Positions 1-64,000 are shown, numbered from the stretch's first letter. The stretch: 64,000 bases of DNA from Cyanobacteria bacterium P01_F01_bin.150 (GCA_039189765.1 JBCCYL010000009.1:1-64000), one strand, 5' to 3'. Notes: generated by a model from the letters alone, not told the origin. Numbers and translations: made by a program.

Positions 1-1617
1 GTTGAAAATGGTTGAGCAAATGGTTGAAATGATGCCAGAGAGCTACCAAACTGTCAGTAAAGACTTTTGGTGTTACATTACGACCAAACTACCGGATTTT
101 GATGAAAATATTGAAAACTGGGCTTTCTGCTGTCACTCACCGGAACAGATGAAATTTTGTGAAGTTAGCGAGCCACACTATCACGTTTTGGAGCAATCGA
201 CTATAAAACGGCATGACAAAAAGCACCCTGTCAAGTGTCTTTACACGTGTTATCTCTTTTTGATGAGTATGAAGTGCAATAATACCATTGCTAAGATACA
301 AGGCGTATCAATAACCACAGCGCTACAATATCATGGGCCCAGGAGAACAATAGAATACTTGAATCAAAGCTATAAAGTATGTTTACTTGATAAAACTTAT
401 GTCGACTTATATCCAACCACTAGAATAATCCGGAACGTTAAAACTGCAGCTTATAATTAAACTTTTCCGCTATTGGCCGCAATTGTATAGACACGCATGC
501 CTGCCTAACTATGCCAGAGTAGATATCTAAACACGACTTTGGCACAGCAAAAACACGTCTAATGAATTTAATATCGTATGTCTGTAGATGCAGTGTCCAA
601 TGTCGCTGATCCAAACTCACAATCACATCACGCAGGGGATTTCGCTAGCCAATACCGTGACGTTCCGTCAATAATTGGTAATTTTATAATGATCGCAGTT
701 CAGATGTACATGATTACACATTATAACGCCTGGGGGAACTATTACCATTTCAGAATGTAGTAACGGGGCGATGAACTTTCAATAAGAATTATGATACTTC
801 TGGGCCATGAATTCATAAATCAATAATTGGAATAGTCCAATAGTGGAGAGCAGCAAATATAAATGGTAACAGGTGCAGAAGATTCTGCTATGGACCGAAG
901 GTAGCACCTACACACACTGCACATATATTCTTAGCCTAAGCATCAAGCATTTTTACAGACAGGTTAGCTCCGCCTCCCCTAAAGCCCAACAAGTACTTGA
1001 GACTAGGGTGACCATATTTTGTACATATCATCTCATAGGGTACTACCACGCTAATTTACCCTGTCAAACAAAGTCGTCATGACTCACAGGCTAATATGCT
1101 CTAACACCTCAGATATCTGCGATACTTTACATAAATAAAATTAACTGAGTGAAATTAGCCAGACTGGAAATGTCAGTTCTCACCCTCTCACTGACGGCGT
1201 TGTACTTGATGCCGATTTCATCTCTCTCAGCTCGTGACTGACTCAGTAGATCCTCCAGGCGGTTCAACTCATTTTGTAAAGTCCGGTTTTCCTCAATCAG
1301 CGCACCATGACTGGGAGACGCCATTGCAGCCTACAGACAATACACCAGTCAATCTGCAGTCATAGGGTACCCTAGTCCCCAGAACCATGTCCCATTCTCT
1401 TATGTACTATCTCCTAAGGCTATGAAACACCAACGAACATGCTCTAGACACCTAGGAATGTTGTGGAACGTTCTGACATGATATGACACAATTTCATTAA
1501 TTCTGAAACAAGCAAGTTATCCTGGGTACCTACTATCTACACATGTGTATATTGCAGTAATAAGTACTGGATAGAGAGAATGTAGGCAGAAACACGGTGC
1601 ATTACTATACTTATTAT
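1..1617. other. Non-cyanobacterial (probably animal) DNA segment at the window start
   Basis: Low coding density, no HIP1 sites, contains a GT-AG bounded exon resembling rootletin; switches abruptly to bacterial sequence at ~1618. Confidence 0.8.
1184..1330 (-). CDS. Eukaryotic exon encoding the N-terminal coiled-coil region of a rootletin/CROCC-like protein
   Basis: Translation AAMASPSHGALIEENRTLQNELNRLEDLLSQSRAERDEIGIKYNAVSER resembles the rootletin N-terminus as I recall it (EENQLLQQELSRVEDLLAQSRAERDELAIKYNAVSER). Acceptor ttgtctgtAG lies just upstream of 1330 and donor GTGAGA starts at 1183; the exon is 147 bp, phase 0-0. Confidence 0.85.
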
Positions 1618-1698
1618 AACGCGCCCACACCAGCCGCCTAAAATTGATACCCTGTTTGAGGATGTAAGTTGATATTGAAATTTACCTAAAGGTGAACT

Positions 1699-1941
1699 AT
1701 GTCTGAAGTTATGGAGCTGACCAACGAAAACGTGGAGACAGTATTGGATACTCTCCGCCCTTACTTAATGGCTGATGGCGGAAATGTGGAATTGGTTGAA
1801 CTTGATGGACCTATCGTTCGTTTGCGGTTGGAAGGTGCCTGCGGATCTTGCCCCAGTTCTACCATGACCCTAAAAATGGGTATCGAGCGTAAGCTACGGG
1901 ACTCTATTCCAGAAATTGCCGAGGTTGTGCAGGTGATCTAG
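1699..1941 (+). CDS. nfu: NifU-like (Nfu) Fe-S cluster carrier
   Basis: [15 protein letters not shown] and GACGSCPSS motifs; 80 aa. Confidence 0.95.
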
Positions 1942-2029
1942 GTTTTGCTCACTTTGATGAACTCAGTCCACAGTCCACTAGGATGGACTGGGTCTATCGG
2001 GTCGTGCTCTCAATCGCTAAGAGCGAAAT

Positions 2030-3067
2030 ATGGCTTCTAAACAAGAGATTATTGATGCCTTTGACCCCAGTGATGTAGGGCTGGATAATGGACAACTATT
2101 CGGATTTCCCTTTGATTACGACACTGCTGATATTATCGTGCTTGGGATTCCTTGGGAAGTAACTGTTTCCTATCGAACAGGAACCGCCCACGGTCCTGAA
2201 TCTGTGCTGAATGCCTCGCCACAGTTAGATTTTTACGACTTGGATAACCCTGAAGGCTGGCACCAGGGTATTTTTATGGAACCCATTTCTCAATCATTGA
2301 TGGAGAAGAACCAAGATCTGCGGCAACAAGCAAGCCGGGTTATCGCAACAGCAGAACAGGGAATTGGTATCCATGCCGAGGTTAATTTGGTTTCAGACTT
2401 GGCGGCGGTCAATAGCGGCTGTAAGGCTATGAATCAGTGGGTGTTTGATCACACCTGCAAGGCCATAGAGCAGAAGAAAAGGGTGATTGTGGTGGGAGGT
2501 GACCATAGTGTACCTTTGGGGTACCTGCAAGCCCTTGGTCATATCCATAAAGAGTTTGGCATTCTTCAGATTGATGCCCATGCGGATTTGAGAAACGCCT
2601 ATGAGGGCTTTCAATATTCCCATGCGTCCATTATGTTTAATGCGCTTAAGCTCCCCCATATCTCTAAACTGGTGCAGGTGGGAATTCGAGATATTTCCCA
2701 GACCGAAGTAGGGTTGGTTAATCGGTCCAACCAGCGAATTGTGACCCATTTTGATGCGGTTCTTAAGCAGCGACGCTATGCTGGCATCCCTTGGATTACC
2801 CTTTGCCAAGAGATTGTGGCCGCATTACCTCACAAAGTTTATGTCAGTTTTGATATAGATGGGCTTGATCCCAAACTCTGTCCCCAAACGGGGACTCCAG
2901 TGCCGGGGGGACTGGAATTGGAAGAAGCGATCTGTTTATTGCGGGAAGTGGTAAAGAGCGATCGCCAAATTATTGGAGCCGATTTATGCGAAGTGGGCAA
3001 CGGCGAATGGGATGGCAATGTGGGTGCGAGAATTTTGTATAAGCTGTGTAATTTGATGGGATTGTAA
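2030..3067 (+). CDS. speB: Agmatinase / arginase-family ureohydrolase
   Basis: GGDHS, DAHAD and SFDIDGLDP metal-binding motifs; exact substrate inferred. Confidence 0.8.
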   Translation: MASKQEIIDAFDPSDVGLDNGQLFGFPFDYDTADIIVLGIPWEVTVSYRTGTAHGPESVLNASPQLDFYDLDNPEGWHQGIFMEPISQSLMEKNQDLRQQASRVIATAEQGIGIHAEVNLVSDLAAVNSGCKAMNQWVFDHTCKAIEQKKRVIVVGGDHSVPLGYLQALGHIHKEFGILQIDAHADLRNAYEGFQYSHASIMFNALKLPHISKLVQVGIRDISQTEVGLVNRSNQRIVTHFDAVLKQRRYAGIPWITLCQEIVAALPHKVYVSFDIDGLDPKLCPQTGTPVPGGLELEEAICLLREVVKSDRQIIGADLCEVGNGEWDGNVGARILYKLCNLMGL

Positions 3068-3195
3068 AGACCTGCCACAGGCACTTAGTCATATGAAATG
3101 AGGTGGCACACTGCTACATTGAACAAATGTTGTTCTTTTACTGCATCCAAAATGAGTTGGCAGACGTATATCTATTGCACTCCATAAGAAATACA

Positions 3196-3275
3196 GGGTT
3201 TCGTGTTAAAGCGAAACAAAATCAACGGTAGTGTGGGCGCGAAGCGCCCACACTACCCGCCTGAAGCTGATACCC
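3196..3275 (+). repeat. Dispersed REP-like two-hairpin element (full copy)
   Basis: GGGTTTCG..CGAAA..AACGGTAGTGTGGGCGCGAAGCGCCCACACTACC; related copies at 24716, 36404, 43459 and 57511. Confidence 0.85.
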
Positions 3276-3379
3276 GAAATGCAGAGTGTTTCTTTTATTT
3301 TTAACGTGGTCGTTGGCTCAACCATCACCACGTTGTCATTGCACCAATAGGTCTATTACGCCTACAAAATATACCAAAT

Positions 3380-4258
3380 ATGGCTCGTAAAAAACAACAA
3401 CACTGGTTTTACCGCTACGCCCGTTACCTGATTACAGGTATTGCTACGGCTGGTCTATTGCTGTCCATTGGCTGCCTTACTAAAGGAAATGGCACGCTTT
3501 CTGGCAGTGCTTATGCATCGTTGATAGGGCTTCCCCTACCGTTGTTAGGAGCGATCGCCTATGGTCTGATGGGGAGCTTGGCGATTGTCCCAATATTAAC
3601 AAAAAACAAATCCTTGGAAGGCCCTACTTGGCTGGGATTATTTATTGGTAGTACCGCTATGGTCACGTTTAGTGGCTATCTAGTTTACGTTATGGTGCAA
3701 GTGCTGCAAGACCCCTGCATCCCTTGCATGATCTCAGCGTTTTTCAGCCTAGGCCTATGGGCATTAACGTTGGCGGGGAATCGCTGGGAGGATATTGGCC
3801 GATTGGTATTGCCCGGTATCTGTGTCCTTATGGTTTCTGGTTTGGTTACTACCGGACTTCATGCCTACGCAAGTGACCCAGATGGATTTACGGCTAATGC
3901 AGCGGGGAGTCCGCCACCGGCTGTTACAACTGAGTCTGGGGACGCTGAAATTGAGTTGGCTAAACACCTGACTGCAATTGGTGCCAAGAAGTATGGTGCC
4001 TGGTGGTGTCCCCACTGCCATGCCCAGCAAACTCTGTTCGGCAAACAGGCTTTTGAGTATTTGACCTATGTGGAATGCGACGAAGCCGGTGTGGAACCTG
4101 ACCCCCAAGCCTGTCGTGCCGCTGGGGTACAAAGCTATCCCACTTGGGAAATTAATGGGGAGACCTATGCAGGGGTGCAGTCTCTGGAAGCCTTATCCAC
4201 GGTATCTGGATACTCTGGCCCACAGAACTTTATCAATCAGGGCTCTGATCATCAGTAA
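3380..4258 (+). CDS. Vitamin K epoxide reductase (VKOR) family protein fused to a thioredoxin-like domain
   Basis: Transmembrane VKOR region with CIPC; C-terminal YGAWWCPHC and YPTWEING. Confidence 0.9.
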   Translation: MARKKQQHWFYRYARYLITGIATAGLLLSIGCLTKGNGTLSGSAYASLIGLPLPLLGAIAYGLMGSLAIVPILTKNKSLEGPTWLGLFIGSTAMVTFSGYLVYVMVQVLQDPCIPCMISAFFSLGLWALTLAGNRWEDIGRLVLPGICVLMVSGLVTTGLHAYASDPDGFTANAAGSPPPAVTTESGDAEIELAKHLTAIGAKKYGAWWCPHCHAQQTLFGKQAFEYLTYVECDEAGVEPDPQACRAAGVQSYPTWEINGETYAGVQSLEALSTVSGYSGPQNFINQGSDHQ

Positions 4259-4297
4259 CTGACTTTTCCTGCTATTTTTGGATATCAACTTTAAACG

Positions 4298-4327
4298 AAT
4301 AGAGGGGGCGCATCGCGCCCCCTCTAT
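4298..4327. repeat. GC-rich palindrome between convergent genes (REP-like or possible terminator)
   Basis: ATAGAGGGGGCGC-ATC-GCGCCCCCTCTAT. Confidence 0.7.
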
Positions 4328-4349
4328 CATTATCTTAGTTACCCCTTAA

Positions 4350-4428
4350 GTAGGATGGGCAAAGGACGATAGGACGTGCCCATCGAAGCGCTTAGCTGAT
4401 GGGCACACGTTCGTTTTGCCCATCCTAC
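4350..4428. repeat. GTAG-type REP doublet (REPIN-like)
   Basis: GTAGGATGGGCAAA...GTGCCCATC...GATGGGCAC...TTTGCCCATCCTAC nested inverted repeat. Confidence 0.8.
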
Positions 4429-4499
4429 GCAAAATTGGTATGTTGCTTTTCTACAAGTCCCTTCATTTAAAGGGGCAAGACAGGATAGACAAGCGCAAA

Positions 4500-6506
4500 C
4501 TAGGCTAGCAGCGCCTTAGCACGAGCAACGACGTTCTCGACCGTAAAGCCATATTTTTCCATAACGGTTCCACCAGGAGCTGATGCACCAAATTTGTCAA
4601 CAGAGATGGAATCACCGTCTGCCCCAACGTATCTGCACCATCCCATTGAAATGCCTGCTTCCACAGACAAGCGCTTGGTCACGGACTTAGGCAAAACAGA
4701 CTCCTGATAAGCTGCATCTTGAGCATCAAATAGCTCCCAGGACGGCATGGAAACAACACGAACTTTTGTGCCAGTGGCTGTCAACTCAGCTGCAGCATCC
4801 AAGCAAAGCTTTACTTCACTACCTGTACCAATCAAGATGATATCGGGAGTGCCCTCACAGTCGGAAATGGTGTAAGCACCTTTGGCAACACTATCAATAG
4901 AAGAACCTGGCAACTGAGCCAAGTTCTGACGACTAAAGGCCATCAAAGTGGGAGCCTTGCGAGTCGCCACTGCAACCTTGTATGCCCCAGAGGTTTCATT
5001 ACCATCGGCAGGACGAATAACTGTCAGGTTGGGAATAGCCCGAAGAGATGCAACCGTTTCCACTGGCTGGTGGGTGGGACCATCTTCACCCAGAGCAATG
5101 GAGTCATGAGTCATTACATATATAACTTGAGCTTCAGACAGGGCCGATAGTCGAATAGCAGCCCGCATGTAGTCAGCAAATACCAAGAAGGTCGCACAGT
5201 AGGGAATCAAGCCAGAGTTGTGCAGAGCAATACCGTTACAAATGGCTCCCATGCCATGTTCCCGAACCCCAAAGCGAATGTTGCGGTTCTCATAGGCCCC
5301 TTTTTGAAAATCACCAGATACGGTCATAAAGGTATTGTTGGACTTAGTTAAGTCCGCAGACCCTCCCACCAATTCAGGGACAACGGGCGCTAGGGCATTC
5401 AGTGTAGCCTCGGACGTCTTACGGGTCGCGATCGCTTTTCCTTCAGGAGTGTAGACCGGCAGTGCATCCGCCCATCCCTGGGGTAGCTCACCGGACAGCA
5501 TCCGCTCAAATTCAGCCGCCTCATCCGCGTATTTGGTGCGGTATGTAGCTAGAACCTCTTCCCACTCAGCTTGGAGACTAGCTCCGCGATCGACAGCCTT
5601 GCGAGTATGATTTAGCACATCGTCAGGAATCTCGAAAGGAGCACTGGTCCAGCCCAAGTTTTCACGAGTTAAGCCAATTTCTTCATCACCCAGAGCGGCA
5701 CCGTGAATTCCTGCGGTGTCCTGTTTGTTAGGAGAACCATAACCAATGATGGTTGTCACTTTGATCAGGGTGGGCTTGTCAGTAACCTTCTTGGCTTCCT
5801 CAATCGCATTGGCGATCGCATCCAAGTCAGTGTTGCCGTTCTCCACATGCAGTGTGTGCCAACCGTAGGCTTCAAAGCGCTTAGAGACATCCTCAGTAAA
5901 CGCAATATCGGTAGAGCCGTCAATGGAAATATGGTTATCGTCGTAGAGCGCAATCAATTTACCTAGACCCAAGTGTCCAGCCAGGGAACAGGCTTCACCC
6001 GAAACCCCTTCCATGTTGCAGCCATCACCCAAAATGACATAGGTGTAGTGATCAACCACAGTCGCATCAGGCTTATTGAAACGAGCGGCTAGGTGCGCTT
6101 CAGCCATTGCCAAACCTACACCGTTACAGATTCCCTGTCCTAGAGGACCTGTAGTCACTTCAATACCCGGCGTTACAAAATTTTCAGGATGCCCAGGGGT
6201 CATTGCGCCCCACTGGCGAAACTGCTTGATATCGTCCATGGTAACGCTGTCGTAGCCCATCAGGTGAAGCAAGGCATAATGCAACATGCAACCATGGCCT
6301 GCGGATAGGACGAAGCGATCGCGGTTAAACCAATTGGGGTTTTTGGGATTAAATTTCATAAATTTATCCCAGAGAACAAACGCCATTGGCGCAGCTCCCA
6401 TTGGCAATCCAGGGTGTCCAGACTTTGCTTTTTCTACTGCATCAATCGCTAGAAAACGAATCGCATTAATGCAAAGCTCATCAAGAGATTGGGTTACGAC
6501 AGCCAT
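4500..6506 (-). CDS. tkt: Transketolase
   Basis: [37 protein letters not shown] motifs. Confidence 0.98.
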
Positions 6507-7001
6507 AGTGTTCTTGGATGAATAATAATAAGGGTTAACGGTTGGCCGACATATGTGCGGCGCATGAATATGCTGAACGGTTCAACAATATGAATCAGCA
6601 GTATTCAAATCGAGAGAAGAGGCATTGACGTTTGACCTCCTGCAAAACAGACCTGCTAAGCACATGTCGACATGAATTCAACATGACTGACTGCAATACG
6701 TTACTATCAAAAGGGTCTACTCAGTAAACGAGGGAACCCCAGGCTAAAATAACCTGGTAGGCACGGATAGCACGTCACATGCAAAGAAACGGTAAGTATC
6801 TATACTTATTTTAAAGCGTTTACTAAAGTTTATAACGTAATGGTCATAATCTCTATCCCACCAATAGGGAATTATCGCCGTTTCCTGATATTCCCAAAAA
6901 GTAGAGAATGCTGAGCAAGGTTGCATCTAGTAAGACAAAGGGATTGCCCTAATTGCGTTACATCCCTTTATTACGATGCTCCTCATTAGATAGTTTCTGA
7001 A

Positions 7002-8261
7002 TTAGGCTTCGTACTTTTTCATCACTAGCGTTGCATTATGTCCGCCAAATCCAAACGAGTTGGATACGGCAACATTAACGGTCATGGCCCGACTTTCGTT
7101 AGCAACATAGTCCAAATCGCACGCTTCGTCAGGATGATCTAGGTTGATCGTGGGAGGTACCCGATCATTGGCGATCGCCATAACTGTAGCCACTGCTTCA
7201 ATGCCACCTGAACCACCCAATAAGTGACCCGTCATTGATTTGGTAGAACTCATTGCAATATTTTTAGCATGAGGGCCTAATGCCGTTTTGATTGCCGCAG
7301 TCTCAGTCGGATCGTTTGCTCCAGTGCTTGTACCGTGGGCATTGATATAGCTGATGGCTTCAGGCGCTAAGCCTGCATCTTTCAACGCCAGACTTACAGC
7401 TCGAGCTGCGCCCACTCCGCCTGGCACTGGAGACGTCATATGGTAAGCATCACAAGTCATCCCATAGCCAACCAGTTCACCGTAGATTCGTGCGCCCCGA
7501 GCTAGAGCGTAGTCGAGTTCTTCCAACAGCAAAATGCCAGCGCCTTCACCCATCACAAATCCGTCCCGATCTTTATCGAAAGGACGAGATGCCTTACTAG
7601 GTTCTTCATTACGGGTAGAAAGGGCCTTGGCGGACGCAAAGCCTGCCATCGACAGAGGAGTAACAGCAGCTTCTGCTCCCCCACAAACCATGGCTTTAGC
7701 ATATCCGCCCTGTACAATCCGAAACGCATCGCCAATTGCATTGGTACCCGCAGCGCAAGCAGTTACCGTACAAGAGTTAGGGCCTTTTGCGCCAATATGA
7801 ATACCCGTTAACCCTGCGGCCATGTTAGAAATCATGGTGGGTACCGTAAAAGGACTGACTCGGGATGGTCCTCTGTTAAGCAATGTCTCTTTCTGGTCTT
7901 CCATGACCCTTAGACCGCCCACTCCAGTGCCGATTAAAACACCGACTTCCTCAGCGTTTAAATCGGTAATCTCAAATTTGGCATCGGCGATCGCCTGCTG
8001 GCTAGCAACAATAGCAAACTGTGAAAACCGATCCATCCGCCGTGCCTCTTTCTTAGAGATATATTCGGCCGGATCAAAATCCTTGACCTCACCAGCAATT
8101 CGGCAGGCATGATTAGACGCATCAAACAAGGTGATGGGACCGATACCGCTCTTCCCATTCATTAATCCTTGCCAATAGTCATTTACCGTATTACCGATAG
8201 GGGTCAGGGCACCTAGCCCAGTTACAACGACACGCTTACGTCCTGCGTCAGAATTTGTCAT
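7002..8261 (-). CDS. fabF: 3-oxoacyl-ACP synthase II
   Basis: [21 protein letters not shown] and [10 protein letters not shown] motifs; downstream of acpP. Confidence 0.97.
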
Positions 8262-8493
8262 GGCTCCAGTTTCGTTGGACAGAATTATTTAAAGCCTAAT
8301 TCGAGGTAGATGAAAAAATAGCATTTCTGAAAAAGAGCGGAACCTTGTCCTCATCTCAACCGTTCTTTCCCATCTACCTCCCATCTATCTGATGTTGAGG
8401 CTGATTAGTATAAATTGAACAGAAACAACATACCCTGTATTCCACGGAATTAAGAAGCAAGCACCTATTCTGTTCAATTCTTATCGCAGTGGA

Positions 8494-8733
8494 TTAACCA
8501 GAATTCTTGGCAATGTAATCAACAGCAGCCTGAACGGTGGTGATATTTTCAGCTTCCTCATCAGGAATCTCAGTATCAAACTCTTCTTCCAGAGCCATCA
8601 CTAACTCGACCGTGTCCAAGGAGTCCGCACCCAGGTCATTCACAAAGCTTTGCTCGGGCTTTACTTCCTCTGCGTTCACTCCAAGCTGTTCAGCAGTGAT
8701 TTTTACAACCTTAGACAATATGTCATCACTCAT
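8494..8733 (-). CDS. acpP: Acyl carrier protein
   Basis: [20 protein letters not shown]; start placed at the ATG at 8733 after a GAGGAAGG RBS-like sequence. Confidence 0.97.
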
Positions 8734-9072
8734 AACATTCCCTTCCTCATTTTTCCTATTCAAAATGTAGCAGCTATCATTAAATCATTCCCTGGTTCTC
8801 TATGCACCTGTATAAACTAATCCATGAGTTTAGAGACCTTTGAAGGCAAACGTAGCATCAAAACATGCAAATGCCACATTGCGGGGATTTTGACATTCCT
8901 TCATAGTACTCCTAAAGTGTTTCTAAAATTAATGTGTAACTTCATCAACTGCGACGGTGTACTCTCCATATTTGGATGGCATTTTATTAGATTGTTATCA
9001 TCTCAATTGATGTAGCCTCTAGCTAGGATAGAGAAAATTATTGCTCAAACGTTTTGGAACCTCGAAAAGCCT

Positions 9073-10485
9073 TTGCTAGATCATCCTGTTGCATCGACGT
9101 CTGTATTCTCTAAGCCAACTGCCCCATTGCACTTGATTATTTTTACCCGCTATCCAGAGCCAGGTAAGACGAAAACGCGCCTTATTCCTGCATTGGGACC
9201 AAGCGGAGCTGCAATCGTTCAGCGTCAAATGACAGAGTGGGCTTTGGGACAAGCACAACAGCTTTTACGCTCTTGCTCATCAGGAGTCTTTAAACGGTTT
9301 TCAGAATCCAGTGCTCTGTCAATTGATATTCGGTTTGCAGGGGGAACGACTTCCAGCATGGAAGCTTGGCTGGGAAGCGATTGGACCTATTTGGAGCAGG
9401 GCGATGGAAACCTGGGCGATCGCCTAATTCGAGCCTTCCAATCTGCATTTGAACGCGGCGCTAAAGCGGTGATTGTCATTGGTATTGACTGTCCAGGCGT
9501 TACATCTCAGGTGCTAACCCAAGCCTTTGAACGACTGCTAAACAGCGATGGGGTGATTGGGCCTGCTGATGATGGAGGCTATTACTTAATTGGTCTACGG
9601 CAGCCAACGCCTGATCTATTCAGGAGCATCGAATGGGGAACAGAGACCGTTCGTTCATCCACGCTGGCGATCGCAGAGCAGTTAGGGCTAACCCTTACTC
9701 AGCTCAACCCTCTATCCGATGTTGATCGGCCAGAAGATTTAGTTGTCTGGCAACAAATCTCTGCGCAAGCACCGCCTCAAATAACTGAGCGGATTTCTAT
9801 TGTTATTCCAGTGCTAAATGAGGCTGAACACATTCAAAAAACGATTCGGACCATTCAACGTGATGAAACTCAAAATAAAGCTGACGCGGTACTAGAAATT
9901 ATTGTGGTAGATGGGGGCAGCAGCGATGACACGGTTGCCTATGCGAAGGAAATGGGCGTCAACGTTATTTCCTCCAGCCCTGGGCGGGCTTTACAAATGA
10001 ATGCGGGGGCTGCGATCGCCACCGGAGAATACATTCTTTTCCTCCATGCCGATACCCAACTCCCCGCTGATTTTTCGCGCCATATTCGGCAAACGTTAAG
10101 CCAGCCCCACACTGTTGCGGGTGCCTTTGAGCTATCCATTCAAGGGACAGACTGGGGATTACGGCTGATTGAATTTGGGGTTAAATGGCGATCGCGCTTG
10201 GGCCAAATGCCCTATGGCGATCAGGCTATTTTTATAAAAGCAGATCTCTTTCGTAACGTCGGCGGTTTTCCCCGGTTGCCGATTATGGAAGACTTTGAAT
10301 TTATTCGGCAGATAAAGCGTCGGGGACAGGTAAAGATTGCTAAAGCAGTTGTTGTTACCTCTGGACGGCGCTGGCAACGATTGGGATTGTTAAAGACTAC
10401 CCTGGTCAACCAGGCTGTGATTGTTGGCTATGCACTGGGGATTCCCATCGAGAAACTAGCTCGCTGGTATCGTCACAGGCCATGA
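9073..10485 (+). CDS. Fusion of TIGR04282-like (DUF2064/CofC-like) and TIGR04283-like GT2 glycosyltransferase domains
   Basis: N-half FTRYPEPGKTKTRL, GPADDGGYYLIG, DVDRPEDL; C-half SIVIPVLNE, VVDGGSSD, FLHADT, YGDQAIF, MEDFEF, TSGRRW. Confidence 0.85.
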   Translation: MLDHPVASTSVFSKPTAPLHLIIFTRYPEPGKTKTRLIPALGPSGAAIVQRQMTEWALGQAQQLLRSCSSGVFKRFSESSALSIDIRFAGGTTSSMEAWLGSDWTYLEQGDGNLGDRLIRAFQSAFERGAKAVIVIGIDCPGVTSQVLTQAFERLLNSDGVIGPADDGGYYLIGLRQPTPDLFRSIEWGTETVRSSTLAIAEQLGLTLTQLNPLSDVDRPEDLVVWQQISAQAPPQITERISIVIPVLNEAEHIQKTIRTIQRDETQNKADAVLEIIVVDGGSSDDTVAYAKEMGVNVISSSPGRALQMNAGAAIATGEYILFLHADTQLPADFSRHIRQTLSQPHTVAGAFELSIQGTDWGLRLIEFGVKWRSRLGQMPYGDQAIFIKADLFRNVGGFPRLPIMEDFEFIRQIKRRGQVKIAKAVVVTSGRRWQRLGLLKTTLVNQAVIVGYALGIPIEKLARWYRHRP

Positions 10486-10501
10486 TACGACTTGTGGAAA
10501 T

Positions 10502-13500
10502 TTACCAACTCCCGCCACGGGAACCACTGCTGGAGCTTCGAGAACTGCCAGAACTGCTGCTAGAGGACCAATTAGAGCTAGAGCTAGAGTTGGACGCATG
10601 GGAGCTGCTAGAGCTGAAGGATGAGTATGACGATGTACTAGCAGCTCGATTGCGTCGCTGTTGCTCTGCATTGTGAGCGCGTCTGGCGCGGCTAACGGCA
10701 TCATTTGCTTCATGGCTGGCCCGTTTGGCATCGCTGATGGCGGATTGAGCTTCATTCGTGCTGGTTTCGTAATGCTGAGATTGGAGCGATCGCCTTGCTT
10801 CCCTCAAGTCCCGTTCCGCATCTCTTAGCTGCGATTGGGCTGATGAGGTATTGACGGTGGCGTAGCGAAAATGGCGCTGGCTGGCGCTGTGGATGTCATT
10901 CTCCGCTGATTGAATCGCTGATTCAGCACGACGAATAGTAGACTTGGCTTTCTCAAAGGTGCGTTTATCAGTGGCGATCGCATCCCCTAGCCGCTGCCGT
11001 AGTCTTTCACCCGCCTGAAGATCCTCAGATGCGGCGTAGGGATTAAACGGCACTCGGCGCACACTATCGCGGAGGCGATCAAGCTGATATTTGACCTCCT
11101 CCCACTGACGTTCAGTTGAGGAACGAACATAGGACGCCTGTAAATCTCGCTGGGTTTGGACACAGCGATTGCGCAGTGCCTCGTACTCAATGCCAACTGA
11201 TTCCTGACGTTGGGCTAAAATCTGGCTGGCCTGCTCAATGCTATAGAGCTGGATGTAAGCGCTGGTCAAAAGCCGATCGGCTGTATTTAAAGTCGTTTGA
11301 GCCGCCAGAATATGGGCCGTATTCATCTGGCTAACGGCAGTTTTAAGGGTTTCAGTGGCCTTGGTAATCAGATTTTGGGCATGGTTCCCATTATCGGCAA
11401 TTGTTTGACCTGCATTGACTTCGGGGGCAATAAGGTCCAAAACGATAGACTCATACTGCTGCCGCATCGTTTGTAGAATCGGAATGTAATGAGTTTGGCG
11501 ATCGCGGTGTAGGGTCAAAACACGATCTTTGTGAGATTGGAGAGTAAGGGGATAAGCCTGTATCGCCGCTTGAGTGTCGCGGACCCATTGATGGGCTAAC
11601 TGAGTTTTGGTTGCAATTTGATCCAGATGGGCCTGAGATTCCTCCACATTTCCTCGCTCCAGTGAGTTTTTGAGGGATTGCCAGTGTTGTTTAGCGGTGG
11701 TTATAGGAACCGATGGATCGGTGTCTGACTCCCGCAGCACCTGATCGGGTTGACCCGATTGAAAAAGGCTAAGAGATTTTAGGGTTTGCCAAAGGCGCTG
11801 GCGATAGCTAGCCACATTAGCTTCCGCTTTTTGAATTTGTTGGAGGGCAATGGTTCGACGATCGTCGTCTTGGCGAATAACTGTTTGGAGACGGTTGTCC
11901 AACTCATCTACATCTTTATCCAAGGTTGTAATGGATGGTTCCACCGCATTCTGGCTGGCATCTTTAGCGAGCTGTTCTAATCGTTGAGAATAGGACCGGA
12001 CAAGGCTGTAGGCCCAATCAGTGGAGACTTGGTGAGGATGTAAACAACTGTCCGCATGGGCTAATGTTCGCAGTAGGGTATTACGAGCATCGGTTCCCAG
12101 CTCAATCATCTGTCGAGCCTCTTGGGCAATGCGATCGCCCCCGTCCCCATAATGGTCCCACGCCATAATCGGATCGGTGGCCATGGATTGTCGTCCCTTC
12201 GCCAAATAGCCGCCAGATGCAGTGACTAACGGAATCAGGGTAGACTGCACGGTGGGAACCTTAAACCAACTATCTGGATCTTGAGATGCCCCCCCTTGAG
12301 CTGAGCTTGAGAGTGCCTGAGACGTTTGGGGTATTGACATAATTTGGGGCGTTGGAATCGATTGGAGGGTCTGAGCTTGGGTTTGCGTTGTGTGGGCGTG
12401 GGCTTCAATTTGGTTGAAATAGTCCGCAATGCCGCTATCTTTTTTAATCAATTCCTCTAATAACGCCACGGCCTGTTCACGGTGTTCCGTCATCAGGTCT
12501 AGAATATTCTGGAATGAATGGTGTGTGTCTTGTAGATTATTCCGCTCAGTCGTTTGTTCGGTGGTTTGCTTGGTGGAGAGGTGCGATCGCCACACATCCG
12601 CTATCGCCGTTTCCTGGCTGTTAAGCACCGCGTCAAGACTTTTGACCTTCTCCAACGGTAATGCCGTTTTTTCATCAGTGAGCAGGGCGATCGCCCGTTT
12701 ATAGCTGCCAGTAAAAAAGCGATTTGTCAAATGTCCTGAGGTAACCAAACGCTCAGCTTCTGCTAGAACGACATCGGTTCCCCCCACCAAGGTGATGGCG
12801 TCGGTAATGTGACCCAGCATCGTGTGAGCATGCTGCTGGGTATGGCCCGTATAGGTTTTAAAGGAGTGATATTCGGCATCGTCCATTAGCTTAAACAGGG
12901 CTTTGGTACGCTCTGCAATCTTTCGTTTGGCCTGACGCAGCACTTTTTGGGCATCAATACGGGCATTACGGGCCTTAATAAAGAGGGCGATCGAGATCAA
13001 CACCAACATGCTCAGAACAACTAACGCAATTACCAGGCGCTGACGCTGAACCTGACGTATATTGCTACGAACCTGATCCAGTGCCAGCACTAGTGCCTGA
13101 CTGGAAGCTTGGGCCGATTGTAGAGAATTCCAAAATTCGATTTGGCCAGTTTGATATTGGGTTTGAAACTGCTGTAATTGAGTTTGGCCTTGGTTCAGCA
13201 ATTGGGTTGCTTGCTGCTTACTGGGACCGTCAGGGATGGTGGTAAGGGCGATCGCCCCTTCATCCAACGTTTGTTGCACCTGAGCAGCAATCTCTGGTGC
13301 TTGGCCATAGCGACCCATGGCCTCTTCCTGCTGGCTAATTTGCGTAGTCACCGCTTGAGCAAGCTTTTGCGCCTCCGCAAAGTTATTGTTGGCTATAGCC
13401 TTGCGAGCATTATCTAACTGCAATTCCCACAGGGCAACATTGGGATTACCGACGGAACCACCGACCTGGAATTGACTCCGAAACTGGCCAAGGGTGACGG

Positions 13501-14260
13501 GAAATCCGGCTAAAGCCGTTGCCGCCTGCACAATGGTTTGTTGGGCTTGATCAATCGTATTAGTGACTTGCTGACGAATCGTGCCGTTAATTCGATTGAT
13601 CAGAACCTCTAGCGCCCCTGGTAAATCTTTCCCTTCGTTGTGGGTCGCGTTGAGAAACAGATTGAGCAGTTCTTTCGGATTATCATTTTCATCAGCAAAA
13701 TTGGTTTCCCCTACTCCCAGCCGATCAGGCAATTCTTCCGATCGCATAGAAATCATTCGCCCCTGGTCACTATCAAAATAGACCATCAACAAAACGCCCT
13801 GCCGTTCTCCGGTGGCCTCGTTGACCACGCTCTCAAAGGCCGCACTGTTGGCAATTCCCCTACTCAAGGTTTCATCATCGGCAAACGCGTCAGCAGAATA
13901 GTCCATTATCACCACAAAAACATTGGGGTTGGCATTAAGGGTGGTCAGAAGACGATTGATTTGCTCCGGAGTCAAGGCACTGCCCTGGATATAGAGCTGT
14001 TGTGATGCATTAAATTTTGCGACTGCATCCGCTGCTCCAGTAATCAGAACGACAGGAGTCTGGGAGAGATGGTAAGGCTTTGTATGTAATCTTTGGTTCT
14101 GGAAGGCCAGGGATGAGTTTATTGCCAGATTTGTCGCCAGATTTGTTGACAGAGCCATTGCTGACTTGGAAGAAGATGCTGGCAAAGCGATCGCAACTAT
14201 GGCAATTGTGGCAGATATACTTGCAAGGCGGGGGAATCGTTGCATGGGAGATCTATCCAT
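10502..14260 (-). CDS. Large membrane-anchored coiled-coil protein with Ser/Gly-rich tail (TPM-domain-like architecture)
   Basis: Signal-like N-terminus, one TM helix (VIALVVLSMLVLISIALFI), long helical region, C-terminal SSSSGSRGGSW. Start moved to the ATG at 14260 because the upstream extension is a tandem repeat. Confidence 0.7.
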   Translation of the reverse strand: MDRSPMQRFPRLASISATIAIVAIALPASSSKSAMALSTNLATNLAINSSLAFQNQRLHTKPYHLSQTPVVLITGAADAVAKFNASQQLYIQGSALTPEQINRLLTTLNANPNVFVVIMDYSADAFADDETLSRGIANSAAFESVVNEATGERQGVLLMVYFDSDQGRMISMRSEELPDRLGVGETNFADENDNPKELLNLFLNATHNEGKDLPGALEVLINRINGTIRQQVTNTIDQAQQTIVQAATALAGFPVTLGQFRSQFQVGGSVGNPNVALWELQLDNARKAIANNNFAEAQKLAQAVTTQISQQEEAMGRYGQAPEIAAQVQQTLDEGAIALTTIPDGPSKQQATQLLNQGQTQLQQFQTQYQTGQIEFWNSLQSAQASSQALVLALDQVRSNIRQVQRQRLVIALVVLSMLVLISIALFIKARNARIDAQKVLRQAKRKIAERTKALFKLMDDAEYHSFKTYTGHTQQHAHTMLGHITDAITLVGGTDVVLAEAERLVTSGHLTNRFFTGSYKRAIALLTDEKTALPLEKVKSLDAVLNSQETAIADVWRSHLSTKQTTEQTTERNNLQDTHHSFQNILDLMTEHREQAVALLEELIKKDSGIADYFNQIEAHAHTTQTQAQTLQSIPTPQIMSIPQTSQALSSSAQGGASQDPDSWFKVPTVQSTLIPLVTASGGYLAKGRQSMATDPIMAWDHYGDGGDRIAQEARQMIELGTDARNTLLRTLAHADSCLHPHQVSTDWAYSLVRSYSQRLEQLAKDASQNAVEPSITTLDKDVDELDNRLQTVIRQDDDRRTIALQQIQKAEANVASYRQRLWQTLKSLSLFQSGQPDQVLRESDTDPSVPITTAKQHWQSLKNSLERGNVEESQAHLDQIATKTQLAHQWVRDTQAAIQAYPLTLQSHKDRVLTLHRDRQTHYIPILQTMRQQYESIVLDLIAPEVNAGQTIADNGNHAQNLITKATETLKTAVSQMNTAHILAAQTTLNTADRLLTSAYIQLYSIEQASQILAQRQESVGIEYEALRNRCVQTQRDLQASYVRSSTERQWEEVKYQLDRLRDSVRRVPFNPYAASEDLQAGERLRQRLGDAIATDKRTFEKAKSTIRRAESAIQSAENDIHSASQRHFRYATVNTSSAQSQLRDAERDLREARRSLQSQHYETSTNEAQSAISDAKRASHEANDAVSRARRAHNAEQQRRNRAASTSSYSSFSSSSSHASNSSSSSNWSSSSSSGSSRSSSSGSRGGSW

Positions 14261-14281
14261 AGTGAGACGTGAGCAAAAGCG

Positions 14282-14323
14282 AGTAACAAGTAGCAAGTAA
14301 CAAGTAGCAAGTAACAAGTAGCA
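14282..14323. repeat. Short tandem heptamer repeat (STRR-like)
   Basis: (AGTAACA AGTAGCA)x3. Confidence 0.9.
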
Positions 14324-14414
14324 AGTGAGATGTCGTTAACGGTATAACGTATTCCAAGACGTGCTTCCAGATTTGTTACAAGATGTCAGACAGGAAAAGG
14401 CAGGAGACGTTGTG

Positions 14415-14990
14415 ATGGGACGTATAGCTGGGCAATCTTTTATGGTTGGTTGGATTTTTAGTATTTCTTTGCTTGTGGTGGGGTGTGGGCGATCGCCTGA
14501 TATCATCCTACCGCCATCGGCTGCGACCCTTACGATTGCAAGCCCGGCGTTTGCGACAGATAGGGAAATTCCTATCGAATACACTTGTGATGGAGCCAAT
14601 ATTTCTCCAGCATTGACTTGGGATAACGTTCCAGAAAGTGCCCAAAGTCTGGTGTTTTGGATGGAGGACCCCGATGCGCCGAGGGGAACGTTTACCCATT
14701 GGCTCGTGTACGATATGCCTGCAACGCGCCGTGATTTGCCCAAGGATATTTCTCCCAGCGATGTCTTACCTCAAGGAGGAACCCAGGGTAAAAATAGCTT
14801 TCGAAATTTAGGCTACGGCGGTCCTTGTCCACCCAAGGGAACCCATCGCTATGCCTTTAAACTCTACGCCTTAAATCAGCCGACAGAACTACCGCCAAAT
14901 GCCTCCATCGTGGAGGTTGCCCAACGGATGAACGGCAATATTGTCGGCTTTGGTGAATTCACGGTGCCTTATACGCGACAGTCGCCGTAA
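14415..14990 (+). CDS. YbhB/YbcL (PEBP/Raf kinase inhibitor-like) family lipoprotein
   Basis: Lipobox LLVVGC; DPDAP, FTHW and GYGGPCPPKGTHRY motifs; start uncertain (14361-14442). Confidence 0.9.
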   Translation: MGRIAGQSFMVGWIFSISLLVVGCGRSPDIILPPSAATLTIASPAFATDREIPIEYTCDGANISPALTWDNVPESAQSLVFWMEDPDAPRGTFTHWLVYDMPATRRDLPKDISPSDVLPQGGTQGKNSFRNLGYGGPCPPKGTHRYAFKLYALNQPTELPPNASIVEVAQRMNGNIVGFGEFTVPYTRQSP

Positions 14991-15095
14991 CAGTTGCTAT
15001 AACTCTGGTGGGGTTCTTATTTTCTGCCGCGATAGCATCCTAATGTAACAACGGAGATAACAACAGCCCCTATCGATATATGGCAGGTCAGTCCT

Positions 15096-15710
15096 ATGTT
15101 TTGGCACGATTATCGACCCGTAATTGAACCCGCGATCGCCTTTATTCTCCTATTCCTGGTCTCTGGACGATTTACCCAAACCCTGCTGCGTCGGGTTGTC
15201 TATGCCGTAGACCCAGAATCCAGGCCCAAGCGCTTTAATGTCCCAGCACGGGCTGCACGGGTGGCGTTGGCGATCGCCGACATTATTGCTTGGCTCTTTG
15301 CTTTCACCATTACCTGCGCTTTTCTGGGCCAGTCTCAAGTGGCTAGTGTCACAGTGTCCCTATTCAGGTTCTTGCTCGATTCCTGGCCTTTAGTTCTCTT
15401 CACCCTGTTAATCACCTATTCCTTTAGCAAACGAGGCAATCAGCTACTGCTGTCCCTGCTTGGCGCTTGGTATTTGAATGTCCAGCGCAAACTATTAGAC
15501 AAACAGCAGCCGTTCGACCTGGGCAACGAGCAGATGGGCAATATTAGCGATATCCAACTGCTGCATACCACCTTCATCACCAAAACAGGCACAACGGTCA
15601 TTCGTCCCAACGCCTATCTAATGCGGACAGCATTTGGGTTTGCAGATGCACTAGGGGATGAGCTGGAGTTTCTTAAAAGATTCTCAAAACCGAACCAAAA
15701 GCAAAGCTAA
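15096..15710 (+). CDS. Membrane protein, possibly a truncated MscS-like channel domain
   Basis: Several TM helices followed by GNISDIQLLHTTF...VIRPNA, resembling the MscS beta domain. Confidence 0.5.
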   Translation: MFWHDYRPVIEPAIAFILLFLVSGRFTQTLLRRVVYAVDPESRPKRFNVPARAARVALAIADIIAWLFAFTITCAFLGQSQVASVTVSLFRFLLDSWPLVLFTLLITYSFSKRGNQLLLSLLGAWYLNVQRKLLDKQQPFDLGNEQMGNISDIQLLHTTFITKTGTTVIRPNAYLMRTAFGFADALGDELEFLKRFSKPNQKQS

Positions 15711-15721
15711 AGCACCCACCA

Positions 15722-16003
15722 TCTCTCTGCGGAGCTAATCTTCGAAGCGCAGACCTGAGTGAAGCGACTTTAACCCTAGCTACTTTAGATAATGCTGACC
15801 TGACTGATGCTAAATTGAATCAAACTTATCTTGATGGCACCAGTATGAGCAATGTCAATTTCACCAGAGCCGACTTGAGAGGAGCTGACTTGGGTGGAAA
15901 TCCTTGGTTTAGAGATGCCATTTTTAATCGGACAATTCTACCTAATGGTTCCGTTTACGATGGTATTGGTCAGTATCCTTGGACCTTACGATGTTTTTGC
16001 TAG
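15722..16003 (+). pseudogene. 5'-truncated pentapeptide repeat protein
   Basis: Frame reads GANLRSADLSEATLTLATLDNADLTDAKLNQ...ADLRGADL; no start codon between the in-frame TAA at 15674 and the start of the repeats. Confidence 0.65.
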
Positions 16004-16054
16004 CTGTGCGATCGCTTATACATATCTTCTCAAAGCCAGTCTCTTAAAATCACC

Positions 16055-16333
16055 ATGCAAGTTACTATTCAAGTTCCCGACGCCATAGCGACCTAGCTTC
16101 AAAGTCACGGTCATGATCTATCCAGAAAATTTTTAGAAGCATTGGCTGCTGATGCCTATCGATCAGATATTTTGACCCGTGGGCAAATCCAAGAGCTATT
16201 AGGTCTTGCGTCTTTGTATGAAGTTGATGGATTCCTGAAGCAGGCGGGTGCTCATCTACATTATGATGAGGAAGATTTACAACAGGATTTATTAACGATG
16301 AATAGGCTTCGTAACACCCACGAAGTCAGCTAG
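16055..16333 (+). pseudogene. UPF0175-family antitoxin-like gene with internal stop
   Basis: MQVTIQVPDAIAT*LQSHGHDLSRKFLEALAADAYRSDILTRGQIQELLGL...; in-frame TAG at 16094-16096. Confidence 0.75.
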
Positions 16334-16336
16334 GAG

Positions 16337-16509
16337 AAGCAGGAACAAGCCGAGGCTTGAGCGTGATTGGTCTTCTGGGTATTTTAATAACTGCTGCTAA
16401 TGATTGGCTTATTGATTTTGCTACCGCAATGAATCGGCTTCAGACGACCAATTTTAGAGTATCCCCAAAACTTCGTCAAAAGCTTCTTAAACAATATTCT
16501 AAGAAATAA
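16337..16509 (+). pseudogene. C-terminal remnant of a DUF3368 (PIN-like) toxin partner
   Basis: RGLSVIGLLGILITAAND.LIDFATAMNRLQTTNFRVSPKL; N-terminal part missing; directly follows the UPF0175 gene. Confidence 0.7.
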
Positions 16510-16513
16510 GCTG

Positions 16514-17290
16514 TCAGGGGTGAAATTGCATAGCAGTATTAAAAAATTGCTTCTCGATGGCTTTAATCACCAAAATGGTTGCTACCAAATTGGTAAATGC
16601 CAACGTAACGATAATCAGTATTTGATAAGAGGCCGCAGTGATCGGACGAATTCCACTTAAAACTTGGCCCATCATGATTTCCGGCAGCGTCACCAGCCCC
16701 ACTACCATCATTGAGTTAAGAATTGGCAGCATGCCCGCTTTAATCGCCTCTTGACGATAGATTTTAGTGGCCTGTGCGGGTGTTGCGCCTAAACTGAGGT
16801 GGGTTTCAATCTCTATCTGGCTGCGGCTGAGGATGGTGACCAGGCGTTCTCCGGCGATCGCCGACGCATTCATCGCATTCCCCAACAAAATCCCTCCCAA
16901 AGGAATCCAATATTGGGGTGAATACCACGGCTCTGGCTGTAGGACTAGCACAATCACATACACCAACGTTATGGTCGTGCTAATCGCTAGACTAGCGCCA
17001 ATCCAGGGCCATAAAAATGAGAGCTTAGTACTGATGCGATTGCGCGACACTGCAACAGCAACGCCCAACAACATTAGCAATACTAGCAGCATCGCCCATA
17101 GCGATTGGAGTTCTAAGACCAGCTCCAAGAAATAACCCGCCACCAAAAGCTGCACAATCGTTCGCCCCGTCCCCATCAGCAGCTTCCACTCAATACCCAG
17201 GTGTTGCCATATCGCTAGACCCATAGCAATCAGCATTAGGCCAAGTATCCAGCCCAGTTGGATTAAATCGAGGGAAATTAAAGTATCCAT
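16514..17290 (-). CDS. fetB: UPF0014/FetB-like ABC transporter permease
   Basis: RTIVQLL, WYSPQYWIPLGGILLGNAM, LSLGATP, VGLVTLP..MMGQVLSG. Confidence 0.85.
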   Translation of the reverse strand: MDTLISLDLIQLGWILGLMLIAMGLAIWQHLGIEWKLLMGTGRTIVQLLVAGYFLELVLELQSLWAMLLVLLMLLGVAVAVSRNRISTKLSFLWPWIGASLAISTTITLVYVIVLVLQPEPWYSPQYWIPLGGILLGNAMNASAIAGERLVTILSRSQIEIETHLSLGATPAQATKIYRQEAIKAGMLPILNSMMVVGLVTLPEIMMGQVLSGIRPITAASYQILIIVTLAFTNLVATILVIKAIEKQFFNTAMQFHP

Positions 17291-17630
17291 AGGTTCAGTG
17301 ACTTAGGTGAATTGCGTAGCATCTTATACAATACGGCTAGATAGGATAGCCATATTGAACCATGCCTGTATCTACCCGGTCTATCTCGGCCTAGAATCTT
17401 GCCCTAATCGCTTGAATTCTGTGCAGTAGAGGCTCATCATGCTGTTAGCAAGGTTGGGACTTTCTAGTAAGCCAGAGTGCTGTCTTACTAGAAAGTCCCT
17501 CTTTACGAATAACTAGTGCTACGTCACAGAATAAATGATGTGCAAGTCCTGCCGGGATTTCCTCATTAAAATAAGGCTGACGCAGTAATAGCTATTTGGC
17601 TAACGTTGTTCTCGATTTTGGTGTAAGCGA

Positions 17631-18797
17631 GTGACTTCCATTCCTATTCTCGATTTAACAACCCAATACCGTTCCATTCAAGCAGATGTTGAAGCCGCAG
17701 TTCTTGATGTTCTGCAATCAGGTCGATATATCAAAGGAGAAATTGTCAGTCAGTTTGAACAAGAGTTGGCCCAATATGTCGGTTCTCCTCACTGTATCTC
17801 ATGTAATTCTGGGACAGATGCGCTGTATCTTGCTCTTCGGGCTATGAATATTGGACCGGGCGATGAAATTATTACTAGCCCTTTTACGTTTATTGCTACG
17901 GCAGAAGTGATTAGTGCATTGGGTGCGACTCCAGTCTTTGTCGATATCGATATCGACACGTTTAATTTGGATCTTAAGCTGATTGCTGAAGCCATTACGG
18001 AACGAACTCGCGCGATTATTCCAGTCCATATTTTTGGTCATCCCGTCAACATGCCAGAATTGATGGCGATCGCCAAAACCTACCAGCTCTGGGTCATTGA
18101 AGACTGTGCCCAAGCTATTGGTGCAAGCTGGGACCATCAAAAAGTAGGGAGTTTTGGCGACATTGGTTGCTTTAGTTTCTATCCCACTAAAAATCTTGGA
18201 GCCTGTGGAGATGGAGGCGCGATTACGGTTAAAGATGAAGCGATTGCCCATAAAATAAGAACCCTAGCAGACCATGGCCGCACCCATGGTTACTACCATG
18301 AAGCGATTGGCGTCAATAGCCGTCTTGATGCCATTCAGGCTGCTATTTTGAGAATTAAACTCCAGCATCTAGAGCAATGGAATCAACAGCGAAGAGCTGT
18401 CGCTCAGCACTACTATGAACATCTATCCAATTGTTCCAATGTTGTGGTGCCAACATCTTCTTCCTTCGGACAGTGTGTATGGCATCAGTACACATTAAGA
18501 ATAGTGCCGGAAGATAAAGTAACGCACGATGTGGTAAATGTACGCGATCGGATTAAGCACTACCTCAACGAGAACAATATTGGCTCTATGGTTTACTATC
18601 CATTGCCTTTGCATCAGCAACCCGTCTATAGCAAACAGTTATCAAGCATTCACTTACCCATTGCAGAACAAGCCGCTACCCAAGTGTTATCTTTGCCGAT
18701 GTTTCCTGAACTCACACCTGAGCAGCAAGATACGATTGTCCACACTTTAAAGAGTGCGATCGCCTATGTCTGTCCTGACTGTCAGGCGATCGCTTGA
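17631..18797 (+). CDS. DegT/DnrJ/EryC1/StrS PLP-dependent aminotransferase
   Basis: NSGTDAL, IEDCAQA, SFYPTKNLGACGDGG, NSRLDAIQAA. Confidence 0.95.
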   Translation: MTSIPILDLTTQYRSIQADVEAAVLDVLQSGRYIKGEIVSQFEQELAQYVGSPHCISCNSGTDALYLALRAMNIGPGDEIITSPFTFIATAEVISALGATPVFVDIDIDTFNLDLKLIAEAITERTRAIIPVHIFGHPVNMPELMAIAKTYQLWVIEDCAQAIGASWDHQKVGSFGDIGCFSFYPTKNLGACGDGGAITVKDEAIAHKIRTLADHGRTHGYYHEAIGVNSRLDAIQAAILRIKLQHLEQWNQQRRAVAQHYYEHLSNCSNVVVPTSSSFGQCVWHQYTLRIVPEDKVTHDVVNVRDRIKHYLNENNIGSMVYYPLPLHQQPVYSKQLSSIHLPIAEQAATQVLSLPMFPELTPEQQDTIVHTLKSAIAYVCPDCQAIA

Positions 18798-19505
18798 GGC
18801 TTAAGGTCTTGCCTAAATAATTGAGCTTTGGGCAAATCACAGATATCTTGTGCTGCTTGTACAATATGCAGATTTTCAGCAAATCTACAGTCTAATGTTG
18901 CATTTCTTTACATTTGAATGCATAATAATGGAGGTATTTAAATGCTGTGCTTAATCCTTTAATAGGCCTCAAGAATTGATTGTTACAATTATTTAGACAT
19001 CTGGTCAGTTTTATTTGGACATTTCTGCCTAGCTATATTGTTTGAAAATGCTCTCAGCATGTTAGGGTTATTGATGGCCTTTTACGTTTCTGCTTTGTCA
19101 GAGCTTGGCAATGGCAGTCACAAAGTTTGTCACTCAGCGTTTTGAAGAGTACGGTTGTGATTCTGTGTAATGTTGGAGCCAAAATTCTCAGAGACGTCTT
19201 TAATGGCAGTTGTCTTCAGGGTTAAAGCGTAATGTACACCTGTTGTTCGTTGACATTTTTTTGAACCCTAAATTTATGAGAAATAGGCACTACAGACTAG
19301 TCTCCATGACGATAGGCCGATTTAGGTTTGAGGTCTGTAGGGATTTGAAAAGGGGGAACTAAAGAGTAAAGAAAGTGAGATTACCCGGATAATCATTAGG
19401 TTTTAACCTGTTGTTGGGTGTAATCTTATGAAAGTATAGAAACATGTCGTGGTTTATTAAACGCCATCATTTAATTTTGCTGGAGCTTGGAGGTATCTGG
19501 TTAAT

Positions 19506-19931
19506 ATGTCAATTCGTCTTTACGTTGGTAACTTACCCAAAGAATTAGAAAAAGAAGAGTTAGAAGCAGTCTTCACCGGATTTGAAGGAGAGCTGTCTAC
19601 AAAATTAGTCACGGACCGAAAAACTGGTAAATGTCGTGGTTTTGCCTTTGTCACCGTTAAGAATGATGAACAGGCTAATCAGCTAATTGAACAGTTCAAT
19701 GGCAAAGACTTTAAAGAGAACGCCCTGAAAATTGAGAAAGCGCTTCCTCGCTCCAAAGGCAAAGAGGAGGGTGCTGCGGTCGCCTCCAACAGTGGTGGAA
19801 ACCGTCGTAACAATAATAAGCGAAACAAGCGTGGCGGTTCTGATGCTGAAGCAACTCAACCCGATCCTCGTTGGGCTTCTGCATTGGCTGAACTGAAGGA
19901 GCGCTTGGCTGCTCAAGCTGCTAACTCATAG
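19506..19931 (+). CDS. RRM RNA-binding protein (cyanobacterial Rbp with long C-terminal tail)
   Basis: RNP2 LYVGNL and RNP1 RGFAFV; C-terminal QPDPRWA. Confidence 0.93.
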   Translation: MSIRLYVGNLPKELEKEELEAVFTGFEGELSTKLVTDRKTGKCRGFAFVTVKNDEQANQLIEQFNGKDFKENALKIEKALPRSKGKEEGAAVASNSGGNRRNNNKRNKRGGSDAEATQPDPRWASALAELKERLAAQAANS

Positions 19932-20044
19932 AGATACGGAGTGTTTTAGCCTATACTAAGGGCTGCAAATTGATATCTCGTCGGATGCCTCCCTTCTGCA
20001 AGCGTCTATAGGCAGGGTGCTATTACGTTAATTTTTCAAGAGTG

Positions 20045-20078
20045 AATCGCCTAAGTTTTTAAACCTTGGGCGATTTTT
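20045..20078 (+). terminator. Probable intrinsic terminator after the rbp gene
   Basis: AATCGCCTAAG-N9-CTTGGGCGATT followed by a T run. Confidence 0.6.
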
Positions 20079-20202
20079 ATATGGTTACTTATGCAGATAG
20101 CATGGGCGCAAAGCATCCACGCTATCCGAAATTTTACTTCACCTTAAAACCAAAAACGAGCTTATCACCTGGCAGCAAAAAATTGCTTTTGGCCAACCTT
20201 TA

Positions 20203-22923
20203 CTACACACTAATGTTCAATGTATGACCAAATTTTATAAGCTGGTTCAAACGCTCAGATAGTTCCTGATTTGAATACTCTTGAAGATTTTTGGAACCTA
20301 AAATCTCTTCTAGCGAGAGCCGATTAATAGTTTGTAAATAAAGCTCTTGCGCTCGGTCCAAATGGATATTCAACCGCAAACGATCGCCAACTTTAATAAG
20401 CGCCTGTATCCAATGTATTTCCTCTTTTGCCGTATCGGGATCGTACGCGTGGAGTAACTGCCATAGCGATCGCAAAATTAAGTCTTCGATAATCGCTTTA
20501 GCTTGAGGAAGCCGAAGGGCACAATTGAACTGTTGGGCTTCGGTTGCGATCGCATCCAGTTCTGCCAACTTCGCCATACGGGTATGGTGCAGCTCCGAAT
20601 AGTTACCAGCTTCATGGCCGTCTCCCATCTCCTGCTCTAATCCTTGTAGAAGGGACAGCGCTCGTTGTCCAATAGCGATTTCTGCTGCTACTTGAAGTTC
20701 TTGGGGCACAGTTAACTGTTCTCGATGGAAAGACAGCAAGACACTGTAGTTGTCCCGATAGACTTGACTATACAGTTGGTCTAATCGAGTCAGAGTGCCT
20801 TCACTCAGCAAATGCATAATGCGATGCCGCTCTTCGGCAAAGAGATTTTGTAAGCTGTAGGAGCGATCGCCCAACACTTGATTCATCACGCGAATGGTCT
20901 GAGCAATATTCGCCGTATTAAAAACTTCAATCAGTTTCGTCTTCGCTTCGCTGTAGGCTAAGCGTCCTGAAAATGGAGTAATACAGCAATGGAAATCCCA
21001 GCCTCCCAGATGGAAAACTGCAAACACCAGATGGGCGTTTTCTTGAGTAATTGTAGAAATTAATTCTAGCTGCCCCATCGCCAGTGTCAGCGGTCCAATT
21101 CGCTGAAGCTGATAATCATATTGATGGGTCGTGTAACAGTAAACCTGCTGTTCTGTCGTTGGAGGGGTAAACAGTGAACTTATAGCGTAATGAGCTGCCA
21201 CCTGTTCAAGACTAATCTTAGACGGAATCACCGACTCACTATAAATCCGCCCTCCATGGCCAAAGTGCTCCACATTGCTGGGAGCCTGTTTTAATTTTTG
21301 AATAAATGCCTCTTCCAATTGAATCCCGGCTACATCTCCAGCCAGTTCAATGGCCCGAGCCGCATAGCGTAAAATTTGGGTGCCTTCCGGACGAGAAATT
21401 TCGTCAAAGAACCAGCCACAACTGGTGTACATCAACAATGAATGACGCTGCATCTCCAACAGGCGCAAGGCATCAATCCGTTCATCATCGCTTAAGTCAT
21501 GGGTTTGATGCTTATTCAAAAAGGCTTGAACGTTAGCAGGAGAGCGATGGTGTATCACTTGTATGTAATCATTGCGTGCAGCCCAGGGATCGGAGAATAG
21601 CTGGCATCCACGCTCTTCAAAAACAGGAATTAACTGATCCCGTAGCCAATCCAATGTATCTCGCAAAGGCCGTCGCCATTTTTGATGCCACAAGCCTCCT
21701 CCGCAACATCCGCAGTTATCTTGCCAACGATCAACGCCATGGGAACAACTCCAAGCTGTGACCGGTTTAAGCTCTACTTCCCAAGTGGGGGAATGATGAC
21801 TTAAATAGTGGGAAAAATTCGTGACGGTCCAACCCTGCTGGCTAAATTCCGTTGTTAACGCATAGGCCAGGGCTTTCTCTGCTCCAGCCTTATGGTGACC
21901 AAAGGTTTCACCATCGGTTGCCACTGAAATAAGCTGGGACTCACGATGATCCCCACGCACAGCTTGGCTAATGCGGCTGGCAAAGTGCTGGGAGCTGTCC
22001 ATTACATGGTTGAATCCCATGTCCCTAGAGATAGGACCATCGTAGAAGAAAATATCGATGTAATCGTGGTTGGGATTACCGCCAGGCATAAAACATCGAT
22101 AGGGTTGGATTGGATCAATTTGTCCACCTCCTACTTCTGTCCAGTCAGGAGTTGCATTATCCGGTGTTGGTAAAGGACGACAGCGTTGGGCTTGAGACGG
22201 AGCCAAAATAATAAATCGGATCCCTTCATCTACCAATACTTGGAGCGTCGCATAGTCCACGGCTGTTTCTGCTAGCCACATCCCTTCGGGATCACGCTGG
22301 AACCGGGTTCGAAAATCATCAATGCCCCAACGCACTTGGGTAATCTTATCCCGTTCATTAGCCAAGGGCATAATGATATGGTTGTAGACCTGGGCGATCG
22401 CATTCCCATGGCCTTCAAGGCGATCGCAACTCAAACGGTCTGCTTCCAGAATACGCTGATAAACCTCTACATCATGGCGTTCCATCCAACTCATCAATGT
22501 TGGCCCAATGTTAAAACTGAGGTGTTCAAAATTATTGACAATCGCCATCACCTCACCTCGATCGTTCAGAACTCGAGCAAAGGCATTGGGGCGATAACAT
22601 TCTTGATGGACGCGCTCATTCCAGTCATGGCATGGAGTGGCACTAGGCTGTCGCTCAATCGCATCCAGATATGGGTTTTCGCGAGGGGGCTGGTAAAAAT
22701 GACCATGAACAGTCACAAATACCCCTGTTTTGACTTGATGGGGATCACCGTTTTGCAACCGATGAATCGGTAGGCGATCCCTAGATACAGGTTCTTTGAA
22801 TGGCCATACTGTTTGAACAGATGACGGGGCTTGAGTATTTTGTTTTTGCAAGTCTTGTCTATTCGGCGCTGAGTCCCCATCATTAGAAGATGATAGGGAA
22901 TTCCCATGATTAGAAGAAGTCAT
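20203..22923 (-). CDS. Glycoside hydrolase family 57 protein with DUF3536 domain
   Basis: HGHFYQPPRENP, GMWLAETA, ATDGETFGHH, MYTSCGWFFDEISR. Confidence 0.9.
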   Translation of the reverse strand: MTSSNHGNSLSSSNDGDSAPNRQDLQKQNTQAPSSVQTVWPFKEPVSRDRLPIHRLQNGDPHQVKTGVFVTVHGHFYQPPRENPYLDAIERQPSATPCHDWNERVHQECYRPNAFARVLNDRGEVMAIVNNFEHLSFNIGPTLMSWMERHDVEVYQRILEADRLSCDRLEGHGNAIAQVYNHIIMPLANERDKITQVRWGIDDFRTRFQRDPEGMWLAETAVDYATLQVLVDEGIRFIILAPSQAQRCRPLPTPDNATPDWTEVGGGQIDPIQPYRCFMPGGNPNHDYIDIFFYDGPISRDMGFNHVMDSSQHFASRISQAVRGDHRESQLISVATDGETFGHHKAGAEKALAYALTTEFSQQGWTVTNFSHYLSHHSPTWEVELKPVTAWSCSHGVDRWQDNCGCCGGGLWHQKWRRPLRDTLDWLRDQLIPVFEERGCQLFSDPWAARNDYIQVIHHRSPANVQAFLNKHQTHDLSDDERIDALRLLEMQRHSLLMYTSCGWFFDEISRPEGTQILRYAARAIELAGDVAGIQLEEAFIQKLKQAPSNVEHFGHGGRIYSESVIPSKISLEQVAAHYAISSLFTPPTTEQQVYCYTTHQYDYQLQRIGPLTLAMGQLELISTITQENAHLVFAVFHLGGWDFHCCITPFSGRLAYSEAKTKLIEVFNTANIAQTIRVMNQVLGDRSYSLQNLFAEERHRIMHLLSEGTLTRLDQLYSQVYRDNYSVLLSFHREQLTVPQELQVAAEIAIGQRALSLLQGLEQEMGDGHEAGNYSELHHTRMAKLAELDAIATEAQQFNCALRLPQAKAIIEDLILRSLWQLLHAYDPDTAKEEIHWIQALIKVGDRLRLNIHLDRAQELYLQTINRLSLEEILGSKNLQEYSNQELSERLNQLIKFGHTLNISV

Positions 22924-23700
22924 GTAAGTTGTCCAAAGAATAAAGGTTGGATGTAGGTTAGCCGTAGGGCATTTATCAGGATGCAGACGTATTGATGCTT
23001 GAAAAGATTTTAATTTGTCGATGACTTAAAAAATAAAATTGTGTCGTACTCTACATTTCACAATTTTGCTAAATCCAATCTACCTTCTACAAGTAGGTTG
23101 AATCTAGATTTGTTGATAAAGACTGTCATCTATACTGAACAGTCAAAGACATTTTCAAAAAATGACATTAGCTGAAAACAAGACATTGAAACGGTACACA
23201 CCGCTGTATATTCGGGCGAAAATTTCCATTAGGTGGGCATATTTATGTCGCCACTGTCTTTAGATTCTACAACAGCAAGCAAGCATACCTGCCTCCATGA
23301 TGCTTGCATTATTGCGCTGATAAGCCAAGCAATCCCATTACAATTTAAAAAAATACAAGAAAAATTATATTTCGTTGTGAAAAATAGCGTATGTGTATCA
23401 AATCAAAAGGGCGTCTGAGCAATACCCAAAAGTAGCTAGATGGAGAAGTGACTCAGGCAAAGTAGCTAAAGCTGCTGTAAGTCCTATTCAGGAAGAGTTA
23501 TCGTCGATTTCCCAGACCTCATCTAAAGCAAGGAATATTGAAAATTTGTCTTTAAGCACCTGGACAAAATTGTTTTTATTGAGGTGTGCGCTCCGGAGAG
23601 GTGCACACCTCAACTTTATTTAAATTAATTGTGTTCAATTACTTATATTGCGCTGTCCTCAATGACAGAGAATAGGATTATATTGTGCCAGAAGTGCGAT

Positions 23701-23786
23701 AAAAAAAGGGACAGATGTTCTGCCCCTGCACACATTCAACACACAACATCCAAGGTCAATGGATTCTCGATCCTATACCTTGCACT
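23701..23786 (-). ncRNA. Candidate small RNA
   Basis: TATTAT -10-like box at 23798-23793, GU-rich segment TGTTGTGTGTTGAATGTGTG, then hairpin GGGGCAGA-ACA-TCTGTCCC and T7; sits in a gene-free 2.3-kb spacer. Confidence 0.5.
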
Positions 23787-24645
23787 TCTTATATAATAGT
23801 CTAACTCTTGCCAACCAGGGTTGATATTTTTGTAGACAACGTCTTAAGCTGCACTCGTTTATGATGTCTTAGTTACTATTAATGGATTTTTTCAGTGATA
23901 CTGTAGGGGTAAGATGATGCAGGATCTAGAGTTTTTATCCATATGGAGATGTATTTGAATATTCCTCTTGAATTTTTATAAATGTTGGATTATTACGTTT
24001 TTCAATATTTCCTTAGCATACAGGCATCTATAAAAACAAAGTATTTATCTATTTTTTCTAGCTCTGTTACTTACTACAGTTTACTTAGGGAACCATTAAA
24101 ACATCCGTGATGATATCTAGCTATTAAGGCATAATATCATCCTTATAAAAAAACATTGTTCTGGGGAAATAAAGCTAATAAAGAATTAAACGTCATCTGA
24201 GGTACATGGAATTCCAGCAGATTCAACACATCCAGGATTTTTAACCTGTAATGGTTGCTTGTTTATCTCTACAGAGGAACTCAAATTAGTAAGCATAAGA
24301 ATAACAATGGCAGTGGTGATAACTTTCATGTTGTTTTCATAAGCAACCCTACAGTCCTAGAATCGCTTTAAAGATAATCAACGCACTCCGAACAAATGAG
24401 TATATTTTAAGAGCCTTAATTATAAAGTTTTCGAGAAATTACCGATACACTATCAATCCCCAATAGGCTAACTGCAAATTAATAAGTCTAAATTCCGGTT
24501 TGTATTTGAAAGTAGGATACTGGAGCGCTCCACGCCCCAGTATCTCGTTAAATTCTTTCCGGTTTAAGTCTTAAGTCTAAATTCCTAAAAAATTGACTCA
24601 TATTAATCTACAGACTTAGCTAGTAAATATGGGTATCAACTTAAG

Positions 24646-24683
24646 GTGTGAAATTGGGGCGTGTCGTGTCCCAATTTCACACC
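24646..24683. repeat. Imperfect palindrome
   Basis: GGTGTGAAATTGGG...CCCAATTTCACACC. Confidence 0.7.
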
Positions 24684-24715
24684 AACTTGTTCCGCCTTAG
24701 GTTGAAATTCACTTT

Positions 24716-24764
24716 GGGGTTTCGTTTTAAAGCAAAATAGAATTGAAGGTGGTGTGGGCGCAAC
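24716..24764 (+). repeat. REP-like element, left half only
   Basis: GGGGTTTCGTTTTAAAGCAAAATAGAATTGAAGGTGGTGTGGGCGCAAC, stops at the hairpin loop. Confidence 0.75.
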
Positions 24765-24949
24765 ATAACAAGTGCCAAAATACCAGAAAAGCTTATTTTA
24801 CTCAGGAGAGTTAAGTCTAAAGGACACGTGCATCCGGAAAGCCGTCGCAAGCCCATCTTACGCATTCGAATTCCCAATGGTGGCTTTACCATTGCTAAGC
24901 CCCGCAAGCCCACCGCTGTAGAAAACCAGTGCCAAAATCGTTTTGGTGA

Positions 24950-25270
24950 TTTTGAAGATGGAGCAGACTGAAGCGATACCCACAGGAGTACCTACCTTTC
25001 GCTGGGCCTCCGAACGTATTCTTAAAGCCGATTTACTTAATGCTCTGGGCTATGGAGCAGGGGTGGCGTTGTATACCGGGGATGGCAGACTGTCTCCCCC
25101 ATCCCCAAATTGCCCAATTGCCGCTTCAGCGCTATCGCATTATTGGCGATCCAATGGTGCCGCTGTATGGTGCTATCGATGCCCTAACATAAGCGCAGAA
25201 AGTATTTGCACTTGCTCCCCAAGCGCCATTACCCTCCTTACTTGCGGGGCTTTGGGCATAGATGAGCTGA
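24950..25270 (+). pseudogene. Decayed fragment resembling a C25 (gingipain-like) cysteine peptidase
   Basis: One frame gives FRWASERILKADLLNALGYGAGVALYTGDG; another gives YRIIGDPMVPLYGAIDALT*AQKVFALAP. Confidence 0.4.
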
Positions 25271-25279
25271 TGCTGAATC

Positions 25280-26236
25280 CTACTGCTCATCCCAAAGAAT
25301 GTCCAGGGTGTAGGGACTGCCCTCAAAACACCAGAAGGTGCCATCGACGTAACGACGGTGGCGATCGCATCCTTCCACCGTCTTCAAGTTGGCTTCCGTA
25401 AGGGAAACGTCAGCCGCCGCCAGATTTTTCTGAATACGGGAGGGAGTGACAGACTTGGGAATCACCGCAGTGCCACGATGGATAGCCCAGGCAATTAAGG
25501 TTTGGGCAGGAGTGACGCCGTGTTCTTGAGCAATGGTGGCAATAGTCTCATTTTCTAGTAGCACAGGCTCATCCGCAGTTTTCAGACTATCAGGTCGATC
25601 GGGGGACCCCAAGGGCGAATAGGCGGTAACGTGGATCCCATTAGCCTGGCAAAACTGCACAAGCTCCGTCTGCTGTAGGTAGGGATGGAGCTCAATCTGA
25701 TTCATTTCGGGTTTGATACGAGCTACGCCCATTAAGTCCTTTATTTTAGTCAAGCTAAAATTGGACACCCCAATATGACGGCAGGGGCCAGCATCCACCA
25801 ATTTTTCCATTGCCGCCCAGGTATCCGCGATGGGAAGTTGATCCAAGGTAATCAAATCATCGGCGGCAAAGGGAAAGCCTGCACCTTTGCGGAGAGAGAC
25901 GGGCCAGTGAATTAGATACAGGTCTAAGTAGTCGAGCTGAAGATTTTTAAGGGTTGTTTCTAACCCTGATGGGACATGAACGGGATCGTGACAGTCATTC
26001 CAAAGTTTGGAGGTAATCCAGAGCTGGTCACGGGTGACGATACCACTGCTGATGGATTCGGCGATCGCCTTGCCAACCTCTGCTTCATTGCCATAGATAT
26101 GGGCACAATCAATATGGCGATAGCCCACTCGAATCGCTTCTTTAACCGCTTTGTAAACATCGCCAGGCTGCGATTTCCAGGTTCCTAAACCCAGAATAGG
26201 CATATGGTCACCGTTTTTGAATTGGAGCGTTTTCAT
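25280..26236 (-). CDS. Aldo/keto reductase
   Basis: GLGTW, GYRHIDCAHIY, LDLYLIHWP, IGVSNF, VIPKS; start at the ATG at 26236. Confidence 0.95.
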   Translation of the reverse strand: MKTLQFKNGDHMPILGLGTWKSQPGDVYKAVKEAIRVGYRHIDCAHIYGNEAEVGKAIAESISSGIVTRDQLWITSKLWNDCHDPVHVPSGLETTLKNLQLDYLDLYLIHWPVSLRKGAGFPFAADDLITLDQLPIADTWAAMEKLVDAGPCRHIGVSNFSLTKIKDLMGVARIKPEMNQIELHPYLQQTELVQFCQANGIHVTAYSPLGSPDRPDSLKTADEPVLLENETIATIAQEHGVTPAQTLIAWAIHRGTAVIPKSVTPSRIQKNLAAADVSLTEANLKTVEGCDRHRRYVDGTFWCFEGSPYTLDILWDEQ

Positions 26237-26415
26237 GCTGTTTCTCCGTTCGATAGACGTGTACACAGTGGTCTAAGCATAGATTACAGCATGAAATTAG
26301 GAAGGAGTTAACTTTAGATTGCGATACACCTGCTCAATGGGAAACTGAAGACCAACACTTTTAAGGTCCTGTTCGGCAGCTGGCTACCCAGTTCTGACAA
26401 TTTCCAATCAGTTGC

Positions 26416-27708
26416 TCAAACTGCGATTGGCAATCGAATGCAAAACTCAGTGCCGTGCCCTGGCGCTGACTGGACATCCAAACGACCACCATGTTTTTCT
26501 TCCACAATCTGACGGGCGATTGCCAATCCCAAGCCCGTCCCTTCTCCGATGGCTTTGGTGGTAAACAGATGGTCAAAGACCTTTGCCTTCACCTCTTCAG
26601 ACATGCCTTTACCGTTGTCTTTGATGCTGATGACCACTTCATTGGTCGTGAAAGCGGTTTGAATTGTGATTTGCTGAGGTGTCTCTGTAAGTTGAGCAAA
26701 TGATGACTGTTGAGCAACCTCATCAAACATATCGATGGCATTCGCCAAAACGTTCATGAACACTTGATTGATCTGGCCAGGATAGCAGTCAATCGCTGGA
26801 ATCTCTCCATAGTCCTGGATGATAGCGATCGCCGGACGATATGTATTTGCTTTGAGGCGATACTTCAAAATGAGTAGGGTACTATCTAGACCTTCGTGCA
26901 GATTTGCTTTGAGTTTGTATTCGGTATCGGCACGGGAAAAGGTACGGAGGCTGGTGCTGATGTCTTGAATGCGATCGCAGGCATTCTTCATCGAACCCAC
27001 TAGCTTCGGCAAGTCTTCACTCAAAAAATCCAGGTCAATCTCTACGGCTTTATCCTGTACAGGGATGGCAGCATCGGGATGATGGTGTTGATAGAGAGCA
27101 ATATAGTCCAGTAAATCTTGGACATACTCTTTAGTATTGTTGATACTGCCATTTAGAAAGCCAAGGGGATTATTAATTTCATGTGCGACTCCGGCCACTA
27201 AATTACCTAAAGCAGACATTTTTTCGCTTTGAATCAGTTGAACCTGGGAGGCTTTGAGCTGAGTCAGCGCTTGTTGGAGAGCCTGAGTACGATCACATAC
27301 CTGGTGTTCCAATTGATGTGTTAGCTGACTCAGTTGCAGATGGACTTTAACACGAGTCAAAATCTCTCTTTCTTCAAACGGTTTGGTGATGTAGTCAACG
27401 GCTCCCAATTCTAAGCCTTTAACGCGATGATCTGTGTCAGCTAAAGCGGTCATGAAGATTACTGGAATGTGTTGGGTTGTCGGTAACTGTTTGAGTCGTT
27501 GACAGACTTCGAAGCCGTTGATTCCAGGCATCATCACATCCAACAGAATTAAGTTAGGTTGGCTGTACTGAAGCTGTTGAAGGGCTTGTTCGCCACTGAG
27601 GGCGATCGCGACTTCTAATCCTGCCGTCTCTAGCGCTTCTGAAACCACTTCTATATTGGTAGGCATATCATCCACAATGAGAACTAATCCAGTCAGCACT
27701 TCGCCCAT
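26416..27708 (-). CDS. Receiver-histidine kinase hybrid (REC-HisKA-HATPase)
   Basis: LIVDD, LLDVMMP, DYITKP; AGVAHEINNPL; DNGKG, FTTK, GTGLGL. Confidence 0.95.
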   Translation of the reverse strand: MGEVLTGLVLIVDDMPTNIEVVSEALETAGLEVAIALSGEQALQQLQYSQPNLILLDVMMPGINGFEVCQRLKQLPTTQHIPVIFMTALADTDHRVKGLELGAVDYITKPFEEREILTRVKVHLQLSQLTHQLEHQVCDRTQALQQALTQLKASQVQLIQSEKMSALGNLVAGVAHEINNPLGFLNGSINNTKEYVQDLLDYIALYQHHHPDAAIPVQDKAVEIDLDFLSEDLPKLVGSMKNACDRIQDISTSLRTFSRADTEYKLKANLHEGLDSTLLILKYRLKANTYRPAIAIIQDYGEIPAIDCYPGQINQVFMNVLANAIDMFDEVAQQSSFAQLTETPQQITIQTAFTTNEVVISIKDNGKGMSEEVKAKVFDHLFTTKAIGEGTGLGLAIARQIVEEKHGGRLDVQSAPGHGTEFCIRLPIAV

Positions 27709-27719
27709 GAAAATACCCC

Positions 27720-30173
27720 TTAAAGATAAGATTCTATAAACTGCACAATCTTGTCGGCCTGGAATTTTTTGGCCAAGGGTAATATCTCCTGGATAAAAGG
27801 ACGATAGCCATCATCTTGCGCTTGAATTTGCTTTGCATCGACCATTAGCTTCTTTATCCGACCTTGCCGAGCCAGCATCAGGAGATTCTCTAGATCGGTT
27901 CGTTGAGGAACCATCATCTCCTTCGATGTCACCGGGGCAATGGTATCTAGCGGCGCTGCGACTTCGGCGATCCAGGTGAGTTTAAGATACTGTTGCAGTA
28001 GGTCAAATAGCGTCTCTGCCTGGATCGGCTTTGCCAAGAATTCATCTCCACCCGCCTCTAAGCTCAACTGGCGATCGGCTGGGGCAACTGATGCCGATGA
28101 AACAATAACGGTATGCTGACTTAGCTGAGCATCAGCCCGGAGTCGCTGAAGAAACTCAAAGCCATCCATAACGGGCATGGTAATATCGGTAATGATCAAA
28201 TCAGGACTGATCTGAGCTGCTTTTTCTAAGCCCTCTTGCCCATTTTGCGCTTCGCTAATTTGGAAATCTAGCGGTTCGAGTAGGTTAGCCAGAACGGCGC
28301 GATTTTCCCAGCGATCGTCTATGATTAGGAGATGACGTCGTTCTCCCTCATACCCCACAATATTGCCAATAGCGGCGGTCTGCTGTTGGCTCCAATCGGT
28401 AGCCAAGGGGACGATAACCTCAAAGTAGAAATCGCTACCTACACCTAGTTGACTTTTGACTTGAATACGGCCCCCCATCAGTTGAACAATTCTCTGGCTA
28501 ATGGGCAGTCCTAGCCCTGTACCCTCAGTTTGGCGGCTTTGTTCTCCCACTTGTTCAAACGCTTGAAAGAGTTTGTGTAGATCGTCTGGGGCGATACCCA
28601 GGCCCGTATCAGCGATGGTGAAGCGGAGTCGTACCGCTTGGTCAACCTCATCTGCGACTCGATGCACTCGCAAGGTCACCTGGCCGCGATCGGTAAATTT
28701 AATCGCGTTTCCCAACAAGTTGATCAATACCTGCCGCAGTCGCTTCTCGTCGGCAGCAATACCGTCAGGTAAATCAGCATCCGGTTCGTAGCAAAATTGG
28801 ATATCTTTTTGTTCTGCTCGAATGCGGCAAATTTCGACGACGCCTTGTAGAAAGGAGGGAAGATAAAGGGTTTGGGGCACAAGCTCTAGTTTACGAGCTT
28901 CGATTTTGGAGAGATCCAACACATCATTTATCAATGTCAGCAGGTGAGAGCCGCATTGATAAATGACCTGAATGCCATGTTGTTCTTTCTCACCCCAAGT
29001 TCTTGCGCGACCGAGAATTTGAGCATACCCCAAGATCCCGTTGAGGGGGGTGCGGAGTTCATGACTCATATTGGCCAGAAACTCACTCTTAGCCTGGTTG
29101 GCAGCATCAGCCGCTAGTTTGGATTGCTTCAGACGGGTTTGCTCGGCAGATTGCACATACACCAAAACCCCAATGAGTGTTCCTGCTAGCAGCAATACGA
29201 CAAAGGCAATCCCATCTAGCAGCCGGAGTTTAGATTCAATATTTTCGCGAGGGATAACGAGCGCCACCGACCAATCGGCTTCTTTGAGTGGCAAAAACGC
29301 GACGTATTGCTCAGTGCCATCGATAACTGTTTTCTCGATGCCTCGCTGACGAGCAACCATACGCTGGGCAATCCTGGCCAATTCGCGATCGGTCGCTTCC
29401 GACAAGCTAGGGGCAGGGCGATCCAGATTAGACATCAAGTTGCTATCAGGATGGGTAATCGCTTCACCTTTGGAATTTAGAGCAAAGGCATAGCTGCCTG
29501 TACCATACTCCAAGCTTTGAACCACTTCTTTAATTTGCTCAATCCCGATAGACGCATTTAAGACACCCACAGGTTCTCTAGCGCTATCGCTAAAGGGTCC
29601 TGACCAAATAGGGGAAGAAAAAACAACGACCGATTCACCGGTAATCCGCGAAATGACCGGATCTTGTACGCTAGCTTTACCTGCTAGACTACTTTTGACA
29701 TGAGGGCGATCGCCGAGATTAGAGTTATCGCCGTTTTTCCTTAAATTGAAGTAGGCACCATCGGGATAAACAATCCCCAAACCAGGGCTAAAGCTATTGA
29801 GGCGATCGCGTTCTTCCTGAAAAAGCGACTTGATTGCAGCCCAATCCATCGTGCGGGTGATGGGTAGATTGGCCAGTGCTGCAGATTCAGATTTTCTCAG
29901 AGCGATCCATTGGTCAATTGTGTCCGTTCCAGTATTTACCGTCAACAAGGCATTTTGCTGCAGATTCTCTAACGTGGTGTTTCGCACAATCTGGTAGCTG
30001 AAGTAGGCTGCCACCCCAACCATTAGCGCTGTCCCACCGACCATGAGACGAGCCACCAAGTTACGCGAAAATCGCGTATTGGCATTAGTCGCTGGTGAAG
30101 AAATAGGAGCGCTTGTACCAGATACCGCCTTTTCAGAATGATTGGTTGGCTGGTGGGATGGGAAGGAGACCAT
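27720..30173 (-). CDS. Hybrid sensor histidine kinase (dCache-HisKA-HATPase-REC)
   Basis: Two TM helices around a Cache-like domain ([14 protein letters not shown]); [15 protein letters not shown]-terminal receiver. Confidence 0.93.
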
Positions 30174-30959
30174 AGGCGGTTATTAGCAAATTAGCTACGA
30201 CCTAAACACGTTTTTAGCATTCCCTGACGGCAGTCAAATTAAACAGATTAATTGGACTATTGCTTCTTCAAATTTTAAATGGATCCTGGCAAATTTAGGA
30301 CTAAAATAGGGTCATGGTATTGATCAATTGAACATTGCGCAGTGTGTGCTGAGTGTGTGAACTCAGCACTGATCTTTAGGGCACGTTGCGGCCATCTGAG
30401 TCGGAATTTCAAAGCAGTCTAACATTTCATCGGTGTTGCCCTCGGCAATCGCTTGGTTACAAGCAGCTAATAGAAGTACCTGAGCGTGTTGCGCCCGGTG
30501 ATGCCCAATCCCTGAGTAATAGAGTGAAATGGAGTGGATTTTGTTGAGAGACAATGAGTTAATAATACCCAATGCTCGGTTGCCATGGTCCACCGTTTTG
30601 AATAATGTTTCAGTATCCACATCTTAGCTGCCGATAAGCTGGTATTGCTACAGATGTAGAATCCAGCGAACTGCTCAAAGGTGGGGTGGCCATTTTCGAT
30701 ATGGTTGAGCAAAAATGATGGGGCTAATGGAATTCCACGATGGCCTTGACGAAATCTTTGACGTACAGGTGTTGGGGGTGCGATCGCCCATCCTCTCTGG
30801 CCCTTATGCATCTCTAGATGGAACCGAGCCAATTTGGTTAGTCCCTGCCCCTTAACTTCTACCTGTGGGAGACTGGAGCATGGAGTGCCATGGCAGGAGC
30901 GATCACCCTAGTTCCTCTCAATGGACTAAACAGTTTGCATACATAACATCACTCTTTCT

Positions 30960-32231
30960 ATGTCCTCTTCCACCGCCGATTTGCTGCTACGTAACTGTTG
31001 TTTGCTGCATCTCTCTAATCCATCACAAACCGTGGATATTGCTATTCAGGATGGCAAAATTGTGGCGATCGCCCCCCAACTGCCCCATACTGCAACCCAG
31101 GAAATCGACGTTAATCACCAAGTTGTCAGCCCTCCCTTTGTGGAATCCCATATTCACTTGGACTCAGTGATGACCGCTGGCGAACCCCGCTGGAACCTAA
31201 GCGGTACGCTGTTTGAAGGGATTGAAATTTGGCGAGAGCGCAAGCAGTCCCTAACGCTGGAGGACGTCAAGACTCGGGCAATCGCCGCTCTTAAACAGCA
31301 GGCCACCCAGGGAGTGCTATTTGTGCGCACCCATGCGGACGTCAGTGAAGCCAATTTGATTGCCCTCAAGGGCTTACTGGAAGTTAGGGACTCGGTAAAA
31401 GACTGGATCACGGTGCAGGTAGTGGCCTTTCCCCAGGATGGCGTCTACGGCAGTCCTCAAAATGAAGCCTTGCTGGAGGAGTCGCTTAAACTGGGAGCCG
31501 ATGCCGTAGGCGGTATTCCCCACTATGAACTAACCCGCGAGGACGGGGTGCGATCGCTCCATCGTGTTTTTGAACTGGCAGAAAAATACGATCGGCTGAT
31601 TGATGTTCACTGTGATGAAATTGATGATGACCAGTCTCGTTTTCTAGAAGTGGTCACTGCCTGTGCCATTCGAGCCGGAAATGGCGATCGCGTTGCCGCC
31701 AGCCACACCACGGCCTTTGGCTCCTACAACAATGCCTATGCGTTTAAGCTGATGGGATTCCTAGACCGTGCCCAGCTTAATTTTATTGCCAATCCTTTAA
31801 TTAATATCACCCTCCAAGGCCGGACCGACACCTACCCCAAACGCCGAGGAATTACGCGGGTAAAGGAGCTGTGGCAACGGGGCTTAAACGTTAGCCTAGG
31901 CCATGACTGTATTCAAGACCCTTGGTATTCCCTAGGCTCAGGCAATATGTTGGATGTGGCAAATATGGCCATCCACTGCTGTCAAATGACCGGGCAGGCA
32001 GAAATGGATGCCTGCTACGATATGGTTACCTGGCATGGTGCAAAAACTCTGGGAGTGGGCGATCGCTACGGCATAGAAAAGGGCAAACCCGCTAATTTAA
32101 TCGTGTTAGACGGCGATAGCCGTTACGATGTCCTCAGACGTCGAGCAACCGTGCGATACGTTATTTCCCAAGGAAAGCTGATTAGCTGGACCGAACCACC
32201 TGTAACCCACTGGCCGGACGGCGCTATTTAA
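30960..32231 (+). CDS. codA: Cytosine deaminase (amidohydrolase family)
   Basis: ESHIHLD, VRTHAD, AFPQDG, DVHCDE, GHDCIQDPWY. Confidence 0.92.
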   Translation: MSSSTADLLLRNCCLLHLSNPSQTVDIAIQDGKIVAIAPQLPHTATQEIDVNHQVVSPPFVESHIHLDSVMTAGEPRWNLSGTLFEGIEIWRERKQSLTLEDVKTRAIAALKQQATQGVLFVRTHADVSEANLIALKGLLEVRDSVKDWITVQVVAFPQDGVYGSPQNEALLEESLKLGADAVGGIPHYELTREDGVRSLHRVFELAEKYDRLIDVHCDEIDDDQSRFLEVVTACAIRAGNGDRVAASHTTAFGSYNNAYAFKLMGFLDRAQLNFIANPLINITLQGRTDTYPKRRGITRVKELWQRGLNVSLGHDCIQDPWYSLGSGNMLDVANMAIHCCQMTGQAEMDACYDMVTWHGAKTLGVGDRYGIEKGKPANLIVLDGDSRYDVLRRRATVRYVISQGKLISWTEPPVTHWPDGAI

Positions 32232-34365
32232 ACAGCTTTGCAAGGATACAGTCAGCGCTAACCGTATGTATGCTGCCCTCTTTCAAAACCGTACATTTTG
32301 ATTGGAAACGCTGCAACACCGGGCGCTGTCTGGACGAAGTATCGATAGTATCATCGACTGCCAAACCCGCTTTGACGTCATATTGTTGAATCCAGTGATC
32401 ATTCAAATAGTCATCATCGTAGGCATCCGCTTCTAGAAGCCAAACATCAATGCCATACCCTTCAATAAATTGGGCCAATTCTTGTTTATCAGTCGTATAG
32501 TGGGCCTTAAGCAGCGCGATCGCCCGTCGCCGAAACTGCTCGTAGTAGCCCATGTGATAAGGAATGGCATACTCATGGCCAATCAAAATCGATCGCTGGG
32601 CAAAAACAGGAATATTGTCCGCTTCTTTTGCAATAGACGCCACCAGAATATCCTTAGGCTGGGCACGCAAATAGGCATAGGTATCAGGAAAGCTCCCCAC
32701 CTTGTATTTGGTAAGGGGAAACGGATCAACAAATTGAGGATAAATAATCAGCAAGAGGAAAATAAAGAGAGTGAAAGCGATCGCCACAAGGGATTTTAGA
32801 TTTTGGATTTTGGATTTTGGATTTTTGGGAAGGTGTTGGGGTGTTGGAGTGTCGGGGTGTTGGAGCGTTGGATTTTTGGGGTGTTGGGGGGTTGAGCGTT
32901 GGGCGTTGAGACGTTGAGACGTTGAAGCAAGGAATTCAAAAAGTTGGGACCGCAAAGAACGAACGGTGACATTTTGGGTTTTAGATGCTTTCGACAAGTT
33001 CTGCACAGGTTTTCGACTTTTACTCAGCCATCCCCTGCTCCCCTGCTCCCCCGCTCCTCTGCTCCTCCGCTCCCCTGCTCTCCTACTTCCCAAACGACAA
33101 CCATTAAAAAGCGCATCAAGCACAAGAGTCAGCACAATAGCAGAGGCGATCGCCATAATAATGCGCAAACTATGGTCGGTATAGCGGCTGGGTAGGTGGA
33201 GGCGGAATAGGAGTAAATGGGCGGCAATAAATAAGGCGGTTGAGGCTAGGAGAAGATGACCAAGACGGTAAATCGTGGGAGTGATGGCGTTAATTAGGGG
33301 AAATTGACTGGGAAAGCGGAAAATAAGCGGTAGAAATAGGCCGAGGGCTAGGGTGGCAGGGCGCACTAGGCCGACGTGCAGAAAACCGCTGCGATCGCCC
33401 ACTCCATAAAACCACCACGGATTATCGCTAAAGAAAAAGCTCCGGCCTCCAGGCCAAAATTCCGGCATTGCTTTTGCTTGCTCTGGCGTTACCACCGGAC
33501 CGTAATCTGATGCAGTAGAGGCATAATAGAGGATAACGATAAGGATGGTGGCGATTGTGCTCAGATAGAACTCGGTTTTGCTCCCTGTCATTTTCAAGCC
33601 ATCTTTACGCTGAATAATCGCTGACCGGAGCCAACCCATAACAGTTCCATCTGTAATCATGGCAATGCCCAGCATTGCCCCCGCAAGCAGGACATATTGG
33701 GGGTAAAACAGTCCCAGCAGAGTGAGGGAAATAATACAGGCTAGGATGATGGCTTTTGTTTTCGTACTTCTGGATTTGAGGCTTTGAACGTTCCCATTTA
33801 GGGAAGCCGCTTGTAAGATAGGCGATCGCCGATGGACTTGGTCAAACCTTGCCCAATAAAAGAGAAACGCCAAAAATAATGGATATACAAAGGCTCTGGG
33901 GGTTGCGGATATCAGATCATCCTTCATCCAGATTGTTTGATTAAACACCACCGATGCAATCCACGCTGTAAAAGGAATGGGCAAAATGGAGAACGTAAGT
34001 CGGAATAAGTATTGGGTGGCAATTAGCCCCAGAATGGTGGGCAAGATAATATTGAACTGAAAGGGATGGATGCCAAGGGCGATCGCTCCCCCATACAGGG
34101 CTTTGTATCCCAGGGGGGTAACGGATTGGAAGTAGCTGGCAATGAGGTCATTGGGAAAGAGGGAGGAATCGAGCGATCGCTGCATCCAAAAAAGATACTG
34201 ACGAGCATCATCTTGGATCACATAGGGCTGACTTAAGGGTTCTTCCAAAGCCAGAATTGCATACCCTAAAGCGGTTGCCAGACTTAACCCCAACCAGAAA
34301 AAGTAGGGACGACGACTTTGGGACACAGGCGTTGTCAGAAGCGTTTGCAATCCAGCAATCAGCAT
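32224..34365 (-). CDS. Polytopic membrane protein (possible GT-C-like transferase) with in-frame tandem-repeat insertion
   Basis: QDDARQ in the first loop, many TM helices, HLPSRY motif, low-complexity insert of ~100 aa. Confidence 0.65.
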   Translation of the reverse strand: MLIAGLQTLLTTPVSQSRRPYFFWLGLSLATALGYAILALEEPLSQPYVIQDDARQYLFWMQRSLDSSLFPNDLIASYFQSVTPLGYKALYGGAIALGIHPFQFNIILPTILGLIATQYLFRLTFSILPIPFTAWIASVVFNQTIWMKDDLISATPRAFVYPLFLAFLFYWARFDQVHRRSPILQAASLNGNVQSLKSRSTKTKAIILACIISLTLLGLFYPQYVLLAGAMLGIAMITDGTVMGWLRSAIIQRKDGLKMTGSKTEFYLSTIATILIVILYYASTASDYGPVVTPEQAKAMPEFWPGGRSFFFSDNPWWFYGVGDRSGFLHVGLVRPATLALGLFLPLIFRFPSQFPLINAITPTIYRLGHLLLASTALFIAAHLLLFRLHLPSRYTDHSLRIIMAIASAIVLTLVLDALFNGCRLGSRRAGERRSRGAGEQGSRGWLSKSRKPVQNLSKASKTQNVTVRSLRSQLFEFLASTSQRLNAQRSTPQHPKNPTLQHPDTPTPQHLPKNPKSKIQNLKSLVAIAFTLFIFLLLIIYPQFVDPFPLTKYKVGSFPDTYAYLRAQPKDILVASIAKEADNIPVFAQRSILIGHEYAIPYHMGYYEQFRRRAIALLKAHYTTDKQELAQFIEGYGIDVWLLEADAYDDDYLNDHWIQQYDVKAGLAVDDTIDTSSRQRPVLQRFQSKCTVLKEGSIHTVSADCILAKLFK
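32791..32925. repeat. Mosaic short tandem repeats inside a CDS
   Basis: (GGATTTT)n, (GGTGTTGG)-like octamers, (GACGTTGA)-like units. Confidence 0.85.
33031..33090. repeat. Octamer tandem repeat inside a CDS
   Basis: About 7 TCCCCTGC-like units. Confidence 0.85.
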
Positions 34366-34378
34366 GAAAAAAACAGAC

Positions 34379-34795
34379 TTAGCGACGGCGTTCGTCTAAC
34401 CATTGTTGCAGAATAATTGCAGCCGCTTTGCGATCGATCAGACCCTTGTTACGAGAAGGGGATTGATCGTTTGCCTTTATCATTTCTTCGGCTTCAAAGG
34501 ACGTCAGACGCTCATCTACATATTCAATCGGTAGACTTAACGCTTTAGAAAAACGCTGGGCCAGTTTCTGAGTTTGCTTTGCTTGGGAACCCAGTTCACC
34601 GTCCATTGTGTAAGGGAGACCCACCACCAGCACTTCCACCCGACGGTCTTCTACAAATTGCCGCAGGAGTTCCACATCCTGCCGAAACGCTCTACGATTG
34701 ATTGTCGTTAGCCCTGTAGCCATTAGCCCCAATCCGTCGCATCCGGCGACACCGATGCGTTTACGTCCAATATCTAACCCCAGCGCTGAAACCAT
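34379..34795 (-). CDS. ruvX: YqgF/RuvX family nuclease
   Basis: LGLDIGRKRIGVA, VVGLP, VDERLTS, IDRKAAAIILQ. Confidence 0.95.
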   Translation of the reverse strand: MVSALGLDIGRKRIGVAGCDGLGLMATGLTTINRRAFRQDVELLRQFVEDRRVEVLVVGLPYTMDGELGSQAKQTQKLAQRFSKALSLPIEYVDERLTSFEAEEMIKANDQSPSRNKGLIDRKAAAIILQQWLDERRR

Positions 34796-34824
34796 AAAAT
34801 CCTATGCCTACTTAAACCCCCCTA

Positions 34825-36234
34825 TTATTTGCCAGCGCTTTGGCTCCCTTCATCATCCCCACTGGCGGGTGATGGTGGGGATGCGTGTGGTGAATCAAAC
34901 TGAGGTGAATCAAACTGAGGCGAGTCAAACGAAAATCTTCCAGGAATTGGTTTTTGCCCCTGCTGCCATCCTTGTAAAACACTAGAAAATTGGATATTTT
35001 CCAATGTGACCTGCTTCGTTTCCCTCACTTTATGCCAAACGGATCGGGACATTAGTAAGGTGTGCTGGATGCGGGTTGCGCTTACCTGTTCCAGATAGCC
35101 TTCCCGTTCCGTTTGATAATCTGAAGAGGTGAGTTGAATAGATTGTTTGGGGTATTTTTGAACGATTCGGGCCATCTGGGTCAGTAGTTCTAAATACAGC
35201 CAAGTGTAAGCCGGGTGAACCGTTAGCTCAGCAGTATGGGGTTGACTCCCATCTCGACACAGATCCAACTGAAAGTAGCCAATTGCCGCCTTACGCTGGG
35301 GTTCAAAGACATAATTTCGGATGGTCTCCTTAGGTTTGATCAATTGCTGAATGCCTTTCAAAGGAACCTCTGAAAGATGGGTCTTGAAATCTGACACATG
35401 GCGATCAAACACCTGACGGACTAGTGGTGGCATGGATACTGTGTCTAGCTGATGCAACAGCCCTGCGTCCGCATTGCTCACGGGCCGCAAATTTAGAGTA
35501 GTAATAGATCGTTCCGTTAAAGATTCTAAAACATCGGGAGCGATCGCCCAATACGTGACATGGGCTAGCGGCTGAAAGCCATGGTGACGGTACAACGCTA
35601 GCTCCTGCTTATCGGATACGCCGACTTCCACCAGCCAAGTACGAGCTTCCCATAAAGTGTCAAGACAGTAGCGCAATAGCTGGGAAGTCACATCAGTTCC
35701 TAGGGGCGGAGCATCCGCAACCGATCGCGATTTAGTTTTCGATAGATGTTTCTCTGGAATCTTAGTAGAGACCTCTGTGGAGGCATTTATTCCTGCGGCT
35801 GTATCACCATTATAGTTAGAGGCTCCTTTGAGAACCTTATCGGACGCACGGGAAAATGAGGATGTAACCGTTGGTGAGGATGGGGTAACTCTACTAGAAG
35901 AGGTTGGAAAGGCGGCAATGCGCTCCACTCTCCAGGTACTGTGGGTATAGTTAAACGGAGATACCTGGATAAAGCCTGCTAGCTGATGTTGGCATTCTGC
36001 GACATAGGTTGAGAAGAAATGCTGGAGAGGGTTAGGAAAAAGCTGTAAGCACTTAATTGGTCCGTACCACTGACGAACGTGCTGGAGCTGTTCGCTAAAT
36101 TCCAAACGAGTACCGTATTGAGTGGTGTCTAATCCCGATCGCATTTGCCCACTGACGTCAGCCATTCGATCCAGGTCACGATATTGACACGACCGAATCG
36201 TGAGAGATGAAGAACCAGACTTTGATGAAACCAT
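34825..36234 (-). CDS. GNAT-family acetyltransferase (conserved cyanobacterial type)
   Basis: AGFIQVSPFN..STWRVE, ALYRHHGFQPLA, LTVHPAYTWLY; (FDSPQ)-type 15-bp repeat near the C-terminus; start may extend to 36276. Confidence 0.8.
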   Translation of the reverse strand: MVSSKSGSSSLTIRSCQYRDLDRMADVSGQMRSGLDTTQYGTRLEFSEQLQHVRQWYGPIKCLQLFPNPLQHFFSTYVAECQHQLAGFIQVSPFNYTHSTWRVERIAAFPTSSSRVTPSSPTVTSSFSRASDKVLKGASNYNGDTAAGINASTEVSTKIPEKHLSKTKSRSVADAPPLGTDVTSQLLRYCLDTLWEARTWLVEVGVSDKQELALYRHHGFQPLAHVTYWAIAPDVLESLTERSITTLNLRPVSNADAGLLHQLDTVSMPPLVRQVFDRHVSDFKTHLSEVPLKGIQQLIKPKETIRNYVFEPQRKAAIGYFQLDLCRDGSQPHTAELTVHPAYTWLYLELLTQMARIVQKYPKQSIQLTSSDYQTEREGYLEQVSATRIQHTLLMSRSVWHKVRETKQVTLENIQFSSVLQGWQQGQKPIPGRFSFDSPQFDSPQFDSPHASPPSPASGDDEGSQSAGK

Positions 36235-36403
36235 AAACGGTAAGACGGTTAGGAAGACAGGAGCAAGAATCGACACGGAAACTACGATTTAGAACCCGTT
36301 ATAGCTATATACTATCTCATCAGTGCTGATGGCTCGTGTATTGAATGGATAACTACAGCATTGCTAAAGTATTTTTTTCCAGTCCCTTGCGATTACTTTA
36401 AGT

Positions 36404-36467
36404 GGGTAGTGGGGGCGCGAAGCGCCCCCACTACCGTTAATTTTGTTTCGCCTTAAAACGAAACCCC
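36404..36467 (-). repeat. REP-like two-hairpin element
   Basis: Reverse copy of the 3196 element, downstream of recF. Confidence 0.85.
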
Positions 36468-36541
36468 GATTTAAAAAGTTTGTATAAATTTTAGATATCC
36501 CTTGCCGTAGCGGATTGATTACCTCTTCGCACCTTGGCTGG

Positions 36542-37687
36542 TCATGTGGTGATAATTTGTCCAGCATCCACCGTAAGAACCTGGGCTGATTTGACCCACT
36601 GGGCATCAAAGGCTCCCAAATGTGTGGTGGTGACAATAGTTTGAAATCTTTCTTGAATGGTCTCTAGAAGCTGGTTCTGGCGCTTTAAATCCAGTTCAGC
36701 TAGCACATCATCTAGCAGCAGCAGCGGTGGTTCTCCCACCACCGTTTCGATCAGACTGAGTTCCGCCAACTTTAGGGCTAATACTAATGTCCGCTGTTGT
36801 CCTTGGGAGCCATACTGACGAGCTGGGGTTTGGTTAATTAGAAAGTTAATCTCGTCTCGGTGGGGGCCCACCAGAGATGTCCCCTGATGCTGTTCGGCGA
36901 TCGCCCGTTCCTGAATCTTGGCTAAAAACGCCTGCTGAATCTTGCCGGGGTTATCCTGATCCTCTGGATTAGTCGGAAATGCATTGGGGGCATAGGCAAT
37001 TTCCAAGTCTTCTAGTCGTCCGCTAATTTCTCGATGCCATTTGTGGGCAATGGACGCGAGACGGGCGATCGCCCTAGTGCGCCGCCGAATCACCCGTGTT
37101 CCCGCCGTAGCAAGTTGGGCATCCCATATGGCTAATTGGGCTGGGTCAATTGATGAGGTGCCCTCTTTTGTCAATTCTGACCGTCGCTTTTTTAGTAAAG
37201 CATTACGCTGTTTCAGCACCGTTTGGTACTGCTGCAAAATATGGGCATATATGGGTTCTAACTGCACCAGCAATACATCCAGCCATCGTCGCCGTTCCCC
37301 AGGACCACCGCGCACTAAGTCCAAATCTAAACTGGAAAACTGGACGGCATTCATAATACCAAGGAAATCTAGCTGACGCTTTTGATTTTCGCCGTTGATG
37401 GCGACAGTGCGTCGACCGCTGCTGCGCAGGGTCATTGATAAAGCGGCTGGACCGGCGAGTCGCTTTAAGCGGGCGGCGATTTGTCCGGCAGTTTGTGAGT
37501 CTTGGACGAGATCGCGATCGCGGCTGGCTCGATGGGATCGTAACGTTGCCAGTAGCTCCACTGCTTCTAGCAGATTGGATTTGCCCTGGGCGTTGTCTCC
37601 CACAATAATCGTCTTGGGTGCCAGGAATTCAACCGGCTGTTCGCCATAGTTTCTGAAGTGGCGCAGATGAAGACGTTCAAGAAACAT
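36542..37687 (-). CDS. recF: DNA replication/repair protein RecF
   Basis: [36 protein letters not shown]. Confidence 0.97.
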
Positions 37688-38055
37688 GGTGACAACGGGA
37701 TAATGTTACAGACTCAATCAATATTGTTATCGAAATCCTGAACACAAGAGCCGTATATTAAAATGTCGAAACGGGAAAATCAGAATAACATCATAGCCAT
37801 TATCGAAGGTCTGATGGTTTTGGGCTATTGACCGAATCATCATTTGTAAACTTGATAAAAGCACCAATGAAATGTGCTTAAGAAGACTGTGGTGGCTTAA
37901 AAAAGAAGAGGAGCGCTATACGTTTTTGACGGCAATTCCAAAGGCGCAATCTTAGTCTGTAGCACAAGAAATCTCTAAATTTTTAGACCTGAGAGATTAA
38001 TGACCGCCTACAAGTCTGGGAGCAAATGGTGAACGATAGCGGCAATCAGCCTCGC

Positions 38056-38094
38056 GTAGGGTGTATTAGCGTAACGAATGGAGCATAATGCACC
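38056..38094 (+). repeat. GTAG-type REP sequence
   Basis: GTAGGGTGTATTA...TAATGCACC hairpin. Confidence 0.55.
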
Positions 38095-38247
38095 GTTTAG
38101 CAACCAGGATACGAGATCGGTGGATTGCACTCACTCTGGTAGCCCAGAACCCTGGGTTTTAAATCCAGTCACGGTCAGCCAATGGCGCGGACAATACGCA
38201 ACAATTTTGCTTTTCAACGAGCAGATATAGAATCTTAGAGAGAGGCG

Positions 38248-38901
38248 TTAGGTTGATATGCCATATATCGAACTCTGCTTGTTCGAAAAGTTGTGGTGGT
38301 TCAACAAATAAGCGATTTGGGTCGCAATCTTTTCTCCCCCCTGCACCGATGGCTCGATGGGAGCGTTAGCAGCATAATCTTCAGGCTGGTTGCACACCAC
38401 CCGTAAGTCCAAGAGCGGTAGTCCTGCTTGAATCGCTTCACGGAAGATGCAGTCGTTGTACATGGGCAGGGCCGAATATATAAGCTGTTTCATATAGGGA
38501 TCTTGGGTGGGGCACTGGTCGTAAATGGTGCAGAGAGTAATGGCTAAATCTTTTGCTAGGACAGCGTCAAGCATCTGACGATATTGGTGGTGGAAAAGGG
38601 CTTTCATTTCCACAAATCGCTGGAGAGATGCGATCGCATCTCCAGGCGGATCCTGCATTAGTAATGCTGCTTCTCTTAAGGCATTGTTTCCACCCGCACT
38701 AATGATTAGATGCGTCGCAGTGGTAGGCAACTGACCTAACTGGTCAATAACATCACGGGTCACACTGCCATCAATCGCCAGCAGTGTTGCGTCCCAATCA
38801 GAGGGAAGTATTGCCCGAAGTTGAGTAACCACGTCCGGTCCAGGTTCCACATACGCACGATTATCAAAAATAGAATCCCCAAGCAAAATTAGATGATTCA
38901 T
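38248..38901 (-). CDS. SGNH/GDSL hydrolase family protein
   Basis: LLGDSIFDN, SAGGNN, PIEPS..GG. Confidence 0.85.
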   Translation of the reverse strand: MNHLILLGDSIFDNRAYVEPGPDVVTQLRAILPSDWDATLLAIDGSVTRDVIDQLGQLPTTATHLIISAGGNNALREAALLMQDPPGDAIASLQRFVEMKALFHHQYRQMLDAVLAKDLAITLCTIYDQCPTQDPYMKQLIYSALPMYNDCIFREAIQAGLPLLDLRVVCNQPEDYAANAPIEPSVQGGEKIATQIAYLLNHHNFSNKQSSIYGIST

Positions 38902-38989
38902 AACCTTCGCTAGTAAAAGTGATTTGGGTTAAGGTGCTGTAAATTTAGTCTTAGAGGGAGACGATCGCCTCAATAATCCCTAGCCTTCG

Positions 38990-39607
38990 TTATTTTCTGC
39001 CCCCGCAAGCAAATATCAGAATACCCACAATCTTATTTACTTCTTTGATGTAGTAGTCCTGTACGTCAATAAACACCGTTTGGTGTTCCAGCTTTAAAAA
39101 CTTCCAGGTTGTCCCCGTGGTGACCACACCGTAAATCGGATGGTCCGATGGCAACGCTGACGTATTATTTTTCTGATTAAACAACTCCGCTGCAATCATC
39201 GTCGCCGCACATTGACCCAAGCCACTGGGGATACTCTCATTTTTGGCTTCCACAATGGTCAACACCGGACTAGTAATGTAATACTGTTCTTCGGAATCGC
39301 TCAAAATAAAATCACAGCGTCCATCTAAGCCTTTGCTGGGATCCACTTCAAAATTGCTGCCAGAAAAAATAGCGATGTGATTTTGCAATTGACGTCGGAC
39401 ATCCATCAAAATAGGCATAATAATTAGCTCCGACCGCGCCTTTTCCGTATTGATTACACTCGCCAGTGGCACCTGATCTTTAAGAATTTGCTGGAGCAGT
39501 TCGCTAGGCTTAGCAGAGGCAGTATTGGCAAACAGATCCTCCGTTTCATTGGTGGTAACGTCAAAGGTTGATTTAACGGTGCTAAGGGTAAAGCTGCTGT
39601 AGGCCAT
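38990..39607 (-). CDS. PD-(D/E)XK-fold hypothetical protein (expanded cyanobacterial family)
   Basis: EKARSE, GRCDF, VEAKNE, GLGQC, YGVVTTG..WKF. Confidence 0.75.
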   Translation of the reverse strand: MAYSSFTLSTVKSTFDVTTNETEDLFANTASAKPSELLQQILKDQVPLASVINTEKARSELIIMPILMDVRRQLQNHIAIFSGSNFEVDPSKGLDGRCDFILSDSEEQYYITSPVLTIVEAKNESIPSGLGQCAATMIAAELFNQKNNTSALPSDHPIYGVVTTGTTWKFLKLEHQTVFIDVQDYYIKEVNKIVGILIFACGGRK

Positions 39608-39897
39608 TGCCGTTCTCCATTAGATGCGATGTGTCAAGATAAACGCGATCGCCCTTACTCTCCATTCGCTGGTACCCAGACTCACTAGGTACCGTGCGAG
39701 ACTTTGGCTCCGTCCTCCTCCCCTGAGCCAGAGTTGCAATAGGACACGCCTAGCCCTTCCTCGCCAGAGTTTATGAACGAGAGGAGACCCTGTGTCCAAG
39801 TATTTGGCGTTTTGATATTTCCATCGAAACGTTGCTATCTAAGCAATACTGGAACTAGACATTGATGGCATTTAGCTAGTGTTGCCATTAATTTATA

Positions 39898-40693
39898 TTA
39901 CTCCTGATTCAACTTGTACATTGCAGCAAAATGCTTACGCAGCAGTTCGTGTATAAAACGATAACGTCCTCCACATACAATAAGCGGGACAATCCCTAAT
40001 GCTGAAATAACTAATCCGCTTATTCCATTAACTAATCCGATAAATAATCCATTTTTTAAAGACAAAAAAATGCTTTCATTAGGATATGAGTTTGATTTAA
40101 CTTCTTTTTCTAATTCGCTTGGATTGGTTAAACTTATTGCTAAGACACCCACAGCTAAATTTCCCAAGGCACCGATTAATATTCCCCACCTATCCCCACC
40201 CAATTCCCTCAACACCCCTCCCCCAATACCACTGAGTAAAGCAGTACGAGCTATTCTCTGCAAACTAGGGACACTAGCTTGGTATGAATCAACAGAGGAA
40301 ATAATGTCGGCGTTGTTCTTCTCGTTCCAAATCTATTCTGACTAGTTCATGAAGAGAAGTTCTCAACCGCTTAGCGACAATGGACTGCTGGACTTCAATC
40401 AGTTGCTTGCGGAGGCGTTGTCTTTGCTCATCAGTTATTTCAGATTTTGCTGGAGCGATATATTTGTGAACAAAATCAATAATTTTGCCTAGGTTTCCAG
40501 TCCATACTGCAATCGTAGCTGTCACTATCGCAGTAATTGTAAATCCTGCGACAATCCAGTCAATTATCGAATTTACAAGTAGTGCATCAATCAATATTTC
40601 GGTACGATTTAGAAGACTGGTATCTGAGTTTGAACCAGCCTGGGCAATAAGTGAAAGGACGATTAATACGGGGGACACAAATAGAAACTCCAC
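39898..40693 (-). pseudogene. Remnant of a membrane-anchored NACHT NTPase gene lacking the NTPase core
   Basis: 5' piece RQRLRKQL..RLRTSLH.LVRIDLE and 3' piece PNESIFLSLKNGL...GGRYRFIHELLRKHFA resemble the termini of cyanobacterial NACHT proteins; no Walker A between them. Confidence 0.6.
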
Positions 40694-40818
40694 AACAAAA
40701 TTACTAAGTAGATAAAGTTAGGGTTGCGATATATCAAGAAGAAAATTAATAGATGCCTAAATGTCAATAGAATAGTATCAAGATACTTCAGTCCATCATG
40801 GAAATTTAGTAAAAATCA

Positions 40819-41394
40819 TTGGTTACCCTACAGCTACATCAAATTAATGTGCCCCCCGGTCAGCGGGTGGAATTTTCAGATGTGCCTTGGAGTAAATTTG
40901 AGGCGATGCTGACCGAACTTGGAGACTGTCGAAGTAGTCGTATTGCTTATAGCCACAGTACGTTAGAAATTATGACTCCATCCCCTGAACACGAAGTAAG
41001 CAAAGAGCTGATTGGGGATATGGCAAAAATTCTATTTGATGAACTAGATATAGACAACGAGTGCTTTGGATCTACCACGTTTAAGCGCAGGATATGAGTA
41101 GTGGCATAGAGCCGGATAACTGCTTCTATTGGCGCGATCCAGAGTCGATGATTGGGAAAAAGTGCATTAACCTTGAGAGCGACCCGCCGCCTGATTTGGC
41201 GATACGAAAACTATCAGCTTCGTATCGACGTGCTGCAAAGTGGACAGTATATCAAATCTTCATCTAGCATTGCCTTCCCGACGATTCCGGTGATTAAGGG
41301 CATATCATCGTTTCTGCGTCGTAGTCGAACGACTAGTCGCCATCAGGTTTTGCGAGGATTTCGGCAGTGGGTGCGCGATCGCCATTCTGGCTAG
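40819..41394 (+). pseudogene. Uma2-family endonuclease pseudogene
   Basis: LEIMTPSPEHE, GSTTFKR, a frameshift to GIEPDNCFY...DPPPDLAI, then a deletion to WRYENYQL. Confidence 0.8.
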
Positions 41395-41473
41395 CAATTC
41401 GAACGCCCCCATAGTCACTTTTGTCGGATTGGAGTTCTAAAATGCAGTAAGAACCTTGAGGTTACCGCTTAAT

Positions 41474-42334
41474 CTACTGCCGATATTCTTCCACAAGTGT
41501 TACATTCATCCATTCGCCCCGTTCGTTATACTGGCGAATCATGCGCTGTCGGTACGTAGGCGTCACCATCCATCCGGCCTCTAGTAGAAAGGGGCGATCG
41601 CGCTCAATAGCCGTTGGCACAACCACCGAACCACCACCCGGCAACATCAATACGCGATAGGACAACTGGTTTTTACCTTCATTTGAGTCAAACCATAGAC
41701 TATTGCCCTCAATTCGCCCTGACGACTCCACGGTGCGAACTTCATCAGCACCACCCCCAAACGTAGTGGACTGGGTAAGCCTATCGTCATCTACAGCAAT
41801 CTTAAGATCGGTGCTCATTGAGGTAGGGTCTGCCCCCGATGCGTACATTGTTACCGCCTTACCCACCCAGTGACCGACCAATGCATCCACTGTTAGATCA
41901 GGAGAAGGCGGATCGCTATGACCAGCAAGAGTTTCTCGGATTAACGTAATACTCTTGAGGAGGCTTTTGCCGTCTACCGTGCCTTCAAAAAGCTGCACAA
42001 GCCGGAGCCGACGCTTACCGCTGGTCAAAGCAAGCTCTGCGCCAAACTGGCCAAAGGGTGCCCACTGGAGCGAGCCTTGGGTAAATGCGCCTGTTTCAAA
42101 AAAAGGTACCTTATCGCCTGGCCCTGGATAGGAAAACGATCGCACCATTTCATTGGCCGGACCATCTACAGGGGAACGGGTCAGGACCAGCCGAATCGTT
42201 TGTGCTGCGTCATCTTCTGCTAAGACTAAAACACTGGGCGTATCTTTTAATTCCTGACCATCGGGCGAGACTTGGGTAAACGATCCGTGCCATTCTCCCA
42301 GGTTCTCCCGTAAACAATCCCATTGAGACTTCAT
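41474..42334 (-). CDS. DUF3598-family protein
   Basis: SQWDCLRENLGEWHGSFT, FFETGAFTQGS, LEAGW...RQRMIRQY; AGGAG RBS before 42334. Confidence 0.8.
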   Translation of the reverse strand: MKSQWDCLRENLGEWHGSFTQVSPDGQELKDTPSVLVLAEDDAAQTIRLVLTRSPVDGPANEMVRSFSYPGPGDKVPFFETGAFTQGSLQWAPFGQFGAELALTSGKRRLRLVQLFEGTVDGKSLLKSITLIRETLAGHSDPPSPDLTVDALVGHWVGKAVTMYASGADPTSMSTDLKIAVDDDRLTQSTTFGGGADEVRTVESSGRIEGNSLWFDSNEGKNQLSYRVLMLPGGGSVVVPTAIERDRPFLLEAGWMVTPTYRQRMIRQYNERGEWMNVTLVEEYRQ

Positions 42335-42405
42335 AATGCTCCTGCGATAGTTGGTATGCATCGTCGTTGCATAGAATGCTCCAACGATTTTCTATAGTAA
42401 ACCCG

Positions 42406-43257
42406 TTAGGGATTTGCCACTGCAAATGTATCGCACTGGCTCACATCTCCAGTACGAATGCCTTGGGTAAACCAGCGGACTCGCTGTTCTGATGAACCGT
42501 GGGTAAATGAATCTGGGACGACTCGACCTTGAAACTGACTTTGGAGGCGATCGTCTCCAATTGCACTGGCGGCCACCAACGCTTCCTCAATATCACCTGC
42601 TTCTAAGATGTTGCGAGCTTTCTGAGCACGGTTTGCCCAGACTCCAGCGTAGCAATCTGCCTGCAATTCCAGACGCACAGAGAGCTGGTTAGCTTGAGTC
42701 TGACTCACTTGCCGCTTAACTCGCTGCACCTCTCCAGAAGTTCCCATCAGGTTCTGGACATGGTGGCCCACTTCATGGGCAATCACATAGGCTTGGGCAA
42801 AGTCACCAGGGGCACCGTGGCGATCGCGCAAATCATTATAAAAGCTCAAATCGATATAGACTTTCTGGTCAGCAGGACAATAAAACGGCCCCATTGCCGA
42901 CTGAGCTTGCCCACAGGCTGACTGTACAATCCCATCAAAGAGGACTAGACGAGGCTCCTGATAGACCGCTCCATTTTCTCGATAGATTTGATGCCAGGTA
43001 TCTTCCGTATCTGCCAGCACCACAGAGACAAATTCAGCTAGCTGATCTGACTGCCCTTGGGATAGCTGACCATTGGCACTAGGACCACTGCCTGTAGATA
43101 TGTTCTGGTCAAGAATTACCGTGGGATCGCCGCCAAGGAGCATAATGACAACGGCAAGGACAATAGTGCCGAGTCCACCGCCCACTACCATCGGGGCACC
43201 ACCTCCACCCCGACGGTCTTCCACGTTTGTGCTTCTGCGGCCTAGCTGCCAGCGCAT
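42406..43257 (-). CDS. Neutral zinc metallopeptidase (YpfJ family)
   Basis: STNVEDRR, GPFYCPAD, AHEVGHHVQ, ELQADC, SFTHGSSEQR. Confidence 0.93.
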   Translation of the reverse strand: MRWQLGRRSTNVEDRRGGGGAPMVVGGGLGTIVLAVVIMLLGGDPTVILDQNISTGSGPSANGQLSQGQSDQLAEFVSVVLADTEDTWHQIYRENGAVYQEPRLVLFDGIVQSACGQAQSAMGPFYCPADQKVYIDLSFYNDLRDRHGAPGDFAQAYVIAHEVGHHVQNLMGTSGEVQRVKRQVSQTQANQLSVRLELQADCYAGVWANRAQKARNILEAGDIEEALVAASAIGDDRLQSQFQGRVVPDSFTHGSSEQRVRWFTQGIRTGDVSQCDTFAVANP

Positions 43258-43458
43258 AGGTTATCTCCAGGATTATAAAAGGATGGAGGAAAATTAATGT
43301 CTCAAGCTCCGGATCAATATTGCTGTTATTGTCCTGCAATTGATTCCTGGATTCAACCAATGCAAACGGCAATGTAACAGAAGGCAACATGCCTTTAGCT
43401 CCCAGCGCAGCTAGACCCCAAACGCCCTAATCAGAGTGGCGATCGCCACATATGCGAA

Positions 43459-43593
43459 TAGTGTGGGCGCGTCGCGCCCACACCACCGTTAATTCTATTT
43501 CGCCTTGAAACGAAACCCAAACATTAAACGGTTTAAGCTTTAAGCTGAAAAGAATTTAACGGGATGCTGGGGCGCGTCGCGCCCCAGCATCCC
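43459..43593 (-). repeat. REP-like element plus a second related GC hairpin
   Basis: 43459-43518 is a reverse copy of the 3196 element; 43561-43593 is GGGATGCTGGGGCGCG-T-CGCGCCCCAGCATCCC. Confidence 0.85.
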
Positions 43594-43615
43594 GCCTTAA
43601 AATACAAGCCAAACA

Positions 43616-44893
43616 TCAAACAGAATCGGGGATCATAGATGCGTATGCTGGGTTCAAATTAAAATAGCCCAAATACTTTGCATTTAAGGCAAGGGCCACA
43701 TTCATATGATCGAATGCTGCCATTAACCACTGGAGCTGTTCATTTTCCGTATTAAAAAATTGATGGTAGAGATAGGCAAATCGCTTTTCCAACTCAAACC
43801 GGACTCGTTTACAGCTCAGCACAATATTAATCAAAAGACTGGTGACCAAATTAGAACCGACAGCCTCAAGCAAATAGTAAAAAGAATTTCCAGCATTGCT
43901 GCCATCACTGACAAGGGTATTTATCAGACGGCTAAACATTTGAATTCTGACCACCTGGGTTAGGGGAACGTTTGTCTGAAAATCAGCCATCGCAACCTGA
44001 AATAGTTGTTCAAATCGACGCTGACACCTTGGCCCTACATTTGAAACGGGCTGTACCACATGGTCAAGCAAGATCTGCTTAAATTCTCCAGCAGAGCGGA
44101 CATGTCGAGTACTTGCTTGGAAGTACTCGGCCTGATTCTTGAAACTATTGGAGCGTTTGGGACGATATAGGTTAATTGCGCCCAGCAAATCCTGATCGGA
44201 TAGGTGAGTTGGATTGATATTCGTCGCGACATCTATGTGTTGCGATCGCACATAAAATTGGTTTAGCTCTTGACCAAACTGCTTGAGTCTTTGATTACGC
44301 TTATATAAAATGCCCTGGTTTAGATGGGTCGCAGTATTGCTGATATCGGGCGTTTGAGTTCCTGCCTCATAGAGGAAAAAATAATCCTGAAATAAATCCC
44401 CAAAGTAGCGCTCCTGAGGAGACTCATTTTCTGCATACTCATCAGTGCCATAGGGATTATCAATCAGTCTTAGATGCCTCTTTAGTACGGCATAACGCTC
44501 ATCTTGCTGATAGGTTTGAATCGCGGTCCGTAATTTGCGAATTACCCGATTTTGGGCACGGTTTGCAGGCATATCTTCCAGCCAGAGAATCAGCCGAGTT
44601 AGGGCTTCTCCCCGATCGGTCTTCATATGCCAAAGATTAGTCAAGGTATAGTAACAACGATTGATAATATTAAGGCTCTGCTGTTCAAAGTCAGGAGCCA
44701 TAACAACGGCTTTCAATGCATTGGCGACAGTTTCGTTGGGATGGGCGTTCCCATTCCATAACAATCGATAAAAGCGCTCAATGGCATTATCATCATCAAG
44801 ATGCGCTAAGTCTCGGATATAGGTGTAGAGATCGCGTTGCTCAAGTGTGTCCGGTCGAGTCGGGTAGGAAGCGGTCGTATCGAATAGGTACAT
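43616..44893 (-). CDS. Conserved all-helical cyanobacterial hypothetical protein
   Basis: INRCYYTLTNLW, NPTHLSD, IVLSC...LEKRFAYLY, WL...DHMNVALA resemble a family I recall from filamentous cyanobacteria; start placed at the ATG at 44893. Confidence 0.65.
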   Translation of the reverse strand: MYLFDTTASYPTRPDTLEQRDLYTYIRDLAHLDDDNAIERFYRLLWNGNAHPNETVANALKAVVMAPDFEQQSLNIINRCYYTLTNLWHMKTDRGEALTRLILWLEDMPANRAQNRVIRKLRTAIQTYQQDERYAVLKRHLRLIDNPYGTDEYAENESPQERYFGDLFQDYFFLYEAGTQTPDISNTATHLNQGILYKRNQRLKQFGQELNQFYVRSQHIDVATNINPTHLSDQDLLGAINLYRPKRSNSFKNQAEYFQASTRHVRSAGEFKQILLDHVVQPVSNVGPRCQRRFEQLFQVAMADFQTNVPLTQVVRIQMFSRLINTLVSDGSNAGNSFYYLLEAVGSNLVTSLLINIVLSCKRVRFELEKRFAYLYHQFFNTENEQLQWLMAAFDHMNVALALNAKYLGYFNLNPAYASMIPDSV

Positions 44894-45091
44894 GCCCTGA
44901 ACGGTCCTAGCTAATGGGGGTATAGATAATATATGGTAGAAATAGAAACGAGAAAGAATGACCAAAGCCAATTCTTGAAGCGTATCAATTCCGGACTATG
45001 CATCCGGTTTGACGAGCAAATTCGACGAATGAAGATGTGACTCCAATCACCGCAATTTAAGATATTGATACCACGGTGACATAGTGACAAG

Positions 45092-48000
45092 CTATGGCAT
45101 GTGCAAATTTCTTAACTGTCCCCTAGCCTGAGAGGAGGGGAAGGACGCCGTTTGCAATTGCTTCTTTTCTATCTCAGACAGTCCTTGTACCTGCTGAAGA
45201 TTGATAGACAAAGGCACAGGCGCTTTATCCAGTGTACCCTTCACCAAAATATTAGTCTCAGATAACGCGCTACCAGGAGCACCATTTTGCTGCTTGTTAC
45301 CCAGACTTGCCACTTGCCAAATTAGTTCCCGCTGCTCCAAATTAAATATTTGGATTTGCATTCCCTGAGCAACCAGCATTAAGCGACCCGCGCTACAGGT
45401 TGTCAATACAGTCCCATAGCAATTGGACCGTTGAATAACGCGATAAGCCCCCGTTTGCCAATTCCAGCAAAAAAGGCTACCATCGCCGTTCTGACTGAGG
45501 CTACTGCCGGAAAGATAGGAGCCATTTGGGTCAAAACTCAGCCCCGTTAGTTGCCCAGAAGGTCGTTTCCATGAGACGACGCCAGTGTCTCTATTTATAA
45601 ACAGGGGGTCAGTATGCTCAATCTGTTCAACAACAGCTTCTCTGCGCACTTTGATGTAGGTAGACATTGGGTCCGCTTCTGCCCGCAATTGTCCATTCCA
45701 GGTCCAGCGCATATCCCAACAAAGATTTATCCCTACGGGCCACTCTTGATAGGATGGTGCTGAACGCGGCCAAGGCCGTAAATCCCAAATCAAGCCCTGA
45801 TTACTCTCACAAATACTCATTAATGCACAGCCATCAGGACTAAACGCAAGATGGCTAATCGCATTTCTATGGGCGATAAGAGGCTGGGGGCGATCGCCAT
45901 CAGCTCTGGCACCGATACCTGAACACATATCGTCCCACAGCACAATTGCACCGTTGGTCAAGCCAATAGCAATCCGGCCAATGGAACTTTGGACGATACA
46001 GCTAAAGGGAGCAGATAGAGAGGTCAATAGGGTTGGAGGCGTTGCATCATCCACCCACCATGAATAGACTCGCTGCTGACCCACTACGATCAGCGTATTT
46101 TGATCTTGAAAAACCAACTTCTCAATGGCTATCGATGGCTCTGCAGGAGGTTGCAGCGTTTTTTGTCCTGATGATTCTTGCTCTGACGCGGCTGTGGGTG
46201 GAAGATGGGCGATCGCTTTCAGCCGAAAGGTCCCTTCATTATGCTGCCAATAAAATAGTGCCCCAGCCTCATCTCCAATGGCGATCGCATTCCCCTTTGG
46301 CGTCATTGCTGCGGTCAATCGTCCGGTGAGATTTAAGGGCAAAAGGACATTTTGAAACCAGCACCCAGTAAAGTCCACCTGATGTAAATTGGCCTGTCGC
46401 AAATCCACATGCCGAATTGCTAGCCCTCTTAAATCAAATTCGGCTAGCGGCAGTTTTAGCGTGATGGCTAAATTCAGCAAATTGCTGGTGGCATACCCGC
46501 TCCTCAAGGTTGGATCAGCTTGGACAATCTTAAGCCAAGACTGTAGACGTTCAATCTGCTGCTGTTGAAATAATCCTTGGCGAAACTGGTGAGCGATGGC
46601 GATCCATAGCTTTTTATGGAGCCAATTCTGTCGCTCTGCTGACGCTGCACCGTGGAGCAACGGAAATGTATGTAGAGCTTGAAGGCTGGCAATGGGGCTA
46701 TCAACTATCTGTGGGGTCTGAGCTTTTAGCAGATCGGTGATGATTGCTTGCACCAGATGCTGGGCCAAAATATGGGCAAGGATGGGTGGGTTGATTCGAT
46801 ACCTCTGGTCACTGTCTTGACGGACTAAACAACGCTGCTCTAGAGAGACCAATGCCGATTCCCATTCTAAAGCCGACATATTTGGACTCTCAAGTTGGCG
46901 AATATCTTGGTATGAGAATGGTTTGAGTAGTAGCCAACACAGTAGCTGATATTCCTCTGGGGCAAGATTTACCAATACTTGGCTAAGGATAGTCACTAAC
47001 GATCGGTGGAGGGAGGGGTCGGCGATAAAATGCCGAATATTGGCAATATGCGATCGCTCCAGGGCCGTTGCTTCCACCAACAGCCAAGCTGGATTGCCTC
47101 CACAAAATTCTACAAACAGCTCCCAATTAGCATTGTCCCACTCTGCACCGGATGCAGCGGTGTCGGCTGAGTTAGAGAGGGGATCAGAGGGAGAATTAGG
47201 GGGACTAGGAGAAATAGAGGAGCTAGATATAGGGTCGAGTTGGCGCGATCGCAACAATAGAGCAGCATCTGGGACCTGAAGTCCTGTAACTTGATGGACC
47301 TTTAGCATCCCGTATTGAGCATTAAAGCACCCTGGTGGCTGTCGTCCCACCCAAATCAAACAGCCATAGCCTGACGGGGAATTTAGAAGAGACTTGAGCC
47401 ACTTTTCATAGCCACTGAACTCAGAACGGAAGCAACCCGCCAGTTGCTGGGATGCATAGAATTTGTCAGTGTGGTCAATCACCAGCAAAATCCGACACGA
47501 TTGCAACATTGCTACCAGGGCTGGAATGACGCTGGTATCGTCGGTTGTAGCCGGAACTGCAAAATTCAAGAATTGGTCGTTTCCATCTTTGGAGAGCTGG
47601 TGTCGAATTCTTTGATATAGATGCCCCAGAGTCATAACATTCGCGGCTTCATACCGCACTATGATATTGAAGTCGGCTCGAATTCGTTGCATTAGGGCAT
47701 GGGTAAAGTAAGTTTTCCCAATTCTCGCAGCTCCGCCGATAAACACGACTCGATGTCTCTGCTGAATGGCCTGAGACACGTCGTCTAAATCGGCTTTCCA
47801 AGTCTGAAATGGGAGCAAGTCATGGGGAACTTGATTGTTGGGATCGGATAATTTAGCCTGTTCTGGCTCCTCTTCTGGTTTGCGTGTACTGCGAATATCT
47901 GGTTCCGAAACATGGGTTTCAGCCTGGTGATGGTTGTACCAGTCCACTAACTTTCGGGGGCAGTTGTTTTTTCGAATGTCTTCCCCCAAAGCATTGCTTA

Positions 48001-48223
48001 AGCGTTTAAAGACCTGATAGCCATCGTTTTTCAGCGTTTTCCATTTGTAACGACCGTAGCCGGAATCTTTCAGGGAGTCGGGCATTTTCTCATAGGGTGG
48101 ATTCGAGTTACAAAGACAGGAATACAGCACTGCACGCTGGCTTGCAGGCAGGGCTTTACCATCCTTCTGCTGCAAATGACGCTCCACCTTATCCAAAAGT
48201 GCCTCAGCCTTTTCTCGTTCCAT
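45092..48223 (-). CDS. STAND (NB-ARC-like) NTPase with N-terminal HTH-like domain and C-terminal WD40 repeats
   Basis: Walker A GAARIGKT, Walker B LLVIDH, GGNP (GxP) motif, SLEQRCLV, pentapeptide-like linker, AHRNAISHLAFSPDG...IWD. Confidence 0.85.
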   Translation of the reverse strand: MEREKAEALLDKVERHLQQKDGKALPASQRAVLYSCLCNSNPPYEKMPDSLKDSGYGRYKWKTLKNDGYQVFKRLSNALGEDIRKNNCPRKLVDWYNHHQAETHVSEPDIRSTRKPEEEPEQAKLSDPNNQVPHDLLPFQTWKADLDDVSQAIQQRHRVVFIGGAARIGKTYFTHALMQRIRADFNIIVRYEAANVMTLGHLYQRIRHQLSKDGNDQFLNFAVPATTDDTSVIPALVAMLQSCRILLVIDHTDKFYASQQLAGCFRSEFSGYEKWLKSLLNSPSGYGCLIWVGRQPPGCFNAQYGMLKVHQVTGLQVPDAALLLRSRQLDPISSSSISPSPPNSPSDPLSNSADTAASGAEWDNANWELFVEFCGGNPAWLLVEATALERSHIANIRHFIADPSLHRSLVTILSQVLVNLAPEEYQLLCWLLLKPFSYQDIRQLESPNMSALEWESALVSLEQRCLVRQDSDQRYRINPPILAHILAQHLVQAIITDLLKAQTPQIVDSPIASLQALHTFPLLHGAASAERQNWLHKKLWIAIAHQFRQGLFQQQQIERLQSWLKIVQADPTLRSGYATSNLLNLAITLKLPLAEFDLRGLAIRHVDLRQANLHQVDFTGCWFQNVLLPLNLTGRLTAAMTPKGNAIAIGDEAGALFYWQHNEGTFRLKAIAHLPPTAASEQESSGQKTLQPPAEPSIAIEKLVFQDQNTLIVVGQQRVYSWWVDDATPPTLLTSLSAPFSCIVQSSIGRIAIGLTNGAIVLWDDMCSGIGARADGDRPQPLIAHRNAISHLAFSPDGCALMSICESNQGLIWDLRPWPRSAPSYQEWPVGINLCWDMRWTWNGQLRAEADPMSTYIKVRREAVVEQIEHTDPLFINRDTGVVSWKRPSGQLTGLSFDPNGSYLSGSSLSQNGDGSLFCWNWQTGAYRVIQRSNCYGTVLTTCSAGRLMLVAQGMQIQIFNLEQRELIWQVASLGNKQQNGAPGSALSETNILVKGTLDKAPVPLSINLQQVQGLSEIEKKQLQTASFPSSQARGQLRNLHMP

Positions 48224-48274
48224 GATCCTGAACCAGATTCACACCCCATTAGTCAGGTAGTGTATCGCAGAAAA

Positions 48275-48450
48275 ACTGACTTTTCATGACTTTTACTGAC
48301 TTTCTTGATGGTTGTTAATGACTTTTGAGGCTGAAATCAGGGTGAAAACTGACAAATGCTGACTAGAAAAGGCCAAAACTGCCTTTTATGACTGTGAAAA
48401 CCCCTTATTTTATAGTCATAAAAAGACTATAAAAAGTGCCTGACTATTTT
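48275..48450. promoter_or_regulatory. Phased TGAC(T) direct-repeat array, putative operator
   Basis: TGAC at 48277, 48287, 48297, 48319, 48350, 48360, 48389 and 48441, several 10 bp apart. Confidence 0.5.
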
Positions 48451-48489
48451 TCTTGAATCCTTTTTGCAGAACGGATAGAACATATTCAG

Positions 48490-48560
48490 GCCCCATAAAT
48501 AGCCCCCATAAGTAGCCCCTAGGTAAGTAGCCCCTGGTCAACGCCCCCATGAGTAGCCCC
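48490..48560. repeat. (AGTA)GCCCC direct-repeat array
   Basis: GCCCC at 48490, 48502, 48515, 48530, 48543 and 48556. Confidence 0.7.
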
Positions 48561-48647
48561 AAAATGCTTGGAATTGGCTTTTTCCTGTAGCCTATTGCCC
48601 CCTCCAAGCATTTCAAAAAAACAATTGATGATTAAACGGAGTTCCTG

Positions 48648-48914
48648 ATGACTGTATTTAATGTCCTAAAACGAAGATGCGATCGCGCTTCTCGTTCTCC
48701 TCAAAAGTCTAATCCAAGTCGGAGTTTATTATTCCCAGAAGGCGATCGCGCTGTCGTTCTACAATCCATTGAACCGGACCATCTTGGCCGCATTTCCTAT
48801 CAAGGTACCCACTGGTTTGCCTGCGGTATAAATGATGTTTATATCCCGGAAAATACGCTAGTAAAAGTGCTCAGTCGTCGAGGTACTACTTGGTTAGTGC
48901 AACCCATTGACTGA
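48648..48914 (+). CDS. Stand-alone NfeD-like C-terminal OB-fold protein
   Basis: GRISYQGTHWFA...IPENTLVKVLSRRGTTWLV. Confidence 0.8.
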   Translation: MTVFNVLKRRCDRASRSPQKSNPSRSLLFPEGDRAVVLQSIEPDHLGRISYQGTHWFACGINDVYIPENTLVKVLSRRGTTWLVQPID

Positions 48915-49295
48915 TTAAATTATCAATATTCGGCAGCTAAATTCTGTATGAAGTTTAGGCTGAATTTTTATCTAGCCTCAACCTCAACCTCAACATCAGA
49001 AGTCGTGTGTTCATGATGTTTCCTATACTACCTATTTCTTTGCTTGGATGCTGATAATCCATACTCAACCGCCAAGTTAAAGTGGGTCACGCCACTATGG
49101 AGAAATATGTATTTCAAGGACTCCAATGCAAAGCAGAACAATCTTGAGAATGATGATATGACGATGCGCACTATTTACCATCTTACTTTAGCCGCTTAGT
49201 ACAGAACTTTTCAGAAATTAAATTAGCCTCATCATTTCTGTAATCACATTAAATTCAAATTCTCAAAGACATTCATCGACCTTCACATAAAGAGC

Positions 49296-50387
49296 ATGAA
49301 AAAATCAATCAAAAAAATCACAAAATTATCTGAAAGTAATTTTTTGAATTTAGATAATAGCCCTAATTTATTCAAAGAAAATATATATTTATATTTAACA
49401 ATTGTTTCAGCATCTTGCTTGAGCATATTTCTGCCATCAATATTATTATTTCTATTTAAACATAATTTTGACTGTGATAGATATGCTAAAATCACTCTAG
49501 ATGCAAACTATAAATTTGCATCTATACTTGGCAATATATGCATTATAATCATATTTTTCAGAAATAAAAAAATAGCAAAAGAAACTATTAGAAATCTCAG
49601 AAAAATATTATTTGGATTACTTTCTTTAATCACATTGATTTCATTTTCAAAACTTAGCTTTTCATCTTACATGGAAGGAAATTTTATTGATAAATCAAGC
49701 TCATTTCATATATCAATATTTTTTGTTTTTTCGGAATTGTCATTGCTAATTGTTATTTGGAAACTAGAATTTCTATTTGCCTTAAAATCAAAGAAGAAAG
49801 ATAATTTAGTGTCAAACCAACATAATTTTTTGCCTGTTCAGGAAAATTTATTTCGCTTGCCATTCAAAGTGGGTTCATTCTTTTGTTACAAATACATACT
49901 CATGATTCTTAATATTTTTCTGAATATGATGAAAAATATAGAGAAAAATAAATTTCAAAAGCGCACAGAAGAGGTAATAGAGATGTTTCAATATATTGTG
50001 ATAAACTTTATTATCAGTATGATCCCCTTTTTGATAGATTTGTTCCTTAGTTTTTCACTCTCAAATATAAAGCCACTTGGGAGAATTGTTGGCCTTAATG
50101 ATTTATATCTGATCCCTGCGGCTTTTGGTGCAGTTGAAGTCGCCTCGCAAATTTCGTCAAATAATGAGCTTAAAACCGAGGCCACCCGTTTTATGAAGAG
50201 ATTTCTTATTTTTGCAGTATGGATGGTTTCTTTGATTTCATTTTCACTATTTGCCTTTGGTTGTAATGAAAAAGCTTATGAGGATATGAATGAGCCTTTT
50301 GTCTATGCGATTGTAGGTAGTCTATATTGTATTATTGCTGTTTTAATTGTTGCGTTAAAATCTTTGGCTATAAGAGAGATTGAATAG
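49296..50387 (+). CDS. AT-rich hypothetical polytopic membrane protein
   Basis: 363-aa ORF with many hydrophobic segments; visibly far more AT-rich than its neighbours; no HIP1 sites. Confidence 0.6.
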   Translation: MKKSIKKITKLSESNFLNLDNSPNLFKENIYLYLTIVSASCLSIFLPSILLFLFKHNFDCDRYAKITLDANYKFASILGNICIIIIFFRNKKIAKETIRNLRKILFGLLSLITLISFSKLSFSSYMEGNFIDKSSSFHISIFFVFSELSLLIVIWKLEFLFALKSKKKDNLVSNQHNFLPVQENLFRLPFKVGSFFCYKYILMILNIFLNMMKNIEKNKFQKRTEEVIEMFQYIVINFIISMIPFLIDLFLSFSLSNIKPLGRIVGLNDLYLIPAAFGAVEVASQISSNNELKTEATRFMKRFLIFAVWMVSLISFSLFAFGCNEKAYEDMNEPFVYAIVGSLYCIIAVLIVALKSLAIREIE

Positions 50388-50465
50388 CTTGATACGGTCC
50401 GTATATTTCCTATTTATGTAGTCTGTTAAGCATAAATTGTTGAAATTTGAAAAGTTTATTGCCCT

Positions 50466-50581
50466 GGCAACTAGAAGTTGCAGCTACACAAACGAAGTCC
50501 ACCTCCGTGGACTAGGTGTATCAAGGATTCTGACAACCCGCGTAGGCGGGTTTTGTTCGTATAGCCGCAATTTCAATTGCC
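50466..50581. mobile_element. MITE/REPIN-like element with long imperfect terminal inverted repeats
   Basis: Left arm GGCAACTAGAAGTTGCAGCTACACAAACGAAGTCCACCTCCGTGG pairs with right arm CCCGCGTAGGCGGGTTTTGTTCGTATAGCCGCAATTTCAATTGCC. Confidence 0.7.
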
Positions 50582-51135
50582 AGGAGGGCTTGATCAGTAG
50601 CCACTGTATTTTTACGTACAGAAAAATGTTTTGAAAGGTAGTTTTTAATAAGTCGCCAAATGCACAATGTATCAATTTTACGTATGAAGTATTGCGTAGG
50701 GTATAAACACTCATAAAGCACCGTTTCTTATTTTTATCAAAAACTTAATAATACGTTATGAAAACTTAAGCAATATAGTATGTTCAACGACAGATTGCGA
50801 TCGCACAAGGGATTGATTTATCGCTGTTCGCTAAGGACGATGACAACTCTAGCGTATCAGTACTTTATCATTAAAAAATATCTTACTGTTTATTTTGCTT
50901 GCATATAAATATTCAATCTAAATCGGCGAATTGACTGTTTACTTAAACACATAAAAAACTATAGGATTTGGGATATACTTTACTCTACTTTACTTTCTTC
51001 TTAAGTGTTTGTTGCAGTAAAGACGTGAAGGCCATCCTCTAGCTGCTACTGAATATTGCATGCATATTAGTGGATGCACTTAGGAATAAGAGTGGCCGGG
51101 GATTTTATGTTTTTATTCAGGATACGCATCTTACT

Positions 51136-54100
51136 ATGTCTCAATATTATCTCGGGGTTAATCTCGGCCATGAACGATCGGCCGCCCTTGTCAAAGATGG
51201 AAAGATTCTGGTTGCTATCGAGCAGGAAAGGTTAGATCGGCAGAAATATAGTATAGGGTTTATGCTGCAAGCGCCCGGCATTCCATCCCGCATGCAGCCT
51301 CCCAATCAAGCAATTCGTTACTGTTTAGACAGCTGCGGGATCACCCTGGATGATCTGGCTGCGATTACCGCAAATATGCCCGGTTATGATTTTGCTCCGG
51401 ACATCATGCGAAATCATTTTCCCGCAGATATTGCCGATAAAGTAAACGCTATTCCTAGCCATCATCTTGCCCATGCCTATTCAGCCTATTGGCCCTCAGG
51501 TTTTGATCAAGCGCTAGTCCTTGTCGCTGATGCTACAGGCAGTACGGATCAGGCTCATTGTACTGAATCTTACAGTCTGTATTTAGGAGATGGTCAGAGA
51601 TTAACCACTCTCCACAGTGAAACGGTCGCAGCCCATCTTGCCGGGCTATCAACGCTAGGCTTTGTTTATGAATATGTCACTCGCAAAGCGGGTTTCGTCA
51701 CCACAGTGGGAAATACCAAAATTAGCCATGCCGAAGCCGGTAAGCTGATGGGGTTGGCTCCGTTCGGTGGTGAGCAGATCAATTTTCATCGCTGGCTTAA
51801 AACCATTGAAAACAGCTACAGCCTCTCTATTTCTCCTTACGATATCTTTCTAGAAATTGCAGCACTGGAAAAAAAGTATGACACAGGAGAAGGGAAGCCC
51901 TATTTGCGTCCCTATCTGGTGGACTTAGCGTATAAGGTGCAGGATGAACTCGAAAAGGCATTGCAGCACATTGTCCAAGTTGCCATGGACAAGACCGGAT
52001 TGAAAAAGCTCTGCATCGCTGGCGGCGTCGGCCTAAATTCCGTAGCAAACTACAAGATTTTTCAAAATTTGGGATTGGAGGATATTTTTATCTTCCCCGC
52101 TGCTGGAGATAATGGCATTGCGGCAGGTGCTGCTTTATGGGCCTATGCCAATCAAGGTGGCGGTAAGCGGCCCAAACTAACCCAAGCAACCCTGGGCCAT
52201 GCCTACAGCCCATCCCTGGTCGATCAGGCCGTCCAAGAATTTGATGAAGCGATCGATGCGGAGGTCCTGTCCCCTGCTGAGATGCTGGAACGCAGCGCTC
52301 AGGCTCTGGCCAAGGGTCACATTGTGGCCCGGTTTGAAGGCGGTTCTGAGTATGGTCCCCGCGCCCTAGGCCATCGATCTATTATGGTGGACCCCACCTA
52401 TAAAAGGATGCGTGACATTGTTAATGCTAGGGTCAAGTTTCGAGAGGCTTTCCGGCCCTTCGCTCCAGTCATTCCCCGTGAGTGTGTCTCCGAGGTCTTT
52501 GAACTAGAGGCGGACTCTCCATTTATGCTGCTGGTTGCTCCCATTAAGCAAGAAGTGCAGGAGCAAATTCCCGCTGTCACCCACGTAGATGGGACGGGTC
52601 GTATTCAAACGGTGACAAACGAAGATAATTCCTACTTTTATCAGCTCTGTCATCGCTTAGTGCAATTGCGCCAGGGTCCACCCGTGTTACTCAACACCAG
52701 CTTTAATGTAGCAGGCCAACCCATTGTTGAAACTCCAGCCGAAGCCATTCAGACCTTTCTAAATACGGACATTGACTATCTTGCTGTAGATAACGTTTGG
52801 ATTTCCAAGCGACATGTCCAAGTCCAAAACTATGAGGAGCATCTTTCTAAGGTTAATCCCTCACCCATTCCCCATGGTTTATCACCCAATCAGCCTGCGG
52901 TGACGGACCTAATGGCTCAGCTGGATCAGGCACTATTTTTTGGCCCTCAGGAAAACTGTCCTTGGACGCCGGAAGAACTTAGGGCGCTGTCTGCGCTGGG
53001 CGCACGATATAAAGAAACAAGTGTATTGTTCCCTGAGACTCCATTTATGGGGTCTTTGAGGACAAAGGTAACGGAAGACATTGTATGGGTGCTTGATCCC
53101 CAGGATCGCTCTACTCTGGTTAATCTCTCTCTTCAGGGTAATCTTTCCTTTAAGACGCCCCAAGCGCTACCTGGTCGTCGCATCTCCTATGCCAGTCCTT
53201 CAAACTCTACATCTAATTCCGTAAGTGAGGTTGATCGATTAGAGGTTCGGGATACGGTCCAACTGTCAACCCAGCTTCAAGGCAAAGGCTATCGGCAGCT
53301 ATTACAAAAAGGAACAACTCAAGCGACAGCCTATAGTTTTGATGAGGTCAAACTGTTGATAGCGATGCTCTCTGGGCAGGAGGATTGGCGGGAGCGGATT
53401 CGGGTTGATCTGTGTCTTACTCATGCTGAATTGGAAAGCCATATTGCCTGGGCGGTTGAACAATTGACCCAGTATGGATTACAGCTACCTGAAGATGGGG
53501 CGATCGCCCACCCCTCTGATTCGTCCCTGCCCCCAAGCGTTGCCCAAACCTTAGAACCTTTTAGCAATGAACAGTTTTCCCAACGGCAGCTCTTAGCGGA
53601 GCTGCGATCGCGTCTCCACCATGCCAACTACACTTTGGACAACATTTGCGATCGCCTAAATGTAGAATCCCTACAGGCCATTGAACCCACGCGATTGCAC
53701 TATTACGATCGTTACCTGCTTGGGCAAGCCCTGTTAGATGATCTGATTCGTCTATTTCTGCTGCGGGTTGCTCTACCCAAGTCTCGACTAGAGGACTGTT
53801 TGGGCGTTCAAGTAGTAGAATCCCTGATTCGCCTGGGAGTTATTATTCGTCGTTCCCTCGCCCCATCTGTGGACTCAAATCCATCTGTAGAATCGGCCGA
53901 AGCTGAACTGTGGTCCTCCCGCATCGATCTATTTTGTGTCGATGGTTTATATATTGCCACCGATCATCGATATATGCTGCTGGCAGAAGATCAGATGGAT
54001 GAAAATCCAGTGATGTATGTTGGTGCTGATAGTCAAGGCTTAGTGTACTCGGCCCCACGCTATCCTGCAAAACAGCTTCTCGATTTATGCTGTGGTGGTG

Positions 54101-55164
54101 GCATTCAAGGATTAGTCGCCAGTCGTTATGCCCAGAAGGTTACGTCTGTTGACCTTAATCCCAGGGCTATTCGCTTTGCTCGCTTTAACGCCCAGCTTAA
54201 CGATATTCGGAATATCCAATTCCGCCTAGGCAGTCTGTATGAGCCTGTCGGCGAACAGCGATTTGATACCATCTTGGCCAATCCGCCCTTTGTGCCCAGC
54301 CCTACTCGGGAACTTGGCTTCCGAGATGGAGGTGCTACTGGTGAAGATATTCTTGCGGCCATTATTGCAGGTAGTGCGGCTCACCTGAATCCTAACGGCC
54401 ATGTATTTATCGTCACCGATTTGGTTGATATCGACACCTATGAGGCTAAGTTGGCTCAATGGTGGCAGGGGGGAGCCGCCCATCAGCTTGTGCTTTGTAC
54501 GGCTGATCGAGACGACATTTTATTCTCCGTGCCCCATAGCCACGCTCCCTTTGGCCAATCCCTTGAGGAATACAATACGGAGCTAGAACAATGGGTGGAT
54601 AATTTCCATCAGGCGGATTTAAAGGCGGTGAATTTTGGCTATATTCTGATTCAAAAATCCGCTGAAGCCTCCTATTTCTGTCGTACGGTCCATAATCCCA
54701 CCCAGGCGATTTATCCCATGGTCCAGTCCTACTTCCAACAGCAGGAACTGGTGCGATCGCCCCTTAGAGCAACCGCATTTCTGACGCTGATGGATGGACT
54801 ACGAATTCGGGTGGAAGAAGGGGTGTATGGAGGCGAGCGCAAAATCGAACTCCTCATCCCCAATAATTCTTACTTCACCACCTATCAGATTAATGAGGGA
54901 CTCTATCAATTGCTGAAAACGATTCAGCGACTCCAGCCCCAGTGGCAGGATTTTGCGACCCCTGCCAACCGTCCCTATTTAGAAAATCTAATTGGTAAAG
55001 GGTTGTTGATCTTGAGTATGGAACAACCGAGGTTAGAACATGATTCCGGCAATGGCTTTGCTGAACGATCTTCTTTAGAGGCATCTCAGAAAGCCCAGGA
55101 GCAAGACATTGTAGAATTACGGACAAAGACAACGCCGACCTGCTTATCTGCATATCTCAAATAA
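51136..55164 (+). CDS. NodU/CmcH-family carbamoyltransferase fused to an NPPF-motif SAM-dependent methyltransferase
   Basis: N-half HERSAAL, EQERLDR, HHLAHA, GKLMGLA, AGGVGLN, EYGPRALGHRS, KFREAFRPFAP, LNTSFN; C-half LLDLCCGGG, DLNPRA, FDTILANPPF. Confidence 0.9.
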   Translation: MSQYYLGVNLGHERSAALVKDGKILVAIEQERLDRQKYSIGFMLQAPGIPSRMQPPNQAIRYCLDSCGITLDDLAAITANMPGYDFAPDIMRNHFPADIADKVNAIPSHHLAHAYSAYWPSGFDQALVLVADATGSTDQAHCTESYSLYLGDGQRLTTLHSETVAAHLAGLSTLGFVYEYVTRKAGFVTTVGNTKISHAEAGKLMGLAPFGGEQINFHRWLKTIENSYSLSISPYDIFLEIAALEKKYDTGEGKPYLRPYLVDLAYKVQDELEKALQHIVQVAMDKTGLKKLCIAGGVGLNSVANYKIFQNLGLEDIFIFPAAGDNGIAAGAALWAYANQGGGKRPKLTQATLGHAYSPSLVDQAVQEFDEAIDAEVLSPAEMLERSAQALAKGHIVARFEGGSEYGPRALGHRSIMVDPTYKRMRDIVNARVKFREAFRPFAPVIPRECVSEVFELEADSPFMLLVAPIKQEVQEQIPAVTHVDGTGRIQTVTNEDNSYFYQLCHRLVQLRQGPPVLLNTSFNVAGQPIVETPAEAIQTFLNTDIDYLAVDNVWISKRHVQVQNYEEHLSKVNPSPIPHGLSPNQPAVTDLMAQLDQALFFGPQENCPWTPEELRALSALGARYKETSVLFPETPFMGSLRTKVTEDIVWVLDPQDRSTLVNLSLQGNLSFKTPQALPGRRISYASPSNSTSNSVSEVDRLEVRDTVQLSTQLQGKGYRQLLQKGTTQATAYSFDEVKLLIAMLSGQEDWRERIRVDLCLTHAELESHIAWAVEQLTQYGLQLPEDGAIAHPSDSSLPPSVAQTLEPFSNEQFSQRQLLAELRSRLHHANYTLDNICDRLNVESLQAIEPTRLHYYDRYLLGQALLDDLIRLFLLRVALPKSRLEDCLGVQVVESLIRLGVIIRRSLAPSVDSNPSVESAEAELWSSRIDLFCVDGLYIATDHRYMLLAEDQMDENPVMYVGADSQGLVYSAPRYPAKQLLDLCCGGGIQGLVASRYAQKVTSVDLNPRAIRFARFNAQLNDIRNIQFRLGSLYEPVGEQRFDTILANPPFVPSPTRELGFRDGGATGEDILAAIIAGSAAHLNPNGHVFIVTDLVDIDTYEAKLAQWWQGGAAHQLVLCTADRDDILFSVPHSHAPFGQSLEEYNTELEQWVDNFHQADLKAVNFGYILIQKSAEASYFCRTVHNPTQAIYPMVQSYFQQQELVRSPLRATAFLTLMDGLRIRVEEGVYGGERKIELLIPNNSYFTTYQINEGLYQLLKTIQRLQPQWQDFATPANRPYLENLIGKGLLILSMEQPRLEHDSGNGFAERSSLEASQKAQEQDIVELRTKTTPTCLSAYLK

Positions 55165-55202
55165 AGTCCATATCAGTAACGGAATGGTGAGACAGAGCTA
55201 AT

Positions 55203-55231
55203 GGTGGTGTGGGCGCAACGCGCCCACACCA
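55203..55231. repeat. GC hairpin of the REP-like family between convergent genes
   Basis: TGGTGTGGGCGC-AAC-GCGCCCACACCA. Confidence 0.8.
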
Positions 55232-55238
55232 TTTGTTT

Positions 55239-56066
55239 TTAAGCTGTTAAAGGGCCAGGCTGCAATGCCTTAAGATACTTCAGAAACTCTGTTTGTTCAC
55301 GAGCACTGAGCTGCTGGCGTGATCGCTTATGGTATTTTTGATCCAGCCAATCCCGTCCTTGGGCAATGGTCCACCCCACCCGCTGCATTTCAATCAAAAT
55401 CAAATCCGATACCGATAGCTCAATCACTCCAGCAATTAATTTCCAGCACGGATCGTCACCTTCCCAGCTGGGCGGACGGTGGGGCAAACCTAAACTCATC
55501 GTTATCAAGCATTGAGCACTGGGCCTATGACCTTGATCTAATTGGGCAACAAATGCTGGATCGGTAATGGGTACCTGATAAATCGTTTGCCCCAGAGCCG
55601 TTGTAAACGATCCTTTCCAGCGGGTTCCAGTGGAACGGACATCACCCGTGACCTGAAAAGACTGGGTGCGGATTAGCTCTAACGTTCGGCGGTTTTGGAG
55701 AGGCTGCGATCGCAGCCACGGCTCTGATACATACTTACGTTCGGTATGCAAAATCTGAGGCCGACAGCTACAAAAGGTCATTACCCTAGCAGGCTGTGCC
55801 CGATCAATCCGTTGCCATTGGCCATCGCGAATCCAGTAATTTTCACGGGCCATGCGATCGCGGTCCACTTTGTAGGCTAGCGGAATACTCAAGATATCCA
55901 GAAGCGCCGGTTCGTCACCGTCAATAAGGCGGATATCCGCTGGCACTTGACCATCGGGGAGGCGATCGCACACTGGCCGTACCCATTGGCCTGTATAAAT
56001 ATCGATACCAGCAATGCATCGCTCTCCATGTTTCCAGGAGTTTGCTAAACAAATCAACGTCGCCAT
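55239..56066 (-). CDS. Dual OB-fold (DuOB-like) domain protein with extra C-terminal helical domain
   Basis: ICLANSWKHGERCIAGI...WVRPV, ENY, PITDP, TMSLG, CWKLIAGVI. Confidence 0.75.
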   Translation of the reverse strand: MATLICLANSWKHGERCIAGIDIYTGQWVRPVCDRLPDGQVPADIRLIDGDEPALLDILSIPLAYKVDRDRMARENYWIRDGQWQRIDRAQPARVMTFCSCRPQILHTERKYVSEPWLRSQPLQNRRTLELIRTQSFQVTGDVRSTGTRWKGSFTTALGQTIYQVPITDPAFVAQLDQGHRPSAQCLITMSLGLPHRPPSWEGDDPCWKLIAGVIELSVSDLILIEMQRVGWTIAQGRDWLDQKYHKRSRQQLSAREQTEFLKYLKALQPGPLTA

Positions 56067-56084
56067 GCGTTCTAATAAAAAGGC

Positions 56085-56537
56085 TCAAAGATGATGAATC
56101 GTGACATCGCTCCACCGATCGGATAAATATTCGGCGACCAGTCGCCGATGGCAATGGTGGGGAGTTGCTTCACTACAGAGCAAACATCCTCCATCAAGTA
56201 ACTCCGGAGACAGGGTTTCCTCAATCCGTCGTTCGGCCATTAGTGCATTAAACTGACGGGTGTATTGGTCCCAGTCTCCCAGTTTTCCTCGTTTGCCGCC
56301 GGGCTTTTTGTAGGCGTCCAGAATATTTTTGGTGGGTGCGAGATTCAGTTGGTGCGTGTAGTTAATGTTCCCAATTTCCCCCAGGAAATATTCAAGATCG
56401 GGAGATTTGCTAAAGCCTGCAAGCTGGGATTTATTATTTAGCCGCACATCGATAACGGTTTTCACGCCTGCGTTGATTAAACGGCTAAAAAACGTCCGTG
56501 CTGTTTTCTTGGTAAATCCAATAGTGTAAATCTTCAC
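56085..56537 (-). CDS. DUF488 family protein (short)
   Basis: IYTIGFT, IDVR, SQLAGFSK, LLCSEATPHHCHRRLVAEYL. Confidence 0.9.
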   Translation of the reverse strand: MKIYTIGFTKKTARTFFSRLINAGVKTVIDVRLNNKSQLAGFSKSPDLEYFLGEIGNINYTHQLNLAPTKNILDAYKKPGGKRGKLGDWDQYTRQFNALMAERRIEETLSPELLDGGCLLCSEATPHHCHRRLVAEYLSDRWSDVTIHHL

Positions 56538-56672
56538 CGCTATGTTGAGGCTACTGCCTAACTGACCCTATATTACATATATACTATATCTTTAGTGGGT
56601 TTCGTGAAATAAGCGACAGTGGAGGCACAGACACCTCCATTGCCTGCCTAACGTTAGCGATACAATAACTCT

Positions 56673-57452
56673 ATGAACAGACCTAATTTTCCTGGCATGA
56701 ATCCCTATTTGGAGCGACCAGATATCTGGCCAGAGATCCATTATGGTCTGATAAGTGGTTTGATGCGATCGCTAAATCCTCTTTTAGTCCCCAAATACAG
56801 GGCCGCAGTGGATAAACGGACCTATATGGATTCTGTTTTAGTGGGGATTCCCGATACCACTGTTATCCAATCACCCAAGTCTATTGACTCACAGCAGCTA
56901 ACTGGTCGATCTGCGGCTAACCTTCAAGCGGCCACGACCATCTTGAGCAAACCAGAGATTGTTTCAGTTCCAATACAGGAAGAAGTGACCGAACGCTTTT
57001 TGGAAATTCGAGAAACAGCCACTGGCAAAGTGGTAACAGTGATTGAAGTGTTATCACCTAAAAATAAACAAGGAGGAGAAGGGCGCTTGAAATATCTGAA
57101 AAAGCGCCAAATGATTTTCAGCAGTCAGACTCACTTTGTTGAAATTGATCTCTTGAGAATGGGGCAACCGATGCCAATTCAAGGAGGCCGAAAATCGTCT
57201 TATCAAATTTTGGTCAGCCGAGTGGACCAGCGCCCCAGTGCAGAACGCTACCCCTTTGATATGCAACATCCGATTCCAGTTTTTACATTACCTCTGATGG
57301 TAATGGATACTGAGCCTGTAATTCAGTTAAATAAATTAATTGATCAAGCCTATCAGGAAGCCGCTCTTGATTTAGTCATTGACTACAGTCAACCGCCTGC
57401 GCCTCCCTTGGGGAAGAAGGACAGAGTATGGCTTGAATCTTTGCTCAATTGA
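56673..57452 (+). CDS. DUF4058 family protein (restriction-endonuclease-like fold)
   Basis: FPGMNPYLE, PD, IEVLSPKNK, HFVEIDLLR, IDYSQPPAPPL. Confidence 0.85.
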   Translation: MNRPNFPGMNPYLERPDIWPEIHYGLISGLMRSLNPLLVPKYRAAVDKRTYMDSVLVGIPDTTVIQSPKSIDSQQLTGRSAANLQAATTILSKPEIVSVPIQEEVTERFLEIRETATGKVVTVIEVLSPKNKQGGEGRLKYLKKRQMIFSSQTHFVEIDLLRMGQPMPIQGGRKSSYQILVSRVDQRPSAERYPFDMQHPIPVFTLPLMVMDTEPVIQLNKLIDQAYQEAALDLVIDYSQPPAPPLGKKDRVWLESLLN

Positions 57453-57510
57453 TTTTTCTAGTATCCCTGGTTGCCACAATCTGGATGAACCAGGGGTATC
57501 GTCATCAGAC

Positions 57511-57578
57511 GGGTGGTTTGGGGGGGGCGCGCCCCCCCCCCACCACCGTTAATTTTATTTCGCTTTAAAACGAAAGCC
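57511..57578 (-). repeat. REP-like two-hairpin element (homopolymer-degenerate copy)
   Basis: G-run/GCGC/C-run hairpin followed by ACCACCGTTAATTTTATTTCGCTTTAAAACGAAA. Confidence 0.8.
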
Positions 57579-57599
57579 TGAACCAGGGAAAAATTGTGA

Positions 57600-58340
57600 T
57601 TACTTTCGGTAGGCAATTTTTTTACCTTGTTGACAATAGGCTATTGCGATCGCCCTCTGTCTTTTTTCTAACTGCGGCTCTAGCCAATCTTTAAATACAT
57701 CCAACTGTCTGACTACAGTAATGCTGCTATCCCTTTTACGATTGTTCTCCTCAAAAGTGCTAGAAGGTGTCGGTCTTGCTTTAGTTCCAAACACACTTAG
57801 TAAATCCAGTTGGGCGATCGCCTCTTCAGGCTCCGGCTCTGGCTGATCGGGAGTATATAACTTTAGTAATCGATCCTCCAGCTCTGAGTGGGATTCCAGC
57901 CGACCATTGCGTAAAATATGTTGGATAGTATGGCCATCAGTATGAAGGGGACGGCTTACTAAAATAGCCCGATGACAGGTAATCGGATCGTGCTCGGCAC
58001 ACATCAGAGCAATGGAATGGGTTTCCGACCCTTTGACCAGACGGTTTAATCCCTCGATAAAAATAGGCGTTTGGGCCAGTCGTTCATAACTTACGGTTCC
58101 ATCAATGTAGCAATCCGGATCGGTGCTGCGGGGTCCCAGTTCTTTTCCTAAAAATACATAACTCAGTCCAGCTTTACGGATTGCGCCTTCTAGAGGAGCT
58201 TTGCAAAAGTGCTGGCAGTAGCGACTGTAGGGATGCGATCGCACATCAGCCAGCGCGGTTACACCATGATGCTTAAGGAGACCAATAAACTCGTCAATGG
58301 TGTGATTGGAGTGACCGATGGTAAAGATGGGACGTGGCAT
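57600..58340 (-). CDS. DUF488 family protein (long)
   Basis: IFTIGHSN, ADVRSHPYS, LGKELGPR, LMCAEHDPITCHRAILV, AYCQQGKKIAY. Confidence 0.9.
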   Translation of the reverse strand: MPRPIFTIGHSNHTIDEFIGLLKHHGVTALADVRSHPYSRYCQHFCKAPLEGAIRKAGLSYVFLGKELGPRSTDPDCYIDGTVSYERLAQTPIFIEGLNRLVKGSETHSIALMCAEHDPITCHRAILVSRPLHTDGHTIQHILRNGRLESHSELEDRLLKLYTPDQPEPEPEEAIAQLDLLSVFGTKARPTPSSTFEENNRKRDSSITVVRQLDVFKDWLEPQLEKRQRAIAIAYCQQGKKIAYRK

Positions 58341-58419
58341 GAACTAGCACGAACAAAAGGTCTATTATTTTATTCTAACCGCCAGCGAAATTGAAGAATA
58401 TGCGCCTAAAGTCTACGAG

Positions 58420-59649
58420 TTAGGAGGGTTCCAGATAAACCTGGATTTTGCAACCTTTGCCAGGTTCGCTGTTAATTTTGAGACTGCCCTGGAGAGCTAA
58501 AATTCGTTCCTCCATCCCCTGTAGCCCAAACCCACTGCGCTGACTGGCCATGCGATCAAAGCCCTTGCCATTATCTTTTACGATTAGAGACAGCCCCGAA
58601 GGATTTGACTCCAGGTGAATATCGACGGTGGTCGCTTCGGCGTGCTTAAAAATATTGGTCAGTGCTTCTTGAATTACTCGGTAAAGGGCAGTGGAAACGT
58701 TTAGAGGAGGATTAGTACCTAATTGGATATGAACGGTCGGGTTAATTTGAGTTGTGCGGTGAAAGTTTTGAGTCAGGGTGGCGATCGCCTCTTCCAGTGG
58801 CTTATCTTTCAGAGGATTTGTTCGCATGGCCGCAACGGACTGACGCACATCCTGTAAGGCTGTAGATCCCAAACGTTTTGCCTCTTGCAAAAAGCTCTGG
58901 GACTGCTCAGGGCGGACCGTCGCTAACTTTAGGGCTCCCTCGATTTGCAGATTTAAGGCTGTTAAAGAATGACCGAGAGAATCATGGATTTCACGGGCAA
59001 TGCGATTCCGCTCCTGTTCCATCGCCAGGGACTCAACCCGGAGAGCATAGTTACGCAGTTGATCATTGGCATCAATCAGCTTTTCTCGACTTTCTCGCTC
59101 GGTTACCAAGGCATTAGTCAGGAGCAATACCAGAATTAAGCACAGCCCAAACAGAAGCGAAAAATTAAGACCAAAGGCCATTAGCATACGTTGACTGAGC
59201 TGCCAAATACTGACTGCGGCGGGACTGTCAAACGTCGGATTCACAATGCGACTGCCTGCCTGGCTGATCCGATCAAGCACTACGGACACAAAAATGCCAA
59301 AGGCAAGAATGGTTACGACCAGACGCCCCCGCAATCGAAAGATAAGGGAGCTGCGAATCACCATAATCAGTTGGGGAAATGGAAACCCCCGTCCCGATAC
59401 CCCAAAAGCCATTAGGACAATAAGTCCCATTTGCCCCGCTGTATAGAGCCACTTATGACTAGCCTTTTGGGTGGGAATAGCCAATCCCATCAGACCAAAA
59501 ACAATAATGACCAAAATGGCGGGAAAGGGATTATTACTACGAAAGGGGGCAAATAGCTCTAGGAGAATAGCCAATAGCAGTAACCCCCATTCCACATACA
59601 GCAAAAAGGGAAACGGGTGATTGCGAGGGGTAATCACACGATGATTCAT
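58420..59649 (-). CDS. NarX/DesK-type (HisKA_3) membrane sensor histidine kinase
   Basis: ERNRIAREIHDSLGH, QEALTNIFKHA, DNGKGF, GFGLQGMEER; N-terminal TM helices. Confidence 0.93.
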   Translation of the reverse strand: MNHRVITPRNHPFPFLLYVEWGLLLLAILLELFAPFRSNNPFPAILVIIVFGLMGLAIPTQKASHKWLYTAGQMGLIVLMAFGVSGRGFPFPQLIMVIRSSLIFRLRGRLVVTILAFGIFVSVVLDRISQAGSRIVNPTFDSPAAVSIWQLSQRMLMAFGLNFSLLFGLCLILVLLLTNALVTERESREKLIDANDQLRNYALRVESLAMEQERNRIAREIHDSLGHSLTALNLQIEGALKLATVRPEQSQSFLQEAKRLGSTALQDVRQSVAAMRTNPLKDKPLEEAIATLTQNFHRTTQINPTVHIQLGTNPPLNVSTALYRVIQEALTNIFKHAEATTVDIHLESNPSGLSLIVKDNGKGFDRMASQRSGFGLQGMEERILALQGSLKINSEPGKGCKIQVYLEPS

Positions 59650-59839
59650 ATTTTTTCTCTGATGCGGTGCGTTATCACAGGGGTATTGTAGGCGCGATCG
59701 CACCTTTCCATAACAGCTTTGAGTACATTATTAACGTTGTGGATAGTGGCTTATGGATTCCTTTCACCGTGTCACATGATCGAATAGCCCCGGTAGGGTT
59801 CAAGTAAAATATGGATACATCCTTTATGGGCTCCACATT

Positions 59840-60484
59840 ATGACCCAAAGTCTTGCGATCTCTAAAAATATTCTTACAATGGCGGCTGTCCAGCAGCGTT
59901 TTGGGGTGGTTCCAAGCGCGGATCCAGCCTTTTTTACAGAATGGAGTCAAGCGTTGCCAGCATTAACCCAGTCAGATCTTGAAATACTTGACCAAGTAAA
60001 AGCGAGATTTGACCGTCATCGTCATCAAGGCCCCTTGGCCGAAGGAACCATTAATCAGCTACTGATTTCTCCGCTGCTGACGCTGGCGGGTCTATATGAC
60101 GCTCCCTTCTTTGTTTCTACAGAACCTAGCCTTGAAATTGAGATAGAAGACAGGGATGAAGTTTTACGGGGACGCATTGATACCTTGATTGTTCAAGACC
60201 AATTTTGGGCGTTGGTGATTGAATCAAAGTCCACTATCGCATTTTCACTGGCGTTGCCTCAGGCGATGACGTATATGATGGCCAATCCCTATCCCGATCG
60301 CCCCGTTTATGGGTTAATCAGCAATGGGGACGAGTTTATGTTTATTAAAATGCTGACCCAAGGACTCCCCCAATATGACCTGTCCAACGTTTTTTCCCTA
60401 CTGATTCCCCGACGCAATCAGCTTCAAGACATTCTGCAAATCCTTCGGCAAATTCGGCAAATTATGGTCAGTTCTACACACTGA
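59840..60484 (+). CDS. Type I restriction enzyme R-subunit N-terminal-like (PD-(D/E)XK) protein
   Basis: RGRIDTL, VIESK, ALPQAMTYM, YGLISNGDEF. Confidence 0.75.
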   Translation: MTQSLAISKNILTMAAVQQRFGVVPSADPAFFTEWSQALPALTQSDLEILDQVKARFDRHRHQGPLAEGTINQLLISPLLTLAGLYDAPFFVSTEPSLEIEIEDRDEVLRGRIDTLIVQDQFWALVIESKSTIAFSLALPQAMTYMMANPYPDRPVYGLISNGDEFMFIKMLTQGLPQYDLSNVFSLLIPRRNQLQDILQILRQIRQIMVSSTH

Positions 60485-61103
60485 CCGTTCTCAAAACTTG
60501 ATTCGCTGTCAATGTCAGGCCAGGAAATGTGGGAGAAACAATCAGATTGTCGTCTCGAAACTGCTGGACCTGATACCGACCATTCACCAGGGTAAAAATG
60601 GAAAGCGTGGGTCTTTTGGGACTGCCAATATGGCGAGTACCGCCTATCCCCGCATAGTCTGCAATCCAGTATTCAGGGATACCTAAGGTCTCGTAGTCCT
60701 CTAACTTGCGAGAGTAGTCATTTTGCCAATTACTGCTAACGACTTCAGCGATCATCTTAATTGAGCGACTCTGCGTCAAAATTGACTGTTCCTGCCAGAG
60801 CGGTTCGTTATGTAGATTGGCTTCATCGATTACAGCCACATCAGGGCGAAAGGCCGTCATCGCAATATTCGGTGGACGAAAAAGCGGCCGTTGCAAGACA
60901 ACCCAAGCGAGATCTGCTAGATCTATCTGAACGCAAGTCTTCTTAGTGATAAACCCCGCTACCTGCTCATGAGGACCAGTTGGTTCCAAATCAAACACTT
61001 CTCCGTCAATCAGTTCATATCGGTTGTCACCACCATACCGTGTCAGGAACTCATCAACGCTGAGTGGCCTTTGTTGTAGAGGTGGATTGATTGCGATGGT
61101 CAT
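60474..61103 (-). CDS. Uma2 family endonuclease
   Basis: RYELIDG, PDVAV, EVVSSNWQNDY..KLEDYETLGIPEYWI, SPTFP. Confidence 0.92.
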   Translation of the reverse strand: MTIAINPPLQQRPLSVDEFLTRYGGDNRYELIDGEVFDLEPTGPHEQVAGFITKKTCVQIDLADLAWVVLQRPLFRPPNIAMTAFRPDVAVIDEANLHNEPLWQEQSILTQSRSIKMIAEVVSSNWQNDYSRKLEDYETLGIPEYWIADYAGIGGTRHIGSPKRPTLSIFTLVNGRYQVQQFRDDNLIVSPTFPGLTLTANQVLRTVSV

Positions 61104-61168
61104 AGGACGATCGTTCCTTGAGTTAGCTTTCCTTTTTTGACCATACTATAAGGCTAAATGTTATGCAG

Positions 61169-64000
61169 TTAAAGCCAATTGCCCAACAGGACAAAGGGTG
61201 CCCAATAATAAGGAACATTAAGGTTTGGATCTGGATCGTTTAGGAGAGAAAGTTGGGCTTGTCGGAGCGCTTCTGCTTTAGTCACGTCTTGATTAACCCA
61301 AACGTCATAGAATTTTGCCATGGTTTGTGATGTGGACGCGTCATCAACGGTCCATAGGGAGGCTAAGGTACTTCGCGCCCCCGATCGCACCGCCATTCCT
61401 GCCAACCCTAAACTTGCTCGACTATCTCCCGATGCCGTTTTACAGGCACTTAGCACTAATAGCTCAATAGGGCGACGGCGATTGAGTTCACTTGACTGGA
61501 GCAGGGTACTCACTTCATTGATATTTAGACGAGTATCCCAGGCTAGGATAAACGTATTTTCGACCTGAGGTCCAAACTCTCCATGGGTGGCTAAATGCAC
61601 CACTGGTGCAGATGTTGCACTAATGCGGTCTTGAATGGTGCGCTCAGTAAATCGTTCGTTAAGCAACTGCTGACTAGACGCAACGATCGCCCCAATTTGA
61701 TCAAACTCATCATTCACATTGGGCAATGGAGTGAAGTCTTGCTCGTCTTCTGGAATTTCACTCAGCCCACCCATAAATACTTCTAATTCTTGGACATTAG
61801 GGGGAGCTGATTCCGTCAGTTGGATACCGGGGGCAAGGGCAATGCTATAGGTTTCAAGCAGGTAGCGATCGCCATCAAATAGCGTTGCCATTGGAATACT
61901 GCGGAGTGCCCCGTCCAACACAAAAACCAGGGTTTTAACACCACTCTTTTCCAGTTCTTCCGCAAAGGGGGCTAACAACCAGTCATATAGCATCTTTAAG
62001 TTTTGCTGAAGCTGAGCTTTGCTTCCACGACTTAAGCGACGCTGAGTCATAAAGCTGCGTATCAGTCGCGTGGTGTTTTCAATCTCTTGCGTAGACACAG
62101 GGCTTGCACTATTGAGAATAGAGCGTGATGGTTTATTGGAGGCAACATCGTCCGTGGCCGTTTGCTTAGTGGATAGTGAATCTGGTTGGGACTCGTTGGT
62201 TGTAGTTTGAGCGGTGGGCTGGGGTAAACTCAGAATAACTTCGAGGCGATCGCTCAAAATAATCGGGTAGATCACTGCGGCTTGTGAATCTACCTCATCG
62301 ATATTGACATCATTGGCATTGAGACACGACTCTCGAAAAAAGTTATCAAGTTCAGCAAGCTGTAGGTCTTCAATGGTTTGACGGGCTTTTTCCAGATCCT
62401 GATCCTTCTGATTTTTGTCAGATGTGGAGACCTTATTCGGCTCAAGTAACAACTCTACCAATTCACGGTGGATTGGTTCAGTGGTGTCTCGAAAGGAAAA
62501 CTGCACGTTTCGATCTACTGCTGCCAGATCCTGCCGCAACACTTTAAGCGATTGGATCGCCTGATCGTAGGCTGCGATCGCCCCCTCTCTATCATTACCC
62601 TGTCGTCGTAACTGGGCCAACTGCCAATACCATCGATAGGTGATCTCATCCGCATTAGCCCTTTGGGCTAATTGAAGGGCTTGTTGGGTTAAGTAAAGGG
62701 ACTCACCCCGCCGATTCTGTTTTTCTACATCGGTTTCTTCTTCCCTTTCAGCCTTTATGTATACGGTGCCGAGAGTTCCCAACACCTGGGCCTGAACTCT
62801 AGCATCTCCTAAAGATTCTGCCTGTTGGTTTGCTGTCGCTAACAGGGTTGCAATGTCGGTCCACTGAATTAGCTGGATGGATGGAGGAAGAGAATCGGCT
62901 GTATCGATTTGCTTTTGCTTGAGTCGTATTAGTTCTTGTGCGAGATCAACTCGCTGGTAAATACTAGTGCGGCTAGGGGGCAGAGACTGGAACTGGAGCT
63001 GAATTTGAGTTCTAAGCGGCTGTAGCTCTTGCCAAGGGATGGCTTCATCGTTTTCCGTCAGCAAAAGATGGAATTTTTTCAGACGGGCATCAATCTGGGT
63101 AGATGCTGAAGGGGATTGGTCGATCGCTTGCTGATATAGGTTTAGAGCGCTCTCAATAAGGACCTGTCGTTGGAATTCAAAGTCCGAGTCTTGAATTCGA
63201 AACGCTTTTGCCCGTTGAACATCTCCCTGGCTGAGGTAAATATCGGCGATCGCCTGGTCCAACTCAAATCGCTTGGCCATCACCAATGCCTGATCCAAAA
63301 TTGTGGTTGCATCTGGTTGCAGAGCATTCTGACCAGTCCTGTTTGGGATCTTTTGATCGATCTCCGTATTCACAGATGATGAAGGTGCCAAAATTCCAGC
63401 AATGCGGAGAGCATTCCCTAAACTATGGAGGGTCGAGACCTTTGTTGGAGAATCCGGCTCAGCGGCTAGTGTATTCCGAATCTCGGTTAGCTGGTCGATG
63501 GCTTGCTGATAAAATCCCATCGACTGTAGGGCTTGGGTTTGATTAAATTGGCTTTTAATGATGCCAGTTTGATCACCCGCTTGACGATAATAGGTTGCAG
63601 CTTGTTTCCAGGTCTCCACCGCATCACGGAACTGGCCTTGGGAAAATTGCAGTTTTCCCTGAATCATCAAGGATTGAGCCATTACATCAGCCTTGCCATT
63701 CTCAGTTAAAGGCGTTAGTAAGCTAAGGCTCGTTTCAATAGTGGTGCGAGCGTCGCGCCAGTTGCCAAGCTGTTGATGGGCTAAAGACAAGTTACTAAGG
63801 GCGATCGCCTGCTGCAACGTATCACCACTGGCCTCATAGGTGGCCAATGCCTGTTGCAAAAGCTGGATGGCTTCCCTATACTGTCCAGCTTCGTAGCGAT
63901 CGCGCCCTTGCTCGACTAGGCCTTGCGCCGTTGGGTAAAGAGAAGACGGGCTAGATGGTGCTTGCGTGGTGAAGGGGCGACTCGGCGCAACGCGATTGGA
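61169..64000 (-). CDS. TPR + CHAT (caspase-like) domain protein; 5' end outside the window
   Basis: Frame is open from 64000; TPR-like repeats; VHLATHG and LVLSAC catalytic dyad motifs; PYYWAPFVLLGNWL. Confidence 0.92.
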   Translation of the reverse strand, partial: SNRVAPSRPFTTQAPSSPSSLYPTAQGLVEQGRDRYEAGQYREAIQLLQQALATYEASGDTLQQAIALSNLSLAHQQLGNWRDARTTIETSLSLLTPLTENGKADVMAQSLMIQGKLQFSQGQFRDAVETWKQAATYYRQAGDQTGIIKSQFNQTQALQSMGFYQQAIDQLTEIRNTLAAEPDSPTKVSTLHSLGNALRIAGILAPSSSVNTEIDQKIPNRTGQNALQPDATTILDQALVMAKRFELDQAIADIYLSQGDVQRAKAFRIQDSDFEFQRQVLIESALNLYQQAIDQSPSASTQIDARLKKFHLLLTENDEAIPWQELQPLRTQIQLQFQSLPPSRTSIYQRVDLAQELIRLKQKQIDTADSLPPSIQLIQWTDIATLLATANQQAESLGDARVQAQVLGTLGTVYIKAEREEETDVEKQNRRGESLYLTQQALQLAQRANADEITYRWYWQLAQLRRQGNDREGAIAAYDQAIQSLKVLRQDLAAVDRNVQFSFRDTTEPIHRELVELLLEPNKVSTSDKNQKDQDLEKARQTIEDLQLAELDNFFRESCLNANDVNIDEVDSQAAVIYPIILSDRLEVILSLPQPTAQTTTNESQPDSLSTKQTATDDVASNKPSRSILNSASPVSTQEIENTTRLIRSFMTQRRLSRGSKAQLQQNLKMLYDWLLAPFAEELEKSGVKTLVFVLDGALRSIPMATLFDGDRYLLETYSIALAPGIQLTESAPPNVQELEVFMGGLSEIPEDEQDFTPLPNVNDEFDQIGAIVASSQQLLNERFTERTIQDRISATSAPVVHLATHGEFGPQVENTFILAWDTRLNINEVSTLLQSSELNRRRPIELLVLSACKTASGDSRASLGLAGMAVRSGARSTLASLWTVDDASTSQTMAKFYDVWVNQDVTKAEALRQAQLSLLNDPDPNLNVPYYWAPFVLLGNWL

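What the first reader, a model, noticed from the sequence alone, without database searches (positions are those of the whole stretch)
51136..55164. Carbamoyltransferase-methyltransferase fusion: possible N-methylcarbamoyl-installing enzyme
Seen: one ~1340-aa ORF with a complete NodU/CmcH-type carbamoyltransferase (to ~52810), a ~250-aa unassigned middle region, and a class I methyltransferase with DLCCGGG (~54082) and NPPF (54280-54291), ending in TKTTPTCLSAYLK. No NRPS, PKS or sugar-pathway genes are adjacent. Knowledge: NodU/CmcH/TobZ enzymes make O-carbamates, and phage members carbamoylate hydroxymethylcytosine in DNA; (D/N)PP(Y/F) methyltransferases such as HemK/PrmC and amino-DNA methylases methylate planar amide or exocyclic nitrogens. 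Inference: the two domains act in sequence to give an O-(N-methylcarbamoyl) group, the group found in carbamate cholinesterase inhibitors, on a small molecule, protein or nucleic acid. The middle region may select the substrate. Its position next to the DUF488/dual-OB genes keeps a nucleic-acid target open.
Basis: partly seen in the sequence, partly recalled or inferred. Interest (0 to 1): 0.75.

Follow-up and report, generated by a model that had tools for sequence, protein, structure and literature searches.

The report
Carbamoyltransferase–methyltransferase fusion with invariant cysteine tail
A real, widespread but unstudied bacterial enzyme joins a carbamoyl-adding domain to a nitrogen-methylating domain and ends in an invariant cysteine-bearing tail on a flexible tether, which may be the group's own acceptor or carrier.

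Summary
Window 51136-55164 (+) encodes one 1342-aa protein. It has a complete TobZ/GdmN-type ATP-dependent carbamoyltransferase (1-560, all five catalytic residues kept), a conserved linker, and a roughly 500-aa N-methyltransferase half with DLCCGGG and NPPF.

The fusion is not an artefact. More than 100 protein clusters share it, and it occurs in 11 of 401 sampled cyanobacterial genomes, always fused. Both halves form single clades. I found no paper on it.

Two results are new.
- Every full-length member ends in T-x-T-T-P-T-C-[LIV]-S-x-Y-[LI] behind a variable tether of about 38 aa. Standalone relatives of the methyltransferase half lack it, and the motif occurs nowhere else in the 401 genomes.
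- The gene co-occurs with an isochorismatase-like cysteine hydrolase (9 of 11 fusion genomes against 16 of 390 others). The hydrolase lies adjacent in 7 of 29 loci, usually with a PAS histidine kinase.

The DUF488/dual-OB neighbours are a convergent, separately terminated candidate defence module, seen at no other locus.

Best reading (0.35): carbamoylation then N-methylation, with the tail as in-cis acceptor or swinging carrier, analogous to HypF-HypE. An external acceptor is almost as likely. Structure prediction could not be run.

The parts
51136..55164 (+). Whole gene: 1342 aa plus stop. Carbamoyltransferase, linker, N-methyltransferase half, tether and tail.
51136..52155 (+). Kae1-like (acceptor-side) carbamoyltransferase domain, about residues 1-340. 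General base H12 (51169-51171). Fe ligands H109, H113, D132 and D325.
   Evidence: Alignment to GdmN chain 7vyj gives H12=H27, H109=H133, H113=H137, D132=D156 and D325=D333. Residue roles come from PMC9633730 (passages). H109, H113, D132 and D325 are invariant and H12 is at least 90% conserved in 32 homologs.
52297..52809 (+). YrdC-like domain, residues 388-558 (makes carbamoyl-AMP in characterised relatives).
   Evidence: Pfam PF16861, 1-170/170 of the profile, E 1.1e-63. Domain role from PMC9633730.
52816..53115 (+). Conserved linker domain, residues 561-660, with no family assignment (includes the CPW..EEL and GARYKETS blocks).
   Evidence: Mean top-residue frequency 0.64-0.71 over 125 homologs. 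No Pfam or PDB sequence match.
53116..53340 (+). Ser-rich insert, residues 661-735, specific to this protein and its closest relatives.
   Evidence: Gapped in 58-93% of 125 homologs. Genome hits split around it.
53356..53850 (+). Helical N-terminal part of the methyltransferase half, residues 741-905, including the DUF7059-like stretch 830-905.
   Evidence: Pfam PF23186, 24.8 bits against a cut-off of 27. Collinear with the N-terminal part of standalone ~500-aa methyltransferases.
54055..54420 (+). Class I SAM-dependent N-methyltransferase core, residues 974-1095. Motif I DLCCGGG at 54082-54102, D1006, and NPPF at 54280-54291.
   Evidence: Pfam MTS. NCBIfam HemK-type models all below their cut-offs. 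PDB matches to GenN, AerE and PrmC. D983, G987, G989, D1006 and N1049-P1051 are invariant in fused and standalone relatives alike.
54526..55035 (+). C-terminal domain of the methyltransferase half, residues 1131-1300. Includes the fused-family-specific block TADRDDILFSVPHSHAPFGQS.
   Evidence: Collinear with standalone relatives up to about residue 1294.
55036..55113 (+). Variable tether, residues 1301-1326, rich in Ser, Glu, Pro and Gln.
   Evidence: Top-residue frequency 0.18 with 36% gaps. Median tether length 38 aa in 117 homologs.
55114..55161 (+). Invariant tail E-L-R-T-K-T-T-P-T-C-L-S-A-Y-L-K. Cys1336 is at 55141-55143.
   Evidence: The relaxed motif is present in the 119 sequences tested of the 120 listed homologs (the 1192-aa partial P0048 was set aside). 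T, P, C, S and Y are each 179/179 in the proteins matched by a pattern that requires them. The back-translated motif hits only the 11 fusion genomes of 401, once each, with no control hits. It is unique in the window's own genome.
55203..55233 (+). Terminator-like hairpin (14-pair stem, 9 G-C) between the gene's stop and the convergent DuOB gene.

Best explanation
The gene encodes a self-contained bifunctional enzyme. Shown from sequence: (i) a class III carbamoyltransferase of the TobZ/NodU/GdmN type with an intact Fe site and general base; (ii) an intact N-directed methyltransferase with an NPPF motif, nearest to HemK2/PrmC, AerE and GenN; (iii) a ~38-aa flexible tether ending in an invariant T-T-P-T-C-x-S-x-Y peptide that is exclusive to this family. 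Inferred mechanism: the YrdC-like domain makes carbamoyl-AMP from carbamoyl phosphate and ATP. The Kae1-like domain transfers the carbamoyl group to a nucleophile of the enzyme's own tail, most likely Cys1336, otherwise Thr1333, Ser1338 or Tyr1340. [quoted passage not shown] The tail then swings to the methyltransferase site. The new -CO-NH2 group resembles a glutamine side chain, and it is N-methylated there. The result is a protein-bound N-methylcarbamoyl group, a thiocarbamate if it sits on Cys. This group is either the end product or an activated group passed on to a still unknown acceptor. A co-inherited isochorismatase-like cysteine hydrolase, from the branch that holds enzymes cleaving terminal carbamoyl amides, probably removes or processes this group. 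Its PAS histidine kinase partner suggests that the process is regulated.
For: Both active sites are intact. The fusion is old and held together: fused carbamoyltransferase domains form one clade against 84 standalone ones (SH-aLRT 100). Tail-bearing methyltransferase halves form one clade (support 100), and the one untailed row placed inside it is probably P0171, a fragment of a fused protein (identified by inference). The gene is fused in all 11 of 401 genomes that have it. The tail is present in the 119 sequences tested of the 120 listed homologs (the 1192-aa partial P0048 was set aside). Its T, P, C, S and Y positions show no variation in 179 tail-bearing proteins, although the matching pattern itself requires those residues. 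Synonymous codon positions vary freely between genomes, so selection acts on the peptide. The tail is missing from the standalone methyltransferase relatives: those columns are gaps in 90-99% of 111 rows, two of which are fragments of fused proteins. The motif occurs nowhere else in 401 genomes or in the window's own genome. The tail holds no Gln or Asn, so an amide-directed methyltransferase could act on it only after carbamoylation (inference). Two precedents exist: HypF transfers carbamoyl to the C-terminal Cys of HypE (PMC9633730), and a NodU-like enzyme carbamoylates a residue in a conserved C-terminal peptide motif (PMC13174530). No conserved substrate gene or biosynthetic cluster sits nearby in 29 loci. 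The acceptor-side N-terminal region (1-106) diverges from other carbamoyltransferases, since most standalone matches start near residue 107. Within the family it is strongly conserved (0.68-0.84), which fits one invariant acceptor. Hydrolase link: co-occurrence is 9 of 11 against 16 of 390. Adjacency is seen in 7 of 29 loci, or 6 of the 13 with at least 3 kb on both sides, including a member only 47% identical. The D-K-C triad is kept. Its best NCBIfam matches are BiuH and RutB.
Against: There is no structural or biochemical evidence that the tail reaches either active site; neither structure-prediction tool accepted a job. A large enzyme that modifies only itself would be stoichiometric, so a further transfer step has to be assumed, and no acceptor is known. 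TobZ-type enzymes mostly act on small-molecule hydroxyls. The tail could instead be an interaction, lid or regulatory motif. In HypE the Cys is the very last residue; here it lies 6-10 residues from the end. The Lys in the tail is not invariant (Glu in 11, Arg in 2, Leu and Asn in 1 each, of 179), so homocitrulline chemistry of the StdF type is unlikely. The hydrolase scores far below every curated cut-off (60-71 bits against 370 for BiuH). It is also present in 16 genomes without the fusion, and 2 fusion genomes lack it (one of them is 88% complete). Related genomes are not independent, so the Fisher p of 1.5e-10 overstates the link. The methyltransferase core also matches the DNA N6-methylase Mad2 (75 bits), so its substrate class is not fixed by sequence.
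Confidence: 0.35

Rival explanations
1. Same two-step chemistry, but on an external acceptor such as a diffusible metabolite, lipid, glycan or another protein. The tail would serve as an active-site lid, a regulatory pseudo-substrate, or a docking motif for a partner such as the hydrolase or the kinase.
For: All solved close relatives (GdmN, NovN, TobZ) carbamoylate small-molecule hydroxyls. GenN, the nearest solved methyltransferase, acts on an aminoglycoside amine. A catalytic enzyme acting on a pool of substrate is the ordinary case. The hydrolase partner could recycle or degrade a small carbamate or ureide, as BiuH and TrtA do.
Against: No biosynthetic, transport or sugar genes recur beside the gene in 29 loci. 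This reading does not explain why a nucleophile-rich invariant peptite sits on a variable tether only in the carbamoyltransferase-linked clade.
Confidence: 0.3
2. The two domains have separate substrates and are fused only for co-expression or scaffolding. For example, the methyltransferase half does whatever the standalone ~500-aa DUF7059-type methyltransferases do, independently of carbamoylation.
For: The methyltransferase half is collinear with a large standalone family: 3616 library hits at E<=1e-10, and many ~500-aa proteins that match residues ~807-1294. That family works without any carbamoyltransferase. A class of ~551-aa proteins made of the methyltransferase half plus tail also exists, one of them named methyltransferase [Thiocystis violacea].
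Against: The fusion is kept in every one of the 11 genomes that have it. About 40 positions are invariant only in the fused clade, among them a block right after the methyltransferase core. The tail appears only in this clade. The split forms nest inside the fused clade, so they are secondary.
Confidence: 0.15
3. The target is a nucleic acid: a carbamoylated and then methylated base in tRNA, rRNA or DNA. This is what the first reader kept open.
For: The Kae1/YrdC pair is the fold of the t6A machinery, with weak TsaD and Sua5 Pfam hits (E 0.003 and 0.07). NPPF methyltransferases include DNA m6A and rRNA m2G enzymes. The core matches the MADS N6-methylase Mad2 (75 bits) and weakly RsmC and RlmG. 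The carbamoyltransferase matches a phage 'Nol-like carbamoyltransferase' PHROG (363 bits).
Against: The Mad2 match covers only the catalytic core (profile positions 280-416 of 492). The standalone relatives score the same. No other mad, restriction or specificity gene is adjacent. The best curated methyltransferase matches are HemK2/Mtq2-type protein methylases (93.6 bits). No nucleic-acid-binding domain was found. No relative of the C-half was found in viral contigs. The DUF488/DuOB neighbours are an unrelated convergent module.
Confidence: 0.08
4. Assembly or gene-calling artefact: two genes wrongly joined.
For: The window comes from a metagenome-assembled genome with 4.72% contamination. 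Some homologs are found in pieces.
Against: The same uninterrupted architecture appears in more than 100 independent clusters, including closed genomes (contigs of 5-8 Mb), and in 10 other sampled genomes with no internal stops.
Confidence: 0.01

Closest known systems
Class III ATP-dependent O-carbamoyltransferases: GdmN, NovN, TobZ (and NodU/CmcH)
   Same: The Kae1-like plus YrdC-like two-domain core is the same. The alignment covers residues 6-555 (E 3e-69 to GdmN). The general base and the four Fe ligands are kept.
   Different: Identity is only about 30-40%. The fused enzymes form their own clade. The N-terminal acceptor-pocket region is family-specific. About 780 further residues follow, carrying a methyltransferase and a tail. 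There is no natural-product cluster around the gene. The NodU equivalog model scores 137 against a cut-off of 1000.
HypF-HypE (carbamoylation of a C-terminal cysteine on a flexible tail)
   Same: It uses a carbamoyl-AMP-forming YrdC/Kae1-type enzyme. The acceptor is a Cys on a mobile C-terminal tail that shuttles between two active sites (HypF role as stated in PMC9633730). Here an invariant Cys sits on a tether at the C-terminus.
   Different: The protein is not a HypF: TIGR00143 scores 20 bits against a cut-off of 466, and there is no acylphosphatase or zinc-finger part. The second step would be methylation, not dehydration to thiocyanate. The Cys is 6-10 residues from the end. The acceptor would lie in the same polypeptide. 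The analogy is functional only and is untested.
Amide/amine N-methyltransferases PrmC/HemK, HemK2/Mtq2, AerE (proteusin Asn N-methylase) and GenN
   Same: Same class I fold with an NPP[FY] motif. They are the nearest solved structures by sequence (GenN E 4e-13, AerE/7RC2 E 7e-10, PrmC 4e-5). The best curated model is an Mtq2-like family (93.6 bits).
   Different: The protein scores below every curated cut-off. It carries its own ~170-aa helical N-terminal part and ~170-aa C-terminal domain, shared with a large uncharacterised ~500-aa family. No Gln or Asn substrate is evident.
[quoted passage not shown]
   Same: A NodU-like carbamoyltransferase fused to a second catalytic domain, acting on a residue within a highly conserved C-terminal peptide motif.
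   Different: StdF modifies Lys of a separate precursor peptide inside a biosynthetic cluster. Here the Lys of the motif is not invariant, the peptide is part of the enzyme, and there is no cluster.
Physostigmine biosynthesis (recalled from memory; not seen in any call)
   Same: As I recall it, an O-carbamoyl group is installed and then N-methylated to give the N-methylcarbamate.
   Different: That pathway uses separate enzymes in an actinomycete natural-product cluster acting on an indole metabolite. I could not check sequence relatedness. My search found only a crocagin paper that mentions physostigmine in passing.

Membership tests
Class III (TobZ/NodU/GdmN-type) carbamoyltransferase | Kae1-like N-domain followed by a YrdC-like C-domain | tested here: met
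   PF02543 (E 7.9e-31) and PF16861 (1-170/170, E 1.1e-63). Aligned to GdmN over residues 6-555.
Class III (TobZ/NodU/GdmN-type) carbamoyltransferase | Fe site of two His and two Asp, plus a general-base His | tested here: met
   H109, H113, D132 and D325 correspond to GdmN H133, H137, D156 and D333. H12 corresponds to H27. These residues are invariant or at least 90% conserved in 32 homologs.
Class III (TobZ/NodU/GdmN-type) carbamoyltransferase | Forms carbamoyl-AMP and transfers carbamoyl to a nucleophile | not testable with these tools
   Needs an enzyme assay.
NodU (NCBIfam equivalog NF041651) | Score at or above the curated cut-off | tested here: not met
   137.3 bits against a cut-off of 1000, and the match covers residues 272-537 only.
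HemK/PrmC/HemK2 protein N5-glutamine methyltransferases | SAM motif I, acidic motif II and an NPP[YF] catalytic motif | tested here: met
   DLCCGGG at 983-989, D1006 and NPPF at 1049-1052. These are invariant across fused and standalone relatives.
HemK/PrmC/HemK2 protein N5-glutamine methyltransferases | Score at or above the curated family cut-offs | tested here: not met
   PrmC 57.4 against 199.1; hemK_fam 46.4 against 115.5; HemK2/Mtq2 45.7 against 87; PRK14968.1-3 93.6 against 162.
Standalone ~500-aa DUF7059-MTS methyltransferases (uncharacterised) | Collinear over the helical N-part, the MTS core and the C-terminal domain | tested here: met
   For example, P0140 (538 aa) residues 25-510 match C-half 249-744, and P0142 residues 17-498 match 248-735. 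Median identity is 32% over 111 rows.
Standalone ~500-aa DUF7059-MTS methyltransferases (uncharacterised) | DUF7059 (PF23186) above the gathering score | tested here: inconclusive
   24.8 bits against a cut-off of 27 in my scan. The precomputed Pfam column lists PF23186 for this protein and for some homologs.
HypF/HypE carbamoyl-cysteine system | HypF architecture (acylphosphatase, Zn fingers, YrdC, Kae1) | tested here: not met
   TIGR00143 scores 20.1 bits against a cut-off of 466.1, and the match covers residues 264-335 only.
HypF/HypE carbamoyl-cysteine system | Acceptor Cys on a flexible C-terminal tail | tested here: inconclusive
   An invariant Cys lies behind a variable tether, but it is 6-10 residues from the end, not terminal. 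Modification was not tested.
MADS Mad2 DNA N6-methyltransferase (PADLOC PDLC04134) | Full-length match and the other mad genes alongside | tested here: not met
   75 bits covering profile positions 280-415 of 492 only. The standalone relatives score the same. No mad-like neighbours were found.

The most novel reading that the evidence does not exclude
The enzyme uses its own invariant C-terminal cysteine as a swinging arm. The arm is S-carbamoylated at one active site, giving a glutamine look-alike. It is then N-methylated at the other site, giving a protein-bound S-(N-methylcarbamoyl)cysteine. That thiocarbamate is a chemically activated N-methylcarbamoyl donor. It would then either N-methylcarbamoylate a cellular target or be reset by the co-inherited isochorismatase-like cysteine hydrolase under control of a PAS histidine kinase. 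This would be a previously unknown carrier-based group-transfer or protein-modification system.
Probability: 0.15. Interest if true: 0.85.

Novelty: new variant of a known kind. Interest (0 to 1): 0.64.

Why it matters
Both catalytic domains belong to well-known kinds, but this combination has not been studied. It is a family of several hundred proteins in cyanobacteria and other, mostly marine, bacteria. If the two steps are coupled, this would be a single-polypeptide route to N-methylcarbamoyl groups outside a natural-product cluster. If the tail is the acceptor, it would extend the HypF-HypE principle, an enzyme-bound carbamoyl-cysteine on a mobile tail, to a new chemistry. It would also give the large uncharacterised family of ~500-aa DUF7059-type methyltransferases a first functional handle. 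The invariant 12-residue tail makes the hypothesis directly testable by mass spectrometry of one peptide.

Tried and rejected
- **Complex prediction of carbamoyltransferase domain plus tail.** The job was never accepted. The queue was full, or I handed it in before the waiting time was over. The machine gave no usable answer. No model, fold search or docking result exists.
- **The listing of cluster members.** I have no accession numbers for homologs.
- **The search for related loci in genome contigs with the single protein.** It gave only one locus, the same genome as G354.
- **Context of a standalone methyltransferase in G121.** This is a high-GC contig in a genome with 7% contamination, with overlapping ORFs. 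It was uninformative and I dropped it.
- **Split forms.** The 'shorter' searches mostly returned pieces of broken or truncated genes. Examples are pairs that report the same longest-contig length: P0365+P0287, P0364+P0300 and P0355+P0302. Only the ~551-aa class looks like a true split. I could not check whether a carbamoyltransferase gene lies beside it.
- **Sequencing runs.** No RNA holder is listed; the only holder is the probable source metagenome.
- **Rfam scan of 48200-56700.** Nothing credible, and no riboswitch upstream.
- **Viral contigs.** No relative of the C-half.
- **Earlier findings of this scan.** Nothing.
- **Lys of the tail as carbamoylation site (StdF-like).** Rejected because Lys is replaced by Glu, Arg, Leu or Asn in 15 of 179.
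- **WD40/STAND protein near the gene in both the window and L070.** Judged a repeat-driven chance match.
- **Literature.**: 16 papers hold the terms, and none of the 15 listed concerns this fusion by title or abstract start. DUF7059 occurs in 0 papers; none of the 10 papers listed contained the term 'N-methylcarbamoyl'; one paper, on crocagin.

Full report
**Observation.** The frame is open from GTG 51070 to the stop at 55164. From ATG 51136 it encodes 1342 residues. Aligned homologs begin at this Met.

Pfam finds:
- Carbam_trans_N at residues 107-334.
- Carbam_trans_C at residues 388-558, covering the whole profile (E 1.1e-63).
- The MTS methyltransferase domain at residues 974-1095.
- A sub-threshold DUF7059 at residues 830-905 (24.8 bits against a cut-off of 27).

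None of the 10 neighbouring ORFs scanned is an NRPS, PKS or sugar-pathway gene.

**The fusion is real and widespread.**
- A word-indexed search returned 324 hits among 8000 scored candidates. All 120 listed carry both carbamoyltransferase and MTS Pfam domains. Of these, 119 are 1253-1389 aa and one is a 1192-aa partial. They share 51-83% identity over the full length.
- Source names are generic: 'carbamoyltransferase C-terminal domain-containing protein', 'methyltransferase' and 'putative nodulation protein'. The organisms named include Leptothoe, Leptolyngbya, Nostoc, Fischerella, Calothrix and Pseudanabaena, plus a few Gammaproteobacteria MAGs. Some hits lie on closed chromosomes.
- The ESM Atlas has a 311-member cluster for it.
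- In an even sample of the class, 11 of 401 genomes have the C-half, always inside one frame of 1261-1373 aa. It was found in 0 of 16 other genomes of the window's family, which include 3 of its genus at 85-97% completeness.
- In a phylum sample, 59 of 301 genomes matched, but only 2 matched over the full length. The rest are ordinary ~600-aa carbamoyltransferases.
- The gene is single-copy in its own genome.
- A tree of carbamoyltransferase domains puts 26 fused ones in one clade against 84 standalone ones (SH-aLRT 100).
- A tree of methyltransferase halves, with tails trimmed off, puts 40 fused and 7 split tail-bearing rows in one clade of 48 (support 100). The odd row is probably P0171, a fragment of a fused protein; I identified it by inference.

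The gene is therefore an old, patchily distributed accessory gene.

**Carbamoyltransferase half.** The nearest solved structures are GdmN (E 3e-69, residues 6-555), NovN, an unnamed carbamoyltransferase (7xb6) and TobZ. The GdmN paper names H27 as general base and H133, H137, D156 and D333 as Fe ligands (PMC9633730, passages). In the printed alignment to chain 7vyj these correspond to H12, H109, H113, D132 and D325. In 32 homologs, H109, H113, D132 and D325 are invariant and H12 is at least 90% conserved. The domain looks catalytically competent.

It is not a NodU ortholog (137 bits against a cut-off of 1000) and not a HypF (20 against 466). Most standalone cyanobacterial carbamoyltransferases align only from about residue 107. 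Residues 1-106 contribute to the acceptor pocket in GdmN. Here they are family-specific yet well conserved within the family (0.68-0.84).

**Methyltransferase half.** Motif I, D1006 and N-P-P are invariant in fused and standalone relatives alike. All curated models score below their cut-offs. The best is an Mtq2-like archaeal family (93.6 against 162), followed by PrmC (57.4 against 199.1).

The nearest solved structures are all N-methylases:
- GenN, an aminoglycoside amine N-methylase.
- 7RC2, which PMC9060474 identifies as AerE, an Asn side-chain amide N-methylase related to GenN and PrmC.
- PrmC/HemK.

PADLOC's Mad2 model is a DNA N6-methylase of the MADS system (preprint 10.1101/2023.03.30.534895, passages). 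It also matches, but only over the catalytic core (profile positions 280-416 of 492, 75 bits). The standalone relatives score the same. Sequence therefore fixes the chemistry, methylation of an amide or amino nitrogen, but not the substrate class.

An exhaustive HMMER search with the C-half found 3616 proteins at E<=1e-10. Beyond the fused family, these are mostly ~500-aa proteins collinear with residues ~807-1294 at 30-41% identity. They form an uncharacterised family. I found no paper that mentions DUF7059.

**Anatomy by conservation (125 homologs).**

| Residues | Part | Conservation |
|---|---|---|
| 1-560 | Carbamoyltransferase | conserved |
| 561-660 | Linker domain with no known relatives | 0.64-0.71 |
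| 661-735 | Ser-rich insert, private to this lineage | gapped in 58-93% of others |
| 741-900 | Helical part | moderate |
| 901-925 | Second private insert | gapped in 62% of others (901-920 window) |
| 941-1200 | Methyltransferase core plus extension | conserved |
| 1201-1300 | C-terminal domain | 0.44-0.67 |
| 1301-1320 | Variable stretch (tether) | 0.18 |
| 1321-1342 | Conserved end (tail) | 0.74 |

**The tail.** This is the main new result.
- The relaxed motif is present in the 119 sequences tested of the 120 listed homologs (the 1192-aa partial P0048 was set aside). All end in [TS]-x-[TS]-T-P-[TP]-C-[LIVM]-S-x-Y-[LIM], 12-20 residues from the C-terminus.
The matching pattern requires these residues, so the figure shows that no variant form turned up among the hits. 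The Lys is replaced in 15 of them: Glu in 11, Arg in 2, Leu and Asn in 1 each.
- The preceding tether has a median length of 38 residues and is rich in Ser, Glu, Pro and Gln.
- The ~500-aa standalone relatives lack the tail. Those columns are gaps in 90-99% of 111 rows, two of which are really fragments of fused proteins.
- A back-translated pattern of the motif hits exactly the 11 fusion genomes among 401. It hits once each, at the 3' end of the gene, with no hit of the reversed control. Synonymous positions differ between genomes, so the selection acts on the peptide.
- The motif is unique in the six-frame translation of the window's own genome.

A class of ~551-aa proteins consists of the methyltransferase half plus tether plus tail, with its own Met. 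It comprises P0278-P0281, P0125 and P0280; the last is named methyltransferase [Thiocystis violacea]. These nest inside the fused clade, so they look like secondary splits. I could not see whether a carbamoyltransferase gene lies beside them.

**Neighbourhood.** I compared 29 other loci: 10 from sampled genomes and 19 from metagenomes. The comparison used ORF clustering and Pfam.

The only recurrent neighbour is an isochorismatase-family gene of about 204 aa.
- It is adjacent in 7 of 29 loci: L052, L055, L058, L060, L062, L070 and L079. That is 6 of the 13 loci with at least 3 kb on both sides.
- A PAS histidine kinase lies directly beside it in 5 of these. A response-regulator kinase takes that place in L062.
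- Gene order differs in L060. L079 belongs to a member only 47% identical to the query.
- The hydrolases are 55-73% identical to each other and keep the Asp, Lys and Cys of the triad (triad as described for TrtA and BiuH in PMC7948467).
- Their best NCBIfam matches are biuret amidohydrolase BiuH and RutB, at 60-71 bits, far below the cut-off of 370.
- In the window's genome the hydrolase-kinase pair lies on another contig (C16, 57391-59447).

In the same 401 genomes the hydrolase ortholog (E<=1e-30) is present in 25. These include 9 of the 11 fusion genomes, against 16 of the other 390. The odds ratio is 105 and Fisher p is 1.5e-10. Related genomes are not independent, so this p overstates the link. 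The pattern does hold within families: f41 2/2 against 4/37, f27 2/2 against 3/37, f15 3/4 against 1/35. The two fusion genomes without the hydrolase are G346 (88% complete) and G499.

Other neighbours are heterogeneous: gamma-glutamyl transpeptidase, IPMS, GST, TrpRS, class V aminotransferase, and SelO in 2 loci.

**The window's own neighbours.** The DuOB gene (55239-56066) and the two DUF488 genes lie on the minus strand. They are convergent with the fusion gene and separated from it by a 14-pair hairpin followed by a T-run (55203-55233). They match the PADLOC candidate system PDC-M45 parts A, C and B at 99, 225 and 236 bits. They cluster with nothing at the other 29 loci. They give no support for a nucleic-acid target.

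**Mechanism.** What is shown:
- Two intact active sites in one ancient polypeptide.
- A unique invariant nucleophile-rich peptide on a flexible tether.
- A co-inherited cysteine hydrolase.

What is inferred: the tail is the in-cis acceptor or carrier. It would be carbamoylated at the Kae1-like site, as HypF does to the C-terminal Cys of HypE, or as the NodU-like StdF does within a conserved C-terminal peptide motif (PMC13174530). It would then be N-methylated at the NPPF site.

The tail has no Gln or Asn. An amide-directed methylase could therefore act on it only after carbamoylation. S-carbamoyl-cysteine and O-carbamoyl-serine or -threonine resemble the glutamine side chain; this point rests on my own knowledge, not on a call. 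On Cys the product would be a thiocarbamate, an activated N-methylcarbamoyl donor. The hydrolase could remove or relay it.

I give this reading 0.35. Nearly as likely (0.30) is an external acceptor, with the tail acting as lid, regulator or docking motif. Independent functions of the two halves (0.15) and a nucleic-acid target (0.08) are less likely. An artefact is excluded.

**Novelty.** My searches found no paper on this architecture: 16 papers, none relevant by listing; 0 papers. Earlier notes of this scan hold nothing on it. The two-step formation of an N-methylcarbamate by separate enzymes in physostigmine biosynthesis is recalled from memory and was not seen in any call. I rate the finding a new variant of known kinds, with a realistic chance of being a new kind of carrier-based system.

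**Limits.** There are no expression data. The neighbourhoods of the split forms were not seen. Cluster accession numbers could not be retrieved.

Noticed in passing
window 55239-58340 (- strand; DUF4058 at 56673-57452 on +): The DuOB gene and two DUF488 genes match the PADLOC candidate defence system PDC-M45 (M45A 99 bits, M45C 225 bits, M45B 236 bits). A DUF4058 gene is inserted between them on the other strand.
   Followed up: partly
window 60474-61103 (-): A Uma2-family putative endonuclease matches the PADLOC candidate PDC-S03 (273 bits). The adjacent ORF 59840-60484 has a weak PD-(D/E)xK match.
   Followed up: no
window 49000-50500: A low-GC island (0.28-0.30 against about 0.48 around it) holds a 363-aa multi-pass membrane ORF (49296-50387) with no Pfam or PADLOC match. 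It lies directly upstream of the fusion gene.
   Followed up: no
G000 contig 16, 57391-59447 (locus L141): An isochorismatase-like cysteine hydrolase and a PAS histidine kinase overlap by a few bases, which suggests an operon. This pair sits beside the fusion gene in other genomes but on a different contig here.
   Followed up: partly
proteins P0278-P0281, P0280, P0125: A class of ~551-aa proteins made of the methyltransferase half plus tether plus tail (TETTPTCLSSYL), each with its own start. One is named methyltransferase [Thiocystis violacea]. They are likely a two-gene version of the system.
   Followed up: partly
L067 10001-13772; also proteins that report the same longest-contig length (P0365+P0287, P0364+P0300, P0355+P0302): In several genomes or contigs the fusion gene is broken into two or three frames. 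The cause could be frameshifts, decay or sequencing errors.
   Followed up: no
L065 2635-5000: A member 47% identical to the query sits next to proteins with a T9SS C-terminal sorting domain and a Fibrobacter-type domain. This suggests the family also occurs outside cyanobacteria and Gammaproteobacteria.
   Followed up: no
window 53116-53340 and about 53836-53910: Two inserts (residues 661-735, Ser-rich, and about 901-925) are private to this protein and its closest relatives. They are absent from most of the family.
   Followed up: no
L066 4843-5787 and L075 6292-7434: A SelO (protein adenylyltransferase) gene lies downstream of the fusion gene in two marine metagenome loci.
   Followed up: no
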